A stretch of DNA of 64,000 bases from a phage: the NCBI GenBank assembly GCA_036253495.1, contig GCA_036253495.1_4125.1; one strand, written 5' to 3'. Position numbers and translations under genes: made by a program. A model generated the notes under the pieces. That model saw only the letters and a list, made by a program, of their open reading frames with translations, was not told where the DNA came from and ran no database searches. Positions within the stretch are counted from its first letter, which is position 1. The number at the start of each line of letters is the position of its first letter. This document shows, in pieces, positions 1 through 64,000 of the stretch.

Positions 1-23
1 AGTACTGGGCAAGAACCAATAAT

Positions 24-1073
24 ATGCCGTCACTTATACTCGACAATGAACCGAAAAAAGGTTTTGCTATTGTTCAAAAATTGATTCACAGTGGGCGTGA
101 TACCTATTTTGTTTGTCGTCACCCAGAAGGATTTGAGTTCAATATCACTGCAAACAATATGCTGGACTTAATCACACACAATGATATCGTTAATGGTGTA
201 TTCCAAGATGCTATGTTCTTTAATAATAATCTTGAACTCATCAATGGTAATACAAAAACATTTGCTAAGATGCAAGAGAAGCAAGAAAAAGCTGAAGAAC
301 GTAAAAGCGTTGTTGGTGAGTTGAAAGTTGGTGATGGATTCCTTTATAACAAAAAAGAGTACTACTATTGTGGTCGCGTTCATGCTCTTTGTTTGAAGAA
401 AACTAAAGAATTCTCTTTACCTAACAAAAGTTCTTTCTATCATATGGTGTATTGTATCGCTGATGGTACATATGGTGTATGTGCAAGCCTTGACCGATAC
501 GAATTAACACCCAGAGCACTCCATAACGTTAAAACAACAATGGAAGCTGAAATTGTTAAAGCAAATGCGTATTTCAATACGTACCGAATGCGAACTGAGA
601 ACGCATTAGGTGAATGCAATAGACCAGTACTGATCAGTACTAAATCATTTAAAAGTACTGATATGAAAGTAAAATACACTGAAATCACTAAAGATGTTCT
701 TGTTAATGGTCGTTTCAATGAAAACGTATTATTCATGACTGAACAGAATGGTCAAAAATATCGTGTATTCTTTGGTATTTCAGATAACAACAGCAGAAAT
801 TCCTATGGATATTATCGCCATGATTATTCTATAGCGTACAAGGGTGATTTTGAAAAATACTGCGGATACCCAGTGGAAGTTGATGCGAATGGTGTAATGT
901 CAATGGATGTTGATATCGATGAACATACATCTTTCAATACATGGCGTGGTTATAATTCACCTTTCTATCCACCAACCAAACGATACAGTAATAATACATC
1001 AGAATCTAATAAAAAACCTATGGTTCATATTAGCACTGACTGTCCTATTTTTTATGGAACCTATTATCTATAA
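24..1073 (+). CDS. hypothetical protein (349 aa)
   Basis: Long ORF with ATG start, ends 10 nt before ligase gene; no recognisable motif. Confidence 0.5.
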   Translation: MPSLILDNEPKKGFAIVQKLIHSGRDTYFVCRHPEGFEFNITANNMLDLITHNDIVNGVFQDAMFFNNNLELINGNTKTFAKMQEKQEKAEERKSVVGELKVGDGFLYNKKEYYYCGRVHALCLKKTKEFSLPNKSSFYHMVYCIADGTYGVCASLDRYELTPRALHNVKTTMEAEIVKANAYFNTYRMRTENALGECNRPVLISTKSFKSTDMKVKYTEITKDVLVNGRFNENVLFMTEQNGQKYRVFFGISDNNSRNSYGYYRHDYSIAYKGDFEKYCGYPVEVDANGVMSMDVDIDEHTSFNTWRGYNSPFYPPTKRYSNNTSESNKKPMVHISTDCPIFYGTYYL

Positions 1074-1082
1074 GGGAATATA

Positions 1083-2501
1083 ATGAGCATTTTAGCAATT
1101 CTGGAACAAATCAAAAAGACTTCAAGTACACTTGGTAAGAAAGCAATCCTTGAAGAAAACAAAAACAATGAAACACTCAAAAAAGTACTGAAATATACGC
1201 TAGACCCTACTATCGTAAGTGGCTATAAGAAGCTACCAGACGCTACTGACGTGTATCAACATATGACGTTAGATGAAGCTATTGATAAGCTAGAATGCAT
1301 CTATAAGCGTGGTGTGACGGGTAATACAGGGCGTGATTTCATTGCTTCAGTACTAGGTTCTGTTTCCGACGATGACCAGGAAGTTCTCCGTAAAATGCTC
1401 ACGAAGAACCTTGATTGTGGTATTCAGGAAAAGAACTGTAATGATGTATTCGGTAAAGGCTTCATTAAAGATGAACCTTATATGCGTTGTTCATTGATTG
1501 ACAAGAAAACTGCTAAGAACATCAACTTCAAAGATTATGGTTATGCAGTCGCTGAGCATAAATTAGATGGGATGTATATGAACCACGTTGTTATCAATGC
1601 ATCATTAACATCCACTTCCCGTAATGGTAAGATTTATGACTTCCTCGGTTGTCGTGATGCTGAAATGGCTGGCCTTGCTCATCATATCCAAAGTACAGAT
1701 GAACGTTTCAGTAGTGGTGTAGTCTTTATGGGTGAGGGTTTAGTACTGGATACTGATGGGGAAACTATTCTTCCACGTACAACTGGTAACGGCATCATTC
1801 AGAAAGCTGGTAAGGATACTATCACCCAAAACGAAGCAATGCGTACTGTATTTGTACTATGGGATGTAGTGCCATACGATGCATATTGTGATGGTATCTG
1901 GGATGTAAAACGTAAGGAACGTCGCGAGATTCTCGAAGGTGCAATCAATGCATTAGGTAGTGAATTCGTGCGTATGGTTGGATATCGTAAGGTGAAGGAT
2001 CTCAAAGAAGCCTTTGCTTACAACTCTGAACTCATGAGTTCAGGTGAAGAAGGTTCAGTACTGAAATGTGAAGATGGTATCTGGAAATCTCATACTTCTC
2101 CTAAGCAGTTGAAAATGAAATTGAAAATGCAACTGGACTTGCGTATTGTTGGTTTCAATGAAGGTGAAGGTAAGCGTAAAGGTATGCTTGGTTCTTTACA
2201 ACTCGAAAGTGCTTGTGGTACACTGAAAGTAAGTGTTGGAACAGGCATTAAAGAGAAAGACGCTGAATGGACATTTAAAACCATTTGGGAAAGAATGCAA
2301 GAACTCATTGGCAAAGTTGTTACAATAGAGTGCAATGACGTAGTATATGATAAGCGTACTGGTGAGCCATCACTATTTTTACCAGTGTTTATTGAATTTA
2401 GATTTGACAAAAACACGTGTGACGATTATACTCGTATTTTAGAAATTCGCGAGAGTGCAGTTGAAGTGTTCTCTAACAGTATTATTGAATCAATTTCGTA
2501 A
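1083..2501 (+). CDS. ATP-dependent DNA ligase (T4 gp30-like)
   Basis: 472 aa; adenylation motif KxDG (AEHKLDGMY); N-terminus resembles T4 DNA ligase as recalled from memory; SD AAGGGA upstream. Confidence 0.88.
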   Translation: MSILAILEQIKKTSSTLGKKAILEENKNNETLKKVLKYTLDPTIVSGYKKLPDATDVYQHMTLDEAIDKLECIYKRGVTGNTGRDFIASVLGSVSDDDQEVLRKMLTKNLDCGIQEKNCNDVFGKGFIKDEPYMRCSLIDKKTAKNINFKDYGYAVAEHKLDGMYMNHVVINASLTSTSRNGKIYDFLGCRDAEMAGLAHHIQSTDERFSSGVVFMGEGLVLDTDGETILPRTTGNGIIQKAGKDTITQNEAMRTVFVLWDVVPYDAYCDGIWDVKRKERREILEGAINALGSEFVRMVGYRKVKDLKEAFAYNSELMSSGEEGSVLKCEDGIWKSHTSPKQLKMKLKMQLDLRIVGFNEGEGKRKGMLGSLQLESACGTLKVSVGTGIKEKDAEWTFKTIWERMQELIGKVVTIECNDVVYDKRTGEPSLFLPVFIEFRFDKNTCDDYTRILEIRESAVEVFSNSIIESIS

Positions 2502-2515
2502 CGGATGATAATATC

Positions 2516-3592
2516 ATGATTGACAATGCTATTATACAAAGTGTGAATTTATTTTTATCAAGTGATGCATTGTCAATCTCTAATACTATTTGGAAAGAGA
2601 AATACAAATGGCTTCCAGAAAATTTTAGTTTTGATATGCTGGAAACTGATTCGTATAGTGAAAATAATAACAATATTCATGGTTTTGTCCGAACTGGTAA
2701 AAATGGATATACAAAAATGTATTTTCATAGTTGTGATGTTTGTAAACAAGATTCGTCATTGCACGGTCTTGGTATTTTCGCATCTGTACGAAGTAATTTG
2801 GAAAAAGGTATAGTTGCATGTGATTGTTCCATAACTTCAAAACTAACAAAATATCAATATATTGCTAAAATTTATAAAAAATGTTTGGAACTTGGATACG
2901 AATTTATTGGATTTAATGAGGATTGGGAATCAACACAGCCAAAAGGACTAATCCATCTAAAATTATCATGTAATATTCATGGATTATGGAATACAACAAC
3001 AATTGATAATTTACTGTTCCACTCTAAAGGTTGTAAGGAATGTGGGAGACGTAAAATCAGCCAAGCTAGAACAATTGGAGATGAATTCCATATAAATGAG
3101 TTTTTCAAAACAGGTAAATTTAGTAAAGGTAGTAAGTTTTGGCGTTCTGACCGTTTGAATACTTATGGTTACAAGAATTATTGGTTTTATGAATGTTCAG
3201 TATGTCATATGGTAGTTGAATCACAGATTGGTAACCTAAAGGATGGAAAAGTACCATGTTTATGTAATGGAAACATCCAACAACAATGCTATATAAATTT
3301 AGTACTTGACAATAATATTCCAATTGCATTAAAATATGGTATAGCAAACAACTTCACAACGAGAGAAAAATCTCAAAATAAGCATTCAATCTATGATATT
3401 GTAAACAGTGGTGTTTGGGAATTTGAAACAGTATCATTGTGTAAATCAGCAGAAGCGGAATGTAAGAGAATTTTCTCACCAGTACTTGAAGCTCGTGAAA
3501 TGAAAGATGGATATACGGAAACTACATCACCATTAGATATTGACAAAATCATTGAAATATATGAGAATTGGGGTGGTGTGCGAATAAAATAA
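2516..3592 (+). CDS. hypothetical Cys-rich protein with several CxxC/CxC motifs
   Basis: 358 aa ORF; repeated C-x2-C and HG-containing segments suggest zinc-ribbon modules; function unknown. Confidence 0.5.
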   Translation: MIDNAIIQSVNLFLSSDALSISNTIWKEKYKWLPENFSFDMLETDSYSENNNNIHGFVRTGKNGYTKMYFHSCDVCKQDSSLHGLGIFASVRSNLEKGIVACDCSITSKLTKYQYIAKIYKKCLELGYEFIGFNEDWESTQPKGLIHLKLSCNIHGLWNTTTIDNLLFHSKGCKECGRRKISQARTIGDEFHINEFFKTGKFSKGSKFWRSDRLNTYGYKNYWFYECSVCHMVVESQIGNLKDGKVPCLCNGNIQQQCYINLVLDNNIPIALKYGIANNFTTREKSQNKHSIYDIVNSGVWEFETVSLCKSAEAECKRIFSPVLEAREMKDGYTETTSPLDIDKIIEIYENWGGVRIK

Positions 3593-3604
3593 CTGGAGGT
3601 GATT

Positions 3605-4396
3605 ATGAAATTTGTTGTAACGTCAGACGTACACGGTGGCACTGATTACCTCCATAGTGGTGATTACAGTGATACAGTACTGATCATTGCAGGGGACTTT
3701 GATGAAGCTAAACGCAGTCGTTATCGTACTGGTATCGAATCCCTGTGCAAGCAGTTCAAGAATGTAGTACTGGTTCCTGGCAACCACGAGTACTACGGTT
3801 CAAACATTCACAAGACTAATAAAGTTCTGTCCGATATGCAAGATGAGATTCCAAATTTCATCTTTTTGCAAAACAAATTTGTATGGCTGGATGGTGTCCT
3901 GCTCGTTGGTAGTACTCTGTGGACAGACTTTGACAAAGGTAATTCCATGACGAAGTTTGATGCTCGTCAGAAGATGAACGATTACAAACATATTCGTCAT
4001 GGAACAACATCCGAGCCTTGGCGTAAGAAACTGACACCCGAAGATACTGAGTTCATGCATCACAAAGATAAACAATTTATCAAAAATTCAGTTGACACAG
4101 TACGCTTAATGCAGGATAATGATTTCAAGGTCATCGTGATTACCCATCACGCACCGAGTTTTCAAAGTGTTTCGCCAAAATATAAAAACGATTCACTGAA
4201 TGGTTGTTACTGTTCAGACATGGATCAGTACATTGAAGATTTGGGTGCTGATGTTTGGATTCATGGTCATGTTCATAGTAGCTTTGATTACCACATCGGT
4301 AAGACACGTATCATTTGTAATCCAAGAGGTTACGAATCTTATAGTGGAGCTTGTGAGAATTTCGATTACAATCCCAAATTGGTATTCGAAATCTAA
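3605..4396 (+). CDS. calcineurin-like metallophosphoesterase
   Basis: Motifs DVHGG, GDFDE, GNHEY, GHVH in canonical order; ATG at 3605 is 5 nt after GGAGG (track start 3599 is GTG). Confidence 0.75.
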   Translation: MKFVVTSDVHGGTDYLHSGDYSDTVLIIAGDFDEAKRSRYRTGIESLCKQFKNVVLVPGNHEYYGSNIHKTNKVLSDMQDEIPNFIFLQNKFVWLDGVLLVGSTLWTDFDKGNSMTKFDARQKMNDYKHIRHGTTSEPWRKKLTPEDTEFMHHKDKQFIKNSVDTVRLMQDNDFKVIVITHHAPSFQSVSPKYKNDSLNGCYCSDMDQYIEDLGADVWIHGHVHSSFDYHIGKTRIICNPRGYESYSGACENFDYNPKLVFEI

Positions 4397-4404
4397 GGAT
4401 TACT

Positions 4405-4800
4405 ATGATATATACATTGCATACAAAAGACAAAATGATCGTAATCAATGGAAGTACTCGTATGTTCCAAAGATATGGTATGCGTCTAGTGACTTATTGT
4501 GATAAAGTTCAATTCTATGATGATAAGAAAGGAATCAATTCAGTACTGAAAGATAGGTATCACTATAGTCGTGATATCCAGAGAGCAGATGATTTGGATT
4601 CTTTTAGTGGTAAAGTGTACGTTGTTGTTTGTGATGATAGTAAAGGTGATGTGTTACCTTTCAGTACTTTTGCATGTAATATGTTCTTTAGAAATGAACT
4701 CCCTGATTCATTCAGAATGATTGAGGTTGATTTTGATACCATACCGTGTGGAATTCGTTTAGAATTTCTTAACGCACTGGTATCAATTAGGGAGTACTGA
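4405..4800 (+). CDS. hypothetical protein
   Basis: 131 aa ORF, SD AAGGA upstream. Confidence 0.5.
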   Translation: MIYTLHTKDKMIVINGSTRMFQRYGMRLVTYCDKVQFYDDKKGINSVLKDRYHYSRDIQRADDLDSFSGKVYVVVCDDSKGDVLPFSTFACNMFFRNELPDSFRMIEVDFDTIPCGIRLEFLNALVSIREY

Positions 4801-5183
4801 TGAAACTTATTACTGTGTACACAATTGTATATAATAACGAAATCAAGTACGTGTTAAATGCAAACTTACACCACACTAGAGGTGAAACAAAGTTACAACA
4901 GAACAGTACAGAAATCTCTCACTACTGGCTGGATGATGATTCAGTTGAAGTGTATATTGATGGTCGTGCTGAATACTATGATGCAGTTTTCTTTGAAGAT
5001 TTAGATAAATCGAACGAATTCTTCATTTATGTCAGTACTGACCAATATTATACGCATTCTTTGTTTGACATTACCAACACTTCTGTGTATGATACAGGTA
5101 TGGTTAGGTTACTGAAGATAGACCCAACTCTGTACAACAAAGAAACAATTTACGGTTTACTAGATTTTACAAGAAAATTGTAG
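4800..5183 (+). CDS. hypothetical protein
   Basis: 127 aa ORF, start overlaps upstream stop (TGATG). Confidence 0.5.
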   Translation: MKLITVYTIVYNNEIKYVLNANLHHTRGETKLQQNSTEISHYWLDDDSVEVYIDGRAEYYDAVFFEDLDKSNEFFIYVSTDQYYTHSLFDITNTSVYDTGMVRLLKIDPTLYNKETIYGLLDFTRKL

Positions 5184-5243
5184 ACAAATACGAACACTGT
5201 GATATAATACTCACATCAATGAAACAATAGAGGAAAATATACA

Positions 5244-5939
5244 ATGACTCAACAATTTATGTTTGGTGGTTATGCGAATGGTGAAACAACTAACATTTCA
5301 ATTCCATATGTAGTTGAAAAAGTTAATGGCAACGAACGTACTTATGATCTAGCATCTCGTATGATGCAAGACCGTATCATTTTCCTTGATACTGATTTCA
5401 ACGACCAGATGGCACATATCATCAAGCAACAATTGGTGTGGTTGGATTCTCAAGGTTCTGAACCAATTACTCTTTATATTTCCTCGCCGGGTGGTAGTGT
5501 TCATGCAGGTTTGGGTATTTCTGATATTGCTAAATCTTGTGTATCACCAATCCGCACAGTAGTGATGGGTTATGCAGCATCAATGGGTTGCTACACACAA
5601 TCAGTAGTTGGTACTAAAGGTTATCGTCTTGGTGGTAAACGCTCGTACTTTATGTGTCACCAAGTAAGTTCTGGTACACAAGGTCTGATCACTGATCAGA
5701 AAATTGCACTAAAACACTCTGATGCATTGAACACATTGCTGACGAAAGAAATCGCTGAAGCTGTAGGTGTTTCTCATGAAAAACTACTAGAAGATGCGGA
5801 CCGCGATTTGTGGTTGAGTGCAGATGAAGCACTTGAGTATGGTGAACTTGGATTTATCGATGGTATTATCCTTGGTCCACGTAATGAAAAAGGTCAATAC
5901 CTAGTTAAACGTCGCGGTGGCGTGGAAGAGTGGGTATAA
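5244..5939 (+). CDS. clpP: ClpP-family serine protease
   Basis: ClpP signature ISSPGGSVHAGLGI, catalytic Ser in GYAASMG, His in FMCHQ, Asp in DADRD; extended -10 promoter-like TGaTATAAT upstream. Confidence 0.78.
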   Translation: MTQQFMFGGYANGETTNISIPYVVEKVNGNERTYDLASRMMQDRIIFLDTDFNDQMAHIIKQQLVWLDSQGSEPITLYISSPGGSVHAGLGISDIAKSCVSPIRTVVMGYAASMGCYTQSVVGTKGYRLGGKRSYFMCHQVSSGTQGLITDQKIALKHSDALNTLLTKEIAEAVGVSHEKLLEDADRDLWLSADEALEYGELGFIDGIILGPRNEKGQYLVKRRGGVEEWV

Positions 5940-5962
5940 TTCAGTACTAAAACTTAAAATAT

Positions 5963-5990
5963 ATTATGCCTCACTATGTGGGGCATTTTC
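5963..5990 (+). terminator. intrinsic terminator-like stem-loop (ATGCCTCAC-TAT-GTGGGGCAT then T-rich)
   Basis: Hairpin with G-U wobble followed by TTTTC; shares core CCTCACTATGTGGGG with 44562-44588. Confidence 0.45.
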
Positions 5991-6002
5991 TAAGGAGTTA
6001 AA

Positions 6003-6296
6003 ATGTCAAAGAAACTTGTACGAAACTCTAGCACTGAAGAAGTTGAAATTCTTGATGATTCGGAATTCATCAGTACTGCACTAGAGCAGATCAGTACTCA
6101 AGCGTTAGCACTAAAAGACATTAAAGAATCAGAAGACCTACTGGTTGGTATGGCTGAAATTCTTGAATTGATGCAAGAAGTTCTTATGAAGAACAATATT
6201 AAACCAATTGATGCGGTGCAATATGCTGCAAATTTGCGAGCCGAACACGGTTCATTCAACGAGAAAAAAGCTGTCAGCACAGAAGATAAGGAATAA
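6003..6296 (+). CDS. hypothetical acidic protein
   Basis: 97 aa ORF with SD AAGGAG upstream. Confidence 0.45.
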   Translation: MSKKLVRNSSTEEVEILDDSEFISTALEQISTQALALKDIKESEDLLVGMAEILELMQEVLMKNNIKPIDAVQYAANLRAEHGSFNEKKAVSTEDKE

Positions 6297-6300
6297 TACA

Positions 6301-6747
6301 ATGGCTAATGAACAACACAAAGAAGGTTATGACGCGTTTAAAAACAAAGTAGTTTTTAACAATGAACAGCTAAAATCACAGCACCCACTATTCCGTCAAG
6401 GCTATCGTGCTGCACAAGCTGACGCAATGAAGAAAAACAATGTAACCTTCCCAACTACATTGTTTGATATTCCTAAACGTCCTGAAGTGTTTAAGGCTGA
6501 TTGGACTGATATTATGGCAGCAACTAAACGACCACGTTTTGCAAAACTACATACCGACGAAGGTAAATGGCTGCTAATGGGTATCATGAAAGCTGTTGAA
6601 AAACGTGCACATACTATTGTCCGTTATCGTGATGTTGTTACTATGGTAGATGAAGCATTTGATATTGTACTTCAGTACGGCTACGATGAAGGTGTATTAA
6701 CTGTTGAAGATTGTCAACAATATAACTATACACCGACCGAAAAGTGA
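6301..6747 (+). CDS. hypothetical protein
   Basis: ATG at 6301 immediately after upstream stop; track ORF 6208 begins inside previous gene, so internal ATG preferred. Confidence 0.5.
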   Translation: MANEQHKEGYDAFKNKVVFNNEQLKSQHPLFRQGYRAAQADAMKKNNVTFPTTLFDIPKRPEVFKADWTDIMAATKRPRFAKLHTDEGKWLLMGIMKAVEKRAHTIVRYRDVVTMVDEAFDIVLQYGYDEGVLTVEDCQQYNYTPTEK

Positions 6748-6795
6748 TTAAATAAATGGGAGTCATTGTACTCCCTTTTCGCATAGGTAAATTAT

Positions 6796-7149
6796 ATGAG
6801 TAAAGTTTACATTTCTGTTGATATGGATTATTCATCTGATCCTATATGGACTTCTAAAACAGGAGACTATTGGATTAATGATGATCTTGATGGATACAAA
6901 AAACTTTTTAGTGCAGGTTTAATGCATAGCTTGTATGTTTACCAGCAAATTTGGGAGGCATCCAATTGGAGTTCATATCTGTCACCATCGGATATGATAA
7001 ATGTGGAAGCACCTGGGATGTTTATGATCCAACAAGCATCACATATATTAAGTCAAGCTTGTGCAGTACAAATAAAGAAGGAGTTTCCTGACTGGCACGT
7101 CTTTTATTGGTGCGACGCAAGTAACACTAGGAAGGAGGTAATACTTTAA
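6796..7149 (+). CDS. hypothetical protein
   Basis: 117 aa ORF. Confidence 0.45.
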   Translation: MSKVYISVDMDYSSDPIWTSKTGDYWINDDLDGYKKLFSAGLMHSLYVYQQIWEASNWSSYLSPSDMINVEAPGMFMIQQASHILSQACAVQIKKEFPDWHVFYWCDASNTRKEVIL

Positions 7150-7658
7150 TGATCTTTAAAATCACTAAAGAAAGCAGTATTGAGTTCTCAAAAAATATGT
7201 TTTTAATAAATGAGTACGCAAAAAATATCAGTACTGAAGCAATAGAAATAACCAAGAAATGGTACGATAATTATTTGAATACAAGAAAATGGTATCATAA
7301 AATTAATGATTACCAGTGGTTTCTTACTACTATAACTGAGGGAGATGGACTAGTATTAAGATATAATTGTATGAATTTTAATTACATTGGACTTGATTTC
7401 AATTCAACAATTGTTGGTATGGATATTAAAAAAATTAGAAAATTAACATCAATCAATACTAAGGAAATATATGAAGAATCGGGTAAAGTTTGGGAAGCTG
7501 TAACATTTATGATTAAGCACTCGTCATTTATGTATAGAAATTATGATATTAGTATGGATTTACAAGGTCGTAATATCCCATATACTTTAGATGAAAAACA
7601 ATATCATCACATGAAAATGTGTGAAGAGATGGTTGAATCTTTAAAATTAAAGGAGTGA
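7149..7658 (+). CDS. hypothetical protein
   Basis: 169 aa ORF, start overlaps upstream stop. Confidence 0.45.
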   Translation: MIFKITKESSIEFSKNMFLINEYAKNISTEAIEITKKWYDNYLNTRKWYHKINDYQWFLTTITEGDGLVLRYNCMNFNYIGLDFNSTIVGMDIKKIRKLTSINTKEIYEESGKVWEAVTFMIKHSSFMYRNYDISMDLQGRNIPYTLDEKQYHHMKMCEEMVESLKLKE

Positions 7659-7659
7659 T

Positions 7660-8181
7660 ATGAACTATAATCAATTATCACAAGAAGATACTGATATTTG
7701 GCTAAAGAACGTAAACAATACGTTGGAACTTGTGCGACAATGTATTTCGGAAGCTGACCGTGTATCAGACGAAGCTAAAGAAAAAACATACAAACACTTT
7801 CACCGTAATATCTTCATGAAAATTTATGCACTTACTATGTATAATATGTACAAACCATCTGATATTTTTATTGGGTTGTATAGTGGGGCGATGTTCACAT
7901 TAGGTGGGATTTTTTCAGATACTGGTCGTACATTAGAACAAAACGAAAAAGATGTTATCGTGGCAGTTGATAAGATTATGAATAAGGAAGTGGATTTCAT
8001 TCTGGAAATCGTTCGTTGCTGGAATGTTTATAGCTCAAAACCATTTGACATTACACAGAAAGATATAGTAGACTATATGCGTATTTTACGTACACATCAG
8101 ATCTGTAAAGAACTATTAACCAATTTAGGGACATATGATGAAACATACAACGTGGTTGAAGATAGCCAGTGTCGTTGCTGA
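7660..8181 (+). CDS. hypothetical protein
   Basis: 173 aa ORF, SD AAAGGAG upstream. Confidence 0.45.
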   Translation: MNYNQLSQEDTDIWLKNVNNTLELVRQCISEADRVSDEAKEKTYKHFHRNIFMKIYALTMYNMYKPSDIFIGLYSGAMFTLGGIFSDTGRTLEQNEKDVIVAVDKIMNKEVDFILEIVRCWNVYSSKPFDITQKDIVDYMRILRTHQICKELLTNLGTYDETYNVVEDSQCRC

Positions 8182-8617
8182 GGAAAGTAAGTGTCTTTCC
8201 CAGAAAGTAGGTTGTGTTATTGTAAAGAATAACCGAGTATTGAGTACTGGATATAACGGTACACCATCAAAGCAACCTAACTGTTGTGATGTTAATAAAC
8301 ATCTCGTAAACAATGGTCAATTTCAAAATTGGATTGATGAAGATGCAAAACACTTACATCACGAGTGGAGCAACATTCATGAGATCCATGCGGAAATGAA
8401 TGCATTACTATATAGTTCACCACAAGAACGTCAGGGTGCAACACTTTACACCACACTCCAACCGTGCTATACTTGTTCTAAGTTAATCGCTGGTAGTGGT
8501 ATTTCTCGTGTAATTTACGAAAAATCGTATCCTCGCACTCCACCAGAAGCTATTAAAGTACTGGAAGATGCTGGGATTATTGTAAATTGTATCTATGATA
8601 ATGGACTCAATAAATGA
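8138..8617 (+). CDS. cd: dCMP deaminase
   Basis: Zinc-binding deaminase motifs HAEMNAL and PCYTCSKLI; N-terminus MKHTTWLKIASVVAEESKC resembles T4 Cd as recalled. Confidence 0.8.
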   Translation: MKHTTWLKIASVVAEESKCLSQKVGCVIVKNNRVLSTGYNGTPSKQPNCCDVNKHLVNNGQFQNWIDEDAKHLHHEWSNIHEIHAEMNALLYSSPQERQGATLYTTLQPCYTCSKLIAGSGISRVIYEKSYPRTPPEAIKVLEDAGIIVNCIYDNGLNK

Positions 8618-8874
8618 CAATGGTATATTTGTTTCTAGGTTGTATTGTTATATTTGTATTGTTTGCTATCTATTGTTTAGTTGATACTGATTATTCAATG
8701 CGTGGTAATAAGAATTATCAAGTACGTTTTTCCCCGCATAATAACAAGTACTACATTGTGAATGTTAGCCACACTACTGGTCGTGAAATGAAAGTAACTG
8801 GTAGATTTGGCTTTACAATTTACTATGATAACCAAATTGATGTTGATTATGTTGTTGAAAAGTTAAATAAATGA
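8614..8874 (+). CDS. small membrane protein
   Basis: 86 aa, N-terminal hydrophobic helix. Confidence 0.4.
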   Translation: MTMVYLFLGCIVIFVLFAIYCLVDTDYSMRGNKNYQVRFSPHNNKYYIVNVSHTTGREMKVTGRFGFTIYYDNQIDVDYVVEKLNK

Positions 8875-8875
8875 G

Positions 8876-8900
8876 AAAAGGAGCCTATGGCTCCTTTTTT
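8876..8900. terminator. bidirectional intrinsic terminator (GGAGCC-TATG-GCTCC, flanked by A-run and T-run)
   Basis: Perfect hairpin between convergent genes 8614-8874 (+) and 8902-9276 (-). Confidence 0.6.
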
Positions 8901-8901
8901 A

Positions 8902-9276
8902 TTATGCTTTTTTACGTAGGATGTATTGTCCATTATGTAATTTAATTTTGTGAATCATGTACATAGTGCAAAACCCTTCAATACCTGCTTCTTCATCTTT
9001 CAATTTAATGAAGAAAGTATTATCTCTTAGGCTTTCTACAAGGCTTTCATCTGAATCTTCGAAATTCATGATATATGAATCTTTATTTCTATACACCATC
9101 TGAACATATTCATAAACCTTACCGCTTTCATCGATTAGATCATAAGTATGTGCTGAACGTTGTTTTAAAATATATAGTTTACCAAGAATAGCTGCTCCAT
9201 TAATTTTAGCACCAGTAATTTCGATACCATTAATAGAAAAAGGAAGTCTTCCGGTTAATGCAATTGGTTTACCCAT
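8902..9276 (-). CDS. paralog A of inverted cassette (shared N-terminal domain only)
   Basis: Shares LPF-x-I-GG-I, AKI-GxxL, LY-x-QRS-x-YDLI, IKL-NG motifs with the two neighbours; start set at MGKPIALTG by paralog alignment (track ORF extends to 9318). Confidence 0.5.
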   Translation of the reverse strand: MGKPIALTGRLPFSINGIEITGAKINGAAILGKLYILKQRSAHTYDLIDESGKVYEYVQMVYRNKDSYIMNFEDSDESLVESLRDNTFFIKLKDEEAGIEGFCTMYMIHKIKLHNGQYILRKKA

Positions 9277-9336
9277 TATTATTATACTTCTCCAAGTAAA
9301 GTGCATGATAATTTTCATGCACTATATTATTAAAAA

Positions 9337-11763
9337 TTAAGCACTGATTGTTACAGTTGCAGTATCAGTTTTATTGCCATTCGCAGTAGTCACTGTAATG
9401 ACTACAGTACCTTCTTCTAGAGCAGTTACTAATCCATCATCACTAATAGATACTTTAGTAGGTTCATCTGCACTATAAGTTACTGATTTGTTAGTTGCGT
9501 TAGCTGGAAGAACTTCTGGAACTAGTTGAACTGTTTTAGTACCTGATAGTGAAAGATCAGTGGCTTTAGGTGTTAAACCAACGCTGGATACTGGTACTGG
9601 AATATTAACAGTTACAGCACATTTTGCAGTTTTTGCACCATCAGTAGTTTTTACAGTGATATCAGCAGTACCGTTTGCAACAGCAGTGATTAAACCACTT
9701 GCACTAACAGTTGCGACCCCAGCAGCAGAAGTACTATAAGTTACTGCTTTGTTAGTTGCATTAGCTGGTAGTACAGTTGGTGTTAGTTGTTGAGTTGCAC
9801 CAACAGATGTTAAAGTTGCTGTTGTTGGAGAAACAGAAACACTAGCTACAGGAACTGGGATTGACACAGTAATGACACCTTGACCTGTTTTACCACTTCC
9901 ATCAGCGGCAGTTGCGATAATGTTTGCAGTACCGTTAGTTAACGCAGTTACAACACCAGTACTAGCATCAACTTTCGCTACAGCAGGTGCACTAGAAGAC
10001 CATGTTACAGCTTTATTAGTTGCGTTAGCTGGAAGAACTTCAGCAGCCATTGCTTGAGTTGCGTTAACAGCAGTCAATGTTTTAGTTGCTGGTGTAACAT
10101 TAATAGTTGTTACTGGAACTGGAATTGCTACAGTTACTGCACAAACCGCAGTTTTTGCACCATCAGCGGTTGTTACGGTGATGTTAGCAGTGCCATTTGC
10201 TACAGCAGTTATCAATCCTGAAGTGCTAACAGTTGCTACACCCGCATTAGAAGTACTATAAGTTACTGCTTTATTGGTTGCATTAGTTGGTGCAACCGAT
10301 GGTGTTAGTTGTTGTGTTGCACCAACAGATCTTAAAGTTGCTGTTGTTGGAGAAACAGAAACACCAGTTACTGGTACTGGAATATTAACAGTTACAGCAC
10401 AAACTTTACTAAAGCCACCATCAGCAGTAGTAGCCGTGATATTAGCAGTGCCATTCGCTACCGCAGTGATTAAACCACTTGTACTAACGGTTGCAACACC
10501 AGCAGCAGAAGTTGCGTATGTTACTGCTTTGTTACGAGCATTAGCTGGTAGAACAGTTGCAGTTAATTGCTGTGTTGCACCAACAGAAGTTAATGAAGCG
10601 GTTGCAGGTGTTAGGTTAATACCAGTTACTGGGATCGTCACATCAATAATTGATTGTGCGGTTTTTTCACCATCAATAGTTGTTACGGTAATAGTGGCAG
10701 TACCATTATTAACAGAAGTTACTAAACCGTCATCATCAACTTCTGCTACTGTAGGTGCAGAAGATTCATAACGAACTTCCTGATTTGATGCAGTTCTTGG
10801 TAGTACCGTTGCTGTTAATGGTTCATTTGCACCAATAGTAGTGAATGTATATGTTTCAGGTGTTAACGTAACACCAGTTACTGCTGTTTGAACTTTAATA
10901 GAAGAAGTATCAGTAAATGAACCATCTTCAGATGTTGCAGTAATAGTAACATCACCATTGGATACACCTGTTACCAACCCAGAATCTTTATCAACTGTTG
11001 CAACGGATGGAGCAGATGAAGTCCATATAACTTTCTTGTCTGTTGCTGAGGCCGGAGTAACTTCAGCTAACAATTGTTGAGTTGACCCAACGTTTACAGT
11101 TGCAGATTTAGGAGAAACGGTAACACCAGTAACACCAGTACTGACAACGATAGAACACACATCTGTGAAATCACCATCGTGAGTTGTTACGGTTACATCA
11201 GCATTGCCATTTGCAAGTGCAGTTGCTAGACCTGTTTGAGCATCAACTTCAACGATTGTAGGAGCAGATGAAGAGTAGGTTACTGCCTTGTCTTTTGCAT
11301 TAGATGGAACTACTTGGGCTGATAGTTGTTTTGTTGCACCAACTTTAAGAGATGCATCTTTGGGTGTAATTACAACACCAGTTACGGGGATATCAGCATT
11401 AACATAATCGCGTTTTACGATACGACCATTATTTAATTTAATAACACGACCCATATAAAGCATAGTATACCCCATGCTAATACCATCATCAACATAGATC
11501 ATGAATGAATTGTCTTGAACCATATTAATTGCGTCTGCTGGTTCAACAGAATTTGGAATGTCGATACCACGAGTATCATACCAACGCATGGAAACTTTGT
11601 AATAGATATCACCATTATCATTGATGAGATCATACACGTTACCGGAACGTTGACGGTTAATATATAAAGTTTCCGTTAACACCTTACCATCGATTTTAGC
11701 GACAGAAACTTTAATACCACCAATACCAAAAGGCAATTTACCTTCACTAGATATTGCTTTCAT
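9337..11763 (-). CDS. Ig-like (Big_2-type) repeat protein with paralog N-terminal domain
   Basis: 808 aa; N-terminal ~130 aa paralogous domain followed by at least 9 tandem ~88-aa repeats (VTGV..P....L.VG.T.QL...V.P.NAT.K.V.Y.SS...VATV...GL.TAV..G.A.IT..T.DG). Confidence 0.7.
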   Translation of the reverse strand: MKAISSEGKLPFGIGGIKVSVAKIDGKVLTETLYINRQRSGNVYDLINDNGDIYYKVSMRWYDTRGIDIPNSVEPADAINMVQDNSFMIYVDDGISMGYTMLYMGRVIKLNNGRIVKRDYVNADIPVTGVVITPKDASLKVGATKQLSAQVVPSNAKDKAVTYSSSAPTIVEVDAQTGLATALANGNADVTVTTHDGDFTDVCSIVVSTGVTGVTVSPKSATVNVGSTQQLLAEVTPASATDKKVIWTSSAPSVATVDKDSGLVTGVSNGDVTITATSEDGSFTDTSSIKVQTAVTGVTLTPETYTFTTIGANEPLTATVLPRTASNQEVRYESSAPTVAEVDDDGLVTSVNNGTATITVTTIDGEKTAQSIIDVTIPVTGINLTPATASLTSVGATQQLTATVLPANARNKAVTYATSAAGVATVSTSGLITAVANGTANITATTADGGFSKVCAVTVNIPVPVTGVSVSPTTATLRSVGATQQLTPSVAPTNATNKAVTYSTSNAGVATVSTSGLITAVANGTANITVTTADGAKTAVCAVTVAIPVPVTTINVTPATKTLTAVNATQAMAAEVLPANATNKAVTWSSSAPAVAKVDASTGVVTALTNGTANIIATAADGSGKTGQGVITVSIPVPVASVSVSPTTATLTSVGATQQLTPTVLPANATNKAVTYSTSAAGVATVSASGLITAVANGTADITVKTTDGAKTAKCAVTVNIPVPVSSVGLTPKATDLSLSGTKTVQLVPEVLPANATNKSVTYSADEPTKVSISDDGLVTALEEGTVVITVTTANGNKTDTATVTISA
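9400..10780 (-). repeat. tandem ~261-264 bp DNA repeats encoding Ig-like domains
   Basis: Near-identical segments such as GTTACTGCTTTGTTAGTTGCATTAGCTGGTAG recur at about 9478, 9738, 10003, 10261, 10520. Confidence 0.65.
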
Positions 11764-11829
11764 ATACTTTCCTTTATAAATTGTATTGTAGTGTTATATT
11801 ATTTATATTATACCAAAAGTATTTTAGGA

Positions 11830-11857
11830 TTAAAAAAAGGAGTCCGAAGACTCCTTA
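11830..11857 (-). terminator. intrinsic terminator (minus strand) downstream of 11868-12383
   Basis: Hairpin AAGGAGTC-CGAA-GACTCCTT followed on the minus strand by a U-run. Confidence 0.55.
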
Positions 11858-11867
11858 AAATATAAAG

Positions 11868-12383
11868 TTATTGGAAACGAGCATACGGTGGGAATCTGGT
11901 TTGGTCAGGCCAATCTTTCGGAGAGAAGTAAGCAGTGAATTGCATTTTATCATTTGAATAAAGAACAAAATCATCTGGCTTTATTATAACTTTAGACAAC
12001 GAATTTGGCTCCACGTTCGTTCTTCTGAAAATTATTTCACCATTATGTAATTTTATTTTATTACTTTGATATTGAATACCAAAACCATACTTATTATTAA
12101 TAGCATCAGCTTCTTTTATGCAAAATGTATTATTTGCTAAAGATTTAGCAATTTCAGCATCGTCATCATCATACAACAATGTTGATTTATCTTTATTTCT
12201 ACCTGTGATTTTTATATCTTTGTAAATCTTGAAATTTTCAGATATTAAATCATATGAATCGAATGTTCTTTGTTTTATAACATACAATTCTTTAACAAAT
12301 ACTTGCCCTTCTATCTTTGCAGCAGTAACCTGCAATCCACCTATAACAAATGGAAATTGATCTAAGCCAGCTATTGGTTTCAT
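11868..12383 (-). CDS. paralog C of inverted cassette
   Basis: 171 aa; shares N-terminal domain with 8902-9276 and 9337-11763; SD AAGGAGATG on minus strand. Confidence 0.55.
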   Translation of the reverse strand: MKPIAGLDQFPFVIGGLQVTAAKIEGQVFVKELYVIKQRTFDSYDLISENFKIYKDIKITGRNKDKSTLLYDDDDAEIAKSLANNTFCIKEADAINNKYGFGIQYQSNKIKLHNGEIIFRRTNVEPNSLSKVIIKPDDFVLYSNDKMQFTAYFSPKDWPDQTRFPPYARFQ

Positions 12384-12581
12384 AACATCTCCTTACCTTA
12401 AAAATGGGATTGTAAACTGCCTCCCAATATGATACCATAGTTCAAATGGTCAATTGGTAAATCAATGAACTTAACAAAAACACTTGATACTACAGTCATA
12501 ATTGTTCAGTTTTGCACTTGACATAATTGATCAATTATTGTACTATTATTTATGTTCCTTAACTCAAATCCGAGGTAATCA

Positions 12582-13187
12582 ATGAAACGAATCTTGAAAG
12601 AGATTGTACAAACCGTTGTTTTAATCGCTGCATTAAACTTTCCGGCAGCGGCAGAAGTTTCAAAAAAATCATCTGTTTTTCTATTAAATGAACATGTTGT
12701 GTCAATTGATGGTGAACTAAATGATGAAACTGTACAAGAAGTGAAGAAGTTGTGGAAAGAAACAAGATTTAAAATTTTAACAATTACATCACCTGGTGGA
12801 GATTTTGATGCAGGATTAGATTTGGGATTGTTTGTGGCTGCTAAAAAGTTAACTGTTTATGTCCCAAAGCAATGTAATTCGTCTTGTAGTCTGGTTTTTT
12901 TCTCTGCATCATCTGAACGTAGGGATATGAGTGATACCGCAGTGATGGGTTTACATAACATCTCACTAGTATCTACGAATGGTGCAGATCCAGATACGAC
13001 ATTCGTTTCAGTTAGACAGTTGATGGAGTTTACACATCAAGTCTCAACTAAAGTTGGGTATCTTTTTACACTGTACGCACATAACGGTATCCCCGCTGAA
13101 ACACTCATTGATATCAGTACTAAACATGGTGAGGATATCGTTGTCTTACGAAGATCAGATCTCGTTAAATGGGGAATCATTCAATAA
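12582..13187 (+). CDS. secreted ClpP/S49-like protein (putative protease, catalytic residues uncertain)
   Basis: N-terminal signal-peptide-like segment; ITSPGGDFDAGLDLGLF resembles the ClpP/SppA SPGG motif. Confidence 0.45.
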   Translation: MKRILKEIVQTVVLIAALNFPAAAEVSKKSSVFLLNEHVVSIDGELNDETVQEVKKLWKETRFKILTITSPGGDFDAGLDLGLFVAAKKLTVYVPKQCNSSCSLVFFSASSERRDMSDTAVMGLHNISLVSTNGADPDTTFVSVRQLMEFTHQVSTKVGYLFTLYAHNGIPAETLIDISTKHGEDIVVLRRSDLVKWGIIQ

Positions 13188-13314
13188 AAAGTTGTATTTT
13201 TTATGAAGCAATGATATAATCCTAATACTAATTCATGATTTTGGTTAAGGGTGGTGTACTGCCACCCGATTTTAAGATATAATGGTTGTACATTATCAAC
13301 CAAGGAAACAAAAA

Positions 13315-13578
13315 ATGACAGAATTATCACATCTTCAAGGCTGGACAGAGTTCATCTTCTATGCTACTATAGTTACATATGGAATCATTGTTCTTTTATC
13401 AGTGATTATGGCAAGTGATTTCAAGAGTGGTTTTCTTGAAGAAAATGGTGAGTTTTCTTCTAAAACTGAAAAGTACTTTTATTATTTCTTTAAAATTTCG
13501 TATACAATTTTACTCATAATTTTGGGTTTACTATTGTATTTCATGTACACAATCTTAGATGTAATGCATCTTTTATAA
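13315..13578 (+). CDS. small membrane protein
   Basis: Two hydrophobic helices; ATG at 13315 with SD AAGGAAA (track start 13282). Confidence 0.35.
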   Translation: MTELSHLQGWTEFIFYATIVTYGIIVLLSVIMASDFKSGFLEENGEFSSKTEKYFYYFFKISYTILLIILGLLLYFMYTILDVMHLL

Positions 13579-13589
13579 CGGAGATATCA

Positions 13590-14192
13590 ATGACTTGTAT
13601 TATTGCTTACACTGATGGTAACACATCTTTTATCGCGGGTGACAAACTGGGTAGTAATGGTTTCACTAAAGCAATTCAAACTGAACCAAAAGTGTTTGAA
13701 AAAGAATTCATCAAAATCGATGAAAGTGGATTGAATCGCACCAAAGAAGTTATGGCAATGGGATACACGTCGAGCTTCCGCATGGGACAATTGCTGACGT
13801 ATAAACTTGATTTACCTGAACAGCAATCAAACCAAACATTCTCACAGTACTTAGTACTTGAGGTAATCCCACGTATTCGCACACTCTTCAAAGAAGAATG
13901 GGGTGCTCGTGATACAACTCAAGACGTTGGTGGTGGACAGTTTATTATTCTCCACAATCATACAATTTATGAAGTTCAAGAGGATTTTTCAGTACTCCAA
14001 CCTAAGACACAAATTACATCTGTTGGTAGTGGTACATATCATGCAATTGCAGCTATGCAAGCATATATTGAAGTTCAAAAAGAAACAGGTGTTAAGATGG
14101 TTGATCGCACCGATTCTATCTTCAAAATTGTAAGTGATAATGTTACCAGCGTTAGTGCTGAGTATGATTTACTAAGCTATCCTAAGCTGTAA
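13590..14192 (+). CDS. HslV/proteasome-like Ntn-hydrolase family protein
   Basis: N-terminus MTCIIAYTDGNTSFIAGD resembles HslV TTIV...IAGDG; later ITSVGSGTYHAIAAMQA resembles HslV GSGG.YA.AAA. Confidence 0.5.
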   Translation: MTCIIAYTDGNTSFIAGDKLGSNGFTKAIQTEPKVFEKEFIKIDESGLNRTKEVMAMGYTSSFRMGQLLTYKLDLPEQQSNQTFSQYLVLEVIPRIRTLFKEEWGARDTTQDVGGGQFIILHNHTIYEVQEDFSVLQPKTQITSVGSGTYHAIAAMQAYIEVQKETGVKMVDRTDSIFKIVSDNVTSVSAEYDLLSYPKL

Positions 14193-14199
14193 TACAAAA

Positions 14200-14226
14200 A
14201 AGGGGATTCTTATAATCCCCTATATT
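14200..14226 (+). terminator. intrinsic terminator-like hairpin (GGGGATT-CTTAT-AATCCCC)
   Basis: Perfect 7-bp stem after stop of 13590-14192; weak U-tract. Confidence 0.45.
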
Positions 14227-14252
14227 AATTTAATAAGGAGAGTATTATAACT

Positions 14253-14465
14253 ATGATAACTATCAATTACTTTTCACTATGCTTTGTTTATTTTGTTGTT
14301 GTATTTCTAGCAGTTGTAGCGTACAATAATATTAAATGTATATATAAAATTATCAAAAACAAAGAGAAATTCAATGGATGGATGATATATCACATTGTCA
14401 TCTCGGTTGTGTGTATCTTATTTGTATACGATTTGAGTTCATTAGGTACAGTAGGTAAGCTATGA
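14253..14465 (+). CDS. small membrane protein
   Basis: 70 aa, hydrophobic; stop overlaps start of Sir2 gene. Confidence 0.35.
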   Translation: MITINYFSLCFVYFVVVFLAVVAYNNIKCIYKIIKNKEKFNGWMIYHIVISVVCILFVYDLSSLGTVGKL

Positions 14466-15214
14466 TTTCTGACTCTTTTATAAAAAATAAAGGTAATAAA
14501 CGTGTATTGGTTATTTCCGGTGCAGGTCTATCCGTTGAAAGTGGGATGGAACCGTTTCGCATGGACGATGGCCTATGGGATCAATTTCAAATAAATGATG
14601 TATGTAACATTGCACGTCTTAGTACTAAGTATCATTTAGTACACACTTTCTATAATACATTACGTGTTAAAATGAAAGATTGTGTTCCTAATGATATGCA
14701 TTATTATATCAAATCTATAGAAGATACATACGGTGATAACTTTTTACATATGACTTCGAATATGGATGATCTCTATACTCGTATTGGTGGCAATGAATTA
14801 AAGTTACATGGTAATTTAAAAGAAGTTATTGAGAATTTTACAATTGGTGGTGACGATTATAGTATTGTGGATTGTGGTTATGAACCGTACATTCCGAAAG
14901 AAGGTGTCTTTGCGAAACCAAACGTAGTGTTCATTGGTGAATATTATCGTTATGTTGATGGTGAAAAACTCCCAATATACGATGAGCGTAATTTAGTATT
15001 GCAATCCTTAACAGAAGATGATACAGTTGTAGTCATTGGTAGCAGTGACACAGTACTGAAATGGTCACATCTGGTTGCGTGTTTACCATGCTTTAGTGTT
15101 AATATCAACATCAGAAAAAATGATAACGATTTCATGTTCAATGAAAAAATTATAAAACCAGCTACAAAAGCGATTCCAGTACTGGAAACTATCATTAAGG
15201 ATAGAATGAAATGA
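14462..15214 (+). CDS. Sir2-family (sirtuin-like) NAD-dependent protein
   Basis: Motifs GAGLSVESGMEPFR, TSNMDDLY, LHG, PNVVFIGE, IGSSDTV in sirtuin order; no Zn-ribbon CxxC seen. Confidence 0.7.
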   Translation: MISDSFIKNKGNKRVLVISGAGLSVESGMEPFRMDDGLWDQFQINDVCNIARLSTKYHLVHTFYNTLRVKMKDCVPNDMHYYIKSIEDTYGDNFLHMTSNMDDLYTRIGGNELKLHGNLKEVIENFTIGGDDYSIVDCGYEPYIPKEGVFAKPNVVFIGEYYRYVDGEKLPIYDERNLVLQSLTEDDTVVVIGSSDTVLKWSHLVACLPCFSVNINIRKNDNDFMFNEKIIKPATKAIPVLETIIKDRMK

Positions 15215-15759
15215 TTCGAGAAGTACCTCTAGGTGAGTATGGTAAACGAGCAAACTTTGTATTCTGTTACTTCTTTGCTCGAAATTGTAACCCATATAAA
15301 GGTTATGATTTAAATGATATCCCTGTTGTGAATCTGGTATTACTCCAGCTTCGTTGGGATGGTTTACTGGGTGGTTGTGGTGGAACAGTTGAAGATACCG
15401 ATGCCACCTTAGAAGATGCACTATTCCGTGAAATTCAGGAAGAGATGGATTATAATATTTTCATCGAACAACTGAAACCATTGAAAACTTACGAACTATA
15501 TCCAGGAGCACATACTCATAGCTATAGTTATGAAGTTACTTACGAAGAATTGAAAGCGATTCGCGATGGATACTGTACTGCTAAACATGCAAGTGCAGAA
15601 GTGGCTGGTGTTAATTTATGTCACATTTCTCGTTATTCAAAGGGACAAAACCGAGAAGCAGGATATAATAATCTTATGACACAAAACTTCATAGGAACTG
15701 CTAAAATGGAATTAGAACATCTTGTTCAATCCGAGAATTTACTGATTAGTTACTTATAA
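15211..15759 (+). CDS. hypothetical protein with divergent Nudix-like box
   Basis: GGTVEDTDATLEDALFREIQEE approximates the Nudix box with one extra residue; ATG overlaps Sir2 stop (ATGA). Confidence 0.4.
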   Translation: MIREVPLGEYGKRANFVFCYFFARNCNPYKGYDLNDIPVVNLVLLQLRWDGLLGGCGGTVEDTDATLEDALFREIQEEMDYNIFIEQLKPLKTYELYPGAHTHSYSYEVTYEELKAIRDGYCTAKHASAEVAGVNLCHISRYSKGQNREAGYNNLMTQNFIGTAKMELEHLVQSENLLISYL

Positions 15760-15770
15760 GGTGAATTATA

Positions 15771-16103
15771 ATGTCTTACTCAATGTTTCTGGATGATATT
15801 CGTGATCCTGAAAAGTATTATCCAAATCAAAACATGGTTTTATGTCGTGATTATGAAAGTGCATGTGCTTATGTAAATGAACATGGTTTACCACAATTTA
15901 TTAGCTTCGATCATGACTTAGGTGATGTTGGGGAGGATGAAAAAACAGGGTATTCATTTGCAAAATTTCTAATTGATTATATGGTCGAAAACAATATCAG
16001 TACTGGATTCGATTATATTATTCATAGCAGTAATCCTGTAGGGAAGGTCAACATTGACACATACTTACAGAATGGTTTTAGATTTTTGAGAGGGGACAAT
16101 TGA
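15771..16103 (+). CDS. hypothetical protein
   Basis: 110 aa ORF, SD AAGGTG. Confidence 0.45.
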   Translation: MSYSMFLDDIRDPEKYYPNQNMVLCRDYESACAYVNEHGLPQFISFDHDLGDVGEDEKTGYSFAKFLIDYMVENNISTGFDYIIHSSNPVGKVNIDTYLQNGFRFLRGDN

Positions 16104-16399
16104 CAAAACATCATATACAAAGCTTTATAATCACAAGTGTTATATTTCTTGTTGTGTTTTGGTTCTTCTATCATCAAGATCAAACCAAGCACCGAAATAT
16201 ATACTACCGTACTGCTGTTGTTACTGACATAGGGCAGTGTGAAGAAAATACATGTTCATTTACTTATAAGACTGAAGATGGGTCTATTAAGTATGGAGCA
16301 TCAAGGAAACCAGTTTCAGTTGGGCAAATTGTTTACAATGAATGCTGGACAGAAAAGGCTCGCGGTCACCGCTGCTACGTTGACTATGAGCCACAATAA
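16100..16399 (+). CDS. hypothetical membrane protein (TTG start)
   Basis: 99 aa, N-terminal TM helix; TTG start overlapping upstream stop. Confidence 0.35.
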   Translation: MTKHHIQSFIITSVIFLVVFWFFYHQDQTKHRNIYYRTAVVTDIGQCEENTCSFTYKTEDGSIKYGASRKPVSVGQIVYNECWTEKARGHRCYVDYEPQ

Positions 16400-16463
16400 G
16401 AAGTGTCTGAGTCTATAATCTACCGTAGAGCACAAGGATGTGCTCATAACTCAAGGATGTTTT

Positions 16464-17903
16464 ATGAAAAAATACACAATTGACACAAACGTACTACTAT
16501 CCGATCCAAATGCAACCGTAGCATTTGATGGGGCAGCAGTGATTCTACCATTCACTGTTCTTGAAGAACTTGATTCAATCAAGAGCCGTAATGTTGACGT
16601 ATCACGTGATGCACGTTTCGCAATCCGTAACATCGATGCAATTCTGAAAGATGCTACTCATGAAGAAATCAGCAGTACTGGTGTTAATATTGCCAATATC
16701 CACAAAAATATGGATGCATCCAGTAAGCTATTCGTTATGACGAATGAAGAAGCTGAAGCACTTATTCGTATGGGCGGCAGTGAAGATAAAGTAGAAACTC
16801 TACTTAAAAGTACTGTACCAGATGACAAAATCATTCTAGTGGCTTTGGCATCACAATCAGTACTGGTAACTCGCGACATTAACATGCGTATCAAAGCAAT
16901 GAGCTACGGTGTTGAGGTACAAGATTACCGTCATGACGTTGCAATCGAAGATAGTGAGTTGATTCATATTGGTCAGCACCACCTTGATATTGATTTCTGG
17001 AAAACATTCAGTGAAGTTAATAATGCTGAAATTAAATCCCAACAAGAAGGTCGCCGTCTATATCACTATATTCCAACCGCATTGATTCAAGATGTTCTAC
17101 CAGATAATCTATGTATTGGTGATTATCTATATGATAATGCTGATGTACTATTCGTATACGAAGGTCAATCTGCTATCGAAGAAGAAGACGGTTCACTAAC
17201 ACCTGAAGATATTTTGGTATTCCAGGATATTGGTCAAAGTATCGCTCTTCGTGCTAAAGTTTGGGATATTAAAGCAAAGAATATTCAACAGGCACTAGCA
17301 ATTAACAGTATTCTTGACCCTGATGTACATTTGACAGTACTACTCGGTTCAGCAGGTACTGGTAAAACATTGATTACTGTTGCTACTTCACTCGAATTAG
17401 TGCTGGAAAAACGTAAATACGATCGTATAATCTTCTCCAAAACACAAGATTCTCAATTTGAAGAAATTGGTTTCTTGCCTGGTTCTGAAGCTGAAAAGGT
17501 CATCCCATTCTGTGGGGCTGCAATCGATGCTCTAGAGTATCTACACAAAGATGATGCTAACCCACAAGGTAGCATTGAAGAGATTCTCAAACGTAACGTA
17601 ATGCAGTTTAAAGCATTGAACTTTATTCGTGGTCGTTCTTTCACTAATACAATTCTAATTGTAGATGAATTCCAGAACATCACCCCTGCACAGGCAAAGA
17701 CTATTCTTACCCGTGCTGGACAAAACTGTAAGGTTATCATTATGGGTAACTTAGCACAGATTGATAGTAAGTTTATTAGTCCAGTGAACAGTGGTTTGAC
17801 ATATGTAACTGAAAAATTCAAAGATTGGGAAGGTTGCCGTATCATTGAATTGGAAGGTGTAGTACGTTCTGCACTCGCTGAGTTTGCAGAAGAAAATATG
17901 TAA
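16464..17903 (+). CDS. phoH: PIN-domain / PhoH-like ATPase fusion
   Basis: N-terminal PIN-like segment KKYTIDTNVLL; Walker A LLGSAGTGKTL; ATG at 16464 preferred over track start 16440. Confidence 0.78.
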   Translation: MKKYTIDTNVLLSDPNATVAFDGAAVILPFTVLEELDSIKSRNVDVSRDARFAIRNIDAILKDATHEEISSTGVNIANIHKNMDASSKLFVMTNEEAEALIRMGGSEDKVETLLKSTVPDDKIILVALASQSVLVTRDINMRIKAMSYGVEVQDYRHDVAIEDSELIHIGQHHLDIDFWKTFSEVNNAEIKSQQEGRRLYHYIPTALIQDVLPDNLCIGDYLYDNADVLFVYEGQSAIEEEDGSLTPEDILVFQDIGQSIALRAKVWDIKAKNIQQALAINSILDPDVHLTVLLGSAGTGKTLITVATSLELVLEKRKYDRIIFSKTQDSQFEEIGFLPGSEAEKVIPFCGAAIDALEYLHKDDANPQGSIEEILKRNVMQFKALNFIRGRSFTNTILIVDEFQNITPAQAKTILTRAGQNCKVIIMGNLAQIDSKFISPVNSGLTYVTEKFKDWEGCRIIELEGVVRSALAEFAEENM

Positions 17904-17910
17904 TCTATTA

Positions 17911-17939
17911 TTGACATTAAATGTGTTCATTGCTATAAT
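17911..17939 (+). promoter_or_regulatory. consensus sigma70-type promoter (TTGACA-17nt-TATAAT)
   Basis: TTGACA 17911-17916, 17-nt spacer, TATAAT 17934-17939; inverted repeat GTGTTCAT/ATGAACAC straddles the -10. Confidence 0.6.
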
Positions 17940-17971
17940 GAACACACCATTATCGAAGAAGGAAGTAAATC

Positions 17972-18160
17972 ATGGCTAAACAACCTAAGAAAAAAGAACC
18001 AGAAGTTAAAGTTAAAAAAGTGAAAGTTATTCAATCCAAAGAACAACGCACTTATGAGCTACGTAAAGCTGAAACTTTAAGTGGGCTTCAGTCTCTACGT
18101 AAGCAAGGTGTACTAACACGTGCACAATATCGTGAACTGGTTGCACAAAAAGGTTTTTGA
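17972..18160 (+). CDS. small basic protein
   Basis: 62 aa, Lys-rich N-terminus; SD AAGGAAG. Confidence 0.45.
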   Translation: MAKQPKKKEPEVKVKKVKVIQSKEQRTYELRKAETLSGLQSLRKQGVLTRAQYRELVAQKGF

Positions 18161-18304
18161 TTTAACGCGTTTTTTTGGAGTTCTTAATAAATACTTTCAT
18201 AAGAATAATAATACTTTTTATGAATTTAAAAAGAACTCCATGTGTTATTTCAGTAAGTTTTTCATCCCTGTCAATTGGCAGGGATTTTTTATTGGTGGTA
18301 AACT

Positions 18305-19051
18305 ATGGATCTTGAAAAACAAACCGAAGCAATCATCACCGAACTAATCAAAATTGGTTATAAATGCCCATTTATCTATGGTTCGTGGAATACTTTTTGT
18401 TTGTATAAGTATGATGACAAATTACCAAATGATATTGATGTTATTAATATAGTACCAGAAGAGTTTGAAGAAGGTGAGTTCTCTGTAAAATTAGATTGTA
18501 TTGATATACCTGTCAATATTGAATGTATGACTCTCAATCATCTTCGTGTCGAATTAATGCGTGGTGATGTTAAATACTATACCATCGGTTTTGGTACTAT
18601 TGTACCGAAATGTGCAAATCATCTTTTGATGTACCTTGGTCATATCGGTTCGGTTATGATGACACGCCGTAACAGTGAGATTCGTAAAATTTGCAGTACT
18701 GCATCAGATAAAGCCTTTAATAAAGGAAAAAAGAAGTTGACAGTACTGGAAGATTACGATAAGATGTTAGGACTAAAGAACATCTGGCATAGCATTCACT
18801 TCATCTATATCATTACGCATTATTACAATCTGTACAGATCCAACACTGAACATGAAATGAATATTGCGTCAATGAAACAAGAGTTTGATGTGCTTGAAAT
18901 GCTGAACATTCGCGACAACATATATAAGATATATGATGAAACATATGGTGATTATCATGTAAAAGCACAAGCTGTTATTGATTATGCGAAACCGATTCGT
19001 AACAAACTGATGACTGAATTTAGAAAATTATACCCCAAGGAGGATGTATGA
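18305..19051 (+). CDS. hypothetical protein with nucleotidyltransferase-like GS...DxD motif
   Basis: YGSWNTFCLYKYDDKLPNDIDVI fits a loose Pol-beta NTase pattern; weak. Confidence 0.4.
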   Translation: MDLEKQTEAIITELIKIGYKCPFIYGSWNTFCLYKYDDKLPNDIDVINIVPEEFEEGEFSVKLDCIDIPVNIECMTLNHLRVELMRGDVKYYTIGFGTIVPKCANHLLMYLGHIGSVMMTRRNSEIRKICSTASDKAFNKGKKKLTVLEDYDKMLGLKNIWHSIHFIYIITHYYNLYRSNTEHEMNIASMKQEFDVLEMLNIRDNIYKIYDETYGDYHVKAQAVIDYAKPIRNKLMTEFRKLYPKEDV

Positions 19052-19114
19052 AAGATACTTTCAGAGGTCGCATGACTTTCCATTAAGGAACTTTAACTTA
19101 ATGGAGAAAATAAT

Positions 19115-19672
19115 ATGTTCTTTGACCAAACATTTACGTTGTACCATGATTCTGGAAAAGTAGAGATTGTTGATAATCTTCTACAATATATTGCTGACCA
19201 CGAAGGGGTTGATCTATTTCACAGCAAAATGAAATTTGATTTATCCGAGTTCAACAAGAAGAATCGTGAATCATTCTGGAAAAATCGTTTCTATTACGAA
19301 ATGTATCCTGAAAAGTTTGTAGGTTATTATCTCTGTACTGAAAAAGGTTTATTAGTATCGCCTGATTTACTTATGGGTGAATACATGGTTCTCTATAATG
19401 AGTACTGGGAACATAAACGTAAGGCCCGTGACACCGAATGGCGACACAAACGCTCTTACATGTACAAGCATAACCATTCTCGCTACAAACGTCCTAAGAC
19501 CCAACAAGAGCGTCGTATGGCGTGTGCAGTACTGAAGGATGATGGTGAACCTGATATTCGTGGAAAACGCAAGATGCGTTCACTACCGACATATTGGGAC
19601 GATTTTAGAACAAGACACAGTACTGGCTGGAAATACAGTACTAAGCGTAAAAAACAATACAAAGGGAGCTAA
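19115..19672 (+). CDS. hypothetical protein with very basic C-terminus
   Basis: 185 aa; C-terminal Arg/Lys-rich segment. Confidence 0.45.
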   Translation: MFFDQTFTLYHDSGKVEIVDNLLQYIADHEGVDLFHSKMKFDLSEFNKKNRESFWKNRFYYEMYPEKFVGYYLCTEKGLLVSPDLLMGEYMVLYNEYWEHKRKARDTEWRHKRSYMYKHNHSRYKRPKTQQERRMACAVLKDDGEPDIRGKRKMRSLPTYWDDFRTRHSTGWKYSTKRKKQYKGS

Positions 19673-19690
19673 TGCTCCCTATTTTTATAG
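19662..19690 (+). terminator. intrinsic terminator (GGGAGC-TAAT-GCTCCC then TATTTTTA)
   Basis: Perfect hairpin overlapping stop codon of 19115-19672. Confidence 0.5.
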
Positions 19691-19700
19691 GTTAAACGTT

Positions 19701-20030
19701 ATGAGCAAAGTTGATGTTGATGTAGTTATTGGCTATATTGAAATTGAACAGTGTTGTATTGATACATTGATTGACACTCTTAATAAGTACCGTGCAGAGT
19801 ACAAGGGTAACATTAGTCTTTCACCGGACGGTGGTTACGGTGGATTCGATGGATACAATGTAATTTGGACACGAGAAGAAACGGATGAAGAATACAATAT
19901 CCGTTTGCAGTTAGAATCACAACGTCGCGAAGAAATTGAACGTCAAGAAATGAAACATTTAATGAACAAGAAATCATTAAGTGCTGAAGAGAAATCTAAA
20001 CTTCTAAAATATATCAAGGATTACATGTAA
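19701..20030 (+). CDS. hypothetical protein
   Basis: ATG at 19701 just after terminator; track ORF 19539 upstream part overlaps previous gene. Confidence 0.4.
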   Translation: MSKVDVDVVIGYIEIEQCCIDTLIDTLNKYRAEYKGNISLSPDGGYGGFDGYNVIWTREETDEEYNIRLQLESQRREEIERQEMKHLMNKKSLSAEEKSKLLKYIKDYM

Positions 20031-20677
20031 TGAAAAATGTAACTCAAGAAAAGATTCTGTATCACGCTAAACATAACGGTTCTTTCAATATTATTAGCCG
20101 AGAATACGTTGGTCATATGGCTAAGTTGATTGATAATTTACTGGAATTTGATTTCCTGAATTGGGAAACTAATGATCTTTGGTATGAATACGCGGGACAG
20201 CAATGGGAACGTGATTATGATAATGCAACACATTCATACACTATCACCAAAGCAGGTGAAGTTCGTTTAGCCATTATGCGTTGTGCATATGCTTACAAAA
20301 ATCACAAAGGTGAAGAAAAACATACTCGTAGAAATGAAGAGCTATTGCTTCTCATGGAATCAGCAAAAATTACAATGCATGATTTGTTCCACCACCCACG
20401 TTGGTATGAAAATCTAACCAAAGCAGAGTACAAAGCGTTGCGTTACATTGATGAACAGAACAAAACGCCAATTTTAGTAGATGAAAGTGACGGTGAACTA
20501 AGCCTCAAATGTGTATTTGACAATTCCAGTACTGAGAGCATTGCTGACATTTCAGTACAAATGGCACTTAAAGCTATGGAACTATTCAAGACGCAATACC
20601 AAGGTACAAATGCCGATGAAATTGAGCGTGAGTTCATTACACGCGTACAGATTGCATTAGCTAAGACCAAAACTTAA
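20030..20677 (+). CDS. hypothetical protein
   Basis: 215 aa, start overlaps upstream stop (TAATG). Confidence 0.45.
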   Translation: MKNVTQEKILYHAKHNGSFNIISREYVGHMAKLIDNLLEFDFLNWETNDLWYEYAGQQWERDYDNATHSYTITKAGEVRLAIMRCAYAYKNHKGEEKHTRRNEELLLLMESAKITMHDLFHHPRWYENLTKAEYKALRYIDEQNKTPILVDESDGELSLKCVFDNSSTESIADISVQMALKAMELFKTQYQGTNADEIEREFITRVQIALAKTKT

Positions 20678-20695
20678 AAACATTGGAAAATAATC

Positions 20696-20881
20696 ATGAA
20701 AAGACTTGCATATGTATTAGTATTAATGTTAATATCATCTTGTTCACTAATGGACTTTAAATACAGTACACAATACTATTCAGTGTTTGAAGAAGCACCA
20801 GATAACTGTTTACTAGAAAGTAATCAGATGTATGTCATTAATGGTGAAACAAAATTACAATACATTTGCAAAGAGGATTAA
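20696..20881 (+). CDS. small lipoprotein
   Basis: Signal peptide with lipobox-like LISSC. Confidence 0.4.
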   Translation: MKRLAYVLVLMLISSCSLMDFKYSTQYYSVFEEAPDNCLLESNQMYVINGETKLQYICKED

Positions 20882-20884
20882 TTC

Positions 20885-21118
20885 ATGAAAAAGATTATCA
20901 TTTCTTGTTTAGTTGCTGGGGCAACCTTACTCGTAGGCTGTGCACCTAAAGTTAACGAGATGGATGCAGAAATGATCCGTAAGGACTTAACTAAACTGAA
21001 TCATAATGGCACACTCTATGCCTGTCATGAGATGCGACACGGACAGGATCTAAATCTTATGTGTCGCAAAATTGTTAACCGCAAACGCTTAACAACAGTC
21101 CCAAAGGATGCTCAATGA
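20885..21118 (+). CDS. small lipoprotein
   Basis: Signal peptide with lipobox LVGC. Confidence 0.45.
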   Translation: MKKIIISCLVAGATLLVGCAPKVNEMDAEMIRKDLTKLNHNGTLYACHEMRHGQDLNLMCRKIVNRKRLTTVPKDAQ

Positions 21119-21140
21119 AAGACGTAATGGGATATAAACT

Positions 21141-21500
21141 ATGAGTGATTATGTTGCATTCCTACATCGTTTTGGTAAAGCTGAAGAAAAGCACATCATT
21201 CGTCTACCAGCTTATGGTGAGAAAGACTGGTACAAAAGTACTATCAGTGTAGGTGCATTCCGTGACCGTGAAGCTGAATTCTTTCTCGGTAAACAACATG
21301 AACGAGAGGTACTTTGCTCCCTTTGGCGTTTAGACGAATGGGATGAAGAGAATGCAAGAACTGCGGTATCAATGCTTAAAATTGTTGGCATTGAGAACTA
21401 TCAGCACCCATATGATCTCTTACCTACGTTTGAACATGCTTCGTTATTTGACTTTTACAAAGCAATAGGGTACGATTATAAAAAGAAACGTTACATTTGA
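21141..21500 (+). CDS. hypothetical protein
   Basis: 119 aa ORF. Confidence 0.45.
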   Translation: MSDYVAFLHRFGKAEEKHIIRLPAYGEKDWYKSTISVGAFRDREAEFFLGKQHEREVLCSLWRLDEWDEENARTAVSMLKIVGIENYQHPYDLLPTFEHASLFDFYKAIGYDYKKKRYI

Positions 21501-21507
21501 GGATATC

Positions 21508-22125
21508 ATGACAACATCACAAAAGTACTGGTGGATTTTGGGACACCCTGAATTTATCAATAAAGACTACGTTGATGCTCGCATTGATGTTGAGCCACAC
21601 GATGTATGTCCCATCACCAATCGTATTGAAGATTATCCGGTACTGAATACAAAAACACAGTACTGGATCGAAATGCTAACTCCGTTTTTCGATGAAGACG
21701 AAGGGAAGTTCGTTCGTGGACATGAGTACGAGTTGGATTGTGGTGGTGATACATATGAAGAAGCAATTGATAATTTATACACCAAGATCCTAGAAAAGTA
21801 TGGTGATTACACACAAGAAGAAGCGGAAGCTAAGTATGATGCTGTACATCAGCGTGTAGTGACGAAAAGTGCTTTTCCTTCATCAATGTTCCAACCAGAA
21901 GAACTTCGTAACACATGGGAGAACTCAAAATTATCTGAAATTGAACTTGATTATATTCCAGGTGATATTGAAAACATTAAAGGTACAATAAAAGCCTTGA
22001 AAGAATTCCTCAAAACTTGTACAATAGAAGAACAAGAAGAGGCAAACAAACATTTACAATCAGAGGAATGTAAACTATGGGTGCTTGAGGAATCACTTAG
22101 AAAAGGTATAGACTACAACATATGA
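21508..22125 (+). CDS. hypothetical protein
   Basis: 205 aa ORF. Confidence 0.45.
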   Translation: MTTSQKYWWILGHPEFINKDYVDARIDVEPHDVCPITNRIEDYPVLNTKTQYWIEMLTPFFDEDEGKFVRGHEYELDCGGDTYEEAIDNLYTKILEKYGDYTQEEAEAKYDAVHQRVVTKSAFPSSMFQPEELRNTWENSKLSEIELDYIPGDIENIKGTIKALKEFLKTCTIEEQEEANKHLQSEECKLWVLEESLRKGIDYNI

Positions 22126-22490
22126 ACCCGAAATTGCTTAAACTGGTAGAAGAACTCCGTGAGATGCCGCCGATTGAACAAGTCGGTAATTACAAACGGT
22201 ATAGAGTAATTGCTCGTGCACTGGATAAGAAAGGTCGAGTACTGGCTACTCGTACCAACTCTTACACACAGACTCACCCTAAGCAGAAAGGCTTTGCAAT
22301 TCGTGCGGGTCGCCCTCAAGGGGAATTTTTACACGCTGAAATTTCGTGTCTTCTTGCTGCTCGTGCTGAAGTACATACTCTTCTTATCGCTCGTGTAAGT
22401 AAAGATGGAATTCCAGTTCCAGCAAAACCTTGTGAGATTTGTACATTAGCAATTCAGGAGTACGGGGTAAAAGAGATTATCCATACATGA
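22122..22490 (+). CDS. small cytidine-deaminase-fold protein
   Basis: HAE...PCxxC zinc-binding pattern (FLHAEISCLLAA ... KPCEICTLAI) in 122 aa; start overlaps upstream stop. Confidence 0.5.
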   Translation: MNPKLLKLVEELREMPPIEQVGNYKRYRVIARALDKKGRVLATRTNSYTQTHPKQKGFAIRAGRPQGEFLHAEISCLLAARAEVHTLLIARVSKDGIPVPAKPCEICTLAIQEYGVKEIIHT

Positions 22491-22708
22491 AAATTGAACG
22501 ATATCAGCACCATACTGTACTGTTTGGTGAATCAATAATGTACTATTATATTTTTGAGCCAAAACATTCGTTACAAATAACTATATACGAAAATGGTAAA
22601 TTTAAAGATACCAATTTCCCATTACATGAATTGGCATTATATTCCAGTACTGATCACTTTAAGCATTTAGTATTTGTATATTGTATTCCAAATGAAAACG
22701 AGGAATAA
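22487..22708 (+). CDS. hypothetical protein
   Basis: ATG at 22487 overlapping upstream stop. Confidence 0.35.
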   Translation: MKIERYQHHTVLFGESIMYYYIFEPKHSLQITIYENGKFKDTNFPLHELALYSSTDHFKHLVFVYCIPNENEE

Positions 22709-22710
22709 CT

Positions 22711-23121
22711 ATGTTAGAAGATGAGTTTCTAAAATTAAGTAGAAAGATATTTGATATACTAGGTGATGAAACAGATTTCAATCTAAGCGATAAAGATATC
22801 CCATTGGAAGATGGTGGTTTCTTTTTCGCATTTGGATCTACGTATAATCTGGATATTTCAAAGCCTATCAGTGATGATAGTGATTATACTGCAACAACAT
22901 ATTTTGATTTCCAGCTTAATGGACACAAAGAGCGTTTACTAACGTACAGACGTAAAGGTAGTTTCAATAGAACCGAGATTACATTAATGGATTTTGAGAA
23001 ACGCATCGAACTCGCGAAGAAACATCCATTCATCAGTACTCATGCGTTTAATAGGCTAATCGATCTATTAGACAGTTATCCAGAGACAATACGAGGGTCA
23101 TTACGTTTAAATGCAGATTGA
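22711..23121 (+). CDS. hypothetical protein
   Basis: 136 aa ORF. Confidence 0.45.
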   Translation: MLEDEFLKLSRKIFDILGDETDFNLSDKDIPLEDGGFFFAFGSTYNLDISKPISDDSDYTATTYFDFQLNGHKERLLTYRRKGSFNRTEITLMDFEKRIELAKKHPFISTHAFNRLIDLLDSYPETIRGSLRLNAD

Positions 23122-23296
23122 AATTTTAAAAAAAGAATATGATGGTGAAAGTCTATATGATATCCAAAGAGATGTGCATGAAGCTTTTGATTCAAGATTT
23201 AACCCATTAGCTGAACAAATCCCACAAGATGAATATGGCTTCCAACAAGGTACATTTACTGTAACTATTACATGGAGTCCAGATAAGACTAATTAA
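23111..23296 (+). CDS. hypothetical small protein
   Basis: 61 aa ORF overlapping previous gene end. Confidence 0.35.
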   Translation: MQIEILKKEYDGESLYDIQRDVHEAFDSRFNPLAEQIPQDEYGFQQGTFTVTITWSPDKTN

Positions 23297-23398
23297 ACTA
23301 TTCATTGGTTGCAGTGCAATTGCAATTTATATGTTATGCCCAGCACCAATTAACACTGTTATGCTAATATGGTCAGTTGTTATTTTGTCTATTCTATA

Positions 23399-23425
23399 AA
23401 GCACCCAAGTGGTGCTTTTTGTGTT
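23399..23425 (+). terminator. intrinsic terminator (AGCACC-CAAGT-GGTGCT then TTTTGTG)
   Basis: Perfect stem-loop in intergenic region before nrdD. Confidence 0.55.
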
Positions 23426-23554
23426 TGTACAGTACTTAATCAATTGCACTTTTCCTTGATTTAGGTCAAGAGAAAAAGGCCAATATGAGGCTATAATGCT
23501 CTTTGTTGAAGTTAAATAAATTCACCCAAACGAATAACATACAAGGAATGTGAA

Positions 23555-24496
23555 ATGCAAATAGATAAATTATATACGGACGTAACTAACTTCCTCAACC
23601 AGAGTAACGCTGATTTAACAAATGAAAATGCAAATAAAGACGCTAAATGTGTTAATACACATCGTGATTTATTGGCAGGTATTCTTTCTAAACATTATTC
23701 CCAAGATGTGATTCCTGATGAATTGATGAAGTGGCATAATGAAGGTTACGGTCATATTCATGATTTAGACTATTACATTAGCCCATTAACAAACTGTTGT
23801 TTAGTTAATTATCCTGATATGCTTGCTAATGGCTTCATGATTGGTTGTGCCAAGATTGAAGAACCAAAAAGCTTTGGGGTAGCTTGTACAGTACTAACAC
23901 AGATTGTTCAGGCTGTGGCAAGTTCACAGTACGGTGGTCAGTCGTTGGCTCACATTGACACTGGCCTTGCACCATATGTACAAAAGTCATGGGATAAACT
24001 TCTAGAAAAACAAAAGAAATACAATCTTAGTACTGAATTCATCGAAGATGAGTTGCGTAAGGAAGTTTATGACGGTTGTCAAACAATTCTATATCAAACA
24101 AACTCAATGATCAGTACTAATGGTCAGGCTGCGTTCATTTCTTTGAGTTTAGGATTAGGTACATCTAAATTTGAAAAACTAATCACTGAACAATATTTGA
24201 AAGTACATGAAAATGGACTAGGTAAAGATAAGATTACTCCAGTATTTCCTAAAGTAATATTCTTTCTTCAGGATGGAATTAATATGAATACCAATGATAC
24301 TAACTATGATCTTAAACAGTTAGCTATGCGTTGTGCATCAAAAAGAATCTATCCAGACTTTGTTTCTGTACCATTGAACCATAAAGTAACTGGAAGTACC
24401 AGTACTGCTGTTACTCCTATGGGATGCAGAAGCTTCTTAGGTAAATGGGAAGATGAAAATGGCAACGAACAGTACAATGGCCGTTTCAATTTGGGT
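23555..24496 (+). CDS. nrdD: anaerobic ribonucleoside-triphosphate reductase NrdD, exon 1
   Basis: N-terminal NrdD-like region ending ...PMGCRSFLGKWEDENGNEQYNGRFNLG, matching the E. coli NrdD segment PMGCRSFLG...NLG recalled from memory; exon end placed at T24496. Confidence 0.72.
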
Positions 24497-25666
24497 AGAC
24501 ATACATGCCCCATTGCTGAGTGATCAGTAATTGCAAACACGTTAACATGCTGGAACCCCCTAAAGCCATAAACACTACAACGCAATCTTAATAGATAAAC
24601 GTGAATGTTACGAGAGTAGAAAAAAGTTTTATGGATATATAATAAGTTGTAAATCATATTATATGTACAATGGGAAATCAGCAGCCAAGCCATCATTAAT
24701 ATAATGGTGGAAGGTTCAACGAGTATAATACGTGACTCTAATATTAAAACTTCCATAAATAATATTTTATGGAGGATATATAATGAGAAAAGGAAGTATA
24801 TATAAAATAGAATGTATAGTAACTAATAAAGTTTATATTGGACAAACCGTTTTATATCCACCGATGAAAAGATGGGTGGAACACTGCCAAAACAATGATG
24901 AAAAATCATGTATTAGTAAAGCTATTAAAAAATTTGGTTTTGAAAATTTCACATTTCAAATTTTAAAAACTAATATTGATTTAAATAATCTTAATGATGA
25001 AGAAATAAAATATATTGAAATTTATGATAGTTATAAGAATGGTTACAACTCAACATTAGGTGGTCACCAAACCTTTAATGGAAGTAAAATAACTGAACTT
25101 GATGCTATAAAAATTATAGAATATATTAAATCATATAAAGATCTTTCATTCGTAGAAATAGCAAAAACTTTAAATGTTCCATACGGCTGTGTAAGTGATA
25201 TAAATTGTGGCGAAACTTGGTATCAAATAAATGAAACATACCCTATTAGAGATAACAAAAGAAATAAGATTGAAGATAATATAGATTCAATTTATGAGTT
25301 ATTGAGAAATGGTGTTTCTAGTATAGAAATTGCAAAAATATATAATGTTTCAAATGTCACCATTTGTAACGTTAATAATGGAACAATCTATCGAAACGAA
25401 TCAGTTGAATACCCAATTTTTAAACCACAAAATTCATCAAAACGACATTCTATTGAAATAGTTTCTAAGATTATTGATATGTTAATTAATACAGATAAAA
25501 ATTATTCTGAAATTGCAAAATGTTTAAATGTAGGAAGAAAAACTGTTGCAAATATCAATAACGGTTCTGGATATAAAGAACTATCAAATGAACTTGGTTA
25601 TATATCATTTCCTCTTCGTTAGAGTATGGTGTACTCTAATCCTTCATGAAAGTGAAGGTACAAATG
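24497..25666 (+). mobile_element. group I intron interrupting nrdD, carrying a GIY-YIG homing endonuclease ORF
   Basis: Exon ends in U; P-like ATGCTGGAA (24546), Q-like AATCAGCAGCC (24675), R-like GTTCAACGAG (24713); GACTCTAA (24735) pairs with TTAGAGT (25621) as P7; P9-like hairpin CCTTCA-TGAAAG-TGAAGG; terminal G at 25666; spliced product reads GRFNLG|VVSINLP in frame. Confidence 0.65.
24783..25622 (+). CDS. GIY-YIG homing endonuclease (intron-encoded)
   Basis: N-terminal IYKIECIVTNKVYIGQT (GIY-x10-YIG); SD GGAGG upstream; located inside nrdD intron. Confidence 0.8.
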   Translation: MRKGSIYKIECIVTNKVYIGQTVLYPPMKRWVEHCQNNDEKSCISKAIKKFGFENFTFQILKTNIDLNNLNDEEIKYIEIYDSYKNGYNSTLGGHQTFNGSKITELDAIKIIEYIKSYKDLSFVEIAKTLNVPYGCVSDINCGETWYQINETYPIRDNKRNKIEDNIDSIYELLRNGVSSIEIAKIYNVSNVTICNVNNGTIYRNESVEYPIFKPQNSSKRHSIEIVSKIIDMLINTDKNYSEIAKCLNVGRKTVANINNGSGYKELSNELGYISFPLR

Positions 25667-26530
25667 GTTGTCTCAATCAACCTACCGCTAATTGCTCTTG
25701 AAAGCACTACTGATGGTGATTTCTTTGATAAGATAGATGAGCATATGAACATTGCATACAGAGCACAGATGAACCGTGTAGAGCGTTTAAAAGGTACTAA
25801 GGCTAAACAGAACCCGATTCTGTTCATGGAAGGTGCTCTTGCACGTCTTGATGCAGAAGAAACTATTGACAAACTCTTCTACGATGGTTATGCTAGTATT
25901 AGTATTGGTTATGTAGGATTAGTTGAATGTTCAGAGATTTTGACTGGTTCAATCAGTAAAGAGTTCTGTATGTCAGTACTGAATTATATGAAAGTCAAAT
26001 GCGATGAGTTCAAAAAAGAGAGTAACATAGCTTTTAGTCTATATGGAACCCCAGCAGAGTCACTTTGCTACAAATTTGCACGTTGCATCGAATCTAAGTA
26101 CCCTTCAGTACTAAAACGTGATTACATCACAAATTCCTTCCATCAACCAGTATGGGTAGAAAGTTCACCATTTGATAAGTGGAGTTACGAAGAGGGCTTT
26201 GCTTACCTCAGCAATGGAGGAAACATCAGTTATGTGGAATCACCCAACCTAAGTAACAATATTCAAGCACTTGAGACTTTAGTCAATTACGCTTACACAA
26301 AGATTCCATATTTTGGCATCAACCAGCCAATTGACCAGTGTTTCGAGTGTGGGTATAAAGGTGAGTTCAGTGTAGATAAACACGGTTTTCATTGTCCAGT
26401 ATGTGATAATCGCAATGAGAAGACAATCTCAGTGATTCGTCGTGTTTCTGGATATTTGGGGAACCCATCGTCTCGTGGATTCAACAAAGGCAAACAACAA
26501 GAATGTTGTGAGCGTATACAACACAAATAA
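25667..26530 (+). CDS. nrdD: anaerobic ribonucleoside-triphosphate reductase NrdD, exon 2
   Basis: VVSINLPLIALE...; C-terminal Zn ribbon CFECG...CPVCDN and glycyl-radical motif RRVSGYLG. Confidence 0.75.
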   Translation, partial: VVSINLPLIALESTTDGDFFDKIDEHMNIAYRAQMNRVERLKGTKAKQNPILFMEGALARLDAEETIDKLFYDGYASISIGYVGLVECSEILTGSISKEFCMSVLNYMKVKCDEFKKESNIAFSLYGTPAESLCYKFARCIESKYPSVLKRDYITNSFHQPVWVESSPFDKWSYEEGFAYLSNGGNISYVESPNLSNNIQALETLVNYAYTKIPYFGINQPIDQCFECGYKGEFSVDKHGFHCPVCDNRNEKTISVIRRVSGYLGNPSSRGFNKGKQQECCERIQHK

Positions 26531-26538
26531 GGTACATT

Positions 26539-26871
26539 ATGGATTTAAAGCCAATTGTAGTTAACAAATATAAAGAACCATATGATGTGTATATTGGTCG
26601 TGGGTCTAAATGGGGAAATCCATTTACCCACATTAATGACAAACAAACAAAGGCAGAGTTTATAGTTCCGACACGAGAAGAGTCGATTGAGAAGTTCAGA
26701 GAGTATCTTATCCAAAGAATTGAAAATGGTGAGGTTACTATCGAAGAACTACTTGAATTGGCTGGGAAGCGTCTTGGGTGCTTTTGTAAGCCAAAATCAT
26801 GTCATGGTGATGTTCTTGTAGAAATAGTGAGTGCAATATTAGATGAATTACCAGACGATAATCAAGGATGA
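26539..26871 (+). CDS. hypothetical conserved protein (CxC...C.H motif)
   Basis: 110 aa; YIGRGSKWGNPF and LGCFCKPKSCHGD motifs; family not assigned. Confidence 0.45.
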   Translation: MDLKPIVVNKYKEPYDVYIGRGSKWGNPFTHINDKQTKAEFIVPTREESIEKFREYLIQRIENGEVTIEELLELAGKRLGCFCKPKSCHGDVLVEIVSAILDELPDDNQG

Positions 26872-27322
26872 TTTAGTCAATGGAGAGGGAGTTAGATGCT
26901 CCCTTTTTGTTTCAGGGTGTAGCCACGGATGTGAAGAATGCTTCAACGAAAAAGCATGGGATTATCGCAGTGGGGAAGTATTCAGTACTGAAACAGTTGA
27001 AATCATCCTGAATGAACTTAACAAGCCATATGTACAAGGATTATCCCTTTTAGGTGGTGATCCATTGATGCCAAAGAATATCAGTACTGTTATTGAGTTA
27101 TGTAAAGTAGTAAAAGAAAAATATCCAAATAAAGATATTTGGTGCTGGAGTGGTTATACTTTAGAGGAAATAATAAATAATCATGCCTCCGCAATACTAG
27201 AGTACATTGATGTATTAGTTGATGGTAAATTTATTCTTGAAGAAAAGAATTTAGAATTACCATTTAGAGGCTCTAATAATCAACGTATTCTTCGTAAAGG
27301 AGTAGATTATGCGTTATCTTGA
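26843..27322 (+). CDS. nrdG: anaerobic ribonucleotide reductase activating protein NrdG
   Basis: Radical-SAM activase N-terminus DDLVNGEGVRCSLFVSGCSHGCEECFN; overlaps upstream gene by 29 nt. Confidence 0.75.
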   Translation: MNYQTIIKDDLVNGEGVRCSLFVSGCSHGCEECFNEKAWDYRSGEVFSTETVEIILNELNKPYVQGLSLLGGDPLMPKNISTVIELCKVVKEKYPNKDIWCWSGYTLEEIINNHASAILEYIDVLVDGKFILEEKNLELPFRGSNNQRILRKGVDYALS

Positions 27323-27467
27323 TATTATTTCTGAAAAGATACAGAAACGTGGAAATGAGTGGGTTGTTACTGACCACACAGGGAAGAAAGTTCTCGGTCG
27401 TCACCCAACCAGAAAAGAAGCACTTAAACAATTAAGAGCAGTTGAATTTTCTAAACACGGCGGTTAA
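27309..27467 (+). CDS. small hypothetical protein (52 aa)
   Basis: ATG at 27309 after GGAG; not in ORF track (<60 aa); followed by terminator. Confidence 0.25.
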   Translation: MRYLDIISEKIQKRGNEWVVTDHTGKKVLGRHPTRKEALKQLRAVEFSKHGG

Positions 27468-27471
27468 TATG

Positions 27472-27500
27472 AAGAAGCACCCTTTGGGTGCTTTTTTTAT
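27472..27500 (+). terminator. intrinsic terminator (GAAGCACCC-TTT-GGGTGCTT then T7)
   Basis: Strong hairpin plus U-tract at end of early block. Confidence 0.65.
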
Positions 27501-27505
27501 ACTAT

Positions 27506-27513
27506 TATAAATA
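27506..27513 (+). promoter_or_regulatory. late-promoter-like TATAAATA box
   Basis: Exact TATAAATA about 30 nt upstream of tail-fibre gene start 27545. Confidence 0.5.
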
Positions 27514-27544
27514 CACTATGGATATCTAGATAAAAGGGATATAT

Positions 27545-30244
27545 ATGGCAAAGAAAATATATGGTGGCATTGATGTTACACATAATGTAACAGTCAAAGG
27601 TAAGAGAAGTGTTCAGAGCATCAATGATAACGTATTTGATGAAAATGGCAATCTCACAATAGATGCATATACACAAGATGATATGCTGGAAATGGTTGGT
27701 ATGTTACCCATTTCTCGTTATGGTACACAAAACTATCTACCTGCTGGTGTCAATGGTACAACAGTTGGTTCTTCAGAAAATGCTAGTTCCAGAAATACAA
27801 AATTATTTTTGGAAGATGATAACACTTTAGTAATGTTACGTCCGGGTACTAATGGAAGTTCACAGGGGATTTATTATAGTTATATGACCCAGGCGGTTGG
27901 TACAACAAATACAAGTCGTATGGTTAATACTACTCGTGCATATAAACCAAATTATTTTGGTGCTGGGTATGCAGTTTATTTGTATCCAAGCAGTGATGAT
28001 ATTACTTGTGGTTTGGTGAGAACTGAAAATTCTGATGGTACATATATTGATAGAGTTTTTGTTTCAGTCAATAATGGTACTATGAATGATACAATGCACA
28101 CTGGTATTATTCTATCAGACCATACAGCCGTACAACCTTTTGGTGCAATACAATTTGTTATTCGTGCTGAAGATGGTTCATTATACTTTTTCAGTTTAGA
28201 TACACCAAGCAATACTCTTAAAATATCCGTTACTAAAGTTACTTTTAGTCCAAGTAATAACCCAGGTGGTGGTACTTATAGTGTTACTAGAATTACTGGT
28301 TGGGCCACAAGAACTTTTTATAATGCAATGGTATATGATGACAATATTGTTCCAACTATGAAAATAAATTCAACAAATACCAATGATAATCCATACGTTT
28401 TAATTCCAAGTGGTATTATTGGGTTTGGTGTTTATATGACAGATCCAGATTTATATGTTGCACAGAAATCTGGTACATCCGAATTCAGATTTAGATTATG
28501 TGGTGATATGTGGATGACAAATGGACGATATGACACACGCCCACAACATGGTTTTAGTATGACTTTTGATGTTGTGACAAAACAATGTAAATTAGATAAT
28601 ATGTTAACGACTACACCAGTTGCTGTTAATGACACGGGTTCAAGTATGAATGTAACGGGTCAATGCATAACAAAAGATCCATTTTATCTTCACGCGGGTC
28701 TGCGTAATATTTTTAGTAATTATTGCTATGTACCATCAACTGGTGATGCATTTTGTTCATTCTCACCAAACCTCGCAGAAGCATTGAACTTATCATATGC
28801 GAAATATCCACCACAGTCATTGTTTAATTTAATGAATGTTAGAAGTGTATCAGCAACTAATTTTATTAATGGTGTAGTATCACCAAGATTTGGTTCAGCA
28901 GTTGGTTCATACCAAGTAGGTGTAGAGTTATTACCAAATAACAGTACTAAACAATATTCAAGACGTTCTGGTGATGGTCGTTTTTATCCATCCTATGCTG
29001 TACATAAAGCTACACCGAACTTCACATTTAAGTCTCTAGACTATGGTACTGTTCCTGGTTATGAACCAACACCAGACCGAGCGTTTATAACTACACCAGA
29101 ATCTAGAATTTTTATAAGTTCAATTTCTGGATCAACGGTAACGACTAATGGTGGTGTTTTGGTGGCTGATAATAGAACATCAACTCCTATTAGTTTTGAT
29201 TATAAAGGTAATGTACTGAATAATGGTACAATCAGTATGTCTCAAGATATAATGAATGCTATTCGAAATTCCGAATTTGCTAAAGTTGCTAGTTCATGGA
29301 ATATATCACCAGAATCAATAAAAACATTATCTGTATTTGTTCCACAACAAACTGATATTCCTGTTTTTGGTGTTCTTGCAGCATCTACTACAGCCCGTGG
29401 TCTATATATTCGAGTTGTTGAATTGAATGTCAATACAAGAACTGGTGATATTACAACGTGGTCGTTCAAACGTTTAGTACATGAAAGTGTTCAAGCTGGG
29501 GATTACAAAACAGATACCGCATATCATCTTGATAGTGGAAGTATTGGTATTACTATATATGATGCGGGTTCTTTCTACTTCATTGGTGGTGGTATTCCTG
29601 GTTTCTTTAATACAGTTGGTAATACAAACTCTCCATTTTTCCGTGCTACAGTGGATAAAGCGACAGCCCAATTTAATAATTTCCATATAGCTGGTGGACG
29701 TCCGATCTATGCATTAGATGGTCAACCATTCGCTTTACCTAACATTGGGTTTGGTATTCTTCAAAGTATAGATAATAATAACAAAACAATTTTTAGAACA
29801 TATGGTACAACATTAGCGGATTATAATGCATGGACTGATAAAGGAAATCCAGTTATATGTCTTGTTTCCCAAGATGTTGCTCAAGGTTTTATTATATACT
29901 TCACCGAAGAGACACCAGTACTGATATCCGGTAAACACTATACATTACCAATATCAAATATAGATTTAACAACTGTGAAAGCAAATCCTGCCAATACTAC
30001 ATTTTATGTGTATATTAAATTAGTACAGGGTATTGCAAACTATCATATATCAACAACTGAATTAGCTGAAACTCATTCAATATTCTGGATTGGTACAGTG
30101 AAAACTGATAATTTACAAATAACCGAAATTAATATAGAAAAACGTTCTCGTTTAGACCTGTTTGGTTCATCATTCAACGCTGCCGGAAGTTCCTTCCCAG
30201 TAAGTTCTGGGTTCCCTTCAAGTTCTGGTAATGTGAATTGGTAA
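27545..30244 (+). CDS. tail fibre-like protein (899 aa)
   Basis: Large late ORF; shares N-terminal motif (D.M...LP.SR.G.Q.YLP...NGT) with 30856-33597 and C-terminal ~130-aa module with both neighbours. Confidence 0.55.
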   Translation: MAKKIYGGIDVTHNVTVKGKRSVQSINDNVFDENGNLTIDAYTQDDMLEMVGMLPISRYGTQNYLPAGVNGTTVGSSENASSRNTKLFLEDDNTLVMLRPGTNGSSQGIYYSYMTQAVGTTNTSRMVNTTRAYKPNYFGAGYAVYLYPSSDDITCGLVRTENSDGTYIDRVFVSVNNGTMNDTMHTGIILSDHTAVQPFGAIQFVIRAEDGSLYFFSLDTPSNTLKISVTKVTFSPSNNPGGGTYSVTRITGWATRTFYNAMVYDDNIVPTMKINSTNTNDNPYVLIPSGIIGFGVYMTDPDLYVAQKSGTSEFRFRLCGDMWMTNGRYDTRPQHGFSMTFDVVTKQCKLDNMLTTTPVAVNDTGSSMNVTGQCITKDPFYLHAGLRNIFSNYCYVPSTGDAFCSFSPNLAEALNLSYAKYPPQSLFNLMNVRSVSATNFINGVVSPRFGSAVGSYQVGVELLPNNSTKQYSRRSGDGRFYPSYAVHKATPNFTFKSLDYGTVPGYEPTPDRAFITTPESRIFISSISGSTVTTNGGVLVADNRTSTPISFDYKGNVLNNGTISMSQDIMNAIRNSEFAKVASSWNISPESIKTLSVFVPQQTDIPVFGVLAASTTARGLYIRVVELNVNTRTGDITTWSFKRLVHESVQAGDYKTDTAYHLDSGSIGITIYDAGSFYFIGGGIPGFFNTVGNTNSPFFRATVDKATAQFNNFHIAGGRPIYALDGQPFALPNIGFGILQSIDNNNKTIFRTYGTTLADYNAWTDKGNPVICLVSQDVAQGFIIYFTEETPVLISGKHYTLPISNIDLTTVKANPANTTFYVYIKLVQGIANYHISTTELAETHSIFWIGTVKTDNLQITEINIEKRSRLDLFGSSFNAAGSSFPVSSGFPSSSGNVNW

Positions 30245-30254
30245 TGGAGATAAT

Positions 30255-30845
30255 ATGGCTTATAAATTTAGATCTGATGTGGAAGCGTATGCTTCCGTTA
30301 AATCACAAGGAAAAAATACTGGGACCACGATAACTGATCGTTCTGGTAATGTGTATCAAGCTGATGCTAATGGGAATGTTGATGTACCACTCATGAGTAC
30401 AGATGATGTGAATTACATTACCAGTTCCTTTCCGTTATCACAATTTGGTTCACTTTACAGTACTGAACCATTGGGTATTTCTGCTGCTGGTTTCAATTTA
30501 ACTTTCAGCAAAGAATTACCGTTATTCATGGCGGGAGCGGCGTATACCCTCCCAGCTAAAACAATAACGGACCCAGGAGTTACTGGAACTAATATTGAAA
30601 CACATTATGTATATGTTATATTAGATGTTGGGGTAGCTGACTACCTCATTTCTAAAACTCAACGCCCTGAAAGTAGTGTTAATATGTACATAGGACAACT
30701 GACAGTTTTCCCAGATGGCATTACAGGGGTCAGTATAAATAAAGTGTCAAGATTTGACGACTTCAGAGTAAGTGCTACAAAAATTGGTTCAGCTATCCCT
30801 ATCAGTTCTGGTACACCAGATGTGAATAGTGGGACAGAATGGTAA
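30255..30845 (+). CDS. tail fibre-associated protein sharing C-terminal module
   Basis: 196 aa; C-terminal KVSRF...IPISSGTPDVNSGTEW parallels termini of the flanking large proteins. Confidence 0.5.
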   Translation: MAYKFRSDVEAYASVKSQGKNTGTTITDRSGNVYQADANGNVDVPLMSTDDVNYITSSFPLSQFGSLYSTEPLGISAAGFNLTFSKELPLFMAGAAYTLPAKTITDPGVTGTNIETHYVYVILDVGVADYLISKTQRPESSVNMYIGQLTVFPDGITGVSINKVSRFDDFRVSATKIGSAIPISSGTPDVNSGTEW

Positions 30846-30855
30846 AGGAATATAT

Positions 30856-33597
30856 ATGGCTTCGAGACGAATTATAGGAAACGCAGAAATACTAGGGAAT
30901 TTGAAAATTAATGGAAAGTATGCATTACGTTCCTTTAATGGATTCCCTGCTGATTCTGCTGGTAATATCACTTACCAATATTATGACAAAGCGGAAGTGG
31001 ATCAAATGTTTGATATGCTTCCTGTTTCAAGGGTAGGTGATCAAGATTACCTACCGATGAGTATTAACGGTACATTTGAAGGTGCTTCTTCCTTTTCATT
31101 TGCAAAAATAATGCAACCTTGTATCATTGAAAATGATGGTACTGGTGTAATTTTACGTGCAGGTACAAATGGAAGTTCTTATGGTTTCTATTATGCTTAT
31201 ATAAAAAATATAAGAGATATAGAAACATTAACTCAAGATAATATAATTACAACCAACACGATGTATAGACCTTCTGTGCTACCAAGTACTGATTACATTT
31301 ATGAATTTTATGGGTCAAATGCATATGAATTACTATTTTGGGAATCGACTGATAGAGCATCATACTACCTTACATTAACAAATGAAACATTAAATGAATC
31401 TGCTCATAAACACTGTAGAATTCCAAAAACAGCAATAACAAATAAACCAATCTATGCACACATCGTAAATGATTCAGTTTATATATGGTGTATGGATTCA
31501 AGTGTATTGAGTAGTGTTCGCGGGTGTGCATTTATCATATACACAGTACCTTTAACTGCATTTAATACTGGTTCAGTTTCGACAGTAACACAGATTAGTG
31601 GTTATTCAGGAAGAACTATAAGAAATGTAACATACACTGCATCTAATAATATTCGTGTTTATGATAGTTATTCAGTGTTGGGTTCAGGTGGTGATGCACT
31701 AATAGCATATGATAATGGTGTTTCCAGAATAGATTATTGGGAAAATAACGCATTTAATACCCAAGCAGTTCTTAGCCCTGATGGTACAAAAATAAGAGTA
31801 GCGATATATCCAGGGTTTCGTGTCTTTACCGCAACAAAAACATCTAGTGTATATGCACTTGGTATCAGCTTTACATATGATATCAGTACTAAAACAATGA
31901 CACTTGACGGTTCTGAACGTGGTCCAATCAGAGTATCAGCTAATACATCAACTGGTAGTATAACAGTGAGTAACCCGTTTTCAATCAATATGGAAAACTT
32001 TACAGGGTTTTATGATGGTGCACTTGGTAACTATGGTTCAATCTGTCAAACTTCTGATGGTTTTGTTTTCACTACCAAAGCAAGATGGTCATCCATGCCG
32101 ACCTATGCAGTACAAACATACAAAGTTTCTGGTACACCTTATGATAGTTGGGTTGCTAAAACACGTACTGGTAGTAATTTAAAACGTGTAGAAGTAATGC
32201 CAGTTTATGGCTCCCCTGTCGGTGAAAACTTAATAGGTGTTCGTTTCGTAGATAAACGTAAGATACTTGTTGCATGTTCTGGTACTGCTGATGGAATTTC
32301 TTATGGTTATGATAGTACAGTTTTTACTGAAATAGGTGAGAATCCAACTTATAGTTATAAAAACTTGGAACAAAATACCACAATGAATGGTTTTGCACCA
32401 TCAGGTAATAGACACTATTTAAGTACTGATTACAAATATGCAGGTATGGTAACATTGGTTGATGCCAATGGAAATGTCAGCACTTATGGATCTTCTTTAA
32501 TAGAAGGTATCGATAAACCAGCTTATGGAAAATTCGACCCTGTTACAATGGACTTTAACAATGATAGATATGAAATTTCAGGAACTACATTATCAGGTAT
32601 AGGTTATAATGCCGTTGCTAAAGCTGGATTGACTGGAATAACTGAACATAAAACTGTTTTTTATTATGTACCTGATACTACATATTCTAAATCTATTGCA
32701 GTCACTTCTGCACTAAACGGTACTACCAACGTGTGTTATATTATTTTTTCCGAAATATCATGTAGTGCACTGGGTACAAGTGGTACTATAATTTTACGTG
32801 GTATTAGTGTTGATACAGCAAGATATACATCAATCACGAATACATTCCAAATTTCACCAAATGAAATGATCAAACGTTGGGCTGGTATGACTGTTGCTAA
32901 GTTTAGTGGTTTTAACTACTTAGGTGTGAACATTTTATATGGCATTGATACCCCAGGTTGGACTCGTTATCCTAACATGATTGCTAAAGTGAAAAATGGT
33001 ATTATTTCAAGTCAACGATATATGGAAACAACTTATATTTCAAACGCACAATTTGATATAGGTACAATTCCAGGGATTGGGTTTGGATATTACCAAATGA
33101 ACAAAAACGATTATCAAACTAAATCAGTTTTTGCTGTATGTGGTACTACTGAAGCAGATATGGATAAACTAATATCTGGTAATGAAACGATATCACAGTA
33201 CTTAGTTGTTGCTTCACAGGATGTGGCACAAGGGTTCAACGTGTACTTTTCACAAGAAGTACCAGTTTTCTTGGGTGGAAAGTTTGCAAAGATACCACCG
33301 ACTATGATAGACTTATCTACCATAAGTACTACACCAGATAATTCAACATTCTACATATATGCGGTTATGGATAGAGGTACATCTACAGCTTCGTATCAGA
33401 TATCACTATATCAATTATCAGAAACTATGACATCAACCTACATTGGTAAGATAGTAACTGATGCTAATGGTATTGCATCAATCGAGTCTGAAAAAGTGTC
33501 CAGATTCTTGCTATACCGCCCAAGTACCTACAATCGTGGTTCTGCTATCCCAGCTAGTTCTGGGTTACCATCACAATCTGGTACTCGTTGGAGTTAA
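30856..33597 (+). CDS. tail fibre-like protein (about 913 aa)
   Basis: ATG at 30856 after SD AAGGAA (track start 30829 lies inside previous gene); shared N- and C-terminal modules with 27545-30244. Confidence 0.55.
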   Translation: MASRRIIGNAEILGNLKINGKYALRSFNGFPADSAGNITYQYYDKAEVDQMFDMLPVSRVGDQDYLPMSINGTFEGASSFSFAKIMQPCIIENDGTGVILRAGTNGSSYGFYYAYIKNIRDIETLTQDNIITTNTMYRPSVLPSTDYIYEFYGSNAYELLFWESTDRASYYLTLTNETLNESAHKHCRIPKTAITNKPIYAHIVNDSVYIWCMDSSVLSSVRGCAFIIYTVPLTAFNTGSVSTVTQISGYSGRTIRNVTYTASNNIRVYDSYSVLGSGGDALIAYDNGVSRIDYWENNAFNTQAVLSPDGTKIRVAIYPGFRVFTATKTSSVYALGISFTYDISTKTMTLDGSERGPIRVSANTSTGSITVSNPFSINMENFTGFYDGALGNYGSICQTSDGFVFTTKARWSSMPTYAVQTYKVSGTPYDSWVAKTRTGSNLKRVEVMPVYGSPVGENLIGVRFVDKRKILVACSGTADGISYGYDSTVFTEIGENPTYSYKNLEQNTTMNGFAPSGNRHYLSTDYKYAGMVTLVDANGNVSTYGSSLIEGIDKPAYGKFDPVTMDFNNDRYEISGTTLSGIGYNAVAKAGLTGITEHKTVFYYVPDTTYSKSIAVTSALNGTTNVCYIIFSEISCSALGTSGTIILRGISVDTARYTSITNTFQISPNEMIKRWAGMTVAKFSGFNYLGVNILYGIDTPGWTRYPNMIAKVKNGIISSQRYMETTYISNAQFDIGTIPGIGFGYYQMNKNDYQTKSVFAVCGTTEADMDKLISGNETISQYLVVASQDVAQGFNVYFSQEVPVFLGGKFAKIPPTMIDLSTISTTPDNSTFYIYAVMDRGTSTASYQISLYQLSETMTSTYIGKIVTDANGIASIESEKVSRFLLYRPSTYNRGSAIPASSGLPSQSGTRWS

Positions 33598-33602
33598 AAA
33601 AA

Positions 33603-33634
33603 TTAAGCCTGTCTATTGACAGGCTTTTCTTTTA
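33603..33634 (+). terminator. intrinsic terminator (GCCTGTC-TATT-GACAGGC then TTTTCTTTT)
   Basis: Perfect hairpin after tail-fibre block. Confidence 0.6.
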
Positions 33635-33666
33635 TCCGTATAATGCTAAAAAACTAGGAGGAAACT

Positions 33667-34227
33667 ATGGTACAATCACGTTTTAGACCACCGCTGTCAC
33701 CAGCACAGTTACAACGTTTAAAAGAAAAAGAGCAGCACTTTCAGAATACCCTAGTAGTTCGTTTGCTATGCAAAAGTGTAACTCTTAAAGATTTTGTGAA
33801 AACCGATAATGAACGTAAATCACTTATCGAACTTAAGTACAAGTTAAGTAAGCATAAACTATATGGATTACTAGCAGAATACACCCAAAATCCATTCAGT
33901 GATCGTTGGTCTATGGTTCAAAAAAAACTGTGGGGTGGTGATGAAGAATTCACACTACGTGATTTAAAAAATGCAATCATGTTTAAGGTCGATTATACAC
34001 CAGCAGGGATTGAACACAGAACCGAAGAAACTATCATTCAATCAAGAGATTTATCATGTGTTGTTTCTTCAAACTTCGGTGTTCATTATGATATGCTTGA
34101 TGACGATGAGTTAATGATCCTGTTCCATGTGATTATTGGTGCTGAAGATATTAAAGAAAAGTTATCACAAATTGAAGAAGAACAGCGTAAATTCAAAATC
34201 CAAAAGAGAATAACTGATTTATATTAA
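33667..34227 (+). CDS. hypothetical protein, paralog family member 1 of 3
   Basis: 186 aa; shares TD-(N/E)-(E/D)-R motif region and coiled-coil-like C-terminus with next two genes. Confidence 0.45.
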   Translation: MVQSRFRPPLSPAQLQRLKEKEQHFQNTLVVRLLCKSVTLKDFVKTDNERKSLIELKYKLSKHKLYGLLAEYTQNPFSDRWSMVQKKLWGGDEEFTLRDLKNAIMFKVDYTPAGIEHRTEETIIQSRDLSCVVSSNFGVHYDMLDDDELMILFHVIIGAEDIKEKLSQIEEEQRKFKIQKRITDLY

Positions 34228-34236
34228 GAGGTTACT

Positions 34237-34737
34237 ATGTTTTTCAAAAAGAAAAATAATGATCACAAAAGAGAAAATGTAGAGTGGTGTACATTAATTC
34301 TTCCAGTACTGATGAAAAGCTATTCTTTAAAAGAAATTATCCGTACTGATGAAGATCGTAGAACTATACTTAAAATTAAAGAAATGTTAAGTTCTCATTC
34401 TCTAATGAAACTAATCACAGACCTAGTTAAAGAACCATACGGTGAACGTTGGTTATATGAACCAGTATTCATATATGGTAATCATATCAACCGTGTAAAA
34501 TTGTTTGATACCGAAACTAAGGTTGATTTTAATGCAGTAACATATTCATCTAAAGATTATGATGAAAAACATACATTTGTTTATATTAACGGAGATGCGA
34601 ATATTCTACCTAAACATGAACAAATGTTTTTGTTTCATTTACTCGTTGCACTTCGTGAGCTTGAAACAAAGTACAAGAAGTTAGAATACGAGCAGCATAA
34701 ACTTAATGAATTTAATAAATTAAAAGGATTATACTAA
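34237..34737 (+). CDS. hypothetical protein, paralog family member 2 of 3
   Basis: 166 aa; paralogous to 33667-34227. Confidence 0.45.
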   Translation: MFFKKKNNDHKRENVEWCTLILPVLMKSYSLKEIIRTDEDRRTILKIKEMLSSHSLMKLITDLVKEPYGERWLYEPVFIYGNHINRVKLFDTETKVDFNAVTYSSKDYDEKHTFVYINGDANILPKHEQMFLFHLLVALRELETKYKKLEYEQHKLNEFNKLKGLY

Positions 34738-35243
34738 TGTTCTTCGGTAAACATAAAGTAAAAGATGATGGTATTCTTCAGTACTTAGTTGCGTTGATTT
34801 TAAACAAAAGTACTTTATTAGTACCTAATATTAAATCAGACAAAGATCGCAGAGAAATTATTCAAAACAAATATCTTCTTTCAAAATGTGATCCTGTTAT
34901 CTATGCATTTTGTAAGTACTGTTCAAAAAACTTGTTCAGTATTCATGTAGATTTTGAAAGACAAGAAAGCAGCACACGAAATTCTTGTTTTAAAGTGTAT
35001 ATGATTAATGATTTAAATCGTGGGAATCGAGGGTTCATGTTCTGGATGGACGGACGTGATATACGTGTGCGTATTAAAATGTCAGTTGGGTGGAAGGATT
35101 TTTCAACTTCTGTATCTGATTTTCTTGTACTTCACGCACTATATAACAGTATTACTAACGTGAAAGATATCGACAAGAAAATTCAGGAACAAAAAGAATT
35201 GGATGATGCAAAGAACGAATACTTACAACATTACAGGAGTTAA
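34737..35243 (+). CDS. hypothetical protein, paralog family member 3 of 3 (divergent)
   Basis: 168 aa; same size and N-terminal MFF-K start as member 2. Confidence 0.4.
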   Translation: MFFGKHKVKDDGILQYLVALILNKSTLLVPNIKSDKDRREIIQNKYLLSKCDPVIYAFCKYCSKNLFSIHVDFERQESSTRNSCFKVYMINDLNRGNRGFMFWMDGRDIRVRIKMSVGWKDFSTSVSDFLVLHALYNSITNVKDIDKKIQEQKELDDAKNEYLQHYRS

Positions 35244-35246
35244 TAT

Positions 35247-35648
35247 ATGGATCTTGATGATGTGTATAGCACCATAAGACAGATGGATTCGTATAAAAAA
35301 GTATATAGTGGTTACAAGAGTGATAAACAATTTTATGGAATCGGGGAGTATGATGTAATATCATTCGAATACGATGATACTGGTGAAAGTTCCATTAATA
35401 TTGTTTGTCCTCGTGACCGTGAAAATAACTTCATGTACGTTGAAATCAATAATGATGGTTTACACTTTACTAAAATATTAAATGGTGGCAAACAATCTAT
35501 TTCTCTGGATTTATCCGAAGAAGAAAAGTTCTTTCAAGAAGATACTATAATCAATCTAGGTTTTAGTTTATCAGAATACAAAGTTCTTCATAAAGATTTC
35601 ATGAAGTACTATAATGGGTTTCTTAAGGAGCTAACATTACATCTATGA
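35247..35648 (+). CDS. hypothetical protein
   Basis: 133 aa ORF. Confidence 0.45.
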   Translation: MDLDDVYSTIRQMDSYKKVYSGYKSDKQFYGIGEYDVISFEYDDTGESSINIVCPRDRENNFMYVEINNDGLHFTKILNGGKQSISLDLSEEEKFFQEDTIINLGFSLSEYKVLHKDFMKYYNGFLKELTLHL

Positions 35649-36886
35649 ATAATAACAAATTTCTTGAACAAACAATTGTGAAGCACTTAGCAGGTTCACA
35701 AGCGTATGGAACCAGTACACCTGAAAGTGATACGGATTATCGTGGTATTTTTCTTGCTAACAAAGAGTTCATTCTGACACCTTTTTATAATGTAAAAGAA
35801 GTTTCTGATTCAAGAGAAGAAGATACTAAATTCTATGAACTAAACCAGTACTTAAGACTATACACAGAGGCTAACCCAAATATCCTTGAATCACTATGGG
35901 TTGATCCTGAACACATCGTAGAAAGTACTGAAATCTATGATTATCTACGTACATTCAATCAACAATTACTTAGTTCTAAGATCGCATTCTCTTATACCGG
36001 TTATGCATATAATCAGGTTAAACGTATGTCCAATCACCACGGGTGGATGGATAAAGAGCGTATTGCTGAAAAACGTCTAAATGAAATCTTAGAAGATTTT
36101 CCTGTAGATGAAACTTTAGCATGGATGTATGAAAACTTCCCACACTATTTGGTAGAACGTTTAGATACTTCTAAACTACATCCATTTAATGCTAAGAAAA
36201 TAGATTTTGAAAAATACATGCGTGATACTTCATTGCAGTTAGTTTCGACTCATCCGTTGAAACAGTATCATTTTGTACGTTTAGTACATAATTACAGTAC
36301 TGATAAAGTACTAGACCGTGATTTCAACTTATTGGATTATAACAATGGGTACGAATTAATTCATTACGGTGAAAATATCTTTGGTGTTATTATCAATCCT
36401 AATGAAAGTACAATTAACGCTGATGGTTCTTTACGTTATTTCAACAAAGAACGCAGTACTGAAGAATTGAAAGTGCGACCTGAACTCATTGTTAAATTCA
36501 ATGAAAAAGAATACAGTGAGAACAGTGAGAACCGTAAAAGTTATCACAAATGGAAAGAGAATCGTAATGCTAAACGTGCAATTCTTGAATCCAAACACGG
36601 CTACGATTGCAAACATGCTATGCATACGATCAGACTTTTGAATACAGCCGAAGAAGCATTACAAAGCGGTATTATCCTTGTTAAACGTCCTGATGCTGAT
36701 ATGCTAATGGATATCCGCAACGGTAAATGGAAGTATGAAGAAGTCATGGATTATTTCAATGAAAAGGTTGACTATATCCGCAATGTGGTGTATCCTAAGT
36801 CAGTTCTACCAAAGAAACCAAACATTCAACTAGCTGCAAAAGTTCTAATCGATATTCGAGAAATGCAGTGGTATGGTAAAAAATAA
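35645..36886 (+). CDS. nucleotidyltransferase-fold protein (Pol-beta superfamily)
   Basis: Classic motif HLAGSQAYGTSTPESDTDYRGIF (GS-x10-DxD); 413 aa with large C-terminal extension. Confidence 0.55.
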   Translation: MNNNKFLEQTIVKHLAGSQAYGTSTPESDTDYRGIFLANKEFILTPFYNVKEVSDSREEDTKFYELNQYLRLYTEANPNILESLWVDPEHIVESTEIYDYLRTFNQQLLSSKIAFSYTGYAYNQVKRMSNHHGWMDKERIAEKRLNEILEDFPVDETLAWMYENFPHYLVERLDTSKLHPFNAKKIDFEKYMRDTSLQLVSTHPLKQYHFVRLVHNYSTDKVLDRDFNLLDYNNGYELIHYGENIFGVIINPNESTINADGSLRYFNKERSTEELKVRPELIVKFNEKEYSENSENRKSYHKWKENRNAKRAILESKHGYDCKHAMHTIRLLNTAEEALQSGIILVKRPDADMLMDIRNGKWKYEEVMDYFNEKVDYIRNVVYPKSVLPKKPNIQLAAKVLIDIREMQWYGKK

Positions 36887-36895
36887 GAGGATTAT

Positions 36896-37321
36896 ATGCT
36901 GAATTCAACAATTATTGATGCACTACGTGTACTGAATCGCGAAGTTAGCCGTATCCATAAAAGTACTGATCGTTATAAAGTAATGCATGAAATTAAACTA
37001 GAATTAGAAGCTATCAATAAGGGTGAATGGTTCCTTGAACCAGAATACCGTACACGTGGACCAACTGACGTTGAGAAAGCAATTGCAAAATTCATTTCTG
37101 GACGTTATGGTGATGTATCAGAGGCAGATGTACTGATGAATTTACATTTAACCTCCTTAGAAATTGAAGAAAAATTCAAATTTGATTCACTGGACTGGGT
37201 AGAAATGATCATGGAACTTGAAGATGAATTTAAGGTTGAGATCGAAGATAAGTATGAATCTGGAGATACCAGAATCGTGCATCTCGTTGAACATGTACAA
37301 ACAATGATCGATAAACGCTAA
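36896..37321 (+). CDS. hypothetical protein
   Basis: 141 aa ORF. Confidence 0.45.
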   Translation: MLNSTIIDALRVLNREVSRIHKSTDRYKVMHEIKLELEAINKGEWFLEPEYRTRGPTDVEKAIAKFISGRYGDVSEADVLMNLHLTSLEIEEKFKFDSLDWVEMIMELEDEFKVEIEDKYESGDTRIVHLVEHVQTMIDKR

Positions 37322-37366
37322 TTTTAAGCACTCTAAATAATATCATCATCTATAGGAGATATTATT

Positions 37367-37741
37367 ATGAGTGTACTAGATATTATTGTTTCAAAAGTAC
37401 TGATACCGTTCTGGAAACCAATTGCGTTTGTTCTCCTGATGGCATCATGTACTTTTGGTGGCTGGAAGGCTAATACTTTTTATACTGGGTATAAAGAAAG
37501 TATTGAATTAAAAATAGAGAAGAAAGTAGATGCGGCTTTAAGTAAAATTGAAAGCCAAAATACCAAAAACTATGTAGAAACTAAACAGATAATGCAAAAT
37601 AATGCAAAGGTAATAGAAACTAAAGTACCAGTTATTATTGAGCGTGAAGTGTATAGAAATGTATGTTTAGATGAAGAAGGGGTAAAACTTTTGAATGATC
37701 TAAAACAAAATTCACTTGCAGCTAGAGAGAAATTTAAATGA
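37367..37741 (+). CDS. i-spanin-like membrane protein
   Basis: N-terminal TM helix then charged, coiled-coil-like region; immediately upstream of a lipoprotein gene. Confidence 0.4.
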   Translation: MSVLDIIVSKVLIPFWKPIAFVLLMASCTFGGWKANTFYTGYKESIELKIEKKVDAALSKIESQNTKNYVETKQIMQNNAKVIETKVPVIIEREVYRNVCLDEEGVKLLNDLKQNSLAAREKFK

Positions 37742-38052
37742 AATACATATTAACATTCTTGATTACTTTTATGTTTATCACTGGGTGTTCTAATAAGGTT
37801 CCAGTTCAAGCGTCACCAATAATCACCCAGGAAATCTTATTAGAACGATGCGAAGAAGATACACCAATTCCTAAAAAAATTGTTGTTGACTCACATGGTA
37901 ATAGAGGATATGCTGGTGATGAAATTCTTAACGTTCTGACGCGTTGGGATTCCATGTACAATGAATGTGCACTGAGATATGATGCACTAATTGATACAAT
38001 TCGCAAACTCCAAGACCAAAATATTCGTGTTAACATAAAAGTTAAGGAATAG
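37738..38052 (+). CDS. o-spanin-like lipoprotein
   Basis: Signal peptide with lipobox ITGCS; start overlaps upstream stop. Confidence 0.45.
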   Translation: MKYILTFLITFMFITGCSNKVPVQASPIITQEILLERCEEDTPIPKKIVVDSHGNRGYAGDEILNVLTRWDSMYNECALRYDALIDTIRKLQDQNIRVNIKVKE

Positions 38053-38053
38053 T

Positions 38054-38665
38054 ATGTCTAAATATCATGTTTATTATGTAACCAAATTGAGTTTACTAGA
38101 TGAACTCAATCATACTAGTACCAAAATGAAACGTTATACTTATAATGGTATTACTTTCAGATACTTTCCACAAAAAGTACTAACATTCGTTAAGAATTGT
38201 AAGTGCGTTGCTTGTGGCATCGAGGCTACAGAAGTTCGAATCGAACGTTCTAACTGTAGTGATCCGGTATATGGTAAACCGCATTTAAATGTGTATGCAG
38301 TATGTGGTCTTTATGAAGTTATGATGACTGTAGATCATAATCATCTTGCATCTAAAGGTGGTGCTGATTTGGAGTCAAACTTCAATACTATGTGTGCGAG
38401 ATGTAATCAGTTGCGTTCAAATAAAACTGAAACAGTTGATGAATTCCTTGAGAAAGTCAAAAGCCGAAATCTACTTGAAGAACATATGAATCGTTATTTC
38501 AATAAGATTGAGAAGGAAAGTAAACGTCCTACACCAGAAATGCTCGAAGAACGTAGATTGCGTCAAGAGCTATGGGATAACGATCATCTGTGGCATGTTC
38601 GTGAGTACGGGCGACACATGAAAGCATTAAAAAAGGCACAAAAGCTGTTGGATAAACATGAGTAA
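38054..38665 (+). CDS. HNH endonuclease
   Basis: CKCVACG ... DHNH ... CARCNQ arrangement typical of HNH nucleases. Confidence 0.55.
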   Translation: MSKYHVYYVTKLSLLDELNHTSTKMKRYTYNGITFRYFPQKVLTFVKNCKCVACGIEATEVRIERSNCSDPVYGKPHLNVYAVCGLYEVMMTVDHNHLASKGGADLESNFNTMCARCNQLRSNKTETVDEFLEKVKSRNLLEEHMNRYFNKIEKESKRPTPEMLEERRLRQELWDNDHLWHVREYGRHMKALKKAQKLLDKHE

Positions 38666-38677
38666 TATGTTATAATA

Positions 38678-38706
38678 GGGACTTGAGAAATCAAGTCCTT
38701 TTTTAA
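38678..38706 (+). terminator. intrinsic terminator (GGACTTGA-GAAA-TCAAGTCC then T6)
   Basis: Perfect 8-bp stem plus U-tract. Confidence 0.65.
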
Positions 38707-38718
38707 TGGAGAAAATAA

Positions 38719-39075
38719 ATGAAATCAAAAATCTTTTTACCACAGTTAATGTGGCATCTTGCAGAGTTAGATGAAGATGATGTGTATACTGACTATGGTA
38801 CATGGGATGACAGTACTGAAACCTTTGGTCCAGATGTGCAGTACAAAATCATTTACAATGAAAGTAAAGGGCATAGACGATTTACTGAAGAATTTGATCT
38901 TGTTTTTCTTGACATGAACGAGAACAAGTATTATCATTGTACGTATGAACGAGGTTTAACAGAATATCGACCACAACGACCATTCGAGTATGAAACGGAT
39001 GGTGTTAAGTGCAATGAAGTTTCTGTTACCAGAGAAGAAATTATCACTTATAGAACTTTGTGGAAATATGTGTAA
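38719..39075 (+). CDS. hypothetical protein
   Basis: 118 aa ORF. Confidence 0.45.
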   Translation: MKSKIFLPQLMWHLAELDEDDVYTDYGTWDDSTETFGPDVQYKIIYNESKGHRRFTEEFDLVFLDMNENKYYHCTYERGLTEYRPQRPFEYETDGVKCNEVSVTREEIITYRTLWKYV

Positions 39076-39317
39076 TGCTTAAAGATTTAGATTTTTCAAA
39101 CTTAGAAATTGTTAGTGCTGTGAAAAATATCTCTGACATGGGAGACGAAAAGACAGTACTGTTAACTATTACATTTGTCAAAGAAGAAGATAGTTATTTA
39201 CATCTTACAGGTATTGAAGAACTAATTCATAAAACTAATCTACAAGATAATGGGAAGTTTATTAAGCTTCAGGCTTCCTATACGAAAAAAAACGTCAAAT
39301 TTTGTAGACCTAAATAG
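39075..39317 (+). CDS. hypothetical protein (possibly continues to 39474 via shift at A8 run)
   Basis: ATG overlapping upstream stop; A8 homopolymer at 39285-39292 joins this frame to ORF 39250-39474. Confidence 0.4.
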   Translation: MLKDLDFSNLEIVSAVKNISDMGDEKTVLLTITFVKEEDSYLHLTGIEELIHKTNLQDNGKFIKLQASYTKKNVKFCRPK

Positions 39318-39479
39318 TGTAGTCAAGGTGGTATTCAATCACCCTGAACAAAAGTACAGAAATGTGTCACGCAATGAGACAGATGCCAGTACTCTACAGC
39401 TTCTTCAGGATATTGAGTTCATTGAAACAGTATTTGAACGAAGCAGCAAAGAATTGAAAAAAGTTTATATGTAATTGGG

Positions 39480-40194
39480 ACAATACTTTATATTGTGCTA
39501 TAATTATATTGTAATGGAAAATGTCAGTGGACGTTTTAACAACGGACAAGAAGAACCTACTTCTCTTGAAAATGTAAAGGATAGATGAGCCTTCCCACTG
39601 AGGCGATGAGCAAAAGAAACCCGTTAGTACCATCCAAGTGCATTCATACAAACGCGAAATAAGACACGGATCACACGGCGACACGGCTCAATAAAGAACT
39701 CCGATAAGCATACAGAGAGTTCCTCGATAGATGTATAAGGATCGCACCTTACCAGATTTGCTAAGGGAGTTTTACTTAAAACAAGCGGTCAATTTTTCTA
39801 CGGGAAAGTTGCACCCAAAATTTGAGTAAAACGAGTACTGAATTGATCGAATAGTTCCAGTACTTTAGTGCAGGGGATGAAAATACCTGCGACCGTTGCA
39901 TATGACTGCGATAGAGAGAAACAGAGCAACCCGCTTTCGTTCTCCAAAAATTGGACACCCTTGATCCGTCCAAAATATGGAGAAATTCGCAATTCGATAA
40001 ATTCCGATGCCATCAGCGTCAAAATCAAGAACCTTAATTGGTTCTTTTTTAATATCATTCCCCTGCGGGGGGATGAAAATGTCCTCAACAAATCCCGTCA
40101 ATCTTTAAAAGTACAATACAATATTAATTAATATGAATGAGTGAGTTATCGTAGATAACGAAACGAATTCTTGAGTTACGAGAGAACGAAGTGA
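39480..40194. other. ORF-poor region with internal repeats and hairpins (candidate ncRNA or regulatory region)
   Basis: No convincing ORF; only mutually overlapping short ORFs on both strands; GGGGATGAAAAT twice, ACACGG three times, GATGAGC twice; terminator-like hairpin at 40023-40050. Confidence 0.3.
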
Positions 40195-40611
40195 ATGAGT
40201 AACGCAACGAATATTAAAAATTCATCTGATTTAACCAAAGAATTGTTTAAAAAGTTTTTTGAGTATCAAATCAATGAAGAGCACGGAATTAAACAGAATT
40301 ACATAAGTACAATAAAAACTAATAATATCCGTACTGAAATCTATGATAGTGTAATTGAATTTATTAATGCATTGAGTACTGAAAGACCTATAGTAGTTTT
40401 GTTTTTTAAACGAGATTATCCAGTACAAGTCAACAGGAATGTTCATTTCATTACAGAAAATGATTTAAGTACTTACACAACGAGTTCTATTAGGAATTGT
40501 ATACTGATAGTATGTGATGACTCCGAGTATTTTAGTAAAGTTGTATGGGATAGAAGACGTAATTCAGTAATAAGAGATATGAATCCCGAATTTACATTTC
40601 TGATCAAATAA
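40195..40611 (+). CDS. hypothetical protein
   Basis: 138 aa ORF. Confidence 0.4.
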   Translation: MSNATNIKNSSDLTKELFKKFFEYQINEEHGIKQNYISTIKTNNIRTEIYDSVIEFINALSTERPIVVLFFKRDYPVQVNRNVHFITENDLSTYTTSSIRNCILIVCDDSEYFSKVVWDRRRNSVIRDMNPEFTFLIK

Positions 40612-40622
40612 ATAGACATAGA

Positions 40623-41084
40623 ATGACTCCCTGGAGAGATTTTATGGAAAATATTAACGACTTGCGACATGTTATGGACTTCATTGGCTGTACTGAAGAA
40701 GACAGTGCTTATGATGAAGTACTATTGACATTTATTGAAAACAGCATTATACTACCAGCAATTGCACATAGCTGGCATTTACAAAGTAAACACTACACAA
40801 AACATCTACAATTAGATGAGTTGTATAAAGAGTTACCAGAATATGTCGATGCGTTCATTGAAGGCATTATGAACACTCGTGGTGCTTTACAAATTGGTAC
40901 TGGACACAGTTATAAGTTCACACCAATTGAACAGTGTATTCCGATTCTTGAAGAATACTGTGAACAATGTAAGTACGTTCATGCTATGCTTGAAGAAGCT
41001 GAAGACTATGGCAGTACTAATACCCTTGAAGATATAATGAGTTTCATTGAGGGTACTTTATATAAACTTAAGTATCTTGAATAA
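40623..41084 (+). CDS. hypothetical protein
   Basis: 153 aa ORF. Confidence 0.45.
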   Translation: MTPWRDFMENINDLRHVMDFIGCTEEDSAYDEVLLTFIENSIILPAIAHSWHLQSKHYTKHLQLDELYKELPEYVDAFIEGIMNTRGALQIGTGHSYKFTPIEQCIPILEEYCEQCKYVHAMLEEAEDYGSTNTLEDIMSFIEGTLYKLKYLE

Positions 41085-41093
41085 TATAAACAT

Positions 41094-41125
41094 GGAGAGT
41101 CATTTTGACTCTCCTTTTCTTTTAC
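41094..41125 (+). terminator. intrinsic terminator (GGAGAGTC-ATTTT-GACTCTCC then TTTTCTTTT)
   Basis: Perfect 8-bp stem plus U-tract. Confidence 0.65.
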
Positions 41126-41139
41126 TATAAAAAAAGAGG

Positions 41140-41499
41140 TTGACTATGAGTGATTATCGCATAACAGCAGGTCTTATTGCACGTTTAGTAGATCCAGTAC
41201 CACGAGAAGATTGGGAATCTATCACTGACCGTCTGTTTCAAGCAGATGTAAACCTTCATATTTCTTATGATGGTATGCTAGTATATAGTACTGATAAAGA
41301 TGTTACAATGTACGAGTTTGATATTCTCATTGGAGAACCAAGTGACAGTACAGAATTCAGTACTAAATGTGAACGAGAAGGTCTTTGCATTGATACTTCT
41401 TCTATTAAGCCTTATGTATCTTTATGGTATGATGGTGCTGATAGTCCAATGTCAACTACTGAAATCGGTGATTTCCTGAATGCAAATCAAAAAAATTAA
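41140..41499 (+). CDS. hypothetical protein
   Basis: 119 aa ORF with SD AAGAGG. Confidence 0.45.
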   Translation: MTMSDYRITAGLIARLVDPVPREDWESITDRLFQADVNLHISYDGMLVYSTDKDVTMYEFDILIGEPSDSTEFSTKCEREGLCIDTSSIKPYVSLWYDGADSPMSTTEIGDFLNANQKN

Positions 41500-41872
41500 A
41501 TTCCATCAGCATTGCTCAATTCATGAATGTGATGACTGTGGTATGTGTATGAGTGATATTTTTACAGTTTCCTGTAAAGGATTCAAATTCACACATGGTG
41601 AACCTGCGTATTGTTATGGTACTGAAGAAGGTGATATTGAAGTAGTACTGAAAGAGTTGTTCCAGTACTTGCAAAGTGCAGGGCATGATGTTACAATGCC
41701 CACATATTATGAAGATGAATATGACACTCATGTGGAAGAAAACATTTACTATAATCAATTCGTTTATGGTAATGGTTTTATCACATACCTTCACGAGAAT
41801 GGTATTGAGGTAAAAACTAAGTACACAAGTGACGATTATGATGATGATAATTCTATGGAGATTGAAGATTGA
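41480..41872 (+). CDS. hypothetical Cys-containing protein
   Basis: 130 aa ORF overlapping upstream gene end; start uncertain. Confidence 0.4.
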   Translation: MQIKKIKFHQHCSIHECDDCGMCMSDIFTVSCKGFKFTHGEPAYCYGTEEGDIEVVLKELFQYLQSAGHDVTMPTYYEDEYDTHVEENIYYNQFVYGNGFITYLHENGIEVKTKYTSDDYDDDNSMEIED

Positions 41873-42438
41873 AAGCAAAAGACTTAGCAGCACTGTTGAT
41901 GCAGAATCCTGAAATGGAAGTGTATCATGAGCACATGCACATTGATGATATGTGTGAGGTTTACTATTCTGCTGAAAATGTCACTGGTATTGAAATTACT
42001 CCAAGTGGTGTATTCATCAGTACTGAACGTGTTGATTTCAATTCCCAGCAAGAAATCAAAACTCCACATAATAAACCTCGCATTGGTGCTATTGACCTAG
42101 TATTTCATCAGGACCGTTTGGTAGAATATGATGAAGACGATGGTACTACCAGAACTGATGTTGAGAATGTTGTTTTTCGTTTTTATAATGCATACGAAGA
42201 CCCAACTACTGGGGAAGACTTCTTCCGTGAGCTATTCGAGGATGGTCAAGTTTATGGTCAGGATGGAACAGTTTTTGTTCTGGACCCTAACTATGAGCCA
42301 GATCACAATACATGGCAATTCTATACACCACAAGATGTAATGGAAGTTAAAGTACTGACTTCTGTTGACGATGCGTGGAATCCAGTATATACTTCAATGA
42401 CCTTTGAAGAAGCACGTAATTTCTTTGTAAACAAATAA
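41869..42438 (+). CDS. hypothetical protein (non-ATG start likely)
   Basis: 189 aa ORF; TTG at 41869 overlaps upstream stop. Confidence 0.4.
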   Translation: MKAKDLAALLMQNPEMEVYHEHMHIDDMCEVYYSAENVTGIEITPSGVFISTERVDFNSQQEIKTPHNKPRIGAIDLVFHQDRLVEYDEDDGTTRTDVENVVFRFYNAYEDPTTGEDFFRELFEDGQVYGQDGTVFVLDPNYEPDHNTWQFYTPQDVMEVKVLTSVDDAWNPVYTSMTFEEARNFFVNK

Positions 42439-42453
42439 TAAGGATTCAAATAT

Positions 42454-42735
42454 ATGAAAATTGTTGGCGTAGCATGGATGTTGATGAATGATGGTACTAA
42501 AGGCTTTGAAGAATATGCAATCCTTGAAAATGTAAATGATTTAAAGCATTTCAAGAAAACCACTGACGATGATACATTCGATATCGTCTATACGTACCAG
42601 CTTATCCCTAATGACACAGACTACGAAGCATTTGAGTATGATTCTGATTTGTTTAACTCTGTAATTATGGATTCAGCAGAGTCCCTTGATGAAAATGCAG
42701 TACTTCTAATGTTGAGTACAGTACCAGCAATGTAG
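42454..42735 (+). CDS. hypothetical protein
   Basis: 93 aa ORF with SD AAGGA. Confidence 0.45.
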   Translation: MKIVGVAWMLMNDGTKGFEEYAILENVNDLKHFKKTTDDDTFDIVYTYQLIPNDTDYEAFEYDSDLFNSVIMDSAESLDENAVLLMLSTVPAM

Positions 42736-42742
42736 AGGTTTT

Positions 42743-43240
42743 ATGTATACAATTATATTATTGCGTAGTTCATATGGTGAATCTGATTGTGCAACTGATG
42801 GTATAATGAGTTTTGATTACGCACATAGTACATCAGATGCGATTGATACCATTAAAGAGATTGTACGAACTGAACATTACCGTGTACGTTCTGAACCATC
42901 GAATGCATTTGCCGATATTGCAATCACTGCCTTGTATAATGGTAAAGTTTTTAGTACGTACCCACAATATTCTGAAGATATCTATATAGTTGCTGAAGCA
43001 CCAGAATTCAGTACTGAAGAAGAAAAGTACATTTTCAATGTTGGTGATATAATGTTTTCAGAAAGTAAGAAAATCACAAAAAATCATGCTTTCTGTGAAC
43101 GAATTAAAAACGAAGAAAATGTATTAGGTATAAAGTTAAAAACACTATATTCTAATAGCTTACTTGAAGAACAAGAACGTAAACGTCTTACTGAACTAAT
43201 GGAAAAGTATCCTGATATGGTGAAAAATTATGGCACTTAG
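42743..43240 (+). CDS. hypothetical protein
   Basis: 165 aa ORF. Confidence 0.45.
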   Translation: MYTIILLRSSYGESDCATDGIMSFDYAHSTSDAIDTIKEIVRTEHYRVRSEPSNAFADIAITALYNGKVFSTYPQYSEDIYIVAEAPEFSTEEEKYIFNVGDIMFSESKKITKNHAFCERIKNEENVLGIKLKTLYSNSLLEEQERKRLTELMEKYPDMVKNYGT

Positions 43241-43565
43241 AGGTAGTAAGAAATATAATGCTTTTGAAACATACGTTTCGAAAGATGGAAAACTACACCG
43301 AGATTTAAAGCCTGAGTGTAAGGTATTACTTGATACAGTGCGTGATGCACCTTATGGTGGTAAACGCCGCAAATTGATTTATGAAATTCTGAAAAGCGGT
43401 GCAGAATTACAGGTTAATGGTAAACATTGTGTCCAAACGAAGAATGATCCTGATATTTTACGTCTTCTTAAAGAAGGTAAGATTGAAATGTTCAATGAAG
43501 GTGTTTCTTATTACGGACAAAGAGTAAAATGTAAACATACTTTTTTGAGAATTAAAAATGGATGA
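43230..43565 (+). CDS. hypothetical protein
   Basis: 111 aa ORF. Confidence 0.45.
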   Translation: MALRGSKKYNAFETYVSKDGKLHRDLKPECKVLLDTVRDAPYGGKRRKLIYEILKSGAELQVNGKHCVQTKNDPDILRLLKEGKIEMFNEGVSYYGQRVKCKHTFLRIKNG

Positions 43566-43742
43566 AACAGATATAGAATTACTAATTCAAAATAATCTTA
43601 GTGTAGAAATAGAATCAGAAGATGTAGAACTGTGGAATAGTGATGGTAGTACTTCACCACATAAACGCATTACTGTAAAATTACTATACGGAGGTAGTGT
43701 AATTAGTACAACAGAAACAAGTTTATAAACTAAGGATTGGTT

Positions 43743-44327
43743 ATGGGTAAACTTATTTTCTTTAGTGGGAGTATGTCATCAGGAAAGAGTACACATCTTT
43801 TACAGAACGCATATAACCACAAGAAGAACGGGATGAAAGTCATCTACTTAACGAGTGCATTAGATGATCGTTATGGTACTGGTAAAATAACATCGAGAAT
43901 CGGTATAGAATCTGAAGCTCAAGTTATTCCAAAAGATGACCTAAGCGTTATTCATGACGTAATAAAACTATTACAGGTTGACAATGATTATAATAGTATC
44001 TACGTTGATGAATGTCAGTTTTTAAATCGAAAACAAATTGATTTATTAGCCGATATTGCTGATGAGCATATGGTTGATGTATATTGTTATGGTATTAAAA
44101 CCGATTTTGAATCAAATACATTTGAAGGTTCTCAAAGGTTATTTGAAATAGCAGATGAGATCCATGAATTAAAGAACGTATGTGAAAATCAAAAGTGCGG
44201 AAGAAATGCTATAATGAATGCTCGCATCGTAGATAGTACTGATAAAGTGTTTATTGGTGGTGATGAATCATATAAGAGCCTGTGTAGAAAATGTTATAAA
44301 AACTATATGAGGAATAAAAATGGTTGA
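43743..44327 (+). CDS. tk: thymidine kinase
   Basis: P-loop FFSGSMSSGKST near N-terminus and C-terminal Cys pairs (CENQKCG ... CRKCY); ATG at 43743 after AAGGA. Confidence 0.85.
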   Translation: MGKLIFFSGSMSSGKSTHLLQNAYNHKKNGMKVIYLTSALDDRYGTGKITSRIGIESEAQVIPKDDLSVIHDVIKLLQVDNDYNSIYVDECQFLNRKQIDLLADIADEHMVDVYCYGIKTDFESNTFEGSQRLFEIADEIHELKNVCENQKCGRNAIMNARIVDSTDKVFIGGDESYKSLCRKCYKNYMRNKNG

Positions 44328-44553
44328 TAAACTACTTAAAAATATTGCAGTACGCTTGTTGGATGGTTTTGTTGATACAGTGAAACTACTATTCAGTACT
44401 GCAATGAGCATTTTAGTAATATTGATGTTCGCATTAGTATTACATTTCGTACCAGTATGGATTGTAATTACTGCAATTGTCGTTCTACTTATCATCATCT
44501 CGTATTTCACATATCGTGAAGAATTGCAAGAGTTGCTTGATAAAGATGACTAA
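44320..44553 (+). CDS. small membrane protein
   Basis: 77 aa with two hydrophobic helices. Confidence 0.4.
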   Translation: MVDKLLKNIAVRLLDGFVDTVKLLFSTAMSILVILMFALVLHFVPVWIVITAIVVLLIIISYFTYREELQELLDKDD

Positions 44554-44561
44554 AACTTTAT

Positions 44562-44588
44562 ATTCCTCACTATGTGGGGAATATTTTT
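44562..44588 (+). terminator. intrinsic terminator-like stem-loop (TTCCTCAC-TAT-GTGGGGAA then TATTTTT)
   Basis: Same 15-nt core CCTCACTATGTGGGG as at 5963-5990. Confidence 0.45.
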
Positions 44589-44599
44589 AAGGTAATATT

Positions 44600-45061
44600 A
44601 TGATTAATCGTGAAATATTGCAATGCTTGTATCGTTTGGTTGATGTTTGTAAAGATACTAATCTATTGAAAATGGATTTTTATGAACACAAAGCTAATAT
44701 ATTAGCTGAAATTCTTGGATATACAAATCCTCAATTCCGATACTATGACGGTGCGATGTTTAGTGCATTTGATGGTAATTATTCAGTCCAATGCGTAGCA
44801 CAAGAGTTATTTTATGTGTGGGATGACACAACGAATTGTCAGGTTATGATCGAAGTTAGATATCCAGATGGGAGTAATACACCAATGGGTGAATATAATA
44901 GATTAGATACATTTTATGCATTACAACCATCCACACCTACACCTGTTCCATATCCTAATATTGAATCTGAAATTATCCATTATGAGATGATTCAGAAATG
45001 TAAATCACTCTCAACTTATGATGAGATATATTTTCCATTAGTTTTTATAGGATCTAAATGA
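44600..45061 (+). CDS. hypothetical protein
   Basis: 153 aa ORF. Confidence 0.45.
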   Translation: MINREILQCLYRLVDVCKDTNLLKMDFYEHKANILAEILGYTNPQFRYYDGAMFSAFDGNYSVQCVAQELFYVWDDTTNCQVMIEVRYPDGSNTPMGEYNRLDTFYALQPSTPTPVPYPNIESEIIHYEMIQKCKSLSTYDEIYFPLVFIGSK

Positions 45062-45444
45062 TGAGATGGAAAAAGAGACATACTAAACGATTTACTGAGA
45101 TCGTCAAAAAGTATTATAATTCTAAAGATAGTTTTGCATCTATGTTGTATGAAAGTATTACACCTAGACGTTATCCACAATGCTATGTTAATGTAAGAAA
45201 CAAAAGTAAGAACCGATATACAGTAGAGTTATATGGGGAAGGTACTACATTTCTTGGGACTCGTATTTCAGTACCTTCTTACCTGTACTCAAGAGTTAAA
45301 CGCAGTCGTGTTCAGGGTGTACTAGTCGGATATCAAATGTTGTCCATTGATGAAGTTAATGATAAGCTCACACGAAACTTTTCTTACACAGATTTCGAAA
45401 TTCATGATATAATCTTAGATATCTTATCAGATTTGGGGAATTGA
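45058..45444 (+). CDS. hypothetical protein
   Basis: 128 aa ORF overlapping upstream stop. Confidence 0.45.
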   Translation: MMRWKKRHTKRFTEIVKKYYNSKDSFASMLYESITPRRYPQCYVNVRNKSKNRYTVELYGEGTTFLGTRISVPSYLYSRVKRSRVQGVLVGYQMLSIDEVNDKLTRNFSYTDFEIHDIILDILSDLGN

Positions 45445-45493
45445 CCGTGGTATACGTAGAAGTCTTTATGTTTGATGTTAAAAAAGGAAAAAA

Positions 45494-45628
45494 ATGATGA
45501 AAGGATTAAAGAAATTTGGATCGGATTTTGTTAAGTGTATTCGCTACACTTATGATGCAAATCCAGAAATGACCGCCATTGTCGGTGTGTTTATTACATT
45601 AGTTGTGTTAAGCTTTGTAGTGGTGTAA
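45494..45628 (+). CDS. small tail-anchored membrane protein (44 aa)
   Basis: Short ORF not in track; SD AAAGGA; C-terminal hydrophobic helix. Confidence 0.3.
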   Translation: MMKGLKKFGSDFVKCIRYTYDANPEMTAIVGVFITLVVLSFVVV

Positions 45629-45631
45629 AAT

Positions 45632-46042
45632 ATGATTGAAATGGAAGGAACTCTGGTGTATGATCCAGACCGTGGCACTATGAAAAAGAAGAAGGACTTC
45701 TGGTTAGTACTGCAACTTCCATTACAGTTGGTTAGATACTACCAGTACTTCATCAGAACTGATCTCCACATTGATGTTAAAGACCCACAATGGGGAGCAC
45801 ACGTCAGTATTGTTCGTGGTGAAGTGCCACCAAATCCAGAGTACTGGAAAAAGTACGATGGTCAAAAAATTAAAATAAAATTCAATCCTGATATTGTTCA
45901 AGTGAAAGATAAAAAGAAACCAGGCTCGTTCTTTATCATAGAGTTCGATGATGAATTCATTGGACACATTCGCAATGAACTAGGATTACAATCAAAGTAC
46001 TTACGTTATCACCTCACAGTAGGGAGAACGTACTACGACTAA
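45632..46042 (+). CDS. hypothetical protein
   Basis: 136 aa ORF. Confidence 0.45.
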   Translation: MIEMEGTLVYDPDRGTMKKKKDFWLVLQLPLQLVRYYQYFIRTDLHIDVKDPQWGAHVSIVRGEVPPNPEYWKKYDGQKIKIKFNPDIVQVKDKKKPGSFFIIEFDDEFIGHIRNELGLQSKYLRYHLTVGRTYYD

Positions 46043-46127
46043 CCTATAGGTTTGTCATACAATTGGCTAAATAAAATGGGTATTAATATACCCATAATTA
46101 TAACCAAAAGAAATATCAAGATTTTAC

Positions 46128-46155
46128 TTGATATGAAATTGAAAGATGCTATACT
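46128..46155 (+). promoter_or_regulatory. sigma70-like promoter (TTGATA-16nt-TATACT)
   Basis: Near-consensus -35 and -10 hexamers in a 250-bp intergenic region upstream of 46290. Confidence 0.4.
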
Positions 46156-46289
46156 ACTTACATGTACAGAATGAAAGTTACCTTTTCAGTACTGAAAGTA
46201 TTGTAGAAAGTCCGATGAGGCTTTTGCAAATGGCCTCATAAGCCCTCTTTGTAATTGCTCATCATAACACGCAAACAAAGGAGGCGTTT

Positions 46290-47216
46290 TTGACAATAGC
46301 GATACAAACACCTAAAACTAAGACAGCTATAGGCTTATTAGTTTCACTTGTTATCATCGCTGCGTTTGGATTTTATGGTTTTTCTCAACATGATCGTGCA
46401 TCATCATCGGGCGAAAGTCAGGTGCACAATTTAAAACCGCAAGTTACACAAATTCAAAAGCAGGAATTACCTAAAGGGTATACACCTAAAGTAGTTCCAG
46501 GCAGCGAGAAACATTATACTGTTGAATACGGTGATAGTTATCATTCGATAGCTAAGAAGTTTAAACCGCATAATGTGTTGTTTGAAGATTACGTTACAGT
46601 ATTGAAGAATATCAATCTTAATGCTAAACTTCATACATCGCAGGGTATCTTTATCCCAACAAAAGAGGATTTGAAAGACGTACTGTTACCTGATGTGGTA
46701 GTACTTTTCGATTATAATGATCCTGAAATAGTAGCACACATCAAAGAAGCTGAAGGTTCAATTGAATTTCAGTCCAAGAACAAAAGACGTTTACTTGGGG
46801 GAAAAGTTGGAGTTCCTTTCTACAATTCAAAATTTCATCCTTATAAGGATATGAAAGGTAACTACACAATCGCATATGGTCACTACCTCGGTCCACGTGA
46901 ATCAGATGCTATAAAATATAGGAATGGTATCACAGTTACTGAAGCCCATAACTTGTTACTCACTGATATGAAAAGAATCAATGATGAATTGATTCTATTA
47001 TTGAAGAAGAAAAATGCAACATATCTCACAGTTGAACAACAAATAATACTATTTGATATGGCATTTACTTTAGGTATTAATAAGCTCAATACTTTTAATA
47101 AGTTATGGAAAAGTGTTGAAAAAAGGAATGCAAAAAAGTTTAAAAAAGAAATTAAGAATTCACTATGGTATAGACAAGTTGGGAAACGTGGGGAATTATT
47201 AGTTAATAATTTGTAA
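46290..47216 (+). CDS. lysozyme-like (T4 lysozyme fold) protein with N-terminal TM anchor, TTG start
   Basis: N-terminal hydrophobic helix; C-terminal region (GNYTIAYGHYLG ... LWYRQVGKRGELLVNNL) resembles T4 lysozyme as recalled; strong SD AAGGAGG before TTG. Confidence 0.5.
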   Translation: MTIAIQTPKTKTAIGLLVSLVIIAAFGFYGFSQHDRASSSGESQVHNLKPQVTQIQKQELPKGYTPKVVPGSEKHYTVEYGDSYHSIAKKFKPHNVLFEDYVTVLKNINLNAKLHTSQGIFIPTKEDLKDVLLPDVVVLFDYNDPEIVAHIKEAEGSIEFQSKNKRRLLGGKVGVPFYNSKFHPYKDMKGNYTIAYGHYLGPRESDAIKYRNGITVTEAHNLLLTDMKRINDELILLLKKKNATYLTVEQQIILFDMAFTLGINKLNTFNKLWKSVEKRNAKKFKKEIKNSLWYRQVGKRGELLVNNL

Positions 47217-47220
47217 TTAT

Positions 47221-47245
47221 AGGGATGTTTAACATCCCTTTTTAA
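47221..47245 (+). terminator. intrinsic terminator (GGGATGTT-T-AACATCCC then TTTTT)
   Basis: Perfect stem plus U-tract. Confidence 0.6.
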
Positions 47246-47260
47246 TCGGAGTTTTAGATT

Positions 47261-47893
47261 ATGCTATATAATATTGGTATTATGGACGTACCTGGTGATG
47301 GTAACATAAAATCTCCTGATAATAAAATATATAAAACATGGTGTTCAATCTTTGTTAGATGCTATTCGCCAATATCACTAAAAAAACGCCCAACGTATGA
47401 ATTAACCGAAGTATGTGATGAATGGAAACTATATTCAAACTTCAAAAAATGGTATATAAGTAATTATATAGAAGGTTACTTTCTTGATAAAGATATTATT
47501 GATGGTACTTCTAATATTTACTCACCATATACTTGCTCGTTTGTTCCAAACATTATAAATTGTTGTATTTTGGATGGGAATTCAAAAAACTCTAATCTAC
47601 CAATTGGTGTTCATTATAGACCGAAAGGGAAAGATATGGTCAACGAATTTTCGAATCCATATCAAGCAAGACTCTGGAAATATAAAAAACGTGTATCACT
47701 CGGATGTTATCCTACACCATATGATGCACATAAAGCGTGGCAATTTGGTAAGAAAGAATACTTATTAGAATTGATTAACGACTATAGTGATAAAGTTACC
47801 CCTGAAGTTGTTGTCGGTTTACAACGTAGAATTGATATACTAACCGATGATATAAAAAAATGTAGAATTACAAATTCAATCAGTAAAATATAG
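47261..47893 (+). CDS. putative HNH-type homing endonuclease-like protein
   Basis: N-terminal W-x2-I-x2-RC and VCDEW..F..F..W pattern typical of phage HNH endonuclease N-terminal modules. Confidence 0.4.
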   Translation: MLYNIGIMDVPGDGNIKSPDNKIYKTWCSIFVRCYSPISLKKRPTYELTEVCDEWKLYSNFKKWYISNYIEGYFLDKDIIDGTSNIYSPYTCSFVPNIINCCILDGNSKNSNLPIGVHYRPKGKDMVNEFSNPYQARLWKYKKRVSLGCYPTPYDAHKAWQFGKKEYLLELINDYSDKVTPEVVVGLQRRIDILTDDIKKCRITNSISKI

Positions 47894-47898
47894 AGAGG

Positions 47899-48237
47899 TT
47901 GTATATGCTAAATCTAGTTATTCAAGGTAATGTTGATATTACTCCAGCAATCCATGACGCAATTCATCAAGAAGCAAACACTCTAAATAAATTTAGTGAT
48001 TCTTCAGTACTGAATATTGGTGTTCATGTGAAAAAAGAGCATAAGACACAGTACGCAGTAACTTTAACATCAGGTGGTAAGTCTGTTACTGCCGATGATG
48101 CAGATTTATACAAGGCGATTGTCGATTCATTCGAAAAAATGGAAACTGTATTCAGTAAAGACAAAAGCATTAAATTGCACCGCCGAAACCATCCAGACCG
48201 TCCAGTTGTAGTTGATGTAACTGACGAAGAAGAGTAA
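47899..48237 (+). CDS. ribosome hibernation promoting factor (HPF/RaiA-family) homolog
   Basis: 112 aa; MLNLVIQGNVDITPAIHDAIHQ... and ...ADDADLYKAIVDSFEKME match HPF/YfiA architecture and length. Confidence 0.6.
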   Translation: MYMLNLVIQGNVDITPAIHDAIHQEANTLNKFSDSSVLNIGVHVKKEHKTQYAVTLTSGGKSVTADDADLYKAIVDSFEKMETVFSKDKSIKLHRRNHPDRPVVVDVTDEEE

Positions 48238-48244
48238 TATAACA

Positions 48245-48275
48245 AAGGGACAGATTAATTCTGTCCCTTTTCTTA
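48245..48275 (+). terminator. intrinsic terminator (GGGACAG-ATTAATT-CTGTCCC then TTTTCTT)
   Basis: Perfect 7-bp stem plus U-tract. Confidence 0.6.
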
Positions 48276-48288
48276 TGGAGTTTTAATT

Positions 48289-48699
48289 ATGAATTATGCT
48301 TGGATGGAAATTGTAAAATCTCTCGTATCAACACATGATGTTGATTTACCAGATAGTCTAGTATTTAATAGATGGTACTATCCATATCCAGAGGACCGTA
48401 GGGTTGGAATTGGATTTTTTATTAATGATAAATCTAATTTGATTGGATTAATTGAAGATCTGAAATCCAACGTAGTGTCGTTCTCAATTGAGTTTAATGA
48501 CGATCACATAAAATACTACACCAGTAAAATGGACGAAGACGATGTTATAATCCCTATGGATATAGATGAAGCTTCATTTTTTCAGTTATCATTGATTTAT
48601 GATCTATCTAACATTACTTATGATAATGTGAAAGACCTTTTTATATTGTACAATAAAATGTATAATTACTTTTTAAGACCTTTTTATATTGTACAATAA
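48289..48699 (+). CDS. hypothetical protein
   Basis: 136 aa ORF. Confidence 0.45.
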   Translation: MNYAWMEIVKSLVSTHDVDLPDSLVFNRWYYPYPEDRRVGIGFFINDKSNLIGLIEDLKSNVVSFSIEFNDDHIKYYTSKMDEDDVIIPMDIDEASFFQLSLIYDLSNITYDNVKDLFILYNKMYNYFLRPFYIVQ

Positions 48700-48734
48700 A
48701 ATGTATAATTACTTTTTATAACAGAGGTATAGTG

Positions 48735-48920
48735 ATGGAATATACAATAGGTGCAATAGTATGTATCGCAGCATTATTAGGTGGCATTGGTGTGATGATT
48801 TACTTTGATGCAGAACCCAGTACTGAAATGGGTACAACCCTGGAACTCAAACCTGGCATTAAGGTGAACGACTCTTACTGTTACGATCCACATAGTAATA
48901 AGTATGTGATTTGTTTATGA
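48735..48920 (+). CDS. small membrane protein
   Basis: ATG at 48735 five nt after GAGGT; N-terminal TM helix. Confidence 0.4.
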   Translation: MEYTIGAIVCIAALLGGIGVMIYFDAEPSTEMGTTLELKPGIKVNDSYCYDPHSNKYVICL

Positions 48921-49327
48921 AAAAGTTTAATATTAAACCGATATTTGATGCTATCGAAATTAAATTGAAAGACCAACGAAAACCCGATGGTACTGGTTTA
49001 TTCTTTAGTTTAGATAGAACCTACGTTGAAACACATGTATCAAGTTTTGATAGAACTGGTAATCTTTTCATCCGTTCATATAACATGTTTTATAGTGAAG
49101 ATGTTTTTATGATAGATATCACTTTAGATGAAAGTATAGGTTTGATGTACATTGAAGATGTTCAATCAAACGATCAACGAAACGGCACACTTCCTATTGG
49201 TGCTACCGAGGAAGAGTTTATGCAATATCAGTTCATTGATGATACCTTTGGTATTGACTTTGTGACATATCAGAGTATAATGCGTGTATACGAACAGTAT
49301 GAGGATTACGTAATTGGACGTTACTAA
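48917..49327 (+). CDS. hypothetical protein, tandem paralog 1
   Basis: C-terminal QYQFIDDTFGIDFVTYQSIMRVYEQYE nearly identical in pattern to next gene. Confidence 0.45.
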   Translation: MKKFNIKPIFDAIEIKLKDQRKPDGTGLFFSLDRTYVETHVSSFDRTGNLFIRSYNMFYSEDVFMIDITLDESIGLMYIEDVQSNDQRNGTLPIGATEEEFMQYQFIDDTFGIDFVTYQSIMRVYEQYEDYVIGRY

Positions 49328-49736
49328 AATACCCAAATTCAACGAAACGTTAAAGTACTTTTCTGAACAAGAGTTCAGTACTGAAAGACGTGGTTTAGTC
49401 ACATACAACCAATATCGCGTAATGTATACTAACCAGTTACAAGGAACAGTACGTATTAAAATCCGTAATGCATATGATGATGGTGATGAATTATTAATTA
49501 TACTAAGAAAAAGTAAGATAGAACTACAATACCATAGATTTGATACTTCCGATGAGTTTGCATGGAATGTGTTAGAAAAAAAAGCAGGTTCATTGCCTGT
49601 AGTTGATGATGGACCTGAAGTACTGGCCCAGTATATGTTCATTGATGACACATTTGGTATTGACTATTCTTCATTTCAGTATATACTATCTATACATAAA
49701 CAATATGAATCCCGCTTGCGTGACAGATTAATTTAA
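49314..49736 (+). CDS. hypothetical protein, tandem paralog 2 (TTG start)
   Basis: C-terminal QYMFIDDTFGIDYSSFQYILSIHKQYE; N-terminus aligns with paralog 1. Confidence 0.4.
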   Translation: MDVTKIPKFNETLKYFSEQEFSTERRGLVTYNQYRVMYTNQLQGTVRIKIRNAYDDGDELLIILRKSKIELQYHRFDTSDEFAWNVLEKKAGSLPVVDDGPEVLAQYMFIDDTFGIDYSSFQYILSIHKQYESRLRDRLI

Positions 49737-49872
49737 TTGGAGGCTTTATGATTGCAATGTTAGAAGAAGATTGGGGTGTTTCTGAACAAGGAACCGACGA
49801 ATATCAAGTTCCAGAATACAAGCCAAAAGGCTTCTGGGAAAGTCTGCGTGATTGGTTGATGGGAGAATAAGA

Positions 49873-50985
49873 ATGAAAAAATACCTTGTTGGTGGATACT
49901 GCCGCGACCGTCTAATGGGCATTCGTGCAAAGGACAAAGATTATGTCATTGTTGGTGCAACTGAATCTGATATAAAATACTTAGAAAGTATTGGATATAA
50001 ACAGGTTGGTAAAGATTTTCCAGTTTATCTAAGCCCAGAAGGTAACGAACACGCATTAGCCCGTACTGAACGAAAAACTGGTACTGGATACGGTGGCTTC
50101 GAAGTGGATACAAAAGGTGTAACACTGGAACAAGATTTGTATCGTCGTGATCTTACAATTAATGCAATCGCGTATGATCCAGTACTGCAAATTCACATCG
50201 ACCCATACGGTGGTAAAGCTGATATCAAGAATAAAGTACTACGCCATGTATCCGAGCACTTCAAAGAAGATCCATTGCGTGTATTACGTCTAGCTCGCTT
50301 TGCTACGCGTTATTCTGATTTCTCTATACACGAGACTACTGAAGCACTTGCAATCGATATGGTAGCGTCTGGTGAGCTAAATCACCTTGTTCCAGACCGT
50401 GTTTATGTTGAATTTGAAAAGGCATTGTCAGAAGAGAAGCCAGCTAAGTTCCTTAAAACACTAAGTAAGTTGGGTTACTATGAAAAAGCATTTAATGCTA
50501 CATTAACCAAAAAGTCATTGGAACTCATTGATCATATCTCTGATAATTGTACTGAAGCATATAAGCCATATTTCTTATGGTCTGTGCTTCTTGAGAAAGA
50601 AGAAGTTGGCGAGGATTCAGTACTGAATGGTGCTATTAAAATGCCCGTTAAGTACGTTAAATTCAGTAATTACATCAAACGTTTCCGTGATGATATCAAG
50701 GCATTCCGTAAAAAGACCCCAAATGAAATGGGACAATTATTACTGGATATGAATATCAAGAATAACGGCGGTGAAGAATTCCTTTACAAAGTACTGGAAT
50801 ATTTTATTCTACGTAAAGAGATTGATTTAGACCTTGAAGATTTAATCATTAAGGTATATGATCGTTACACTGATGTAGTACTTCCAGATATTCAACAACT
50901 GGTAAAAGACGGTGAGTTAGAAGCATCTGAAATCCGTGATTTTGTTTCAGATTTACGTTGTGAAGCAATTCAACAAATGTTTTAA
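49873..50985 (+). CDS. tRNA nucleotidyltransferase (CCA-adding enzyme) family protein
   Basis: Head-domain motif YLVGGYCRDRLMGIRAKDKDYV (GG.xRD..LG....D.D); ATG at 49873 after GGAG. Confidence 0.7.
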   Translation: MKKYLVGGYCRDRLMGIRAKDKDYVIVGATESDIKYLESIGYKQVGKDFPVYLSPEGNEHALARTERKTGTGYGGFEVDTKGVTLEQDLYRRDLTINAIAYDPVLQIHIDPYGGKADIKNKVLRHVSEHFKEDPLRVLRLARFATRYSDFSIHETTEALAIDMVASGELNHLVPDRVYVEFEKALSEEKPAKFLKTLSKLGYYEKAFNATLTKKSLELIDHISDNCTEAYKPYFLWSVLLEKEEVGEDSVLNGAIKMPVKYVKFSNYIKRFRDDIKAFRKKTPNEMGQLLLDMNIKNNGGEEFLYKVLEYFILRKEIDLDLEDLIIKVYDRYTDVVLPDIQQLVKDGELEASEIRDFVSDLRCEAIQQMF

Positions 50986-51058
50986 AACTCTGGGACAATA
51001 GAACGACTTCTGATATAATAATTGTATCTGGGCATCATTGCTATTAAGAGATAAGATT

Positions 51059-51488
51059 ATGCGTTATAGTTGTGGCATTATATTTTATCGTGATGGTCAG
51101 ATACTTGTTGGACACACAACACGGACAGAAGCATTGGGATTTACCAAAAGGTAAAACCGAGGGCAATGAAACATTTGCTGAAGCTGCTGTTCGTGAGTGC
51201 TATGAAGAAACAGGATTTGAGATTGATGAAAAGGATCTTCTCTTATTAGGTGATGTATCATACAGGAAAGGGAAAAGATTAGTTTTATTTTTCTATACAG
51301 CTAAATACAAACCCGAACCGGATGAACTGAAGTGTAACAGTACTTATACCAATCGATATGGTAAAAGCCATCCAGAATTGGATAAATTCATGTACATTGA
51401 TGTTCAAGATTGTCAAAAGTATTTGACCGAACGAATGTGTAACAGTATAATTAAAGCTGTTAAATTGTTTCAAAAAAATAAAGGATAG
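51059..51488 (+). CDS. Nudix hydrolase, apparently interrupted by a +1 frameshift near 51113-51125
   Basis: Frame A (51059-51154) encodes MRYSCGIIFYRDGQILVGHTTR; frame B (track ORF 51072-51488) carries an exact Nudix box GKTEGNETFAEAAVRECYEETG. Confidence 0.5.
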
Positions 51489-51492
51489 TTAT

Positions 51493-51741
51493 ATGAAAGT
51501 GAAAATTTATGGTCGCACGACTGGTTGTAATTTCTGTGATACAGCAAAAGCAATTTGTGAGAACAATTCATTTGAAATGGATTTTATCGATGTGGTTTCT
51601 GAAGGTATTGATGGTGCTAAACTATCAGAAATTTGCGGTGAGCCAGTTCGTCAAGTTCCACAAATTTTCGTAAATGATGAGTATGTTCCTGGTGGATGTA
51701 CTGGTTTTGTTAACGGGCTAAAAGAAGGTCGCTGGAACTAA
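51493..51741 (+). CDS. glutaredoxin/NrdC-like thioredoxin-fold protein
   Basis: 82 aa; CxxC active site (TGCNFC) near N-terminus and C-terminal VPQIFVNDEYVPGGCTGF. Confidence 0.6.
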   Translation: MKVKIYGRTTGCNFCDTAKAICENNSFEMDFIDVVSEGIDGAKLSEICGEPVRQVPQIFVNDEYVPGGCTGFVNGLKEGRWN

Positions 51742-51980
51742 TGAATATCGATAAGGTATCATCACGAGCACGTGCATTGGCTGACAGTTTGGGAGTTAAA
51801 TTTGAAACTCCAGATATCAACCAATCAAAACAAAAAGCTCAAAAGAAAATTCATGAAATGAAAGAATACACATCAAGACGTGAAGAATACGATGCTGCTA
51901 TTTCTCACATTATTGAAGTGTTTAGTAAAGATGATATTTTAGCATTTATTGCTTCACATGAGGTTGTAAAAAACCCCTAA
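51741..51980 (+). CDS. hypothetical protein
   Basis: 79 aa ORF, start overlaps upstream stop. Confidence 0.4.
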   Translation: MNIDKVSSRARALADSLGVKFETPDINQSKQKAQKKIHEMKEYTSRREEYDAAISHIIEVFSKDDILAFIASHEVVKNP

Positions 51981-52030
51981 ATAATATTGAAGAACAACAA
52001 GTTCTTCTTAACAATTTGGGAGATACTATT

Positions 52031-52273
52031 ATGCTCAGTTTTCGTGAACAATTAGCAAAAGGTCAATTTCAGACTAAAGCTCAAACAAATATTCCTAAAA
52101 AATCTGCATTCTTAGGAACAATTACGGAAGATGGTTATTGTGACTTCAATCCACCAGAAGATAGCTGGTATATTGAAAAAGACACAAAACGTAGTAATAG
52201 ACTTCACAAAAGTACAATAGCAAGAAAGCATCGAAAAGAATTGAAGAAAATTCGTTTCGGTGAAGAAGAATAA
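52031..52273 (+). CDS. hypothetical basic protein
   Basis: ATG at 52031 (track start 52016 is TTG). Confidence 0.4.
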   Translation: MLSFREQLAKGQFQTKAQTNIPKKSAFLGTITEDGYCDFNPPEDSWYIEKDTKRSNRLHKSTIARKHRKELKKIRFGEEE

Positions 52274-52285
52274 CCTAATAATATA

Positions 52286-52316
52286 AAGGACTTGAGATTA
52301 TCGAGTCCTTTTCTTT
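52286..52316 (+). terminator. intrinsic terminator-like hairpin then TTTTCTTTT
   Basis: Imperfect stem GGACTTGAG/ATCGAGTCC followed by U-tract. Confidence 0.5.
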
Positions 52317-52328
52317 TCGGAGCACTAA

Positions 52329-52808
52329 ATGATACATGAACATAGCGGCAATCTGTTTGATTTATTCAGTACTGTTACTGATGATCAAACCGCGTTGCAT
52401 ATAATCGCTCATGGTTGTAATGCACAGGGTAAGATGGGTTCGGGTTTTGCAAAAGAATTAAGAAAGCGTCACCAATTGGCATATGATGTGTATCATACAC
52501 GTTATACCAATCAGAATGGTTTGAAATTGGGTGAAGTTGTCTATGCAGCACCAAATAATAACTTAATTATTGCAAACTGCATTACACAAGAGTATTATGG
52601 TAATGATGGTAAGAAGTATGTAAGTTATGATGCGATTGACCTTGCATTTAACTCGATGAATGAATTCATTAAAAATGAACCACAAGAGATCCATGTACAC
52701 TTCCCGAAAATTGGAGCCGATTTAGGCGGTGGTAACTGGAACGTTATCAAAGAAATCATTGACCACAGGCTGGTTAATGCTGAAAAACATTTATATATTC
52801 TCAAATAA
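52329..52808 (+). CDS. macro-domain-like protein (tentative)
   Basis: TALHIIAHGCNAQGKMGSGFAKEL loosely resembles the macro-domain ADP-ribose-binding segment. Confidence 0.4.
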   Translation: MIHEHSGNLFDLFSTVTDDQTALHIIAHGCNAQGKMGSGFAKELRKRHQLAYDVYHTRYTNQNGLKLGEVVYAAPNNNLIIANCITQEYYGNDGKKYVSYDAIDLAFNSMNEFIKNEPQEIHVHFPKIGADLGGGNWNVIKEIIDHRLVNAEKHLYILK

Positions 52809-52828
52809 ACAAAAAGGACTTGACAAAA

Positions 52829-53137
52829 ATGACTATTACCGTTAAACTACTAAACATCAACAACGTTGGCCCAGTACTAGCAGTTCTACAAACCGATGCT
52901 CCAGAAGCAGTAGTAGTTAACTACCCAGCACAGCTAGGTACTGACGAAAAAGGTGAAATCATTCTACGTGATTATCTAGAATTTATTAGTTCAGAAAAAG
53001 GTGTTATTTTCTTCAAATCTAACATCATCAGTATCAGTGATGCAAACCCTGCACTGGTTGATGCTTATGTTGAAGCAATTAAGACTCTAGAAGATAAGCC
53101 AGCGTTGATTGTCCCTGACAACAAAATCATCCTATAA
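52829..53137 (+). CDS. hypothetical protein
   Basis: ATG at 52829 (track start 52820 is TTG). Confidence 0.4.
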   Translation: MTITVKLLNINNVGPVLAVLQTDAPEAVVVNYPAQLGTDEKGEIILRDYLEFISSEKGVIFFKSNIISISDANPALVDAYVEAIKTLEDKPALIVPDNKIIL

Positions 53138-53149
53138 TAGAGGTATAAA

Positions 53150-53527
53150 ATGGCTGCTAATGAAGTGAAAGCAAAAACTATTCAAGCTATCGTAGTACTG
53201 AAAGGTAAAACCCCATCACCAAAAGAATTGGTTATGGCTGGCATGACTATGCTACATCAGTACAACCCAGCATCCCCTAACTATGTTCAAGAATATGAAG
53301 CCAAACAGTTTAAAGCTCATTGGGATTCATGGATTAAAGACAATGAACTGGAACAAGTTGTCTATGAAGCAGATGACATGGATGAAATGATGCAGATTGA
53401 ATATCTTGCGAATCAGCAGTCAGTACCACTAAGTATGTTTGGTAATGGGGAAGAGGTTCTAGTACTCGGCCCCTTCACTAAAAAAGATATTGAACACATT
53501 GTCACTAACTGTACAAAGATAAGTTAA
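53150..53527 (+). CDS. hypothetical protein
   Basis: 125 aa ORF with SD AGAGGT. Confidence 0.45.
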   Translation: MAANEVKAKTIQAIVVLKGKTPSPKELVMAGMTMLHQYNPASPNYVQEYEAKQFKAHWDSWIKDNELEQVVYEADDMDEMMQIEYLANQQSVPLSMFGNGEEVLVLGPFTKKDIEHIVTNCTKIS

Positions 53528-53739
53528 TGAGCGATCATCTTTTAACAGGTGTTTATAATCATAAATTAATAGTCGGAAATACTCATTACTGGATTGAGCC
53601 AAATCAAGACTATATAATATACTATCATGATGGGAAACATATATATTCAGTTAGTATATTTGGTTTCCTTGATATGATAGATACTGAACACTTTGTTAAC
53701 TTAGTTTATTTGCGTTGTTGGTACGATAGACTAAGCTAA
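53527..53739 (+). CDS. hypothetical protein
   Basis: 70 aa ORF overlapping upstream stop. Confidence 0.4.
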   Translation: MSDHLLTGVYNHKLIVGNTHYWIEPNQDYIIYYHDGKHIYSVSIFGFLDMIDTEHFVNLVYLRCWYDRLS

Positions 53740-53790
53740 ATCAATAGCACCTCTAAATAATGTATATAAACATTAAAGAGGTGCTTTTTT

Positions 53791-54582
53791 ATGTCATATG
53801 ACTATATGGGTGGAAATCCAGATGCCCCAAATTACGATCACCGTGAAAAATTAAAAGATGTGATTACACAAATGTTGGGTGCTGGTGCTGTTGAAGTTGA
53901 AATTACTGATGGACAATTAGAAATCGCAATCGATAATGCGGTATCAAACTACAGAGCATGGAGTTCTGCATCAAAAGAAGAAGCTTTTTTAAGCATGAAA
54001 TTCTATGATTCTCAATCAGTTTACATGCTACCAACTGAAGTGGAAATTGTTAAGAAAATTTATCGTTATGGTAATGGTTATTTGAGTTCTGGTAGTGGTA
54101 ACTCAGTTGATCCATTTTCAATTGCATTTACAAACACATATCTACTAACGTCTGCTCGCAACGCTGGTGGTTATGATTTAACAACCTATGACTTCAGCTT
54201 CCAGTTTCAGGAATTAGTAGGTCGTATGTTTGGACGTGAGATTATTTTCCAGTTTAACCCTATGACTAAGAAACTGGTTATTGACCGTGATATTCGCGGC
54301 ACAGAAGAAGTACTGGTTCATGTGTATCATAACATCCCAGAACCACTACTATTCCAACGTCAAATGAGTTATCCGTGGCTTCGTGATTGGGCTTTATCGG
54401 AAGCGATGATTATGTTAGGTCGCAACCGTGCTAAGTTTGCTTCTTTGCCTGGACCACAAGGAACATTTTCAATGGATGGTGATACACTTCGTAATGAAGG
54501 TATGCAACTCCAGGAACAACTTAAAGAACAGTTGAAGAGATACAAAGATGGTGGTGAACCACTTGGTATGATTATTGGTTAA
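53791..54582 (+). CDS. hypothetical protein (possibly virion-associated)
   Basis: 263 aa ORF with SD AAAGAGGTG; precedes dNMP kinase and tail genes. Confidence 0.45.
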   Translation: MSYDYMGGNPDAPNYDHREKLKDVITQMLGAGAVEVEITDGQLEIAIDNAVSNYRAWSSASKEEAFLSMKFYDSQSVYMLPTEVEIVKKIYRYGNGYLSSGSGNSVDPFSIAFTNTYLLTSARNAGGYDLTTYDFSFQFQELVGRMFGREIIFQFNPMTKKLVIDRDIRGTEEVLVHVYHNIPEPLLFQRQMSYPWLRDWALSEAMIMLGRNRAKFASLPGPQGTFSMDGDTLRNEGMQLQEQLKEQLKRYKDGGEPLGMIIG

Positions 54583-54631
54583 AATAAAAAAAGACTCCAT
54601 GTTGGGGTCTTTTTTCATATACGGTGATATA

Positions 54632-54889
54632 ATGACAATTGAATATGCAAAATTCAGATGTGGAAAATTAAGCGACAATTATTTCGAATCAGAACAGTAC
54701 TGGCGATTTATCAAAAATGCATTAGTAGATGTATTCACCAGGGATGTAATTAACGCATGGGCAAGTATATGCAGGGATGATAATGGAAAAACATTTTATG
54801 TTGTATATGTGTCAGTATACAACGGTAATGAAACTATTATTGATATAGTTAGAAGCTTAGTTGGTGATGAATATATGAAGGAAGTGTAA
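54632..54889 (+). CDS. hypothetical protein
   Basis: ATG at 54632 downstream of a terminator-like hairpin (track start 54575 spans the hairpin). Confidence 0.4.
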   Translation: MTIEYAKFRCGKLSDNYFESEQYWRFIKNALVDVFTRDVINAWASICRDDNGKTFYVVYVSVYNGNETIIDIVRSLVGDEYMKEV

Positions 54890-54891
54890 CT

Positions 54892-55518
54892 ATGGAAAGA
54901 AAAATCGTAGCCATCAATGGCTCAATAGGAAGTGGTAAAGATACATACGCTAAAACATTCATCGATAATGGATATACCCGTATGTCGTTTGCAAAGAACC
55001 TGAAAGATTCAGTTGCAGCTATTTTTGGCTGGGACAGGGAAATGCTTGAAGGAACTACTAAAGAAGGTCGTGCTATTCGTGAACAACCGGATCAGTACTG
55101 GTGTAATAAATTAGGACGTGATGATGTTTCACCACGTTGGGTACTGCAAAATTACGGTACTAATGTAGTTCGTCGTTATTTGCATAATGACATTTGGGTA
55201 TTCAGTTTAGAACGTTCTATGATGGAAATAGAAGGTAACATTATCATTACTGATTGTCGTTTTCCAAATGAATTGAAAATGATTCGTGAAAATAACGGTA
55301 TCATCATTGAAGTTCAACGTAATTTACCATTCTGGTATGGTCTAGCAGCATCATACAATAAAGGTGATATCCAAATGAAACCAGTTGAACTGGAATCAGT
55401 ACATGAATCTGAATGGGCATGGATTGGTATTAACAACCCACATTATATTATCAAGAATAATGGAACTATAAAAGACCTAGAAAACAAAGCACTGGATATT
55501 ATTTATACGAAAAACTGA
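54892..55518 (+). CDS. deoxynucleoside monophosphate kinase (T4 gp1-like)
   Basis: P-loop IVAINGSIGSGKDT and following YTRMSFAKNLKDSVAAIFGW resemble T4 gp1 as recalled. Confidence 0.6.
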   Translation: MERKIVAINGSIGSGKDTYAKTFIDNGYTRMSFAKNLKDSVAAIFGWDREMLEGTTKEGRAIREQPDQYWCNKLGRDDVSPRWVLQNYGTNVVRRYLHNDIWVFSLERSMMEIEGNIIITDCRFPNELKMIRENNGIIIEVQRNLPFWYGLAASYNKGDIQMKPVELESVHESEWAWIGINNPHYIIKNNGTIKDLENKALDIIYTKN

Positions 55519-55612
55519 TAAAAAATCAATTAGCTCAAGTCAATTAAATCCACCAATAAATAAGACTATACGAAATATATTCGAATAACCAATTATTTTT
55601 GGAGGATTTAAT

Positions 55613-58276
55613 ATGGCAGGAGAACTCCTATCGCCTGGCGTTTCCATTTCAGTTACTGATGAAAGTATGAGCACTGCTTCCGCACCTGGAACAGTACCAC
55701 TATTCATCATTGCTACCGCAGAAGATAAATTAGTACCAGGTAGCAACACAATCGCTGCTGGAACCACAAAAGCAAATGCTGGTAAGTTGCAACTTCTAAC
55801 TTCTCAGAAAAGTTCACTAGACACTTACGGCACACCGATTTTTCAATCAAGTAATGGTTCAGTTGTTCAAGGTGACGAACTAAACGAATACGGCCTACAT
55901 GCTGCTTATTCTTACCTTGGTATTACTAACCGTGCTTATGTTGTACGTGCAGATATCGACTTAGCACAACTATCACCTTCTGCTACTGCTCCAACTGGTC
56001 CAGTACCAAACGGTACATTGTGGCTAGATGTTGCTCAATCACAAGTTGAAGCATATGTTTCTAAAGTGGATTCACCAACCAGTTTCTATGACTGGCAACT
56101 AAAACCAGTAACTATTGTTAGTGCTGAAGAAGTTAGTGATGTTAGCCTAGTTGGTATTAACGTTGACGATCTAGTACTACGTTATAAGCCAAGCAATGGT
56201 CAAATGCTAATGTACAAACGTGCAGCATCTGGTCTAGTTCAAGTTGAAACTTACCTTTCACCAATCAACAAAGTACCAGTAGGTAATACAGTTGAGAAAG
56301 GTAATATCTGGATTCGTGATGGTTACACTCAAAATGGTGCTAATTACTTCGGTACTCGTTTTGTTATTAAACGTTATGCATCCCTAACTCAAGTTTGGAA
56401 TCAAGTACAAGCATTCACTGGTAACAGTTTCCAAGAAATTGAATCCAAAAGTGGTGTTCTAAATAACAGCTTCATCGCTACTCGTTTTGACTGGGATAGT
56501 AAGAGTTTCTCTTTCTATATTCAAAGTGCAAAACTACCAGCACTAAGTGCTCCAGCGATTCCAGTTGGTGAAACTGTAGTTGTTCAAGCAGACCAAGATT
56601 CTTACTTGACTTTCTCTTATTTGACCAAAACTGTTAAAGTACTAGCAGTTGCACTAGGTGGTGTTATTAACACTCAAACTATTCTTGACAATCTAAATGC
56701 TTCATCTGAACTAATCAATGATGGCTTTAAATTTAAAAGAGAAAGTAATGGTGGCCTAGTAATTAATAGTTCTAAAGGTTATAGTTTCAAAACTGCACAA
56801 AGTGGTAGTGTACTATTTGATGAAGATGAATTTGCAAAACTAACTGTTGATAGTAATAACTATGCTTTGATTAACGTTAACAATTTCCGTGTTGATAGTA
56901 ACGTTCCACGTAGTATCGCTAAAGAAGGTACTCTATGGTATGATTTCAGTAATTCTGATAATCTAAATGTTACCATGTATCTAGCTGATGTTGCTAATGA
57001 CAAATGGGTTGAAGTTGACGAAGCTAACAAATATGTGCAAGTTGACGAACCTGCTGCTGACCGTACAATCTGGGTTTCTCCTAAATCACAAGGTATTGAT
57101 GGCTACGATTTCTATCGTAATGTTAATGGTGAGTGGGTTAAACTTGACAGTACTGATCAAAGTACACTAAACGGTATGATCTTCAAGGACTTTAACTTCC
57201 CTGAACAAGTTCCAGCGGCTGCTCTATACCAAAACGGTATGCTCGCAATCGACCTTGGAAATACTGAAGGTGTGGTTAAGAAAATGATCGATGGATTTTG
57301 GCATGTTGTCAGTGGTGTTGGTCTTGATGGGAATGGCTTGTTTGGTCGTGCTGCTCAACGCCAATTGGTTGTAGAAGCACTAAATGCAGTTATCGTTGGA
57401 AACGATGATATCCGTTCTGAATTCATTGACTTTAACCTAATTTCTGTTCCTGGTTATGTTGAATGTTTAGATGAGTGTGTGACCCTAAACACCGACCGTA
57501 AAGAAACTGCTTTCATCGTAACTGATGTTCCAGCACGTTTGAACCCAACTGGTAACGGTAATGCTGTTCAACAATGGGCAACTAACGCAAATAACGCACC
57601 AAGTAATGGTGATGTTGGTCGTACTACTGCATATGATTATGCTGCTCAATATATGGGCTGGTGCTTAAGTACTAACGTTGATGGTGAAGAAGTTGCAGTT
57701 CCTGGCAGTACTATTGCAATGCGTACCTATGCATACAGCGACAGCGTAAGTTATGTATGGTATCCACCTGCTGGTACTACTCGTGGTGTTGTAACAAACG
57801 CTGCATCTGTAGGCTTCATCAATGATGAAGGTGAATATCAGCCAGTAGTTTATAACCAAGGTCAACGTGATGTAATGTACACCAACAACATTAACCCAAT
57901 TGCAATGCGTCCAAATCGTGGTTTGCTAGTATATGGTGATAAAACACTATCTCCTAACCAAACTTCCGCATTAAGCCGTGTTAACGTTGCACGTTTAGTA
58001 GTGTATATTCGTCGTCAACTAGAAATTATTTCTGAACCATTCCTATTCCGTTTGAATACTCCAAGTACTCGTCAGGAATTCAGTGGTGTAGTTAATAGCT
58101 TCCTAGCTGAAATCGTTCAACAACAAGGTCTATATAACTTCGCAGTTGTTTGTGATGAAAGTAACAACACCTCCGAGCGTATTGACCGTAACGAACTTTG
58201 GATGGATATCGCAATCCAACCTACTAAGTCTATCAACTTCATTTACGTACCGATTCGTATTGAAAAGACTCAATAA
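55613..58276 (+). CDS. contractile tail sheath protein
   Basis: N-terminus MAGELLSPGVSISVT and C-terminal region (VNVARLVVYIRRQLE ... YNFAVVCDESNNTSERIDRNELWMDIAIQPTKSINFIYV) parallel T4 gp18 termini as recalled. Confidence 0.7.
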   Translation: MAGELLSPGVSISVTDESMSTASAPGTVPLFIIATAEDKLVPGSNTIAAGTTKANAGKLQLLTSQKSSLDTYGTPIFQSSNGSVVQGDELNEYGLHAAYSYLGITNRAYVVRADIDLAQLSPSATAPTGPVPNGTLWLDVAQSQVEAYVSKVDSPTSFYDWQLKPVTIVSAEEVSDVSLVGINVDDLVLRYKPSNGQMLMYKRAASGLVQVETYLSPINKVPVGNTVEKGNIWIRDGYTQNGANYFGTRFVIKRYASLTQVWNQVQAFTGNSFQEIESKSGVLNNSFIATRFDWDSKSFSFYIQSAKLPALSAPAIPVGETVVVQADQDSYLTFSYLTKTVKVLAVALGGVINTQTILDNLNASSELINDGFKFKRESNGGLVINSSKGYSFKTAQSGSVLFDEDEFAKLTVDSNNYALINVNNFRVDSNVPRSIAKEGTLWYDFSNSDNLNVTMYLADVANDKWVEVDEANKYVQVDEPAADRTIWVSPKSQGIDGYDFYRNVNGEWVKLDSTDQSTLNGMIFKDFNFPEQVPAAALYQNGMLAIDLGNTEGVVKKMIDGFWHVVSGVGLDGNGLFGRAAQRQLVVEALNAVIVGNDDIRSEFIDFNLISVPGYVECLDECVTLNTDRKETAFIVTDVPARLNPTGNGNAVQQWATNANNAPSNGDVGRTTAYDYAAQYMGWCLSTNVDGEEVAVPGSTIAMRTYAYSDSVSYVWYPPAGTTRGVVTNAASVGFINDEGEYQPVVYNQGQRDVMYTNNINPIAMRPNRGLLVYGDKTLSPNQTSALSRVNVARLVVYIRRQLEIISEPFLFRLNTPSTRQEFSGVVNSFLAEIVQQQGLYNFAVVCDESNNTSERIDRNELWMDIAIQPTKSINFIYVPIRIEKTQ

Positions 58277-58282
58277 CACACT

Positions 58283-58310
58283 AAGGGAACCATATGGTTC
58301 CCTTTTTTAT
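58283..58310 (+). terminator. intrinsic terminator (GGGAACC-ATAT-GGTTCCC then T6)
   Basis: Perfect palindromic hairpin plus U-tract after sheath gene. Confidence 0.65.
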
Positions 58311-58354
58311 TGTTTAAATTAAATACCATATATTCAGTAAGGTGAGAGGGATAT

Positions 58355-58525
58355 ATGGACGAAATAATTAAAAGTATCCTGCAAGAATTGGCCTTTAATT
58401 CAGAATCACAAGAAGAAGCCCAAAATCTTATAGAAGCCTTAATGGAAGTATTAAAAGATGTGGGTATTGTGAGTGATTTTTCTGCTTATACAAATGGCAG
58501 ATGGTCAGTTCGGTGTAAGGTTTAA
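58355..58525 (+). CDS. small acidic hypothetical protein (56 aa)
   Basis: Short ORF not in track; SD GAGAGG upstream. Confidence 0.25.
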   Translation: MDEIIKSILQELAFNSESQEEAQNLIEALMEVLKDVGIVSDFSAYTNGRWSVRCKV

Positions 58526-58626
58526 GCTATATACTGGTGAATTCCAGTACACATATTGTATTAATATGGATTGGTTCCCTATAGATAAAACATATCATTA
58601 AGTACTACATAAAGTATGTTAATTTT

Positions 58627-58634
58627 TATAAATA
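58627..58634 (+). promoter_or_regulatory. late-promoter-like TATAAATA box
   Basis: Exact TATAAATA about 38 nt upstream of tube-like gene start 58672. Confidence 0.5.
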
Positions 58635-58671
58635 ATATAAAGATCTCATTTCCTAATAGGAGAATTAATTA

Positions 58672-59355
58672 ATGGCTACTATGCTAGATCGATATGGCGT
58701 TCCGCTTGCTGGTGGTGGTCGTATTTCAATGAAACAACCAAAAGCAAAATATAAATTCCGTGTAATTTTCTTTGGTTTTGGTGCCAATGATGATGGCAAC
58801 ATGATTACACTAGATACAAACACTGTTGGTGCAGTATCTGTATCGCATGAAAACGTAACTGTTCATAGTTATAACAGTTCCGCACACTATAAAGGCAAAT
58901 ATACTTGGGATGCGATTGAAGTTGCTTTCCGTGATTCAGTTGGTAATGCTTCAGCAAAAGCACTTTACAACCAAATGCGTAAAGAATTCAACTACTATAG
59001 TCAAGAATCTCGTATGACTGATTCCCAGTTTAAATTTGAAATGTGGATTCAAGAACTAGATGGTTCTAACAGCGAAAATGCAACAAACCTTTTTGAAGGT
59101 ACTCTAAGTACTTGGGTTTGTCAGGGTTGCTTTATTGAATCCAGCAACTTTGGTGATTGGGATTATTCTTCAAGCGAAGCACAAGTTATTACAATGAGTG
59201 TTCAACCAGATGGTTGTGCTAAGTTGGGTCCAAACGGTGAAGCATTCGGTGATGAAGTTACTGGTTTCGGTAATCCAAGTACTGCATCTTCTATTAGTGG
59301 TGCACAAACCAACATTAGTAGTACTACACTACCTGATACAAACTTCTTTGATTAA
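58672..59355 (+). CDS. tail tube-like protein (paralog 1)
   Basis: Follows sheath gene; N-terminus YGVPLAGGGRISMKQPKAKYKFRVIFFGFG paralogous to next gene; tube assignment by position. Confidence 0.45.
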   Translation: MATMLDRYGVPLAGGGRISMKQPKAKYKFRVIFFGFGANDDGNMITLDTNTVGAVSVSHENVTVHSYNSSAHYKGKYTWDAIEVAFRDSVGNASAKALYNQMRKEFNYYSQESRMTDSQFKFEMWIQELDGSNSENATNLFEGTLSTWVCQGCFIESSNFGDWDYSSSEAQVITMSVQPDGCAKLGPNGEAFGDEVTGFGNPSTASSISGAQTNISSTTLPDTNFFD

Positions 59356-59369
59356 TTAAAGATACTTCT

Positions 59370-59401
59370 AAAGCCTCGAAACTATTTCGGGGCTTTTTTT
59401 A
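59370..59401 (+). terminator. intrinsic terminator (AGCCTCGAAA-CTA-TTTCGGGGCT then T7)
   Basis: Hairpin with one bulge plus strong U-tract. Confidence 0.6.
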
Positions 59402-59442
59402 TGCTAAATAAAGTATAATACCTTAAATTAAAAGAGGTTGCT

Positions 59443-60219
59443 ATGGCAAAAAACATGATTAGTAAATATGGCGTTCCATTACCATCAGGAAGAAATAAAA
59501 CAATGCTACAACCTAAAGCGAAGTATAAATTTAGAGTTATTGTTTATAATTTCGGTACTGATATTGATGAGCGTGATCACATCGCATTAGATGTTGATAA
59601 AGTTGATAGACCAACAGTAACATTCAGTACTCATAAATTGAACCATTTTACTACCAATACTACATATATTGGTAATCATAACTGGGAACCCATCACACTA
59701 ACAATTCGTGATTCAATTGGCAATGAAAGTGCTAAAGCATTGTCTAGACAGTTACAAAAACAATTAGATTTTCAAAGACGTATTACCTCCAGAAGTGAAC
59801 AAGACTATGGTTCGTATAAATTTGGTATGGTTATTCAAATGCTAAATGGACGTAACACAGATGATAGTATTGAAGATTTGGCAAGAAATACTGCTGTTTC
59901 TGCTGCTACCGCTGTGACAAATAATGGTGGGTTAGTTAATGCAGTAGATCAGTTCATTGGTGGCTCAAACTATAACAGTGCTGGTGTAATGGAATACTTT
60001 GTTCTTACAGGGTGTATCATCACCAATATTAGTTACGATACATTGGAATATAGCTCTAGTGCACCAGTAACTATGGATATTACAATTAAGCCTGATAATT
60101 GTATTCAATTTGATAATATTGAAGAAATGTATAGTACACGCATTAATTCATTACTACCAGAAAAAGTTAATCAAGGACTAGATATCATTGACCGTGTATT
60201 CGGTAATATAGGATTTTAA
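59443..60219 (+). CDS. tail tube-like protein (paralog 2)
   Basis: N-terminus YGVPLPSGRNKTMLQPKAKYKFRVIVYNFG paralogous to 58672-59355. Confidence 0.45.
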   Translation: MAKNMISKYGVPLPSGRNKTMLQPKAKYKFRVIVYNFGTDIDERDHIALDVDKVDRPTVTFSTHKLNHFTTNTTYIGNHNWEPITLTIRDSIGNESAKALSRQLQKQLDFQRRITSRSEQDYGSYKFGMVIQMLNGRNTDDSIEDLARNTAVSAATAVTNNGGLVNAVDQFIGGSNYNSAGVMEYFVLTGCIITNISYDTLEYSSSAPVTMDITIKPDNCIQFDNIEEMYSTRINSLLPEKVNQGLDIIDRVFGNIGF

Positions 60220-60229
60220 GGAGAGTACT

Positions 60230-62343
<2,114 letters not shown>

Positions 62344-62371
62344 CTTAAACGACCATTAATGGAGTTATTAA

Positions 62372-62902
62372 ATGAACAAACTACAACAAATTCTAACAGA
62401 AAATAAACCTGTATATGAATATCGTGTCAAATTTGCATTTGAACCTAGTACTGAACAATTGAGTAAAGTTACCCAACGTCTAGTAGATCGCTATGATGCT
62501 TTCGAAGTTGGTGCTCTGAAGAAAACTATTTTCATGGAAAAACCACTAGACTTTTATGAACTAGATTGTGGTGAAATCTGGATGTTTGATTTCAAATGCA
62601 ATCGTGGCGTACAGTCTAATGTACTAATGTATGAAATTGGAAACCTTCTATCTGTTACTGAAGCACTTATTCGTGTTCGCAGTAAAGATGAACCACGTCA
62701 GATTGAAATGTCCATCAGTGAAGATGACGTTGATTTTGACGAAATTCGTGTTATCGGGAAAGATTTCGGTGATGCAGTAGATAGTACTGGTATTTCTGGT
62801 CAAGAACGTGCTGATAAAGCAGTTGAAGACGCAAAAGAAGAGATTAAACGTGATAATAAATACTCTCAATATATGAGTGCTGGTTTTGGTAAAAAGGAAT
62901 AA
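62372..62902 (+). CDS. hypothetical protein
   Basis: 176 aa ORF with SD AATGGAG. Confidence 0.45.
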   Translation: MNKLQQILTENKPVYEYRVKFAFEPSTEQLSKVTQRLVDRYDAFEVGALKKTIFMEKPLDFYELDCGEIWMFDFKCNRGVQSNVLMYEIGNLLSVTEALIRVRSKDEPRQIEMSISEDDVDFDEIRVIGKDFGDAVDSTGISGQERADKAVEDAKEEIKRDNKYSQYMSAGFGKKE

Positions 62903-62905
62903 ACG

Positions 62906-63457
62906 ATGAGTATACTTAATGAAATGTTTGAGTATGAGGACAATGAACTGAATGAAGCTCGTCCTTATAGTCGTTCTCAAAGTGCTATTGATAGTGCTAA
63001 AGGGAAAGTAAAAGGTATGTTCGGTAGTGGGCAGATTGAGCAAGGTGCACAGGAAGTTGGTGCAGAAGCTAACCGCCTATGGGCTGAATTTAAACGATAT
63101 ATTGGTAAAAAATATGGTAAAGCACAAAGCTCTGTTCCATATGCTGATGTTGCACAATTCTTCAAAGGTAATCAATTGGATGTGAAATTCCTCGGTAATA
63201 ATCAACGCCGTTCTTTTACACCAAAAGATGTTGGTAACGCTCTATTACAGGCTGCTCGTGAATACATGAACACATATCGTGATCAAGAAGAGCCAGCACC
63301 AGCTAAACCACAAAGTGAACCAGCAGCAGCACCACAAGCTTCAAATGAACCACCACAACCAGCGGCGAATCCATCTACCCAATCACAAGGTATTGCTGGT
63401 ATTCTACAAGGTCTAAGTCCTGCTGAACGTGAGCAACTACTTCGAATGATTTCGTAA
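62906..63457 (+). CDS. hypothetical protein with Pro/Ala/Gln-rich C-terminal linker
   Basis: 183 aa ORF; low-complexity segment EPAPAKPQSEPAAAPQASNEPPQPAANP. Confidence 0.45.
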   Translation: MSILNEMFEYEDNELNEARPYSRSQSAIDSAKGKVKGMFGSGQIEQGAQEVGAEANRLWAEFKRYIGKKYGKAQSSVPYADVAQFFKGNQLDVKFLGNNQRRSFTPKDVGNALLQAAREYMNTYRDQEEPAPAKPQSEPAAAPQASNEPPQPAANPSTQSQGIAGILQGLSPAEREQLLRMIS

Positions 63458-63469
63458 GGGGATAATACA

Positions 63470-64000
63470 ATGCTTAAATTATTCAGTACTGAAAGTACGG
63501 TAGTTCCTAATGGGTATATCTATACTTCCCATACTGGAGCAAAATATGTCTTCTTAGAAGGTATGTGGTTCAATGATAGTAATATGATGATGGTTGATCC
63601 ACAAAAATATCCAAATATGTATGCTTGTGCTCGACAACAAATTGTTGAGCACAACAATAAATCAAACACTGCATTTAAAATTGGCGAAAACTATCTTCAC
63701 AATGGAAAAGAGTGTACGTTCATCGGTGAAAGCCGCTTCCATAGTGATGACGGTACTATTCTTTCTGAAAGTGAAGTTATTACAGAACTAATGGGTGATG
63801 AACAACGTGTATATCAAGTTTCCAAAGAAACTCTACAAAAAGAGTGGAGTACTTTGAAATTTTATATTCTACCCCCACATGCACAAGATATTTCTATCCC
63901 AGCAGGTATGGTAGTTCAAGGATATAAGTTTATTCCTAACAGTCATCGCTTTGTTGAACTAAAAAGCGGTCGCCCTGTAAGCCCAGAAATGACACGTAAG
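63470..64000 (+). CDS. hypothetical protein, 3' end beyond window
   Basis: ATG at 63470 after SD AAGGGG; open frame without stop to the window end. Confidence 0.45.
   Translation, partial: MLKLFSTESTVVPNGYIYTSHTGAKYVFLEGMWFNDSNMMMVDPQKYPNMYACARQQIVEHNNKSNTAFKIGENYLHNGKECTFIGESRFHSDDGTILSESEVITELMGDEQRVYQVSKETLQKEWSTLKFYILPPHAQDISIPAGMVVQGYKFIPNSHRFVELKSGRPVSPEMTRK

What the first reader, a model, noticed from the sequence alone, without database searches (positions are those of the whole stretch)
39075..39474. A8 homopolymer joins two overlapping ORFs: possible slippage or frameshift
ORF 39075-39317 ends 9 codons after an A8 run at 39285-39292. ORF 39250-39474 in the +1 frame starts only 12 codons before the run and continues 60 codons after it. 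A one-nucleotide change in run length would produce a single 132-aa protein. Runs of seven or more A residues are classic sites for transcriptional slippage or sequencing error.
Basis: seen in the sequence. Interest (0 to 1): 0.4.

Follow-up and report, generated by a model that had tools for sequence, protein, structure and literature searches.

The report
One phage gene split by extra A
The two overlapping ORFs are one conserved jumbo-phage gene of unknown function (DUF7325), broken because an A7 run reads A8 in this sequence only, so it is an ordinary homopolymer error or recent mutation rather than a programmed frameshift.

Summary

Removing one A gives a 132-aa protein. It matches Pfam DUF7325 end to end (E = 7e-58) and is 100% identical to a protein on another phage contig.

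The window is an Asteriusvirus-like jumbo coliphage, 99.3% identical to phage A4 across this locus.
- All 14 close relatives have A7 and an intact gene.
- More distant relatives have A6, A5 or no run, and all but one have a single ORF.
- The exception is a record flagged as unverified, broken at two T-runs.

So this is one gene with a private +1 A. Nothing supports programmed recoding.
- Neither the run nor the two-frame layout is conserved.
- There is no downstream RNA structure.
- The −1 frame stops after four codons.
- Published reporter data show no deletion slippage by E. coli RNA polymerase on the A runs tested (up to 8).

Assembly error and a real recent mutation are about equally likely. 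Only the reads can decide.

Interest is low. Separately, the 600 nt just downstream (about 39511-40110) encode a well-supported, multi-copy structured RNA with no Rfam match.

The parts
39075..39474 (+). One interrupted gene for a DUF7325 protein (132 aa when the run is A7).
   Evidence: The A7 fusion matches PF24011 full length (E = 7e-58) and PHROG 9016. It is 100% identical to P0001 and 98.5% identical to A4_510.
39075..39317 (+). The reading frame as it stands: 72 authentic N-terminal residues followed by 8 out-of-frame residues (NVKFCRPK) and TAG.
   Evidence: It is identical to NCBI protein MED6699472.1 (VWH97_07030, E. coli O157 assembly, 352,052-bp contig).
39285..39292 (+). The A8 homopolymer. 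It is A7 in all 14 close relatives.
39293..39474 (+). The C-terminal 60 codons of the gene, now in the +1 frame. The mechanical ORF 39250-39474 begins at an internal ATG with no Shine-Dalgarno sequence.
   Evidence: This stretch has no differences from A4. Family-invariant residues K84, V85, Y94, R99, D112, F115, F120, R122, L127, K128 and Y131 lie here. The 74-aa product is not in the protein collection.
38719..39075 (+). The upstream gene (118 aa, PHROG 6343). Its stop overlaps the start of the DUF7325 gene (TAATG), so it is probably an operon partner.
   Evidence: The same gene pair is found in all relatives inspected.
38649..38700 (+). A promoter-like site (TGGATA-N16-TG-TATAAT) and a terminator-like hairpin between the HNH endonuclease gene and the two-gene unit.
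   Evidence: Relatives annotate a terminator at the same place.
39250..39281 (+). An 11-bp RNA hairpin ending 3 nt before the run. Judged to be a by-product of the coding sequence rather than a signal.
   Evidence: z = −2.45, matched or beaten by 3 of 200 shuffles. It is present in relatives with an in-frame A7, absent from the 121Q clade, and broken without compensation in L016.
41129..41135 (+). The second private +1 A of this sequence (A7 here, A6 in 5 of 5 relatives). It is intergenic, upstream of a ribosome-binding site.

Best explanation
This is a single gene for a conserved 132-aa DUF7325 protein of Rak2-like jumbo phages. In this sequence only, an A7 run has become A8, which shifts the frame after codon 72. 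As written, the gene gives an 80-aa product that lacks three strands and two helices of a single compact domain, so it is probably non-functional. The extra A is non-programmed. It is either a homopolymer-length error in the source assembly or a very recent replication-slippage mutation in this isolate. I put the two at roughly 50:50, and the available sequence cannot separate them. If the A8 is real, only trace amounts of full-length protein would be expected, from RNA polymerase dropping an A or from tRNA-Lys slipping +1 on AAA-AAA-A.

Shown: the gene is one gene, the insertion is private to this sequence, and recoding signals are absent. Inferred: loss of function, and the low level of rescue.
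For: - The fused ORF matches PF24011 and PHROG 9016 end to end.
- An identical intact allele exists (P0001, 100% identity).
- A7 with an intact ORF is found in 14 of 14 A4-clade loci from NCBI, ENA and Logan assemblies.
- 69 of 70 phage records match as a single tblastn piece.
- Both halves of the family are conserved, and the break lies in its most variable stretch.
- The AlphaFold model has pLDDT 88 and pTM 0.80 and forms one α/β unit, with the break at the end of strand 63-72. It agrees with the BFVD model of the GAP32 homolog at TM 0.92.
- Downstream of the run the gene has no differences from A4, so there has been no decay.
- Across about 58 kb aligned to A4, this is the only frame-disrupting indel inside a gene body.
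- A second private +1 A sits 1.8 kb away (41129). In that 5-kb block the window has no private substitutions. Private homopolymer indels against private substitutions are 2:5 in the window and 2-5:697 in the pooled relatives, Fisher p = 0.0005-0.002.
- The same gene in the unverified CMSTMSU record is broken by T6→T5 and T5→T4, showing how assembly errors split it.
Against: - The choice between error and mutation is unresolved. A4 itself has two private homopolymer changes (13186, 33596) over the same span, so the window's two or three are not clearly abnormal.
- Only 1 of the window's 2-3 private homopolymer changes is coding, although 78 of 96 runs of 6 or more bases are coding. That pattern is slightly more like selection-filtered real mutations.
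- The rest of the window shows no sign of a poor assembly.
- Function is unknown. There is no PDB fold match, and the 'structural protein' label in some records could not be traced to evidence. Loss of function is therefore inferred from structure and conservation only.
Confidence: 0.9

Rival explanations
1. Programmed recoding. The A8 is real, and the phage makes the 132-aa protein (perhaps alongside the 80-aa form) by transcriptional slippage on the run or by +1 ribosomal frameshifting. The hairpin just upstream might help, as in Roseiflexus IS630.
For: - The run is at the lower edge of lengths where slippage is known. Some IS elements appear to use A8, and an A8 in human apoB gives about 10% rescue (PMC1088944).
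- An 11-bp hairpin ends 3 nt upstream of the run (z = −2.45). Nascent hairpins next to a slippery motif can stimulate single-base deletion (PMC5009743).
- tRNA-Lys on AAA AAA A can re-pair in the +1 frame, which would give exactly the wild-type sequence (read directly from the sequence).
Against: - The run is not conserved (A5, A6, A7, or none) and the two-frame layout is found nowhere else.
- The hairpin coexists with an in-frame A7 in 14 genomes, where stimulated slippage would be harmful. It is absent from the 121Q clade and broken without compensation in L016.
- Restoring the frame needs −1 A or +2 A. E. coli RNA polymerase gave no deletion rescue on the poly(A) runs examined (up to 8) and no detectable activity on runs shorter than A8 (PMC6260861). 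Selection against runs is typically evident from 9 nt (PMC1088944).
- Rak2-like phages appear to use the host polymerase together with phage sigma factors (PMC5259590; for the relative PA5oct, PMC7318152).
- There is no downstream structure (z = −1.0 and +0.35), and no Shine-Dalgarno-like stimulator or slow A-site codon. A −1 shift meets TAG after 4 codons.
Confidence: 0.04
2. A contingency (phase-variable) locus. The A7 run of the A4 clade is a hypermutable switch that turns this gene on and off in phage populations, and the window caught the off state.
For: - The long run is specific to this clade. It arose from CAAAAAT by two substitutions.
- It lies in the most variable part of the protein, where Lys-Lys is tolerated.
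- One of 15 sampled genomes is out of frame.
Against: - 14 of 15 genomes are in frame with the same length. True contingency loci show several lengths among isolates.
- A7 is short for a switch.
- A8 runs also occur in frame in other genes of the window without variation.
- No other length variant (A6 or A9) is seen in the clade.
Confidence: 0.04
3. Two genuine separate small genes that happen to overlap.
For: Both ORFs are open as written. NCBI's pipeline named the 80-aa product as a protein.
Against: - The two together reconstitute one Pfam family member over its full length.
- No homolog is split here.
- ORF2's ATG has no Shine-Dalgarno sequence and lies inside ORF1.
- The 74-aa product is absent from a 15-billion-protein collection.
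- The model is a single domain.
Confidence: 0.01

Closest known systems
Homopolymer-length indels that split genes in assemblies or isolates (sequencing error or replication slippage)
   Same: A single-base change in an A/T run, private to one record, that breaks an otherwise universally intact conserved gene. The same gene in phage CMSTMSU (an UNVERIFIED record) is split by two T-run deletions.
   Different: The rest of this window looks clean. This is the only frame-breaking indel in about 58 kb compared with A4, so a real mutation cannot be excluded.
Non-programmed rescue of frameshifted genes by slippage on A/T runs (E. coli orthologs in PMC1088944; Citrobacter rodentium tssM, PMC4256274; HSV thymidine kinase G7 'savior' indel, PMC5009743)
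   Same: An indel inside a homopolymer in a gene that is intact in relatives. If the A8 is real, some full-length protein could arise from polymerase or ribosome slippage at the same run.
   Different: The documented bacterial cases mostly involve runs of 9 or more, or T runs. Here the needed event is a deletion on an A8, which E. coli RNA polymerase did not perform detectably in reporters (PMC6260861). No expression data exist for this gene.
Programmed transcriptional slippage (Thermus thermophilus dnaX A9, Shigella mxiE T9, IS-element A9/A8, Roseiflexus IS630 hairpin + T5C5)
   Same: A homopolymer at the junction of two overlapping frames, with a hairpin just upstream of the run.
   Different: In those systems the run and the two-frame layout are conserved among homologs. 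Here neither is.
Pfam DUF7325 (PF24011) / PHROG 9016
   Same: The repaired protein is a full-length, high-scoring member.
   Different: In this sequence the reading frame is interrupted after residue 72. The family has no known function and no solved structural analog.

Membership tests
Pfam DUF7325 (PF24011) | Full-length match to the family profile above the gathering score. | tested here: met
   The A7-repaired product scores 194.9 bits against a cut-off of 27, residues 1-132 on profile positions 1-131 of 131. PHROG 9016 matches at E = 1.2e-55.
Pfam DUF7325 (PF24011) | Encoded as one uninterrupted ORF of about 129-132 aa. | tested here: not met
   The window is split after codon 72 by the A8. 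69 of 70 phage records and 14 of 14 close contigs are uninterrupted.
Programmed transcriptional slippage site | The slippery homopolymer is conserved at the same position among homologs. | tested here: not met
   A8 in the window only, A7 in the A4 clade, A6 in phAPEC6, A5 in 121Q and Turkey3, and no run in RaK2 or GAP32.
Programmed transcriptional slippage site | The two-frame ORF layout is conserved, so that slippage is needed for the long product. | tested here: not met
   All other copies are in frame.
Programmed transcriptional slippage site | Run length and type are sufficient for the transcribing polymerase. | tested here: inconclusive
   From the literature only. E. coli RNA polymerase gave no deletion rescue on the poly(A) runs examined (up to 8) (PMC6260861), and selection against runs is evident from 9 nt (PMC1088944). 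The polymerase that transcribes this gene was not determined here.
Programmed transcriptional slippage site | Heterogeneous run length in the mRNA. | not testable with these tools
   No RNA data are available.
Programmed ribosomal frameshift (+1 prfB-like, or −1 dnaX-like) | A shift site with a stimulator (slow or stop A-site codon plus an upstream Shine-Dalgarno-like sequence for +1; a downstream structure for −1), leading into the long ORF. | tested here: not met
   The A-site codon is AAC and there is no Shine-Dalgarno-like sequence upstream. There is no significant downstream structure (z = −1.0 and +0.35). The −1 frame ends at TAG after 4 codons, whereas ORF2 is in the +1 frame.
Phase-variable contingency locus | Several run lengths (on and off states) among related isolates. 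| tested here: not met
   14 genomes have A7 and 1 has A8. No other length occurs in the clade.
Homopolymer sequencing or assembly error | The change is private to one assembly, and that assembly shows an excess of private homopolymer changes. | tested here: inconclusive
   The change is private, and a second private +1 A lies at 41129. Fisher p = 0.0005-0.002 against pooled relatives. However, A4 also has two private homopolymer changes.
Homopolymer sequencing or assembly error | Reads disagree with the consensus at the run. | not testable with these tools

The most novel reading that the evidence does not exclude
The A8 is real, and this isolate expresses both a truncated 80-aa form and a full-length 132-aa DUF7325 protein. 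This would happen through hairpin-assisted single-A deletion by RNA polymerase (hairpin 39250-39281, 3 nt upstream of the run) or through +1 slippage of tRNA-Lys. It would be a newly arisen, not yet conserved recoding event in a jumbo phage.
Probability: 0.03. Interest if true: 0.4.

Novelty: already known. Interest (0 to 1): 0.07.

Why it matters
It matters little biologically. The practical point is annotation: 39075-39474 should be read as one frameshifted DUF7325 gene, not as two small genes or a recoding site. The source assembly should be checked at 39285 and 41129.

If the A8 proves real, it would show that this otherwise universally conserved jumbo-phage gene can be lost, or reduced to trace expression, in a viable isolate. 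That would be a small clue to a protein family with no known function.

Tried and rejected
- Exact-pattern scans for the allele with A7 to A10 in viral contigs, metagenome contigs and genome contigs found nothing. A megablast search of complete E. coli genomes also found nothing. Population data therefore came only from the protein-indexed contigs.
- The look-up of encoding contigs could not return the source contig for the 80-aa product.
- The 'structural protein' label in 121Q, Ecwhy_1 and ph0011 could not be traced. The main text of the phAPEC6 virion-proteome paper does not mention gp308.
- I first read the private-indel to private-substitution ratio as good evidence for assembly error. 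I softened this after finding that A4 has two private homopolymer changes of its own, and that the window-private 52811 indel adjoins a divergent recombinant cassette.
- I considered the upstream hairpin as a slippage stimulator and rejected it on comparative grounds.
- −1 frameshifting is rejected because the −1 frame stops after 4 codons.

Full report
**Observation.** The window reads ...GCTTCCTATACG-AAAAAAAA-CGTCAAATTTTG..., with the A8 run at 39285-39292. The first ORF starts at ATG 39075, which overlaps the stop of the upstream gene as TAATG. It ends at TAG 39315-39317 and encodes 80 aa. The second ORF (39250-39474, 74 aa) is in the +1 frame. Removing one A, or adding two, yields one 132-aa ORF. 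An A8 run is not in itself remarkable here. The window is 35% G+C and holds three A8 runs, against 18.2 ± 5.6 in dinucleotide-preserving shuffles, so such runs are depleted. At least one other A8 (33920) lies in frame inside a gene and is identical in A4 and L006.

**What the locus is.** The window is a jumbo myovirus of the 121Q/PBECO4 (Asteriusvirus, Rak2-like) group. Over 38000-40700 it is 99.3% identical to Escherichia phage A4 and about 78% identical to 121Q and its relatives. In A4, 121Q and Turkey3 the corresponding gene is one 399-nt ORF. A4 has A7 at the site, and 121Q and Turkey3 have CAAAAAT. Apart from two substitutions upstream of the run, the window's gene differs from A4's only by the extra A, and the 182 nt after the run have no differences at all. 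The A7-repaired protein matches Pfam DUF7325 (PF24011) over its whole length (194.9 bits, cut-off 27) and PHROG 9016. A tblastn search of 50,697 phage records finds it in 70 Rak2-like phages, 69 of them as a single uninterrupted piece. The exception, CMSTMSU, is an UNVERIFIED record whose copy carries two single-base deletions, both in T-runs. It also returned an 80-aa protein identical to the window's ORF1, NCBI MED6699472.1 (VWH97_07030, 'E. coli O157', 352,052-bp contig), which is presumably the source of the window.

**Population view.** I retrieved DNA for 14 loci of the A4 clade: A4 itself, four NCBI E. coli-assembly contigs, and ENA and Logan assemblies, 96-99.6% identical to the window. 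All 14 have A7 and only the window has A8. A census of 261 comparable homopolymers of 5 or more bases confirmed this. It also showed a second window-private +1 A at 41129, intergenic, with A7 in the window against A6 in 5 of 5 relatives. Across the genus the run is A5 (121Q), A6 (phAPEC6), A7 (A4 clade) and A8 (window). In RaK2 and GAP32 there is no run.

**The protein.** Both halves of the family are conserved. Invariant residues after the break are K84, V85, Y94, R99, D112, F115, F120, R122, L127, K128 and Y131, and the break lies in the most variable stretch of the alignment. AlphaFold2 on the 22-sequence alignment gives pLDDT 88.4 and pTM 0.80. The model is one compact α/β unit with strands 10-22, 25-36, 63-72, 83-88, 93-98 and 128-131 and helices 47-58, 101-106 and 109-122. 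The break falls at the end of strand 63-72. The 80-aa product would therefore lack three strands and two helices of what looks like a single domain, and is probably non-functional (inference). The model agrees with the independent BFVD model of the GAP32 homolog (TM 0.92). It has no significant match among solved structures, so function remains unknown. The gene is translationally coupled (TAATG) to an upstream 118-aa gene (PHROG 6343). The pair sits behind a promoter-like site and terminator-like hairpin at 38649-38700.

**Is it programmed?** The evidence says no.
- Neither the run nor the two-frame layout is conserved.
- ORF2 is in the +1 frame, so restoring it needs the loss of one A or the gain of two in the mRNA, or a +1 ribosomal shift.
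- A −1 shift on A AAA AAC runs into TAG after four codons.
- There is no significant RNA structure downstream of the run (z = −1.0 and +0.35). There is also no Shine-Dalgarno-like element upstream and no slow or stop codon in the A site.
- An 11-bp hairpin ends 3 nt before the run (z = −2.45), which recalls hairpin-stimulated slippage in Roseiflexus IS630 (PMC5009743). But it is present in all the in-frame A7 genomes, where stimulated slippage would be harmful. It is absent from the 121Q clade and broken without compensation in L016.
- In out-of-frame GFP reporters, E. coli RNA polymerase showed no detectable activity on A runs shorter than 8 and no deletion-type rescue on any poly(A) run tested (PMC6260861). 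In many bacteria, selection against runs becomes evident at 9 nt (PMC1088944).
- Rak2-like phages are described as redirecting the host polymerase with phage sigma factors (PMC5259590). The relative PA5oct relies on the host polymerase (PMC7318152).

If the A8 is real, at most trace full-length protein is expected. That would be comparable to 'savior indel' cases (PMC5009743) rather than to a recoding device.

**Error or real mutation?**

For error:
- In a 5-kb seven-genome alignment around the site, the window has no private substitutions but two private indels, both +1 A (39285 and 41129). Six relatives together have 259 private substitutions and no ±1 homopolymer change.
- Pooling a second, 14-kb ten-genome block gives 2 homopolymer indels to 5 substitutions in the window, against 2-5 to 697 in the relatives (Fisher p = 0.0005-0.002).

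Against over-reading this:
- A third apparent private change (52811) adjoins a divergent recombinant cassette and is probably natural.
- A4 itself has two private homopolymer changes (13186 and 33596, both harmless, at or after stop codons) over the same span.
- Other genomes vary at 38699, 45488, 54586 and 55596.
- The window shows no other frame-breaking indel in about 58 kb aligned to A4.
- Only 1 of its 2-3 private homopolymer changes is coding, although 78 of 96 runs of 6 or more bases are coding.

I therefore leave the two at about even odds. Only the reads can decide.

**Verdict.** Programmed slippage or frameshifting is not supported. This is an ordinary homopolymer indel in a known (DUF) family, so interest is low.

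**Side finding.** The 720 nt after the gene (39475-40194) have no credible ORF but are more conserved than the flanking genes. A promoter-like site with an extended −10 (39475-39504) precedes them, and a hairpin plus T-run lies at 40027-40046.
- RNAalifold on seven Asteriusvirus sequences predicts 152 pairs, 27 kept through changes on both sides and 2 with a broken pair.
- The element occurs at 239 places in 72 phage records, which is 3-5 copies per genome, in all Rak2-like genera. The copies lie in unannotated 700-900-nt gaps with different neighbours. There are none in plasmids.
- On a three-genus alignment, 97.6% of cells pair, against 88.1% in shuffles (0 of 500 reach it). 27 pairs change on both sides, against 2-5 when partners are slid.
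- Conserved G-U pairs put the RNA on the + strand.
- Rfam 15 has no match, either at gathering thresholds or at E ≤ 1.
- I found no description of it in the papers searched.

Noticed in passing
window 39475-40120 (+ strand): promoter-like site 39475-39504; RNA about 39511-40110; internal or terminal hairpin plus T-run 40027-40052; GC-rich hairpin CCCCTGCGGGG just after it: A large (about 550-600 nt), strongly conserved structured RNA with no Rfam match lies right after the DUF7325 gene. It occurs 3-5 times per genome in 72 Rak2-like jumbo phages of several genera, always in unannotated gaps. Covariation is strong: 27 of 97 pairs are kept through changes on both sides, 97.6% of cells pair, 0 of 500 shuffles reach this, and slid controls give 2-5. 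Some relatives annotate a short minus-strand ORF there (A4_511, 121Q_516), which is probably spurious..
   Followed up: partly
window 41129-41135: A second +1 A private to this sequence (A7 against A6 in 5 of 5 relatives), intergenic and just upstream of a ribosome-binding site. It bears on whether the source assembly miscalls homopolymers..
   Followed up: yes
window 11832-11838: Another +1 A relative to A4 (A7 against A6), intergenic. No third genome covers it, so the direction of change is unknown..
   Followed up: partly
window 52376-52724 (gene 52329-52808, macro-domain protein in A4) and the adjoining 52811: A sharply divergent patch holding 92 of the window's 97 private substitutions in a 14-kb block that is otherwise nearly identical to nine relatives. 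It looks like a recombinant gene cassette..
   Followed up: partly
window 36885-36917, against A4 119,525-123,121 and L006 5530-7809: A variable cassette. A4 carries about 3.6 kb with two tail-fibre-like genes (A4_503, A4_504) that the window lacks. L006 instead has a 759-aa RlaP-domain protein where the window has 413 aa. Other stretches that do not align with A4 are 2492-3594, 24451-26529 and 47179-47904..
   Followed up: no
loci L006, L014, L015, L016 and the presumed source contig (VWH97): Complete ~350-360-kb genomes of this lytic-type jumbo phage appear as single contigs inside at least five NCBI 'Escherichia coli' isolate assemblies, and in several SRA-derived assemblies. This suggests a carrier state or pseudolysogeny, or culture contamination. 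No copy is found in complete RefSeq E. coli genomes..
   Followed up: no
L009 (Escherichia phage CMSTMSU, MH494197) 601-994: The only other broken copy of this gene has T6→T5 and T5→T4 deletions. The record is flagged UNVERIFIED and has 767 annotated features against about 600 in relatives, so the genome probably carries many homopolymer errors..
   Followed up: yes
window-wide: Runs of 8 or more A/T are strongly depleted (3 observed against 18 ± 5.6 expected from shuffles). This is consistent with selection against long homopolymers in a genome that is about 92% coding..
   Followed up: partly
window 20484 (gene 19698-20348 region in A4 numbering, A4_480): A window-private 3-nt in-frame deletion (TGT) relative to A4, L023 and L024..
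   Followed up: no

What the first reader, a model, noticed from the sequence alone, without database searches (positions are those of the whole stretch)
39480..40194. About 700 bp ORF-poor region of visibly different composition with internal repeats: candidate structured ncRNA
The genome is otherwise tightly packed with short intergenic gaps, yet 39480-40194 has no credible ORF, only mutually overlapping short ORFs on both strands with no start signals. Composition looks richer in G and C than the surroundings (not computed). It contains direct repeats: GGGGATGAAAAT at about 39873 and 40068, ACACGG three times at 39663-39690, GATGAGC at 39584 and 39606. It has hairpins GCAGG...CCTGC at 39869-39889 and CCCC-TGC-GGGG at about 40060, and a terminator-like hairpin AAGAACC-TTAATT-GGTTCTT plus T-run at 40023-40050. 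Segments GGAAAGTTGCACC and ACAGAGCAACCCGCTT faintly recall RNase P-type conserved motifs but do not match well. No tRNA T-loop consensus was found.
Basis: partly seen in the sequence, partly recalled or inferred. Interest (0 to 1): 0.7.

Follow-up and report, generated by a model that had tools for sequence, protein, structure and literature searches.

The report
Large pseudoknotted RNA of jumbo phages
The 700-bp gene-free stretch encodes a previously undescribed, intricately folded RNA of roughly 600 nucleotides; giant enterobacterial phages keep it in three or four copies and small bacterial defence islands have also acquired it, so it probably has an important role that nobody has studied.

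Summary
Window 39475-40194 (identical to Escherichia phage A4, Asteriusvirus) has no conserved ORF and is GC-enriched. It has its own promoter (TGGGACA-N13-TGcTATAAT, 39476-39504) and an intrinsic terminator (40027-40050).

It is one of four co-oriented paralogs in the A4 genome. I recovered 98 full-length copies (77 distinct). They come from RaK2-like jumbo phages (3-4 per genome) and from about 11-kb integrative defence islands of Enterobacteriaceae.

Covariation supports an elaborate fold of at least 17 helices, including five pseudoknotted pairings. On 24 copies, 96.6% of cells are paired against 37-44% in slid controls, and 51 of 77 pairs show compensatory changes.

No Rfam 15 family, tRNA or tmRNA matches, and no paper describing it was found. 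The RNase P resemblance is not supported.

The promoter belongs to the phage's class that also precedes replication genes. A very conserved tail lies after the terminator (GC hairpin plus CAAAUCYCGUCAR), and a further module (D2) belongs to the unit.

Function is unknown. I favour a stand-alone folded RNA (RNP or ribozyme-like) made in the replication phase. The main rival is a ColE1 RNA II-like or T4-ori-like pre-primer at replication origins, copied by the islands.

The parts
39476..39504 (+). Promoter: -35-like TGGGACA (39476-39482), 13-nt spacer, extended -10 TGcTATAAT (39496-39504). Predicted start near 39511.
   Evidence: Consensus scan. Conserved in essentially all copies as TGGGACA/TGAAACN-N13-TGnTATAAT. 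The class gives 19 hits in the A4 genome against 2.0 in shuffles, in front of replication genes. It matches the 'divergent RpoD-like' promoters of phage CBB (PMC5259590).
39524..39601 (+). 5' pseudoknot: leader UCAGUGG (39524-39530) pairs with the loop of hairpin Pb, CCACUGA (39595-39601). A variable 5' hairpin lies between them at about 39531-39546.
   Evidence: Covaries between paralogs: CUGUUGAA/UUCAACAG, CUGAAAGG/CCUUUCAG, GUGUGG/CCACAC, CUGAUUG/CAAUCAG (alignment; helix scan).
39562..39581 (+). Hairpin Pa with a conserved bulge and the invariant loop GAAAAYGUA.
   Evidence: 5 of 5 pairs have compensatory changes; 97.5% of cells paired.
39589..39604 (+). Hairpin Pb (GCC/GGC), preceded by the invariant AGAUGAG.
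   Evidence: 100% of cells paired; 2 of 3 pairs covary.
39607..39690 (+). Long-range helices Pc (39607-39611 with 39686-39690) and Pd (39621-39628 with 39673-39678). They enclose a variable insert and are flanked by the conserved AAGAAACCCGUUAG and CACGGCAAUGCGGC.
   Evidence: Pc: 100% of cells paired, 3 covarying pairs. Pd: 100% of cells paired.
39681..39734 (+). Pseudoknot Pf: ACA (39681-39683) pairs with UGU (39732-39734). It spans hairpin Pe (39696-39722).
   Evidence: AUG/CAU, AUA/UAU and ACA/UGU alternate among copies, with 100% of cells paired. Pe has 5 of 5 covarying pairs.
39736..39751 (+). Hairpin Pg (UAAG/CUUA), followed by the invariant CUAAGGGAG (39761-39769).
39769..39832 (+). 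Ph: optional, variable-length domain closed by GUUU/AAAC.
   Evidence: All 4 closing pairs covary. In many copies it is replaced by a short GAAA-capped hairpin.
39835..39863 (+). Hairpin Pi. Its loop UUGAUCGAAUAG supplies one strand of pseudoknot Pj.
   Evidence: The stem covaries by eye (AGUACUGAA/UUCAGUACU against GCCUGAAGU/ACUUUCAGG). The alignment register is imperfect here, so only 64.8% of cells paired.
39846..39998 (+). Pseudoknot Pj: AUCGAAU (39846-39852) pairs with AUUCGAU (39992-39998).
   Evidence: 7 bp. 99.4% of cells paired with 4 covarying pairs in 24 copies. 97-100% paired with 7 of 7 positions covarying in 77 copies.
39870..39890 (+). Hairpin Pk (GCAGG/CCUGC).
39891..39991 (+). 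Most conserved core: CGACC-GUUGC-AUAUGAC-UGCGA-UA-GAGAG-AAACAGA-GCAAC-CCG-CUUUC. It holds three mutually crossing helices: Pl (39895-39899 with 39926-39930), Pm (39907-39911 with 39987-39991) and Pn (39914-39918 with 39934-39938). It also holds the variable hairpin Po (39941-39983).
   Evidence: Pl, Pm and Po are 100% paired, with 3, 4 and 3 covarying pairs. Pn is invariant in 24 copies but covaries in RaK2 (GGACG/CGUUC) and XaC1 (GGAAG/CUUCC).
40006..40025 (+). Hairpin Pq (GAUGC/GCGUC), ending in the first CGUCAA motif.
   Evidence: GACGA/UCGUC in other copies. CGUCAR here changes together with the 3' CGUCAR.
40027..40050 (+). Intrinsic terminator-like hairpin AAGAACC-UUAAUU-GGUUCUU plus U6.
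   Evidence: The stem covaries in 5 of 5 pairs. It is absent in the c3- and c4-type paralogs and has no U-run in island copies.
40055..40101 (+). Conserved tail after the terminator: GC hairpin (CAUUCCCC-UGCG-GGGGGAUG, 40056-40076) and CAAAUCCCGUCAA (40089-40101).
   Evidence: Present in all 77 distinct copies, including those without a terminator. It is not a conserved ORF: 1-nt indels lie between the AUG and the conserved block, and the c4 type has no AUG.
40102..40194 (+). AT-rich spacer (about 40102-40136) and downstream module D2 (about 40137-40194, running into the start of the next ORF). D2 has repeated ACGAA motifs and a hairpin.
   Evidence: GAAUUGAG, GAACGNAGUGA and a covarying hairpin (CAUUC-GAA-GAAUG, CAAUC/GAUUG, CAUAC/GUAUG, CUCGCUU/AAGCGGG) recur after nearly all copies, islands included. 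Direct repeat TAACGAAACGAAT / TAACGCAACGAAT. Whether it is on the same transcript is not known.

Best explanation
Window 39476-40101 is a stand-alone gene for a large RNA with many pseudoknots. Its conserved appendix runs to about 40194. It is not a protein gene and not a leader.

**Proposed course of events**
- Transcription starts near 39511, on the + strand, from a phage-specific promoter class (TGGGACA-N13-TGnTATAAT). The same class drives the phage's DNA-replication genes.
- The RNA folds into a 5' domain (leader/Pb kissing pseudoknot, Pa-Pg, Pf pseudoknot). An optional domain Ph follows.
- Then comes a very conserved 3' core with three crossing helices (Pl, Pm, Pn) and a loop-strand pseudoknot (Pj).
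- Part of the transcripts stop at the terminator (about 540 nt).
- The conserved unit continues through the GC hairpin and CAAAUCYCGUCAR (about 590 nt), and perhaps through module D2.

**Family.** It is one of four ancient, syntenic, co-oriented paralogs kept by RaK2-like jumbo phages.

**Mechanism I commit to.** The folded RNA itself is the active product. It would be an RNA subunit or scaffold of a ribonucleoprotein, or a ribozyme-like RNA. It would be made in the middle (replication) phase and act on phage nucleic-acid metabolism. The enterobacterial islands would carry a captured copy that is switched on by the infecting phage's own transcription machinery.

**What is shown and what is inferred**
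- Shown: conservation, promoter and terminator signals, fold with covariation, absence of coding, copy number, distribution.
- Inferred: transcription, the 3' end, action in trans, and any biochemical activity.
For: - **Source and conservation.** The core is 100% identical to phage A4. It is conserved at 68-81% in 72 jumbo-phage records, where it is mostly unannotated.
- **Copy number.** A4 has four copies, all on the + strand, each in an unannotated gap of about 650-900 nt. Copies are co-oriented in every multi-copy genome or contig seen.
- **Synteny across genera.** One paralog lies between endonuclease VII and the baseplate hub, one after a sigma-factor gene, and one upstream of a Dam methylase gene.
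- **Independent unit.** Copy c2 lies antisense between minus-strand genes, so it cannot be a leader.
- **Promoter and terminator.** The promoter class is enriched 19 against 2.0 and precedes DNA polymerase, SSB, primase, topoisomerase II and the late sigma factor (PMC5259590).
- **Structure.** RNAalifold predicts 73 pairs, 40 of them with compensatory changes. For my 77-pair model with pseudoknots, 96.6% of cells are paired against 37-44% when slid. There are 51 compensatory pairs against 10-16, a covariation score of 0.456 against 0.04-0.10, and 0 of 500 shuffles reach the observed value. The main helices hold at 97-100% in 77 copies.
- **Strand.** An invariant G-U pair and many other G-U pairs fit only the + strand. 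The z-score is -4.48 on + and -2.75 on -.
- **Not coding.**
- **No known family.** No Rfam family, tRNA or tmRNA.
- **Tail belongs to the unit.** The tail is present even where the terminator is missing or lacks its U-run.
- **Character of the conservation.** Long invariant single-stranded stretches and five pseudoknotted pairings are what is seen in RNAs that act through their tertiary structure. This last point rests on established knowledge of RNase P, group I/II introns, OLE, ROOL and GOLLD.
Against: - No transcript, 5' or 3' end, or phenotype has been measured.
- A canonical terminator inside a conserved unit is awkward for a single long functional RNA. If the RNA ends at the terminator, the extreme conservation of the tail and D2 is not explained by a purely trans-acting RNA.
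- Four dispersed, co-oriented, positionally conserved copies, a replication-gene promoter class, an AT-rich spacer and capture by islands without replication genes fit a cis-acting origin function at least as well.
- No partner protein co-occurs in phages and islands.
- c3-type copies carry a hairpin plus U-run directly after the predicted start, which I cannot explain.
Confidence: 0.5

Rival explanations
1. The unit is a replication origin and the RNA is its cis-acting pre-primer. A middle-class promoter fires and the long transcript folds, as ColE1 RNA II does. Its 3' part (GC hairpin, CAAAUCYCGUCAR, AT-rich spacer) forms a persistent RNA-DNA hybrid that primes leading-strand synthesis, as at T4 oriF/oriG. 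The 11-kb islands carry a copy so that an infecting jumbo phage replicates them, and perhaps packages them.
For: - Three to four dispersed, co-oriented, syntenic copies per genome; in A4 at about 65, 126, 206 and 321 kb of 355 kb.
- The promoter class is shared with DNA polymerase, SSB, primase and topoisomerase genes (PMC5259590).
- Beyond the terminator there is a strictly conserved tail, then a sequence-variable AT-rich spacer, then D2 with repeated ACGAA motifs.
- The terminator is dispensable.
- The islands have an integrase and a cI/cro-like switch but no recognisable replication genes, and they keep the phage-type promoter.
- From established knowledge: T4 oriF and oriG are a middle promoter plus an unwinding element, and plasmids carrying them replicate on T4 infection. 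ColE1 RNA II is a structured pre-primer of about 550 nt.
Against: - No known origin transcript needs five pseudoknotted pairings and long invariant loops.
- In most copies an intrinsic terminator lies upstream of the supposed priming site.
- Cumulative GC skew only follows gene orientation and gives no origin signal.
- No initiator or partner protein was identified.
Confidence: 0.3
2. The RNA is a weapon or decoy in phage-host conflict. One version: the island RNA is an RNA antitoxin or sensor of an abortive-infection module (with the adjacent 286-aa and LprI-like proteins), and the phage copies are mimics that neutralise it. The other version: the island copy is a decoy that titrates a phage factor.
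For: - The island copy sits in an element whose cargo is defence systems: Kiwa (KwaA/KwaB), or DarT with an ADP-ribosylglycohydrolase.
- The order RNA, then hairpin, then co-oriented 286-aa and LprI-like genes is conserved in islands with different integrases.
- The island RNA has the phage-type promoter.
Against: - Four ancient, syntenic paralogs across phages of Escherichia, Klebsiella, Xanthomonas, Erwinia and others point to a core phage function rather than an accessory anti-defence gene.
- No island protein has a homolog in A4.
- The RNA is not made of short tandem repeats, as ToxI-type antitoxins are.
Confidence: 0.1
3. The conserved GC hairpin is a solitary CRISPR-repeat mimic (an RNA anti-CRISPR) or a remnant mini-array.
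For: - Sub-threshold Rfam matches to three CRISPR direct-repeat families at 40044-80 on the minus strand: 18-23 bits against gathering scores of 39-40, E about 1.
- UUCCCC...GGGGAU resembles the type I-E repeat. This is from my own knowledge of the repeat and was not tested.
Against: - All scores are far below threshold and on the strand opposite to the promoter and terminator.
- There is one unit only: no array, no spacers, no cas genes.
- The hairpin is equally conserved in phages of hosts with different CRISPR types, and in the islands.
- This would explain about 30 nt of a roughly 600-nt conserved structure.
Confidence: 0.03
4. It is a cis-regulatory leader (riboswitch or attenuator) of the downstream gene at 40195, or a decayed or frameshifted protein gene.
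For: - A terminator precedes a co-oriented gene in copy c1.
- Short ORFs were annotated here in some records.
Against: - Each paralog has a different downstream gene. c2 and the island copies are followed by genes on the opposite strand.
- No frame is conserved, indels break frames, and the annotated ORFs are not conserved.
Confidence: 0.03

Closest known systems
Large 'ornate' bacterial and phage ncRNAs of unknown function (GOLLD, ROOL, OLE, raiA)
   Same: - 500-800 nt, with its own promoter and terminator.
- Many helices with covariation, pseudoknots and long invariant unpaired stretches.
- Often phage-borne (GOLLD, ROOL).
- Function not deducible from sequence.
   Different: - No sequence or structure match to any of them in Rfam 15.
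- Different hosts (jumbo phages of Enterobacteria and Xanthomonas).
- Three to four diverged paralogs per genome.
- A conserved tail beyond a terminator.
- Not next to tRNA genes.
ColE1 RNA II (plasmid pre-primer RNA)
   Same: - A structured transcript of about 550 nt between a promoter and a downstream site.
- G-run and C-run elements near the 3' part.
- The function would be in cis.
   Different: - No sequence similarity was noticed; this was not searched formally.
- No antisense RNA I-type gene is evident.
- The present RNA has pseudoknots and an internal terminator.
- Origin activity is untested.
T4 oriF(uvsY)/oriG(34) origins
   Same: - A middle-mode promoter of the class that drives replication genes, followed by AT-rich DNA.
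- Several origins per genome, in a distant T4 relative.
   Different: - T4 origins have no long conserved structured RNA.
- Here about 590 nt of conserved fold separates the promoter from the AT-rich spacer.
Bacterial RNase P RNA
   Same: Size class, pseudoknots, and short strings such as ACAGAGCAACCCGCUU that look like CR-V.
   Different: - No Rfam RNase P match.
- The GGAAAG motif lies in an optional domain.
- The two 'P4-like' strands both read ACCCG and cannot pair with each other.
- There is no 5'/3' terminal helix.
- There are four copies per genome.
The four 'lncRNAs' of Pseudomonas jumbo phage PA5oct (PMC7318152)
   Same: - A distantly related jumbo phage.
- Four ORF-free transcribed regions of 236-619 nt, found by RNA-seq.
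- ncRNA004 ends with a GC hairpin plus a short conserved-looking tail.
   Different: - nhmmer finds no homology except that tail (E = 0.02).
- None of the core motifs is present.

Membership tests
Any Rfam 15 family (4227 models, including RNase P, tmRNA, group I and II introns, GOLLD, ROOL, OLE, HEARO, raiA, 6S, riboswitches) | Covariance-model score at or above the family's gathering threshold | tested here: not met
   - Zero matches in the whole window at gathering thresholds.
- At E<=10, only scattered sub-threshold hits to unrelated families.
- Nothing recurs at the homologous position in 10 other copies.
Bacterial RNase P RNA | CR-I (GGAAAGUCC) and CR-V strands forming the P4 pseudoknot, plus a terminal P1 helix | tested here: not met
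   - The GGAAAG string lies in domain Ph, which many copies lack.
- The candidate strands AAACCCGUUAG and GCAACCCGCUU are not complementary.
- Covariation pairs them elsewhere, in Pd and Pl.
tRNA / tmRNA | Cloverleaf or tRNA-like domain with T-arm; tag reading frame | tested here: not met
   ARAGORN finds nothing in the window.
Group I / group II introns | Insertion in a host gene with flanking exons; P3-P7 core or domain V | tested here: not met
   - No Rfam match.
- Every copy is intergenic with its own promoter.
- I saw no domain V-like hairpin by eye; this is inference.
CRISPR array / solitary-repeat RNA anti-CRISPR | Repeat matching a host CRISPR repeat family, repeated with spacers or with its own promoter | tested here: not met
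   - Best score is 23.1 bits against a gathering score of 39, on the minus strand.
- It is a single unit.
- The other GGGGATGAAAAT copy (39873) lies inside helix Pk and is specific to A4.
Protein-coding gene (intact or frameshifted) | A reading frame conserved among homologs; indels in multiples of three | tested here: not met
   - Median longest open stretch is 42-56 aa in every frame over 77 copies.
- Indel runs by length mod 3: 351 / 877 / 501.
- The A4_511 frame is broken in the other copies I translated.
Cis-regulatory leader / riboswitch | Constant association with a downstream co-oriented gene or gene family | tested here: not met
   - Downstream genes differ between paralogs.
- c2 and the island copies face genes on the opposite strand.
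RNA-primed replication origin (ColE1 RNA II type or T4 oriF/oriG type) | A promoter of the replication or middle class upstream of the site | tested here: met
   The promoter class is shared with DNA polymerase, SSB, primase and topoisomerase II genes (PMC5259590).
RNA-primed replication origin (ColE1 RNA II type or T4 oriF/oriG type) | Persistent RNA-DNA hybrid and start of DNA synthesis at the site; autonomous amplification of the cloned unit on infection | not testable with these tools
   - Needs marker-frequency sequencing, R-loop mapping or a plasmid amplification assay.
- GC skew is uninformative.
Type III toxin-antitoxin RNA (ToxI-like) | Tandem short repeats processed by an adjacent endoribonuclease toxin | tested here: not met
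   - The repeat finder reported only short two-copy direct repeats in the unit; the dedicated tandem-repeat finder was not run.
- The adjacent island proteins have no ToxN-like or other Pfam, NCBIfam or PADLOC assignment.

The most novel reading that the evidence does not exclude
The unit is a new kind of RNA-primed replication origin of RaK2-like jumbo phages. A roughly 590-nt pseudoknotted pre-primer RNA, made from the replication-gene promoter class, sets up priming at the conserved tail and AT-rich spacer. The 11-kb enterobacterial defence islands (integrase, cI/cro-like switch, Kiwa or DarT cargo, no replication genes) are satellites that copied this origin. An infecting jumbo phage would then amplify and spread them.
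Probability: 0.25. Interest if true: 0.9.

Novelty: categorically new. Interest (0 to 1): 0.85.

Why it matters
- **Rarity.** Large RNAs with this density of conserved tertiary structure are rare. Almost every one understood so far turned out to be a ribozyme or the core of a major cellular machine.
- **How well supported it is.** This family has 98 full-length copies (77 distinct). It has five covariation-supported pseudoknotted pairings. Three to four diverged paralogs are kept for a long time in phages of many genera.
- **Clues to its biology.** The promoter ties it to the replication phase. Independent capture by chromosomal defence islands of Enterobacter, Klebsiella and relatives suggests a point of phage-host or phage-satellite conflict.
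- **What it would open up.** Either outcome would be new biology in a phage group used for therapy: a new catalytic or scaffold RNA, or a new RNA-dependent origin that satellites copy. Both are directly testable with phages already in culture (A4, 121Q, PBECO4, RaK2, GAP32, CBB).
- **A practical point.** About 3 kb per genome is currently mis-annotated or left blank in more than 70 deposited genomes.

Tried and rejected
- **Rfam.** At gathering and at E<=10 on the window and on 10 homologous loci, no family matched. ARAGORN found nothing.
- **RNase P reading.** Rejected; see the membership test.
- **Small ORF starting at the AUGs in GGGGGGAUGAAAAUG.** Rejected. The conserved block changes frame between homologs, and the c4 type has no AUG.
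- **Annotated ORFs A4_511 and 121Q_516.** Not conserved.
- **A second copy inside the window.** None; the paralogs lie elsewhere in the genome.
- **Homology to the RNA-seq-defined PA5oct ncRNAs.** Not detected except for a marginal tail hit, so they give no expression evidence.
- **Pairing partners for the tail.** RNAalifold's proposals (GGG with CYC, UGA with UCA) involve invariant bases, and one pair is broken in RaK2. AUGA with UCAU is only weakly supported. The tail's partner is therefore unresolved.
- **Minus-strand promoter in the tail (YTGACG-N16-18-TTTCAT).** Considered and set aside, because the -10 element lacks the essential A at its second position.
- **Plus-strand promoter for D2.** No convincing -35 element.
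- **Cumulative GC skew as an origin test.** Uninformative.
- **Proteins shared between islands and phage.** None. The island 286-aa protein has only 'hypothetical' homologs.
- **Literature.** Five informative full-text searches and five papers read found no description of this RNA; a sixth search returned only generic matches. Subscription-only papers are not covered.
- **Covariance model.** I did not build one. The family is longer than the model limits, and nhmmer already recovered all copies.
Full report
**1. What is in the window**

- The stretch between the upstream gene (ends 39474) and the next start codon (40195) holds only short, mutually overlapping ORFs.
- GC reaches 0.39-0.43 against about 0.27-0.36 around it.
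- A consensus scan finds one good promoter (39475-39504, with an extended -10 TG) and one intrinsic terminator (40027-40046 plus T-run). Both are on the + strand.
- The window is a near-identical variant of Escherichia phage A4 (ON286972.1, Asteriusvirus, 355 kb). The 715-nt core is 100% identical.

**2. It is conserved and multi-copy**

- blastn finds the region at 76-81% identity in about 36 Asteriusvirus genomes.
- It finds it at 68-75% in phages of Yersinia, Cronobacter, Pectobacterium, Serratia, Erwinia, Xanthomonas, Salmonella and Klebsiella.
- The region is usually unannotated, and there are 2-5 matching places per genome.
- I fetched the whole A4 genome. It has four copies, all on the + strand, each filling an unannotated gap of about 650-900 nt:
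  - c1 is the window copy.
  - c2 lies between endonuclease VII and the baseplate hub, where both neighbours are on the minus strand.
  - c3 lies upstream of the Dam methylase region.
  - c4 lies after a sigma-70-family gene.
- The same contexts recur in other genera, so the paralogs are old and syntenic.
- Paralogs within a genome are 65-70% identical.

**3. Size of the family**

- Two degenerate patterns from the most conserved core were scanned against IMG/VR, the metagenome collection and 100,044 species genomes. They gave 39, 66 and 3 loci.
- A profile built from 24 copies recovers 98 full-length copies, 77 of them distinct.
- Most lie on contigs of 345-378 kb, with 3-4 copies each, always co-oriented.
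- None is in the plasmid collection.

**4. It is an RNA with an elaborate fold**

- RNAalifold on 24 copies predicts 73 pairs, 40 with compensatory changes.
- I then wrote a 77-pair model of 17 helices, four of them crossing the others, and counted it:

| Measure | Observed | Control |
|---|---|---|
| Cells paired | 96.6% | 37-44% (3' partners slid by 1-3 columns) |
| Pairs with changes on both sides | 51 | 10-16 (slid) |
| Covariation score | 0.456 | 0.04-0.10 (slid) |
| Shuffles reaching observed (of 500) | 0 for four of five measures; 9 for further pair types | n/a |

- With 77 copies the main helices are 97-100% canonical with several pair types. The seven-base-pair pseudoknot Pj covaries at all seven positions.
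- Helix Pn is invariant in the first set. It changes compensatorily in RaK2 and XaC1.
- A fifth long-range pairing joins the 5' leader to the loop of hairpin Pb. It changes completely between paralogs while staying complementary.
- G-U pairs, one of them invariant, fit only the + strand.
- The + strand folds better than shuffles (z = -4.48) and better than the minus strand does (z = -2.75).

**5. It is not coding**

- No frame stays open among the 77 copies.
- Indels are mostly not multiples of three.
- The ORFs annotated in some records are not conserved.
- The AUGs in the tail do not start a conserved peptide: the conserved block shifts frame among homologs, and one paralog type lacks the AUG.

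**6. Promoter class**

- Every copy is preceded by TGGGACA/TGAAACN, 13 nt, then TGnTATAAT.
- In A4 this pattern occurs 19 times against 2.0 in shuffles, always on the + strand.
- It stands in front of DNA polymerase, SSB, primase, topoisomerase II, an exonuclease, the late sigma factor and three of the four RNA copies.
- The CBB genome paper described the same class (-35 TGAAACG with a normal -10) upstream of DNA-synthesis genes (PMC5259590).
- The RNA is therefore probably made together with the replication genes. This is an inference from promoter class, not a measurement.

**7. Where the unit ends**

- Most c1- and c2-type copies have a covarying terminator hairpin with a U-run.
- Directly after it comes one of the most conserved parts of the locus: a GC hairpin and CAAAUCYCGUCAR.
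- c3- and c4-type copies lack the terminator but keep this tail. In island copies the hairpin has no U-run.
- The tail therefore belongs to the functional unit.
- Its CGUCAR changes together with an identical motif at the end of hairpin Pq: CGUCAA/CGUCAA, CGUCAG/CGUCAG, and CUUCAA/CUUCAA in RaK2. I cannot explain this.
- After the tail come an AT-rich spacer of variable sequence and then module D2, which has recurring GAAUUGAG and GAACGNAGUGA, repeated ACGAA, and a covarying hairpin.
Whether D2 is on the same transcript is open.

**8. Beyond jumbo phages**

- One clade of the family lies in chromosomes of Enterobacteriaceae (Silvania, Enterobacter, Klebsiella and others), inside an integrative island of about 11 kb.
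- In the complete chromosome CP193790.1 the island sits between rlmI and yccX. Its gene order is: large serine recombinase, three unknown genes, the RNA, a cI-like S24 repressor on the opposite strand, a small HTH gene, a 286-aa protein, an LprI-like protein, an invertase, an unknown gene, and Kiwa (KwaB/KwaA).
- Related islands at other sites carry a tyrosine integrase instead, or DarT with an ADP-ribosylglycohydrolase as cargo.
- No recognisable replication or packaging gene was found, and no island protein has a homolog in A4.
- The island RNA keeps the phage-type promoter, the tail and D2.
- It clusters with copies from XaC1-like jumbo phages.
- Two of 5,426 complete E. coli genomes have a partial match.

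**9. Comparison with what is known**

- No Rfam 15 family matches the window or ten other copies, even at E<=10. There is no tRNA or tmRNA.
- The RNase P resemblance fails on its defining features.
- The weak CRISPR-repeat hits are sub-threshold, single and on the wrong strand.
- Full-text searches and the genome papers for this phage group mention no such RNA.
- The related phage PA5oct has four RNA-seq-defined 'lncRNAs'. They are not detectably homologous, apart from a marginal match of the tail of ncRNA004.
- In kind, the closest things are the large 'ornate' RNAs GOLLD, ROOL and OLE. In possible mechanism, the closest are ColE1 RNA II and the T4 oriF/oriG origins. These comparisons rest on established knowledge of those systems, not on a match found here.

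**10. How it most likely works**

- That this is a gene for a structured RNA I hold at more than 0.9.
- The mechanism is much less certain.
- I commit, at about 0.45-0.5, to a stand-alone RNA that acts through its fold. It would be a ribonucleoprotein core or a ribozyme-like RNA made in the replication phase. The density of pseudoknots and invariant unpaired nucleotides is the signature of such RNAs.
- The main rival, at about 0.3, is a cis-acting pre-primer at replication origins. It explains the following better:
  - the dispersed, co-oriented copies;
  - the promoter class;
  - the conserved tail and AT-rich spacer beyond a dispensable terminator;
  - the capture by islands that lack replication genes.
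- That rival explains the elaborate fold and the terminator less well.
- A role as decoy or antitoxin in phage-island conflict (about 0.1) is suggested only by the island context.
- Leader, coding and CRISPR-mimic readings are contradicted.

**11. Limits**

- No expression data exist for this phage group in the sources I could search.
- The 5' and 3' ends are predicted.
- Parts of the alignment (Pi, Pk, Pq, D2) are not in perfect structural register.
- The sequences are related, so shuffle controls overstate significance. The slid-partner control, which keeps relatedness, is the fairer one, and it is also decisive.

Noticed in passing
window 39285 (A-run), ORFs 39060-39317 and 39250-39474: Compared with ON286972.1 the window has one extra A in a homopolymer. 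This splits the upstream gene (A4_510, the homolog of 121Q_515 'structural protein') into two overlapping ORFs. It could be a sequencing or strain difference, or a slippery run.
   Followed up: partly
window 37973 and 50991; A4 record positions listed: Further promoters of the class TGGGACA-N13-TGnTATAAT. There are 19 in the A4 genome against 2.0 in shuffles, all on the + strand, in front of replication genes and the late sigma factor. They match CBB's 'divergent RpoD-like' promoters.
   Followed up: partly
L003:15106-15160 (A4 copy c3) and the c3-type copies: c3-type paralogs have a strong hairpin plus U-run immediately after the predicted transcription start, and they lack the 3' terminator. 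It could be the upstream gene's terminator, a 5' stabiliser or an attenuator.
   Followed up: no
L129:3578-14464 (CP193790.1, about 1780500-1791400): An 11-kb integrative island between rlmI and yccX. It carries a serine recombinase, the RNA, a cI/cro-like pair, an unknown 286-aa protein, an LprI-like protein, an invertase and the Kiwa defence system. Sister islands carry a tyrosine integrase, or DarT with an ADP-ribosylglycohydrolase.
   Followed up: partly
L020 (Serratia BF), L009 (XbC2), L024: just downstream of c1-type copies: In several jumbo phages an ADP-ribosylglycohydrolase gene lies at or within one gene downstream of the RNA. An enzyme of the same family (with DarT) is cargo of one RNA-bearing island. 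This may be coincidence.
   Followed up: no
L011:30273-32584 (A4 record 230273-232584): The large terminase is annotated as two CDSs separated by a 275-nt gap. Possible intron, intein or frameshift.
   Followed up: no
L002:4139-6138 (A4 record): A 2-kb stretch without any annotated gene in a region of tightly packed small ORFs. It has no Rfam match at gathering thresholds.
   Followed up: partly
L038:1372-1417 (PA5oct ncRNA004, 3' end): The RNA-seq-defined lncRNA of a distant relative ends with UUUCCUUCCC-AAAC-GGGGAGGAAA followed by a short tail. This resembles the GC hairpin and tail here (nhmmer E = 0.02).
   Followed up: partly
window 38054-38665: An HNH homing-endonuclease gene (A4_508) lies 0.8 kb upstream of the RNA gene. 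No link to the RNA was found.
   Followed up: no
NZ_AP027515.1 3479142-3479515 and NZ_CM130020.1 245242-245615: Two of 5,426 complete E. coli genomes contain an unannotated partial match (52% coverage, 70% identity) to the island form of the RNA.
   Followed up: no

What the first reader, a model, noticed from the sequence alone, without database searches (positions are those of the whole stretch)
46290..47216. Lysozyme-fold protein with an N-terminal membrane anchor and a ~170-aa linker, encoded far from the spanin pair
The C-terminal region resembles the T4 lysozyme fold, but the protein starts with a hydrophobic helix and a long intervening region and uses a TTG start with a strong SD. A spanin-like pair (TM protein 37367-37741 and lipoprotein 37738-38052) lies 9 kb upstream. 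The anchor may be a signal-arrest-release sequence for holin-independent export, or this may be a virion-associated or regulatory lysozyme.
Basis: partly seen in the sequence, partly recalled or inferred. Interest (0 to 1): 0.4.

Follow-up and report, generated by a model that had tools for sequence, protein, structure and literature searches.

The report
Membrane-anchored LysM lysozyme of a jumbo phage
This gene encodes a cell-wall-cutting enzyme that a giant E. coli phage most likely exports and tethers to the host's inner membrane to help burst the cell; the protein has already been described in related phages, but a conserved RNA structure in front of it appears to be new.

Summary
The ORF (46290-47216, +, TTG start, AAGGAGG Shine-Dalgarno) is real. 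The window is an Asteriusvirus-like (Rak2-like) jumbo coliphage. The protein has four parts:
- an N-terminal hydrophobic anchor (residues 13-31);
- a 41-residue disordered linker;
- a divergent LysM domain (73-123);
- a T4-type GH24 lysozyme (145-308) with invariant E155, D187 and T193.

So the "~170-aa linker" is mostly folded domains. Orthologs (CBB_187, 121Q gp532) were described in 2017 with this architecture, as a suspected SAR (signal-anchor-release) endolysin that is toxic when induced. phAPEC6 gp293 was not found in virions.

My tests lean away from a classical SAR domain:
- the anchor is more hydrophobic than four verified SAR domains;
- about 113 residues separate it from the catalytic domain;
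- distant relatives carry 80-95-aa cytoplasmic N-domains.

Best reading: a Sec-exported, membrane-tethered, non-virion endolysin acting with the Rz/Rz1-like spanins 8 kb upstream. A second, soluble GH24 paralog remains a rival.

New here:
- a single-copy, covarying RNA leader (46182-46240) with a Shine-Dalgarno-sequestering helix, found only in front of this gene;
- a mosaic 3' end linked to an inserted HNH endonuclease gene.

Protein: already known. Leader: apparently undescribed. Mechanism untested.

The parts
46128..46155 (+). Sigma-70-like promoter match (TTGATA, 16-nt spacer, TG-extended TATACT) upstream of the leader
   Evidence: 10 of 12 matches, TG before the -10. Conserved in A4, 121Q and phAPEC6. 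K64-1 has TTGACA-17-TAAAAT at the equivalent place (read). This is a consensus match only; promoter-like sites are not enriched over shuffles in this region.
46182..46240 (+). Conserved structured leader. It has hairpin H1 (46187-46203), the motif GUAGAAAGUCC (46203-46213), and hairpin H2 (46215-46239, loop containing GCAA). An alternative helix H2' pairs the motif with the 5' arm of H2.
   Evidence: Covariance model R1 hits once per locus, always directly 5' of the ortholog, and only once in the 64-kb window. In the alignment, 91.6% of cells are paired and 9 of 17 pairs show compensatory changes; 0 of 500 shuffles reach these values, and slid controls give 34-55% paired. H2' is 98.8% paired but nearly invariant. 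The H2 and H2' states are close in predicted energy in many of the leaders. No Rfam family matches. The motif-plus-H2 pattern is found in only 14 IMG/VR contigs, once each, all of them contigs that carry the ortholog.
46242..46285 (+). Helix that sequesters the Shine-Dalgarno sequence: GCC.UCUUUGU...ACAAAGG.GGC
   Evidence: P(SD paired) is 0.83, against 0.56 +/- 0.17 for shuffled upstream sequence (7% of shuffles reach it). The effect is stronger in Eneladus-like leaders (0.83-1.0, with a C-G to U-A compensation). It is absent in the L010/L013/L015/L049 clade and in K64-1. It is not an outlier among genes of the window (rank 12 of 84).
46278..46284 (+). Shine-Dalgarno sequence AAGGAGG, 5 nt before the TTG start
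   Evidence: The non-ATG start (TTG or GTG) is conserved at this position in most orthologs.
46290..47216 (+). CDS for the membrane-anchored LysM-GH24 lysozyme (308 aa)
46326..46382 (+). N-terminal transmembrane anchor (residues 13-31), predicted N-in/C-out. K9 and K11 precede it; the flank after it has net charge -1.
   Evidence: A hydrophobic segment is present in all 39 orthologs and in all 10 distant family members. TMHMM called it a transmembrane domain in CBB_187 (PMC5259590). Caveat: AlphaFold2 gave no confident helix here (pLDDT about 31-36).
46383..46505 (+). Disordered Ser/Gln/Pro/Lys-rich linker (residues 32-72)
   Evidence: pLDDT below 50. Length and sequence vary among orthologs.
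46506..46658 (+). Divergent LysM-like peptidoglycan-binding domain (residues 73-123)
   Evidence: Beta-alpha-alpha-beta fold at pLDDT above 90. Pfam LysM is matched in 32 of 39 orthologs, best E=9.6e-6; the window protein scores 12.7 bits against a cut-off of 20.9. RefSeq names 121Q gp532 'LysM peptidoglycan-binding domain-containing protein'.
46722..47213 (+). GH24 (T4-type) lysozyme domain (residues 145-308). Catalytic codons: E155 (46752-46754), D187 (46848-46850), T193 (46866-46868).
   Evidence: D187 and T193 align to T4 lysozyme D20 and T26. E155, D187 and T193 are invariant. The Glu-Asp spacing is 31 residues, against 8 in the canonical motif (PMC9239132). The phage's own paralogs have 21.
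46850..47898 (+). Mosaic segment relative to phage A4: divergent 3' third of the lysozyme gene, a terminator, and a free-standing HNH endonuclease gene (47261-47893)
   Evidence: gene nt 1-400 are 100% identical to A4 (99% for 401-500), nt 601-927 about 65%, and the downstream HPF gene 333/339. HNH call: PHROG 953, E=6e-59. The HNH gene is absent in A4 and 121Q.
47221..47239 (+). Intrinsic-terminator-like hairpin (AGGGATGTTTAACATCCCT followed by TTTTT) just after the stop codon
   Evidence: It is absent in A4, where the lysozyme and HPF genes are 14 nt apart.
37367..37741 (+). i-spanin (Rz-like): N-terminal transmembrane domain plus a periplasmic domain
   Evidence: PHROG 1152, E=7.9e-26. 121Q gp511 is annotated 'Rz-like spanin'.
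37738..38052 (+). o-spanin candidate: lipoprotein with lipobox FITG|C, overlapping the i-spanin gene by 4 nt
   Evidence: sequence. Weak Pfam LysC/Rz1-like match, 19.3 bits against a cut-off of 27.

Best explanation
The gene encodes a non-virion, Sec-exported muramidase of a Rak2-like jumbo phage.

Proposed mechanism:
- The N-terminal hydrophobic segment inserts N-in/C-out and tethers the protein to the inner membrane.
- A roughly 40-residue flexible linker lets the periplasmic part reach the sacculus.
- The LysM-like module binds the glycan strands.
- The GH24 domain (E155, D187, T193) cleaves them.
- The Rz/Rz1-like spanin pair 8 kb upstream then disrupts the outer membrane.

Export does not need a holin, so timing must be set elsewhere. 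One option is membrane release on depolarisation (the SAR case). The other, which I think somewhat more likely given the anchor's composition and the long spacer, is control of when and how much protein is made. The weak TTG start, the Shine-Dalgarno-sequestering helix and the conserved gene-specific leader RNA fit this second option.

Shown here:
- the domain architecture, the fold and the conservation of the catalytic residues;
- hydropathy of the anchor and its conservation;
- absence from virion proteomes of orthologs (from the literature);
- covariation in the leader.

Inferred: export, topology, role in lysis, any regulation by the leader.
For: Architecture and fold.

Anchor. A hydrophobic segment is kept even in relatives of about 31-44% identity.

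Not virion-associated: phAPEC6 gp293 was not detected by mass spectrometry, while the hub lysozyme gp241 was. CBB_187 is not mentioned outside the cell-wall-enzyme section of the CBB paper's main text, which includes its structural-protein table.

Lytic on its own: Buttimer et al. 2017 report that inducing CBB_187 inhibits E. coli growth and that it could not be cloned for expression (data not shown in the paper). They also predict it to be the endolysin.

No T holin or RI antiholin was recognised in RaK2 (PMC3622015). No holin-family hit was found among the small membrane ORFs of the window.

Spanins are present.

Against a classical SAR domain and for a stable tether:
- Gly/Ala/Ser/Thr fraction 0.36 against 0.42-0.63, and strongly hydrophobic fraction 0.56 against 0.32-0.42, compared with P1 Lyz, 21 R, Mu gp22 and phiKMV gp45.
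- Mean of 3.5 basic residues before the transmembrane domain; added basic residues lock SAR domains in the bilayer (PMC9239132).
- Conserved 80-95-aa cytoplasmic N-domains in P0063, P0064 and P0066.

Control of expression: the leader element, Shine-Dalgarno sequestration, and the precedent of T4 gene e (PMC3014915).
Against: - There is no experiment on this protein or any ortholog beyond an unpublished toxicity remark.
- The same phages encode a soluble 162-aa GH24 paralog (121Q gp586). Its UE-S1 ortholog LysUE1 lyses EDTA-permeabilised cells (PMC12805682). It could be the true endolysin.
- AlphaFold2 did not model the anchor as a confident helix, and I had no dedicated transmembrane or signal-peptide predictor.
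- The anchor is still fairly rich in Gly and Ala (37%), so SAR behaviour is not excluded. Two distant relatives look as if they have cleavable signal peptides.
- Shine-Dalgarno sequestration is significant in only about 10 of 17 leaders and is not exceptional within the window (rank 12 of 84).
- Forcing the alternative leader helix does not free the Shine-Dalgarno sequence in silico.
- The transcription start and the expression timing are unknown.
Confidence: 0.6

Rival explanations
1. Classical SAR endolysin. The N-terminal segment is a signal-anchor-release domain. The enzyme accumulates tethered and harmless. It is then released into the periplasm when a still unidentified pinholin or holin collapses the proton motive force.
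For: - It has an N-terminal transmembrane domain with two basic residues before it and several Gly/Ala residues.
- This conjecture is already in the literature for CBB_187.
- Small membrane proteins of unknown function lie nearby: 44320-44553 (77 aa, two transmembrane domains), 45494-45628 and 48732-48920.
Against: - The anchor is less rich in weakly hydrophobic residues and more hydrophobic than four verified SAR domains.
- The family has a mean of 3.5 N-terminal basic residues.
- About 113 residues, including a folded LysM domain, lie between the anchor and the catalytic domain, so tethering cannot disturb the active site as in P1 Lyz or 21 R.
- Distant members have large cytoplasmic N-domains that could not cross the membrane.
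- No holin or pinholin family hit was found. No T holin was recognised in RaK2.
Confidence: 0.2
2. Accessory cell-wall enzyme. The soluble 162-aa GH24 paralog is the real endolysin and needs a holin. The anchored LysM-lysozyme does something else at the inner face of the sacculus: local peptidoglycan thinning or remodelling during infection, or a back-up that speeds lysis.
For: - There are three GH24 paralogs per genome.
- LysUE1, the soluble paralog, is active in vitro. It was not confirmed as a structural protein in Rak2-like phages.
- The anchored gene lies among nucleotide- and RNA-metabolism genes (thymidine kinase, HPF, CCA-adding enzyme, Nudix, glutaredoxin), not in a late or lysis cluster. 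It follows a sigma-70-like promoter.
Against: - The soluble paralog sits inside the baseplate module, between the gp25-like and hub genes. That suggests a tail role.
- No holin is known in these phages.
- Induction of the anchored ortholog alone is toxic.
- The catalytic residues are invariant over a wide family.
Confidence: 0.25
3. Secreted periplasmic lysozyme. The N-terminal segment is a cleavable signal peptide, and the mature soluble LysM-GH24 enzyme is released into the periplasm, as in endolysins that carry signal peptides.
For: Two distant relatives (P0060, P0062) have N-termini that look like cleavable signal peptides.
Against: - In the window protein and its close orthologs the hydrophobic core is about 19 residues long.
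- No small-x-small cleavage motif follows it (GFYGF/SQHD).
- Other relatives have long cytoplasmic N-domains.
- No signal-peptide predictor was available to me.
Confidence: 0.07
4. Virion-associated lysozyme used at infection, like T4 gp5 or phiKMV gp36.
For: The best non-family sequence matches of the catalytic domain are tail and internal-virion lysozymes: PHROG 13211 at 1.5e-16, PHROG 2083, and the PDB entry 'Internal virion protein' at 7.8e-7.
Against: - It was not detected in the phAPEC6 virion proteome, and is not mentioned outside the cell-wall-enzyme section of the CBB paper's main text, including its structural-protein table.
- It has a membrane anchor instead of a hub or needle domain.
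- The phage already has a gp5-like hub lysozyme.
- The similarity is explained by paralogy within the genome (28-33% identity).
Confidence: 0.03

Closest known systems
CBB_187, 121Q gp532, RaK2 ORF029 (called gp506 in the CBB paper), GAP32 gp180, phAPEC6 gp293, K64-1 gp034: orthologs in Rak2-like jumbo phages
   Same: Direct orthologs with 46-86% identity over the full length. They share the same three-part architecture (transmembrane anchor, LysM-like domain, lysozyme), described by Buttimer et al. 2017. Synteny is conserved.
   Different: The window copy is a mosaic. Its 3' third is only about 62% identical at protein level to its otherwise 100%-identical relative A4, and it is followed by its own terminator and an HNH endonuclease gene.
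SAR endolysins (P1 Lyz, phage 21 R, Mu gp22, phiKMV gp45, N4 gp61)
   Same: A lysozyme with an N-terminal membrane segment, and so Sec-dependent, holin-independent export. It partners with a two-component spanin. Several of these enzymes are GH24 too.
   Different: Here the anchor is more hydrophobic. A 41-residue linker, a LysM domain and a connector (about 113 residues) separate it from the catalytic domain. The gene is not in a lysis cassette with a pinholin. Release has not been tested.
T4 lysozyme (gp e) and the T4 gp5 lysozyme domain (GH24)
   Same: Same fold. Asp and Thr of the triad align. There is a possible parallel to the gene e leader hairpin that blocks translation of early transcripts (PMC3014915).
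   Different: T4 gp e is soluble and needs the T holin. Here the Glu-Asp spacing is 31 rather than 8 residues. No late-promoter motif (TATAAATA) lies inside the leader.
Modular Gram-negative endolysins with a cell-wall-binding domain (phiKZ KZ144, EL EL188)
   Same: An N-terminal peptidoglycan-binding module is fused to a C-terminal muralytic domain. This is unusual for phages of Gram-negative hosts, as noted.
   Different: Those enzymes are cytoplasmic and soluble, use a different binding domain (not LysM) and a transglycosylase domain, and have no membrane anchor (otherwise from my own knowledge).

Membership tests
GH24 / T4-type phage lysozyme (Pfam PF00959) | Profile match above the curated cut-off | tested here: met
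   35.2 bits against 22.3. All 39 orthologs match. The profile against PDB gives T4 lysozyme at E about 1e-12.
GH24 / T4-type phage lysozyme (Pfam PF00959) | T4-lysozyme fold | tested here: met
   AlphaFold2 model with pLDDT above 90 for residues 145-308. Foldseek against T4 lysozyme: probability 1.00, target TM-score 0.6-0.65.
GH24 / T4-type phage lysozyme (Pfam PF00959) | Catalytic triad Glu-X8-Asp-X5-Thr | tested here: inconclusive
   D187-X5-T193 aligns to T4 lysozyme D20 and T26 and is invariant. An invariant E155-G156 ends the N-terminal helix, as E11-G12 does in T4 lysozyme. But the Glu-Asp spacing is 31 (21 in the phage's paralogs), and the sequence profiles do not align the Glu. Its equivalence is inferred.
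GH24 / T4-type phage lysozyme (Pfam PF00959) | Muramidase activity | not testable with these tools
   No assay exists for this protein or any ortholog. Only the 162-aa paralog LysUE1 has been assayed.
LysM domain (Pfam PF01476) | Profile match | tested here: inconclusive
   The window protein scores 12.7 bits against a cut-off of 20.9 (E=0.12, residues 76-92 only). 32 of 39 orthologs match at E<=0.1, best 9.6e-6.
LysM domain (Pfam PF01476) | Beta-alpha-alpha-beta fold of about 45-50 residues | tested here: met
   Strand 75-77, helix 84-91, helix 98-108, strand 119-121, at pLDDT above 90.
SAR (signal-anchor-release) endolysin | N-terminal transmembrane segment with a short, basic cytoplasmic tail, N-in/C-out | tested here: met
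   Residues 13-31, Kyte-Doolittle mean 2.31, K9 and K11 upstream, acidic flank downstream. Hydropathy only; no dedicated predictor was used.
SAR (signal-anchor-release) endolysin | Segment made mostly of weakly hydrophobic residues (Gly, Ala, Ser, Thr), about half or more | tested here: not met
   Window protein 0.37; family mean 0.36 (range 0.21-0.47). P1 Lyz 0.53, 21 R 0.63, Mu gp22 0.42, phiKMV gp45 0.58. Strongly hydrophobic fraction 0.58 against 0.32-0.42. Reference sequences were verified; the criterion comes from PMC9239132. The difference is one of degree.
SAR (signal-anchor-release) endolysin | Catalytic domain follows the SAR domain directly and is inactive while tethered | tested here: not met
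   113 residues, including a folded LysM domain, lie between the anchor and the start of the GH24 domain; 123 residues lie before the catalytic Glu.
SAR (signal-anchor-release) endolysin | Release from the membrane on depolarisation, or complementation by a pinholin (the definitive test according to PMC9239132) | not testable with these tools
   Needs expression with and without energy poisons or the S21 pinholin, followed by fractionation.
Two-component spanin (Rz/Rz1 type), for the pair at 37367-38052 | i-spanin: N-terminal transmembrane domain plus periplasmic domain, with family match | tested here: met
   PHROG 1152 'Rz-like spanin', E=7.9e-26. Transmembrane segment in residues 6-24.
Two-component spanin (Rz/Rz1 type), for the pair at 37367-38052 | o-spanin: outer-membrane lipoprotein (lipobox plus Cys) encoded next to or within the i-spanin gene | tested here: met
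   MKYILTFLITFMFITG|C has a lipobox. The genes overlap by 4 nt. The Pfam LysC/Rz1-like match is weak, at 19.3 bits below the 27-bit cut-off.
T4 gene e-type translational control (leader hairpin masks the ribosome-binding site of early transcripts) | Shine-Dalgarno sequence and/or start codon held in a conserved helix | tested here: inconclusive
   Window P(SD paired) is 0.83 against 0.56 for shuffles (7% reach it). About 10 of 17 leaders are clearly above shuffles, with compensatory changes in Eneladus-like leaders; two clades show nothing. Within the window the gene ranks 12 of 84.
T4 gene e-type translational control (leader hairpin masks the ribosome-binding site of early transcripts) | Late promoter inside the 5' strand of the helix, so that late transcripts lack the inhibitory arm | tested here: not met
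   There is no TATAAATA or ATAAATA between 46100 and 46290 (read). The late motif reported for CBB is ATAAATA. Transcription start sites are unknown.
Virion-associated (tail or internal) lysozyme | Present in purified virions, or fused to a hub or internal-virion-protein domain | tested here: not met
   The ortholog was not detected in the phAPEC6 virion proteome, and is not mentioned outside the cell-wall-enzyme section of the CBB paper's main text, including its structural-protein table. No hub or needle domain is present. This rests on the literature for orthologs, not on this phage.

The most novel reading that the evidence does not exclude
The enzyme is a permanently membrane-tethered, holin-independent endolysin. 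Its lethal activity is timed after transcription by a previously undescribed, gene-specific leader RNA that can adopt two structures. The leader consists of hairpin H1, the motif GUAGAAAGUCC, and a GCAA-loop hairpin H2 that alternates with helix H2'. It is coupled in most clades to a helix that masks the Shine-Dalgarno sequence. It is conserved as a single copy in at least four clades of Rak2-like jumbo phages. It may respond to a phage or host factor, or to a metabolite.
Probability: 0.2. Interest if true: 0.7.

Novelty: already known. Interest (0 to 1): 0.35.

Why it matters
How Rak2-like jumbo phages lyse their hosts is unknown. No holin has been recognised, and each genome carries three GH24 paralogs.

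If the anchored LysM-lysozyme is the endolysin and stays tethered, that would be a lysis strategy distinct from both the holin-endolysin and the pinholin-SAR paradigms. Timing would then be set by gene expression rather than by membrane depolarisation.

The conserved leader gives a concrete, mutable handle to test this. The protein itself is not new, so the value lies in the mechanism and in the RNA element.

Practically, the LysM-GH24 periplasmic part is a candidate modular lysin against Gram-negative bacteria.

Tried and rejected
1. **Strand-competition switch.** I proposed that forming H2' frees the 3' arm of H2, which then captures the anti-Shine-Dalgarno strand and opens the ribosome-binding site. 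The 3' arm does resemble the Shine-Dalgarno-proximal sequence in each clade. But constrained folding shows P(SD paired) essentially unchanged between the H2 and H2' states in most leaders. Not supported in silico.

2. **Shine-Dalgarno occlusion as an outlier.** Within the window the gene ranks 12 of 84 for the Shine-Dalgarno sequence and 6 of 84 for the whole initiation region. This is suggestive only.

3. **GUAGAAAGUCC as a general phage promoter class.** Rejected. There is one exact copy in the window and near-matches are at chance level. The covariance model hits once per locus, and the pattern occurs once per 350-kb genome in IMG/VR.

4. **Known RNA family.** There are no Rfam hits for the window leader. 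An Eneladus-like leader gives only a chance-level hit, E=1.8.

5. **Holin search.** Small membrane ORFs of the window (44320-44553, 45494-45628, 48732-48920, 14253-14465) match no holin family in PHROGs or Pfam. The rest of the genome is outside the window and was not scanned.

6. **Transcriptome data for a Rak2-like phage.** None found that covers this gene. None of PA5oct's listed peptidoglycan-degrading proteins is described with this architecture.

7. **MAFFT alignment of whole leaders across clades.** It was structurally inconsistent in H1 and in the 3' part. I re-aligned with a covariance model instead. That alignment is fitted to the model, which favours the structure.

8. **Technical failures.** One region request exceeded the size limit.
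Full report
**What the window is.** The region is 96% identical at DNA level to Escherichia phage A4 and about 83% identical to 121Q, PBECO4, phAPEC6 and other Asteriusvirus jumbo phages of about 350 kb. A protein 100% identical to the one in question is in NCBI, on a 352-kb contig filed under E. coli O157. G+C content is 35%.

**The observation.**
- The ORF 46290-47216 (+) encodes 308 aa from a TTG start. AAGGAGG lies at 46278-46284, 5 nt upstream.
- Orthologs start at the same position with TTG, GTG or, in K64-1, ATG.
- A single strongly hydrophobic stretch occupies residues 13-31, with a Kyte-Doolittle mean of 2.31 over 19 residues.
- Pfam finds Phage_lysozyme (35.2 bits against a cut-off of 22.3, residues 183-301) and a sub-threshold LysM match.
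- PHROGs gives a full-length match to family 15410 (unknown function). It gives partial matches to tail-hub, endolysin and internal-virion lysozymes.
- An AlphaFold2 model built on 39 orthologs is confident (pLDDT above 90) for residues 72-308 and unstructured for 1-71.
- The model shows a beta-alpha-alpha-beta unit at residues 75-121, followed by an alpha-rich domain from 145. Foldseek matches that domain to T4 lysozyme with probability 1.00 and target TM-score about 0.62.
- LysM is matched by 32 of 39 orthologs.
- D187 and T193 align to T4 lysozyme D20 and T26. Together with E155-G156 they are invariant in all 39 sequences.
- The Glu-Asp spacing is 31 residues instead of the canonical 8 (PMC9239132). 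The phage's own paralogs have 21.

**The spanin pair.**
- The ORF at 37367-37741 matches PHROG 'Rz-like spanin' at E=8e-26.
- The ORF at 37738-38052 starts with a lipobox (FITG|C) and overlaps the first by 4 nt.

**What is already known.**
- Buttimer et al. 2017 (PMC5259590) describe CBB_187 and its homologs GAP32 gp180, 121Q gp532 and a RaK2 homolog. They report an N-terminal transmembrane domain, a weak LysM-like wall-binding domain and a C-terminal lysozyme.
- They predict it to be the endolysin and note the resemblance to signal-arrest-release endolysins.
[quoted passage not shown] - In phAPEC6, of the two predicted lysozymes only the 96-kDa hub protein gp241 was found in virions. gp293 was not, and gp293 is the ortholog of this gene.
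- CBB_187 is not mentioned in the CBB paper's main text outside the cell-wall-enzyme section; that text includes the structural-protein table.
- A different, soluble 162-aa GH24 protein of these phages (LysUE1 of UE-S1, 96% similar to 121Q gp586) was purified. It lyses cells in the presence of EDTA (PMC12805682).
- I confirmed that 121Q gp586 and the hub gp587 are paralogs of the window protein's catalytic domain, at 33% and 28% identity. They share the IKExEG motif and an enlarged Glu-Asp loop.

**SAR domain or stable anchor?** The criteria come from Chamblee et al. 2022 (PMC9239132) and the N4 preprint:
- a weakly hydrophobic segment of about 20 residues, half or more of them Gly/Ala/Ser/Thr;
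- one or two basic residues before it, with extra basic residues locking it in the bilayer;
- a tethered form that is inactive;
- release by a pinholin, which is the definitive test.

I verified four reference sequences and compared compositions.

| Measure | Four reference SAR domains | Window protein | Family of 39 |
|---|---|---|---|
| Gly/Ala/Ser/Thr fraction | 0.42-0.63 | 0.37 | mean 0.36 (0.21-0.47) |
| Strongly hydrophobic fraction | 0.32-0.42 | 0.58 | mean 0.56 |
| Basic residues before the segment | one or two (typical) | 2 | mean 3.5 |

- The anchor is separated from the catalytic domain by about 113 residues. The refolding-based inactivation known for P1 Lyz and 21 R cannot operate in the same way.
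- An exhaustive search of 1.84 billion cluster representatives found only about a dozen clusters that share the LysM-plus-lysozyme part.
- All ten that I read keep a hydrophobic segment before it. Three of them have an extra cytoplasmic N-domain of 80-95 residues. Two of those N-domains are significantly similar to each other (33% identity, E=5e-11).
- Such a domain could not be pulled through the membrane, so at least in that branch the protein is a stable bitopic membrane protein. Two others look like cleavable signal peptides.
- The common denominator of the family is export. SAR behaviour in the window protein is neither shown nor excluded, and the evidence leans against it.

**How it most likely works.**
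- Inferred: the segment inserts N-in/C-out, because K9 and K11 are on the N side and the other flank has net charge -1.
- Inferred: the 41-residue linker plus the LysM module let the catalytic domain reach and hold the sacculus, and the GH24 domain cuts the glycan. The spanins then finish the envelope.
- Such an enzyme is dangerous as soon as it is exported, so its synthesis should be tightly controlled. Several features fit that: the conserved weak start codon, a helix that pairs the Shine-Dalgarno sequence, and a conserved leader.

**The leader (found in passing).** Aligning the intergenic region upstream of the gene in A4, 121Q, phAPEC6, fHe-Yen9-03 and K64-1 showed a conserved block across three genera. 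I added 17 IMG/VR and 12 metagenomic loci. The anatomy is:
- hairpin H1, with variable sequence and often a UUCG or CUUG loop;
- the motif GUAGAAAGUCC;
- hairpin H2, about 10 bp with a GCAA loop.

A covariance model of these 65 positions hits once in every ortholog-bearing locus, always directly 5' of the gene. It hits once in the 64-kb window, at 46182-46240.

| Measure | Observed | Controls |
|---|---|---|
| Cells paired | 91.6% | slid registers 34-55% |
| Pairs with compensatory changes | 9 of 17 | 0 of 500 shuffles reach the observed values |
| Covariation score | 0.345 | slid registers 0.05-0.08 |

- The alignment is fitted to the model, which favours the structure.
- RNAalifold proposed an alternative helix, H2', between the motif and the 5' arm of H2. 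It is compatible in 98.8% of cells, but both strands are nearly invariant.
- In the shared strand, the columns that covary in H2 lie outside H2' (column 51) or stay wobble-compatible with it (column 53).
- The two states are close in predicted energy in many of the leaders.
- That pattern suggests a two-state element, but it is not proof.
- The pattern motif-N(3-12)-CUUUGUGCA occurs in only 14 of 2.9 million IMG/VR contigs, once each. All 14 are contigs that carry the ortholog.
- Rfam has no matching family.

**Shine-Dalgarno sequestration.**
- Downstream of the leader, the Shine-Dalgarno sequence is paired in the predicted structure of the window leader (46242-46285).
- It is paired very strongly in Eneladus-like leaders (UCCUUAUUACGC with GUGUAAUAAGGA), with a C-G to U-A compensation.
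- In two clades the pairing is not above shuffles.
- Within the window this gene is not an outlier.
- Forcing H2' does not open the Shine-Dalgarno sequence in silico.
- The closest precedent is T4 gene e, where a leader hairpin blocks translation of early read-through transcripts (PMC3014915). Here I find no late-promoter motif inside the helix.
- A sigma-70-like promoter (TTGATA, 16-nt spacer, TG-extended TATACT) precedes the leader in Asteriusviruses. K64-1 has a near-consensus promoter there (read).
- That would fit early or middle transcription of a gene whose product must appear late. However, consensus matches are not evidence of function and are not enriched in this region.

**Mosaic 3' end (found in passing).**
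- Compared with A4, nucleotides 1-400 of the gene are 100% identical (99% for 401-500), and nucleotides 601-927 only about 65% identical.
- Then come a terminator and a free-standing HNH endonuclease gene (47261-47893) that A4 and 121Q lack.
- The next gene, an HPF/RaiA homolog, is again 98% identical.
- This looks like a co-conversion tract left by homing of the endonuclease gene.
- In A4 and 121Q the lysozyme and HPF genes are 14-16 nt apart with no terminator. The monocistronic appearance in the window is therefore specific to this phage.

**Verdict.**
Export by an N-terminal anchor is supported, the SAR label is doubtful, and the virion alternative is contradicted by published proteomes.
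- The protein and its unusual architecture are already in the literature, so the finding itself is not novel.
- The mechanism of lysis in these phages is still untested. The gene-specific structured leader appears undescribed and gives a direct experimental handle.

Noticed in passing
window 46182-46285 (+): A conserved, single-copy structured leader lies directly 5' of the lysozyme gene. It has hairpin H1, the motif GUAGAAAGUCC and a GCAA-loop hairpin H2, with an alternative helix H2' that is close to H2 in predicted energy in many leaders. A helix that pairs the Shine-Dalgarno sequence follows. The element is conserved, with compensatory changes, in Asterius-, Eneladus- and Alcyoneus-like phages and metagenomic relatives. 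No Rfam family matches. Function unknown.
   Followed up: partly
window 46850-47898 (+); compare L001 12560-12941: The 3' third of the lysozyme gene is only about 65% identical to phage A4, while the first 400 nt are 100% identical (99% for 401-500) and the next gene is 98% identical. The divergent tract ends with a terminator and a free-standing HNH endonuclease gene (47261-47893) that A4 and 121Q lack. This looks like a homing-associated co-conversion tract.
   Followed up: partly
window 47899-48237 (+): The gene after the lysozyme (after the HNH insertion) is an HPF/RaiA ribosome-hibernation-factor homolog (Pfam Ribosomal_S30AE, 4e-10). In A4 and 121Q it follows the lysozyme gene by 14-16 nt with no terminator, so the two are probably co-transcribed there.
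   Followed up: partly
window 45494-45628 (+): A 44-aa protein with a C-terminal transmembrane segment (PHROG 37784, unknown function) lies two genes upstream of the lysozyme. The synteny is kept as far as K64-1, where gp031 is annotated 'membrane protein'. A role in lysis control is possible but untested.
   Followed up: no
window 44320-44553 (+) and 48732-48920 (+): Two small membrane proteins of unknown function lie within 2 kb of the lysozyme gene. One is 77 aa with two transmembrane segments and an acidic C-tail (PHROG 22328). The other is 62 aa with one Gly/Ala-rich segment (PHROG 4189). Their size and topology resemble holins or pinholins, but no holin family matches.
   Followed up: partly
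window 45632-46042 (+): The 136-aa protein just upstream of the leader contains two H-x-(S/T)-x motifs (HVSI, HLTV), as in 2H phosphoesterases (LigT-like). Pfam gives no hit. Noted by eye only. A CCA-adding enzyme and a Nudix hydrolase lie a few genes downstream in the relatives.
   Followed up: no
window 36896-37321 (+): An acyl-carrier-protein-like gene (PHROG 5934, 5e-11; weak Pfam PP-binding match with the DSLD motif) lies immediately upstream of the spanin pair.
   Followed up: no
window 45628-45632; compare L001 11132-11335: The 204-bp gene A4_526, which is also present in 121Q and K64-1, is missing from the window between the 44-aa membrane-protein gene and the 136-aa gene.
   Followed up: no
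window 46043-46125 (+): An 83-bp stretch present in the window and A4 but absent in 121Q and phAPEC6 lies between the upstream gene and the promoter-like site. It contains a palindrome (AATGGGTATTAATATACCCAT) that scores as a terminator on the minus strand.
   Followed up: no
database proteins P0046, P0047, P0007 (orthologs): Some database gene calls extend the ortholog upstream. For example, the extension MQTWPHCSPVCQGF... is a translation of the leader hairpin region. These N-terminal extensions are calling artefacts. They differ from the conserved 80-95-aa N-domains of P0063, P0064 and P0066.
   Followed up: partly
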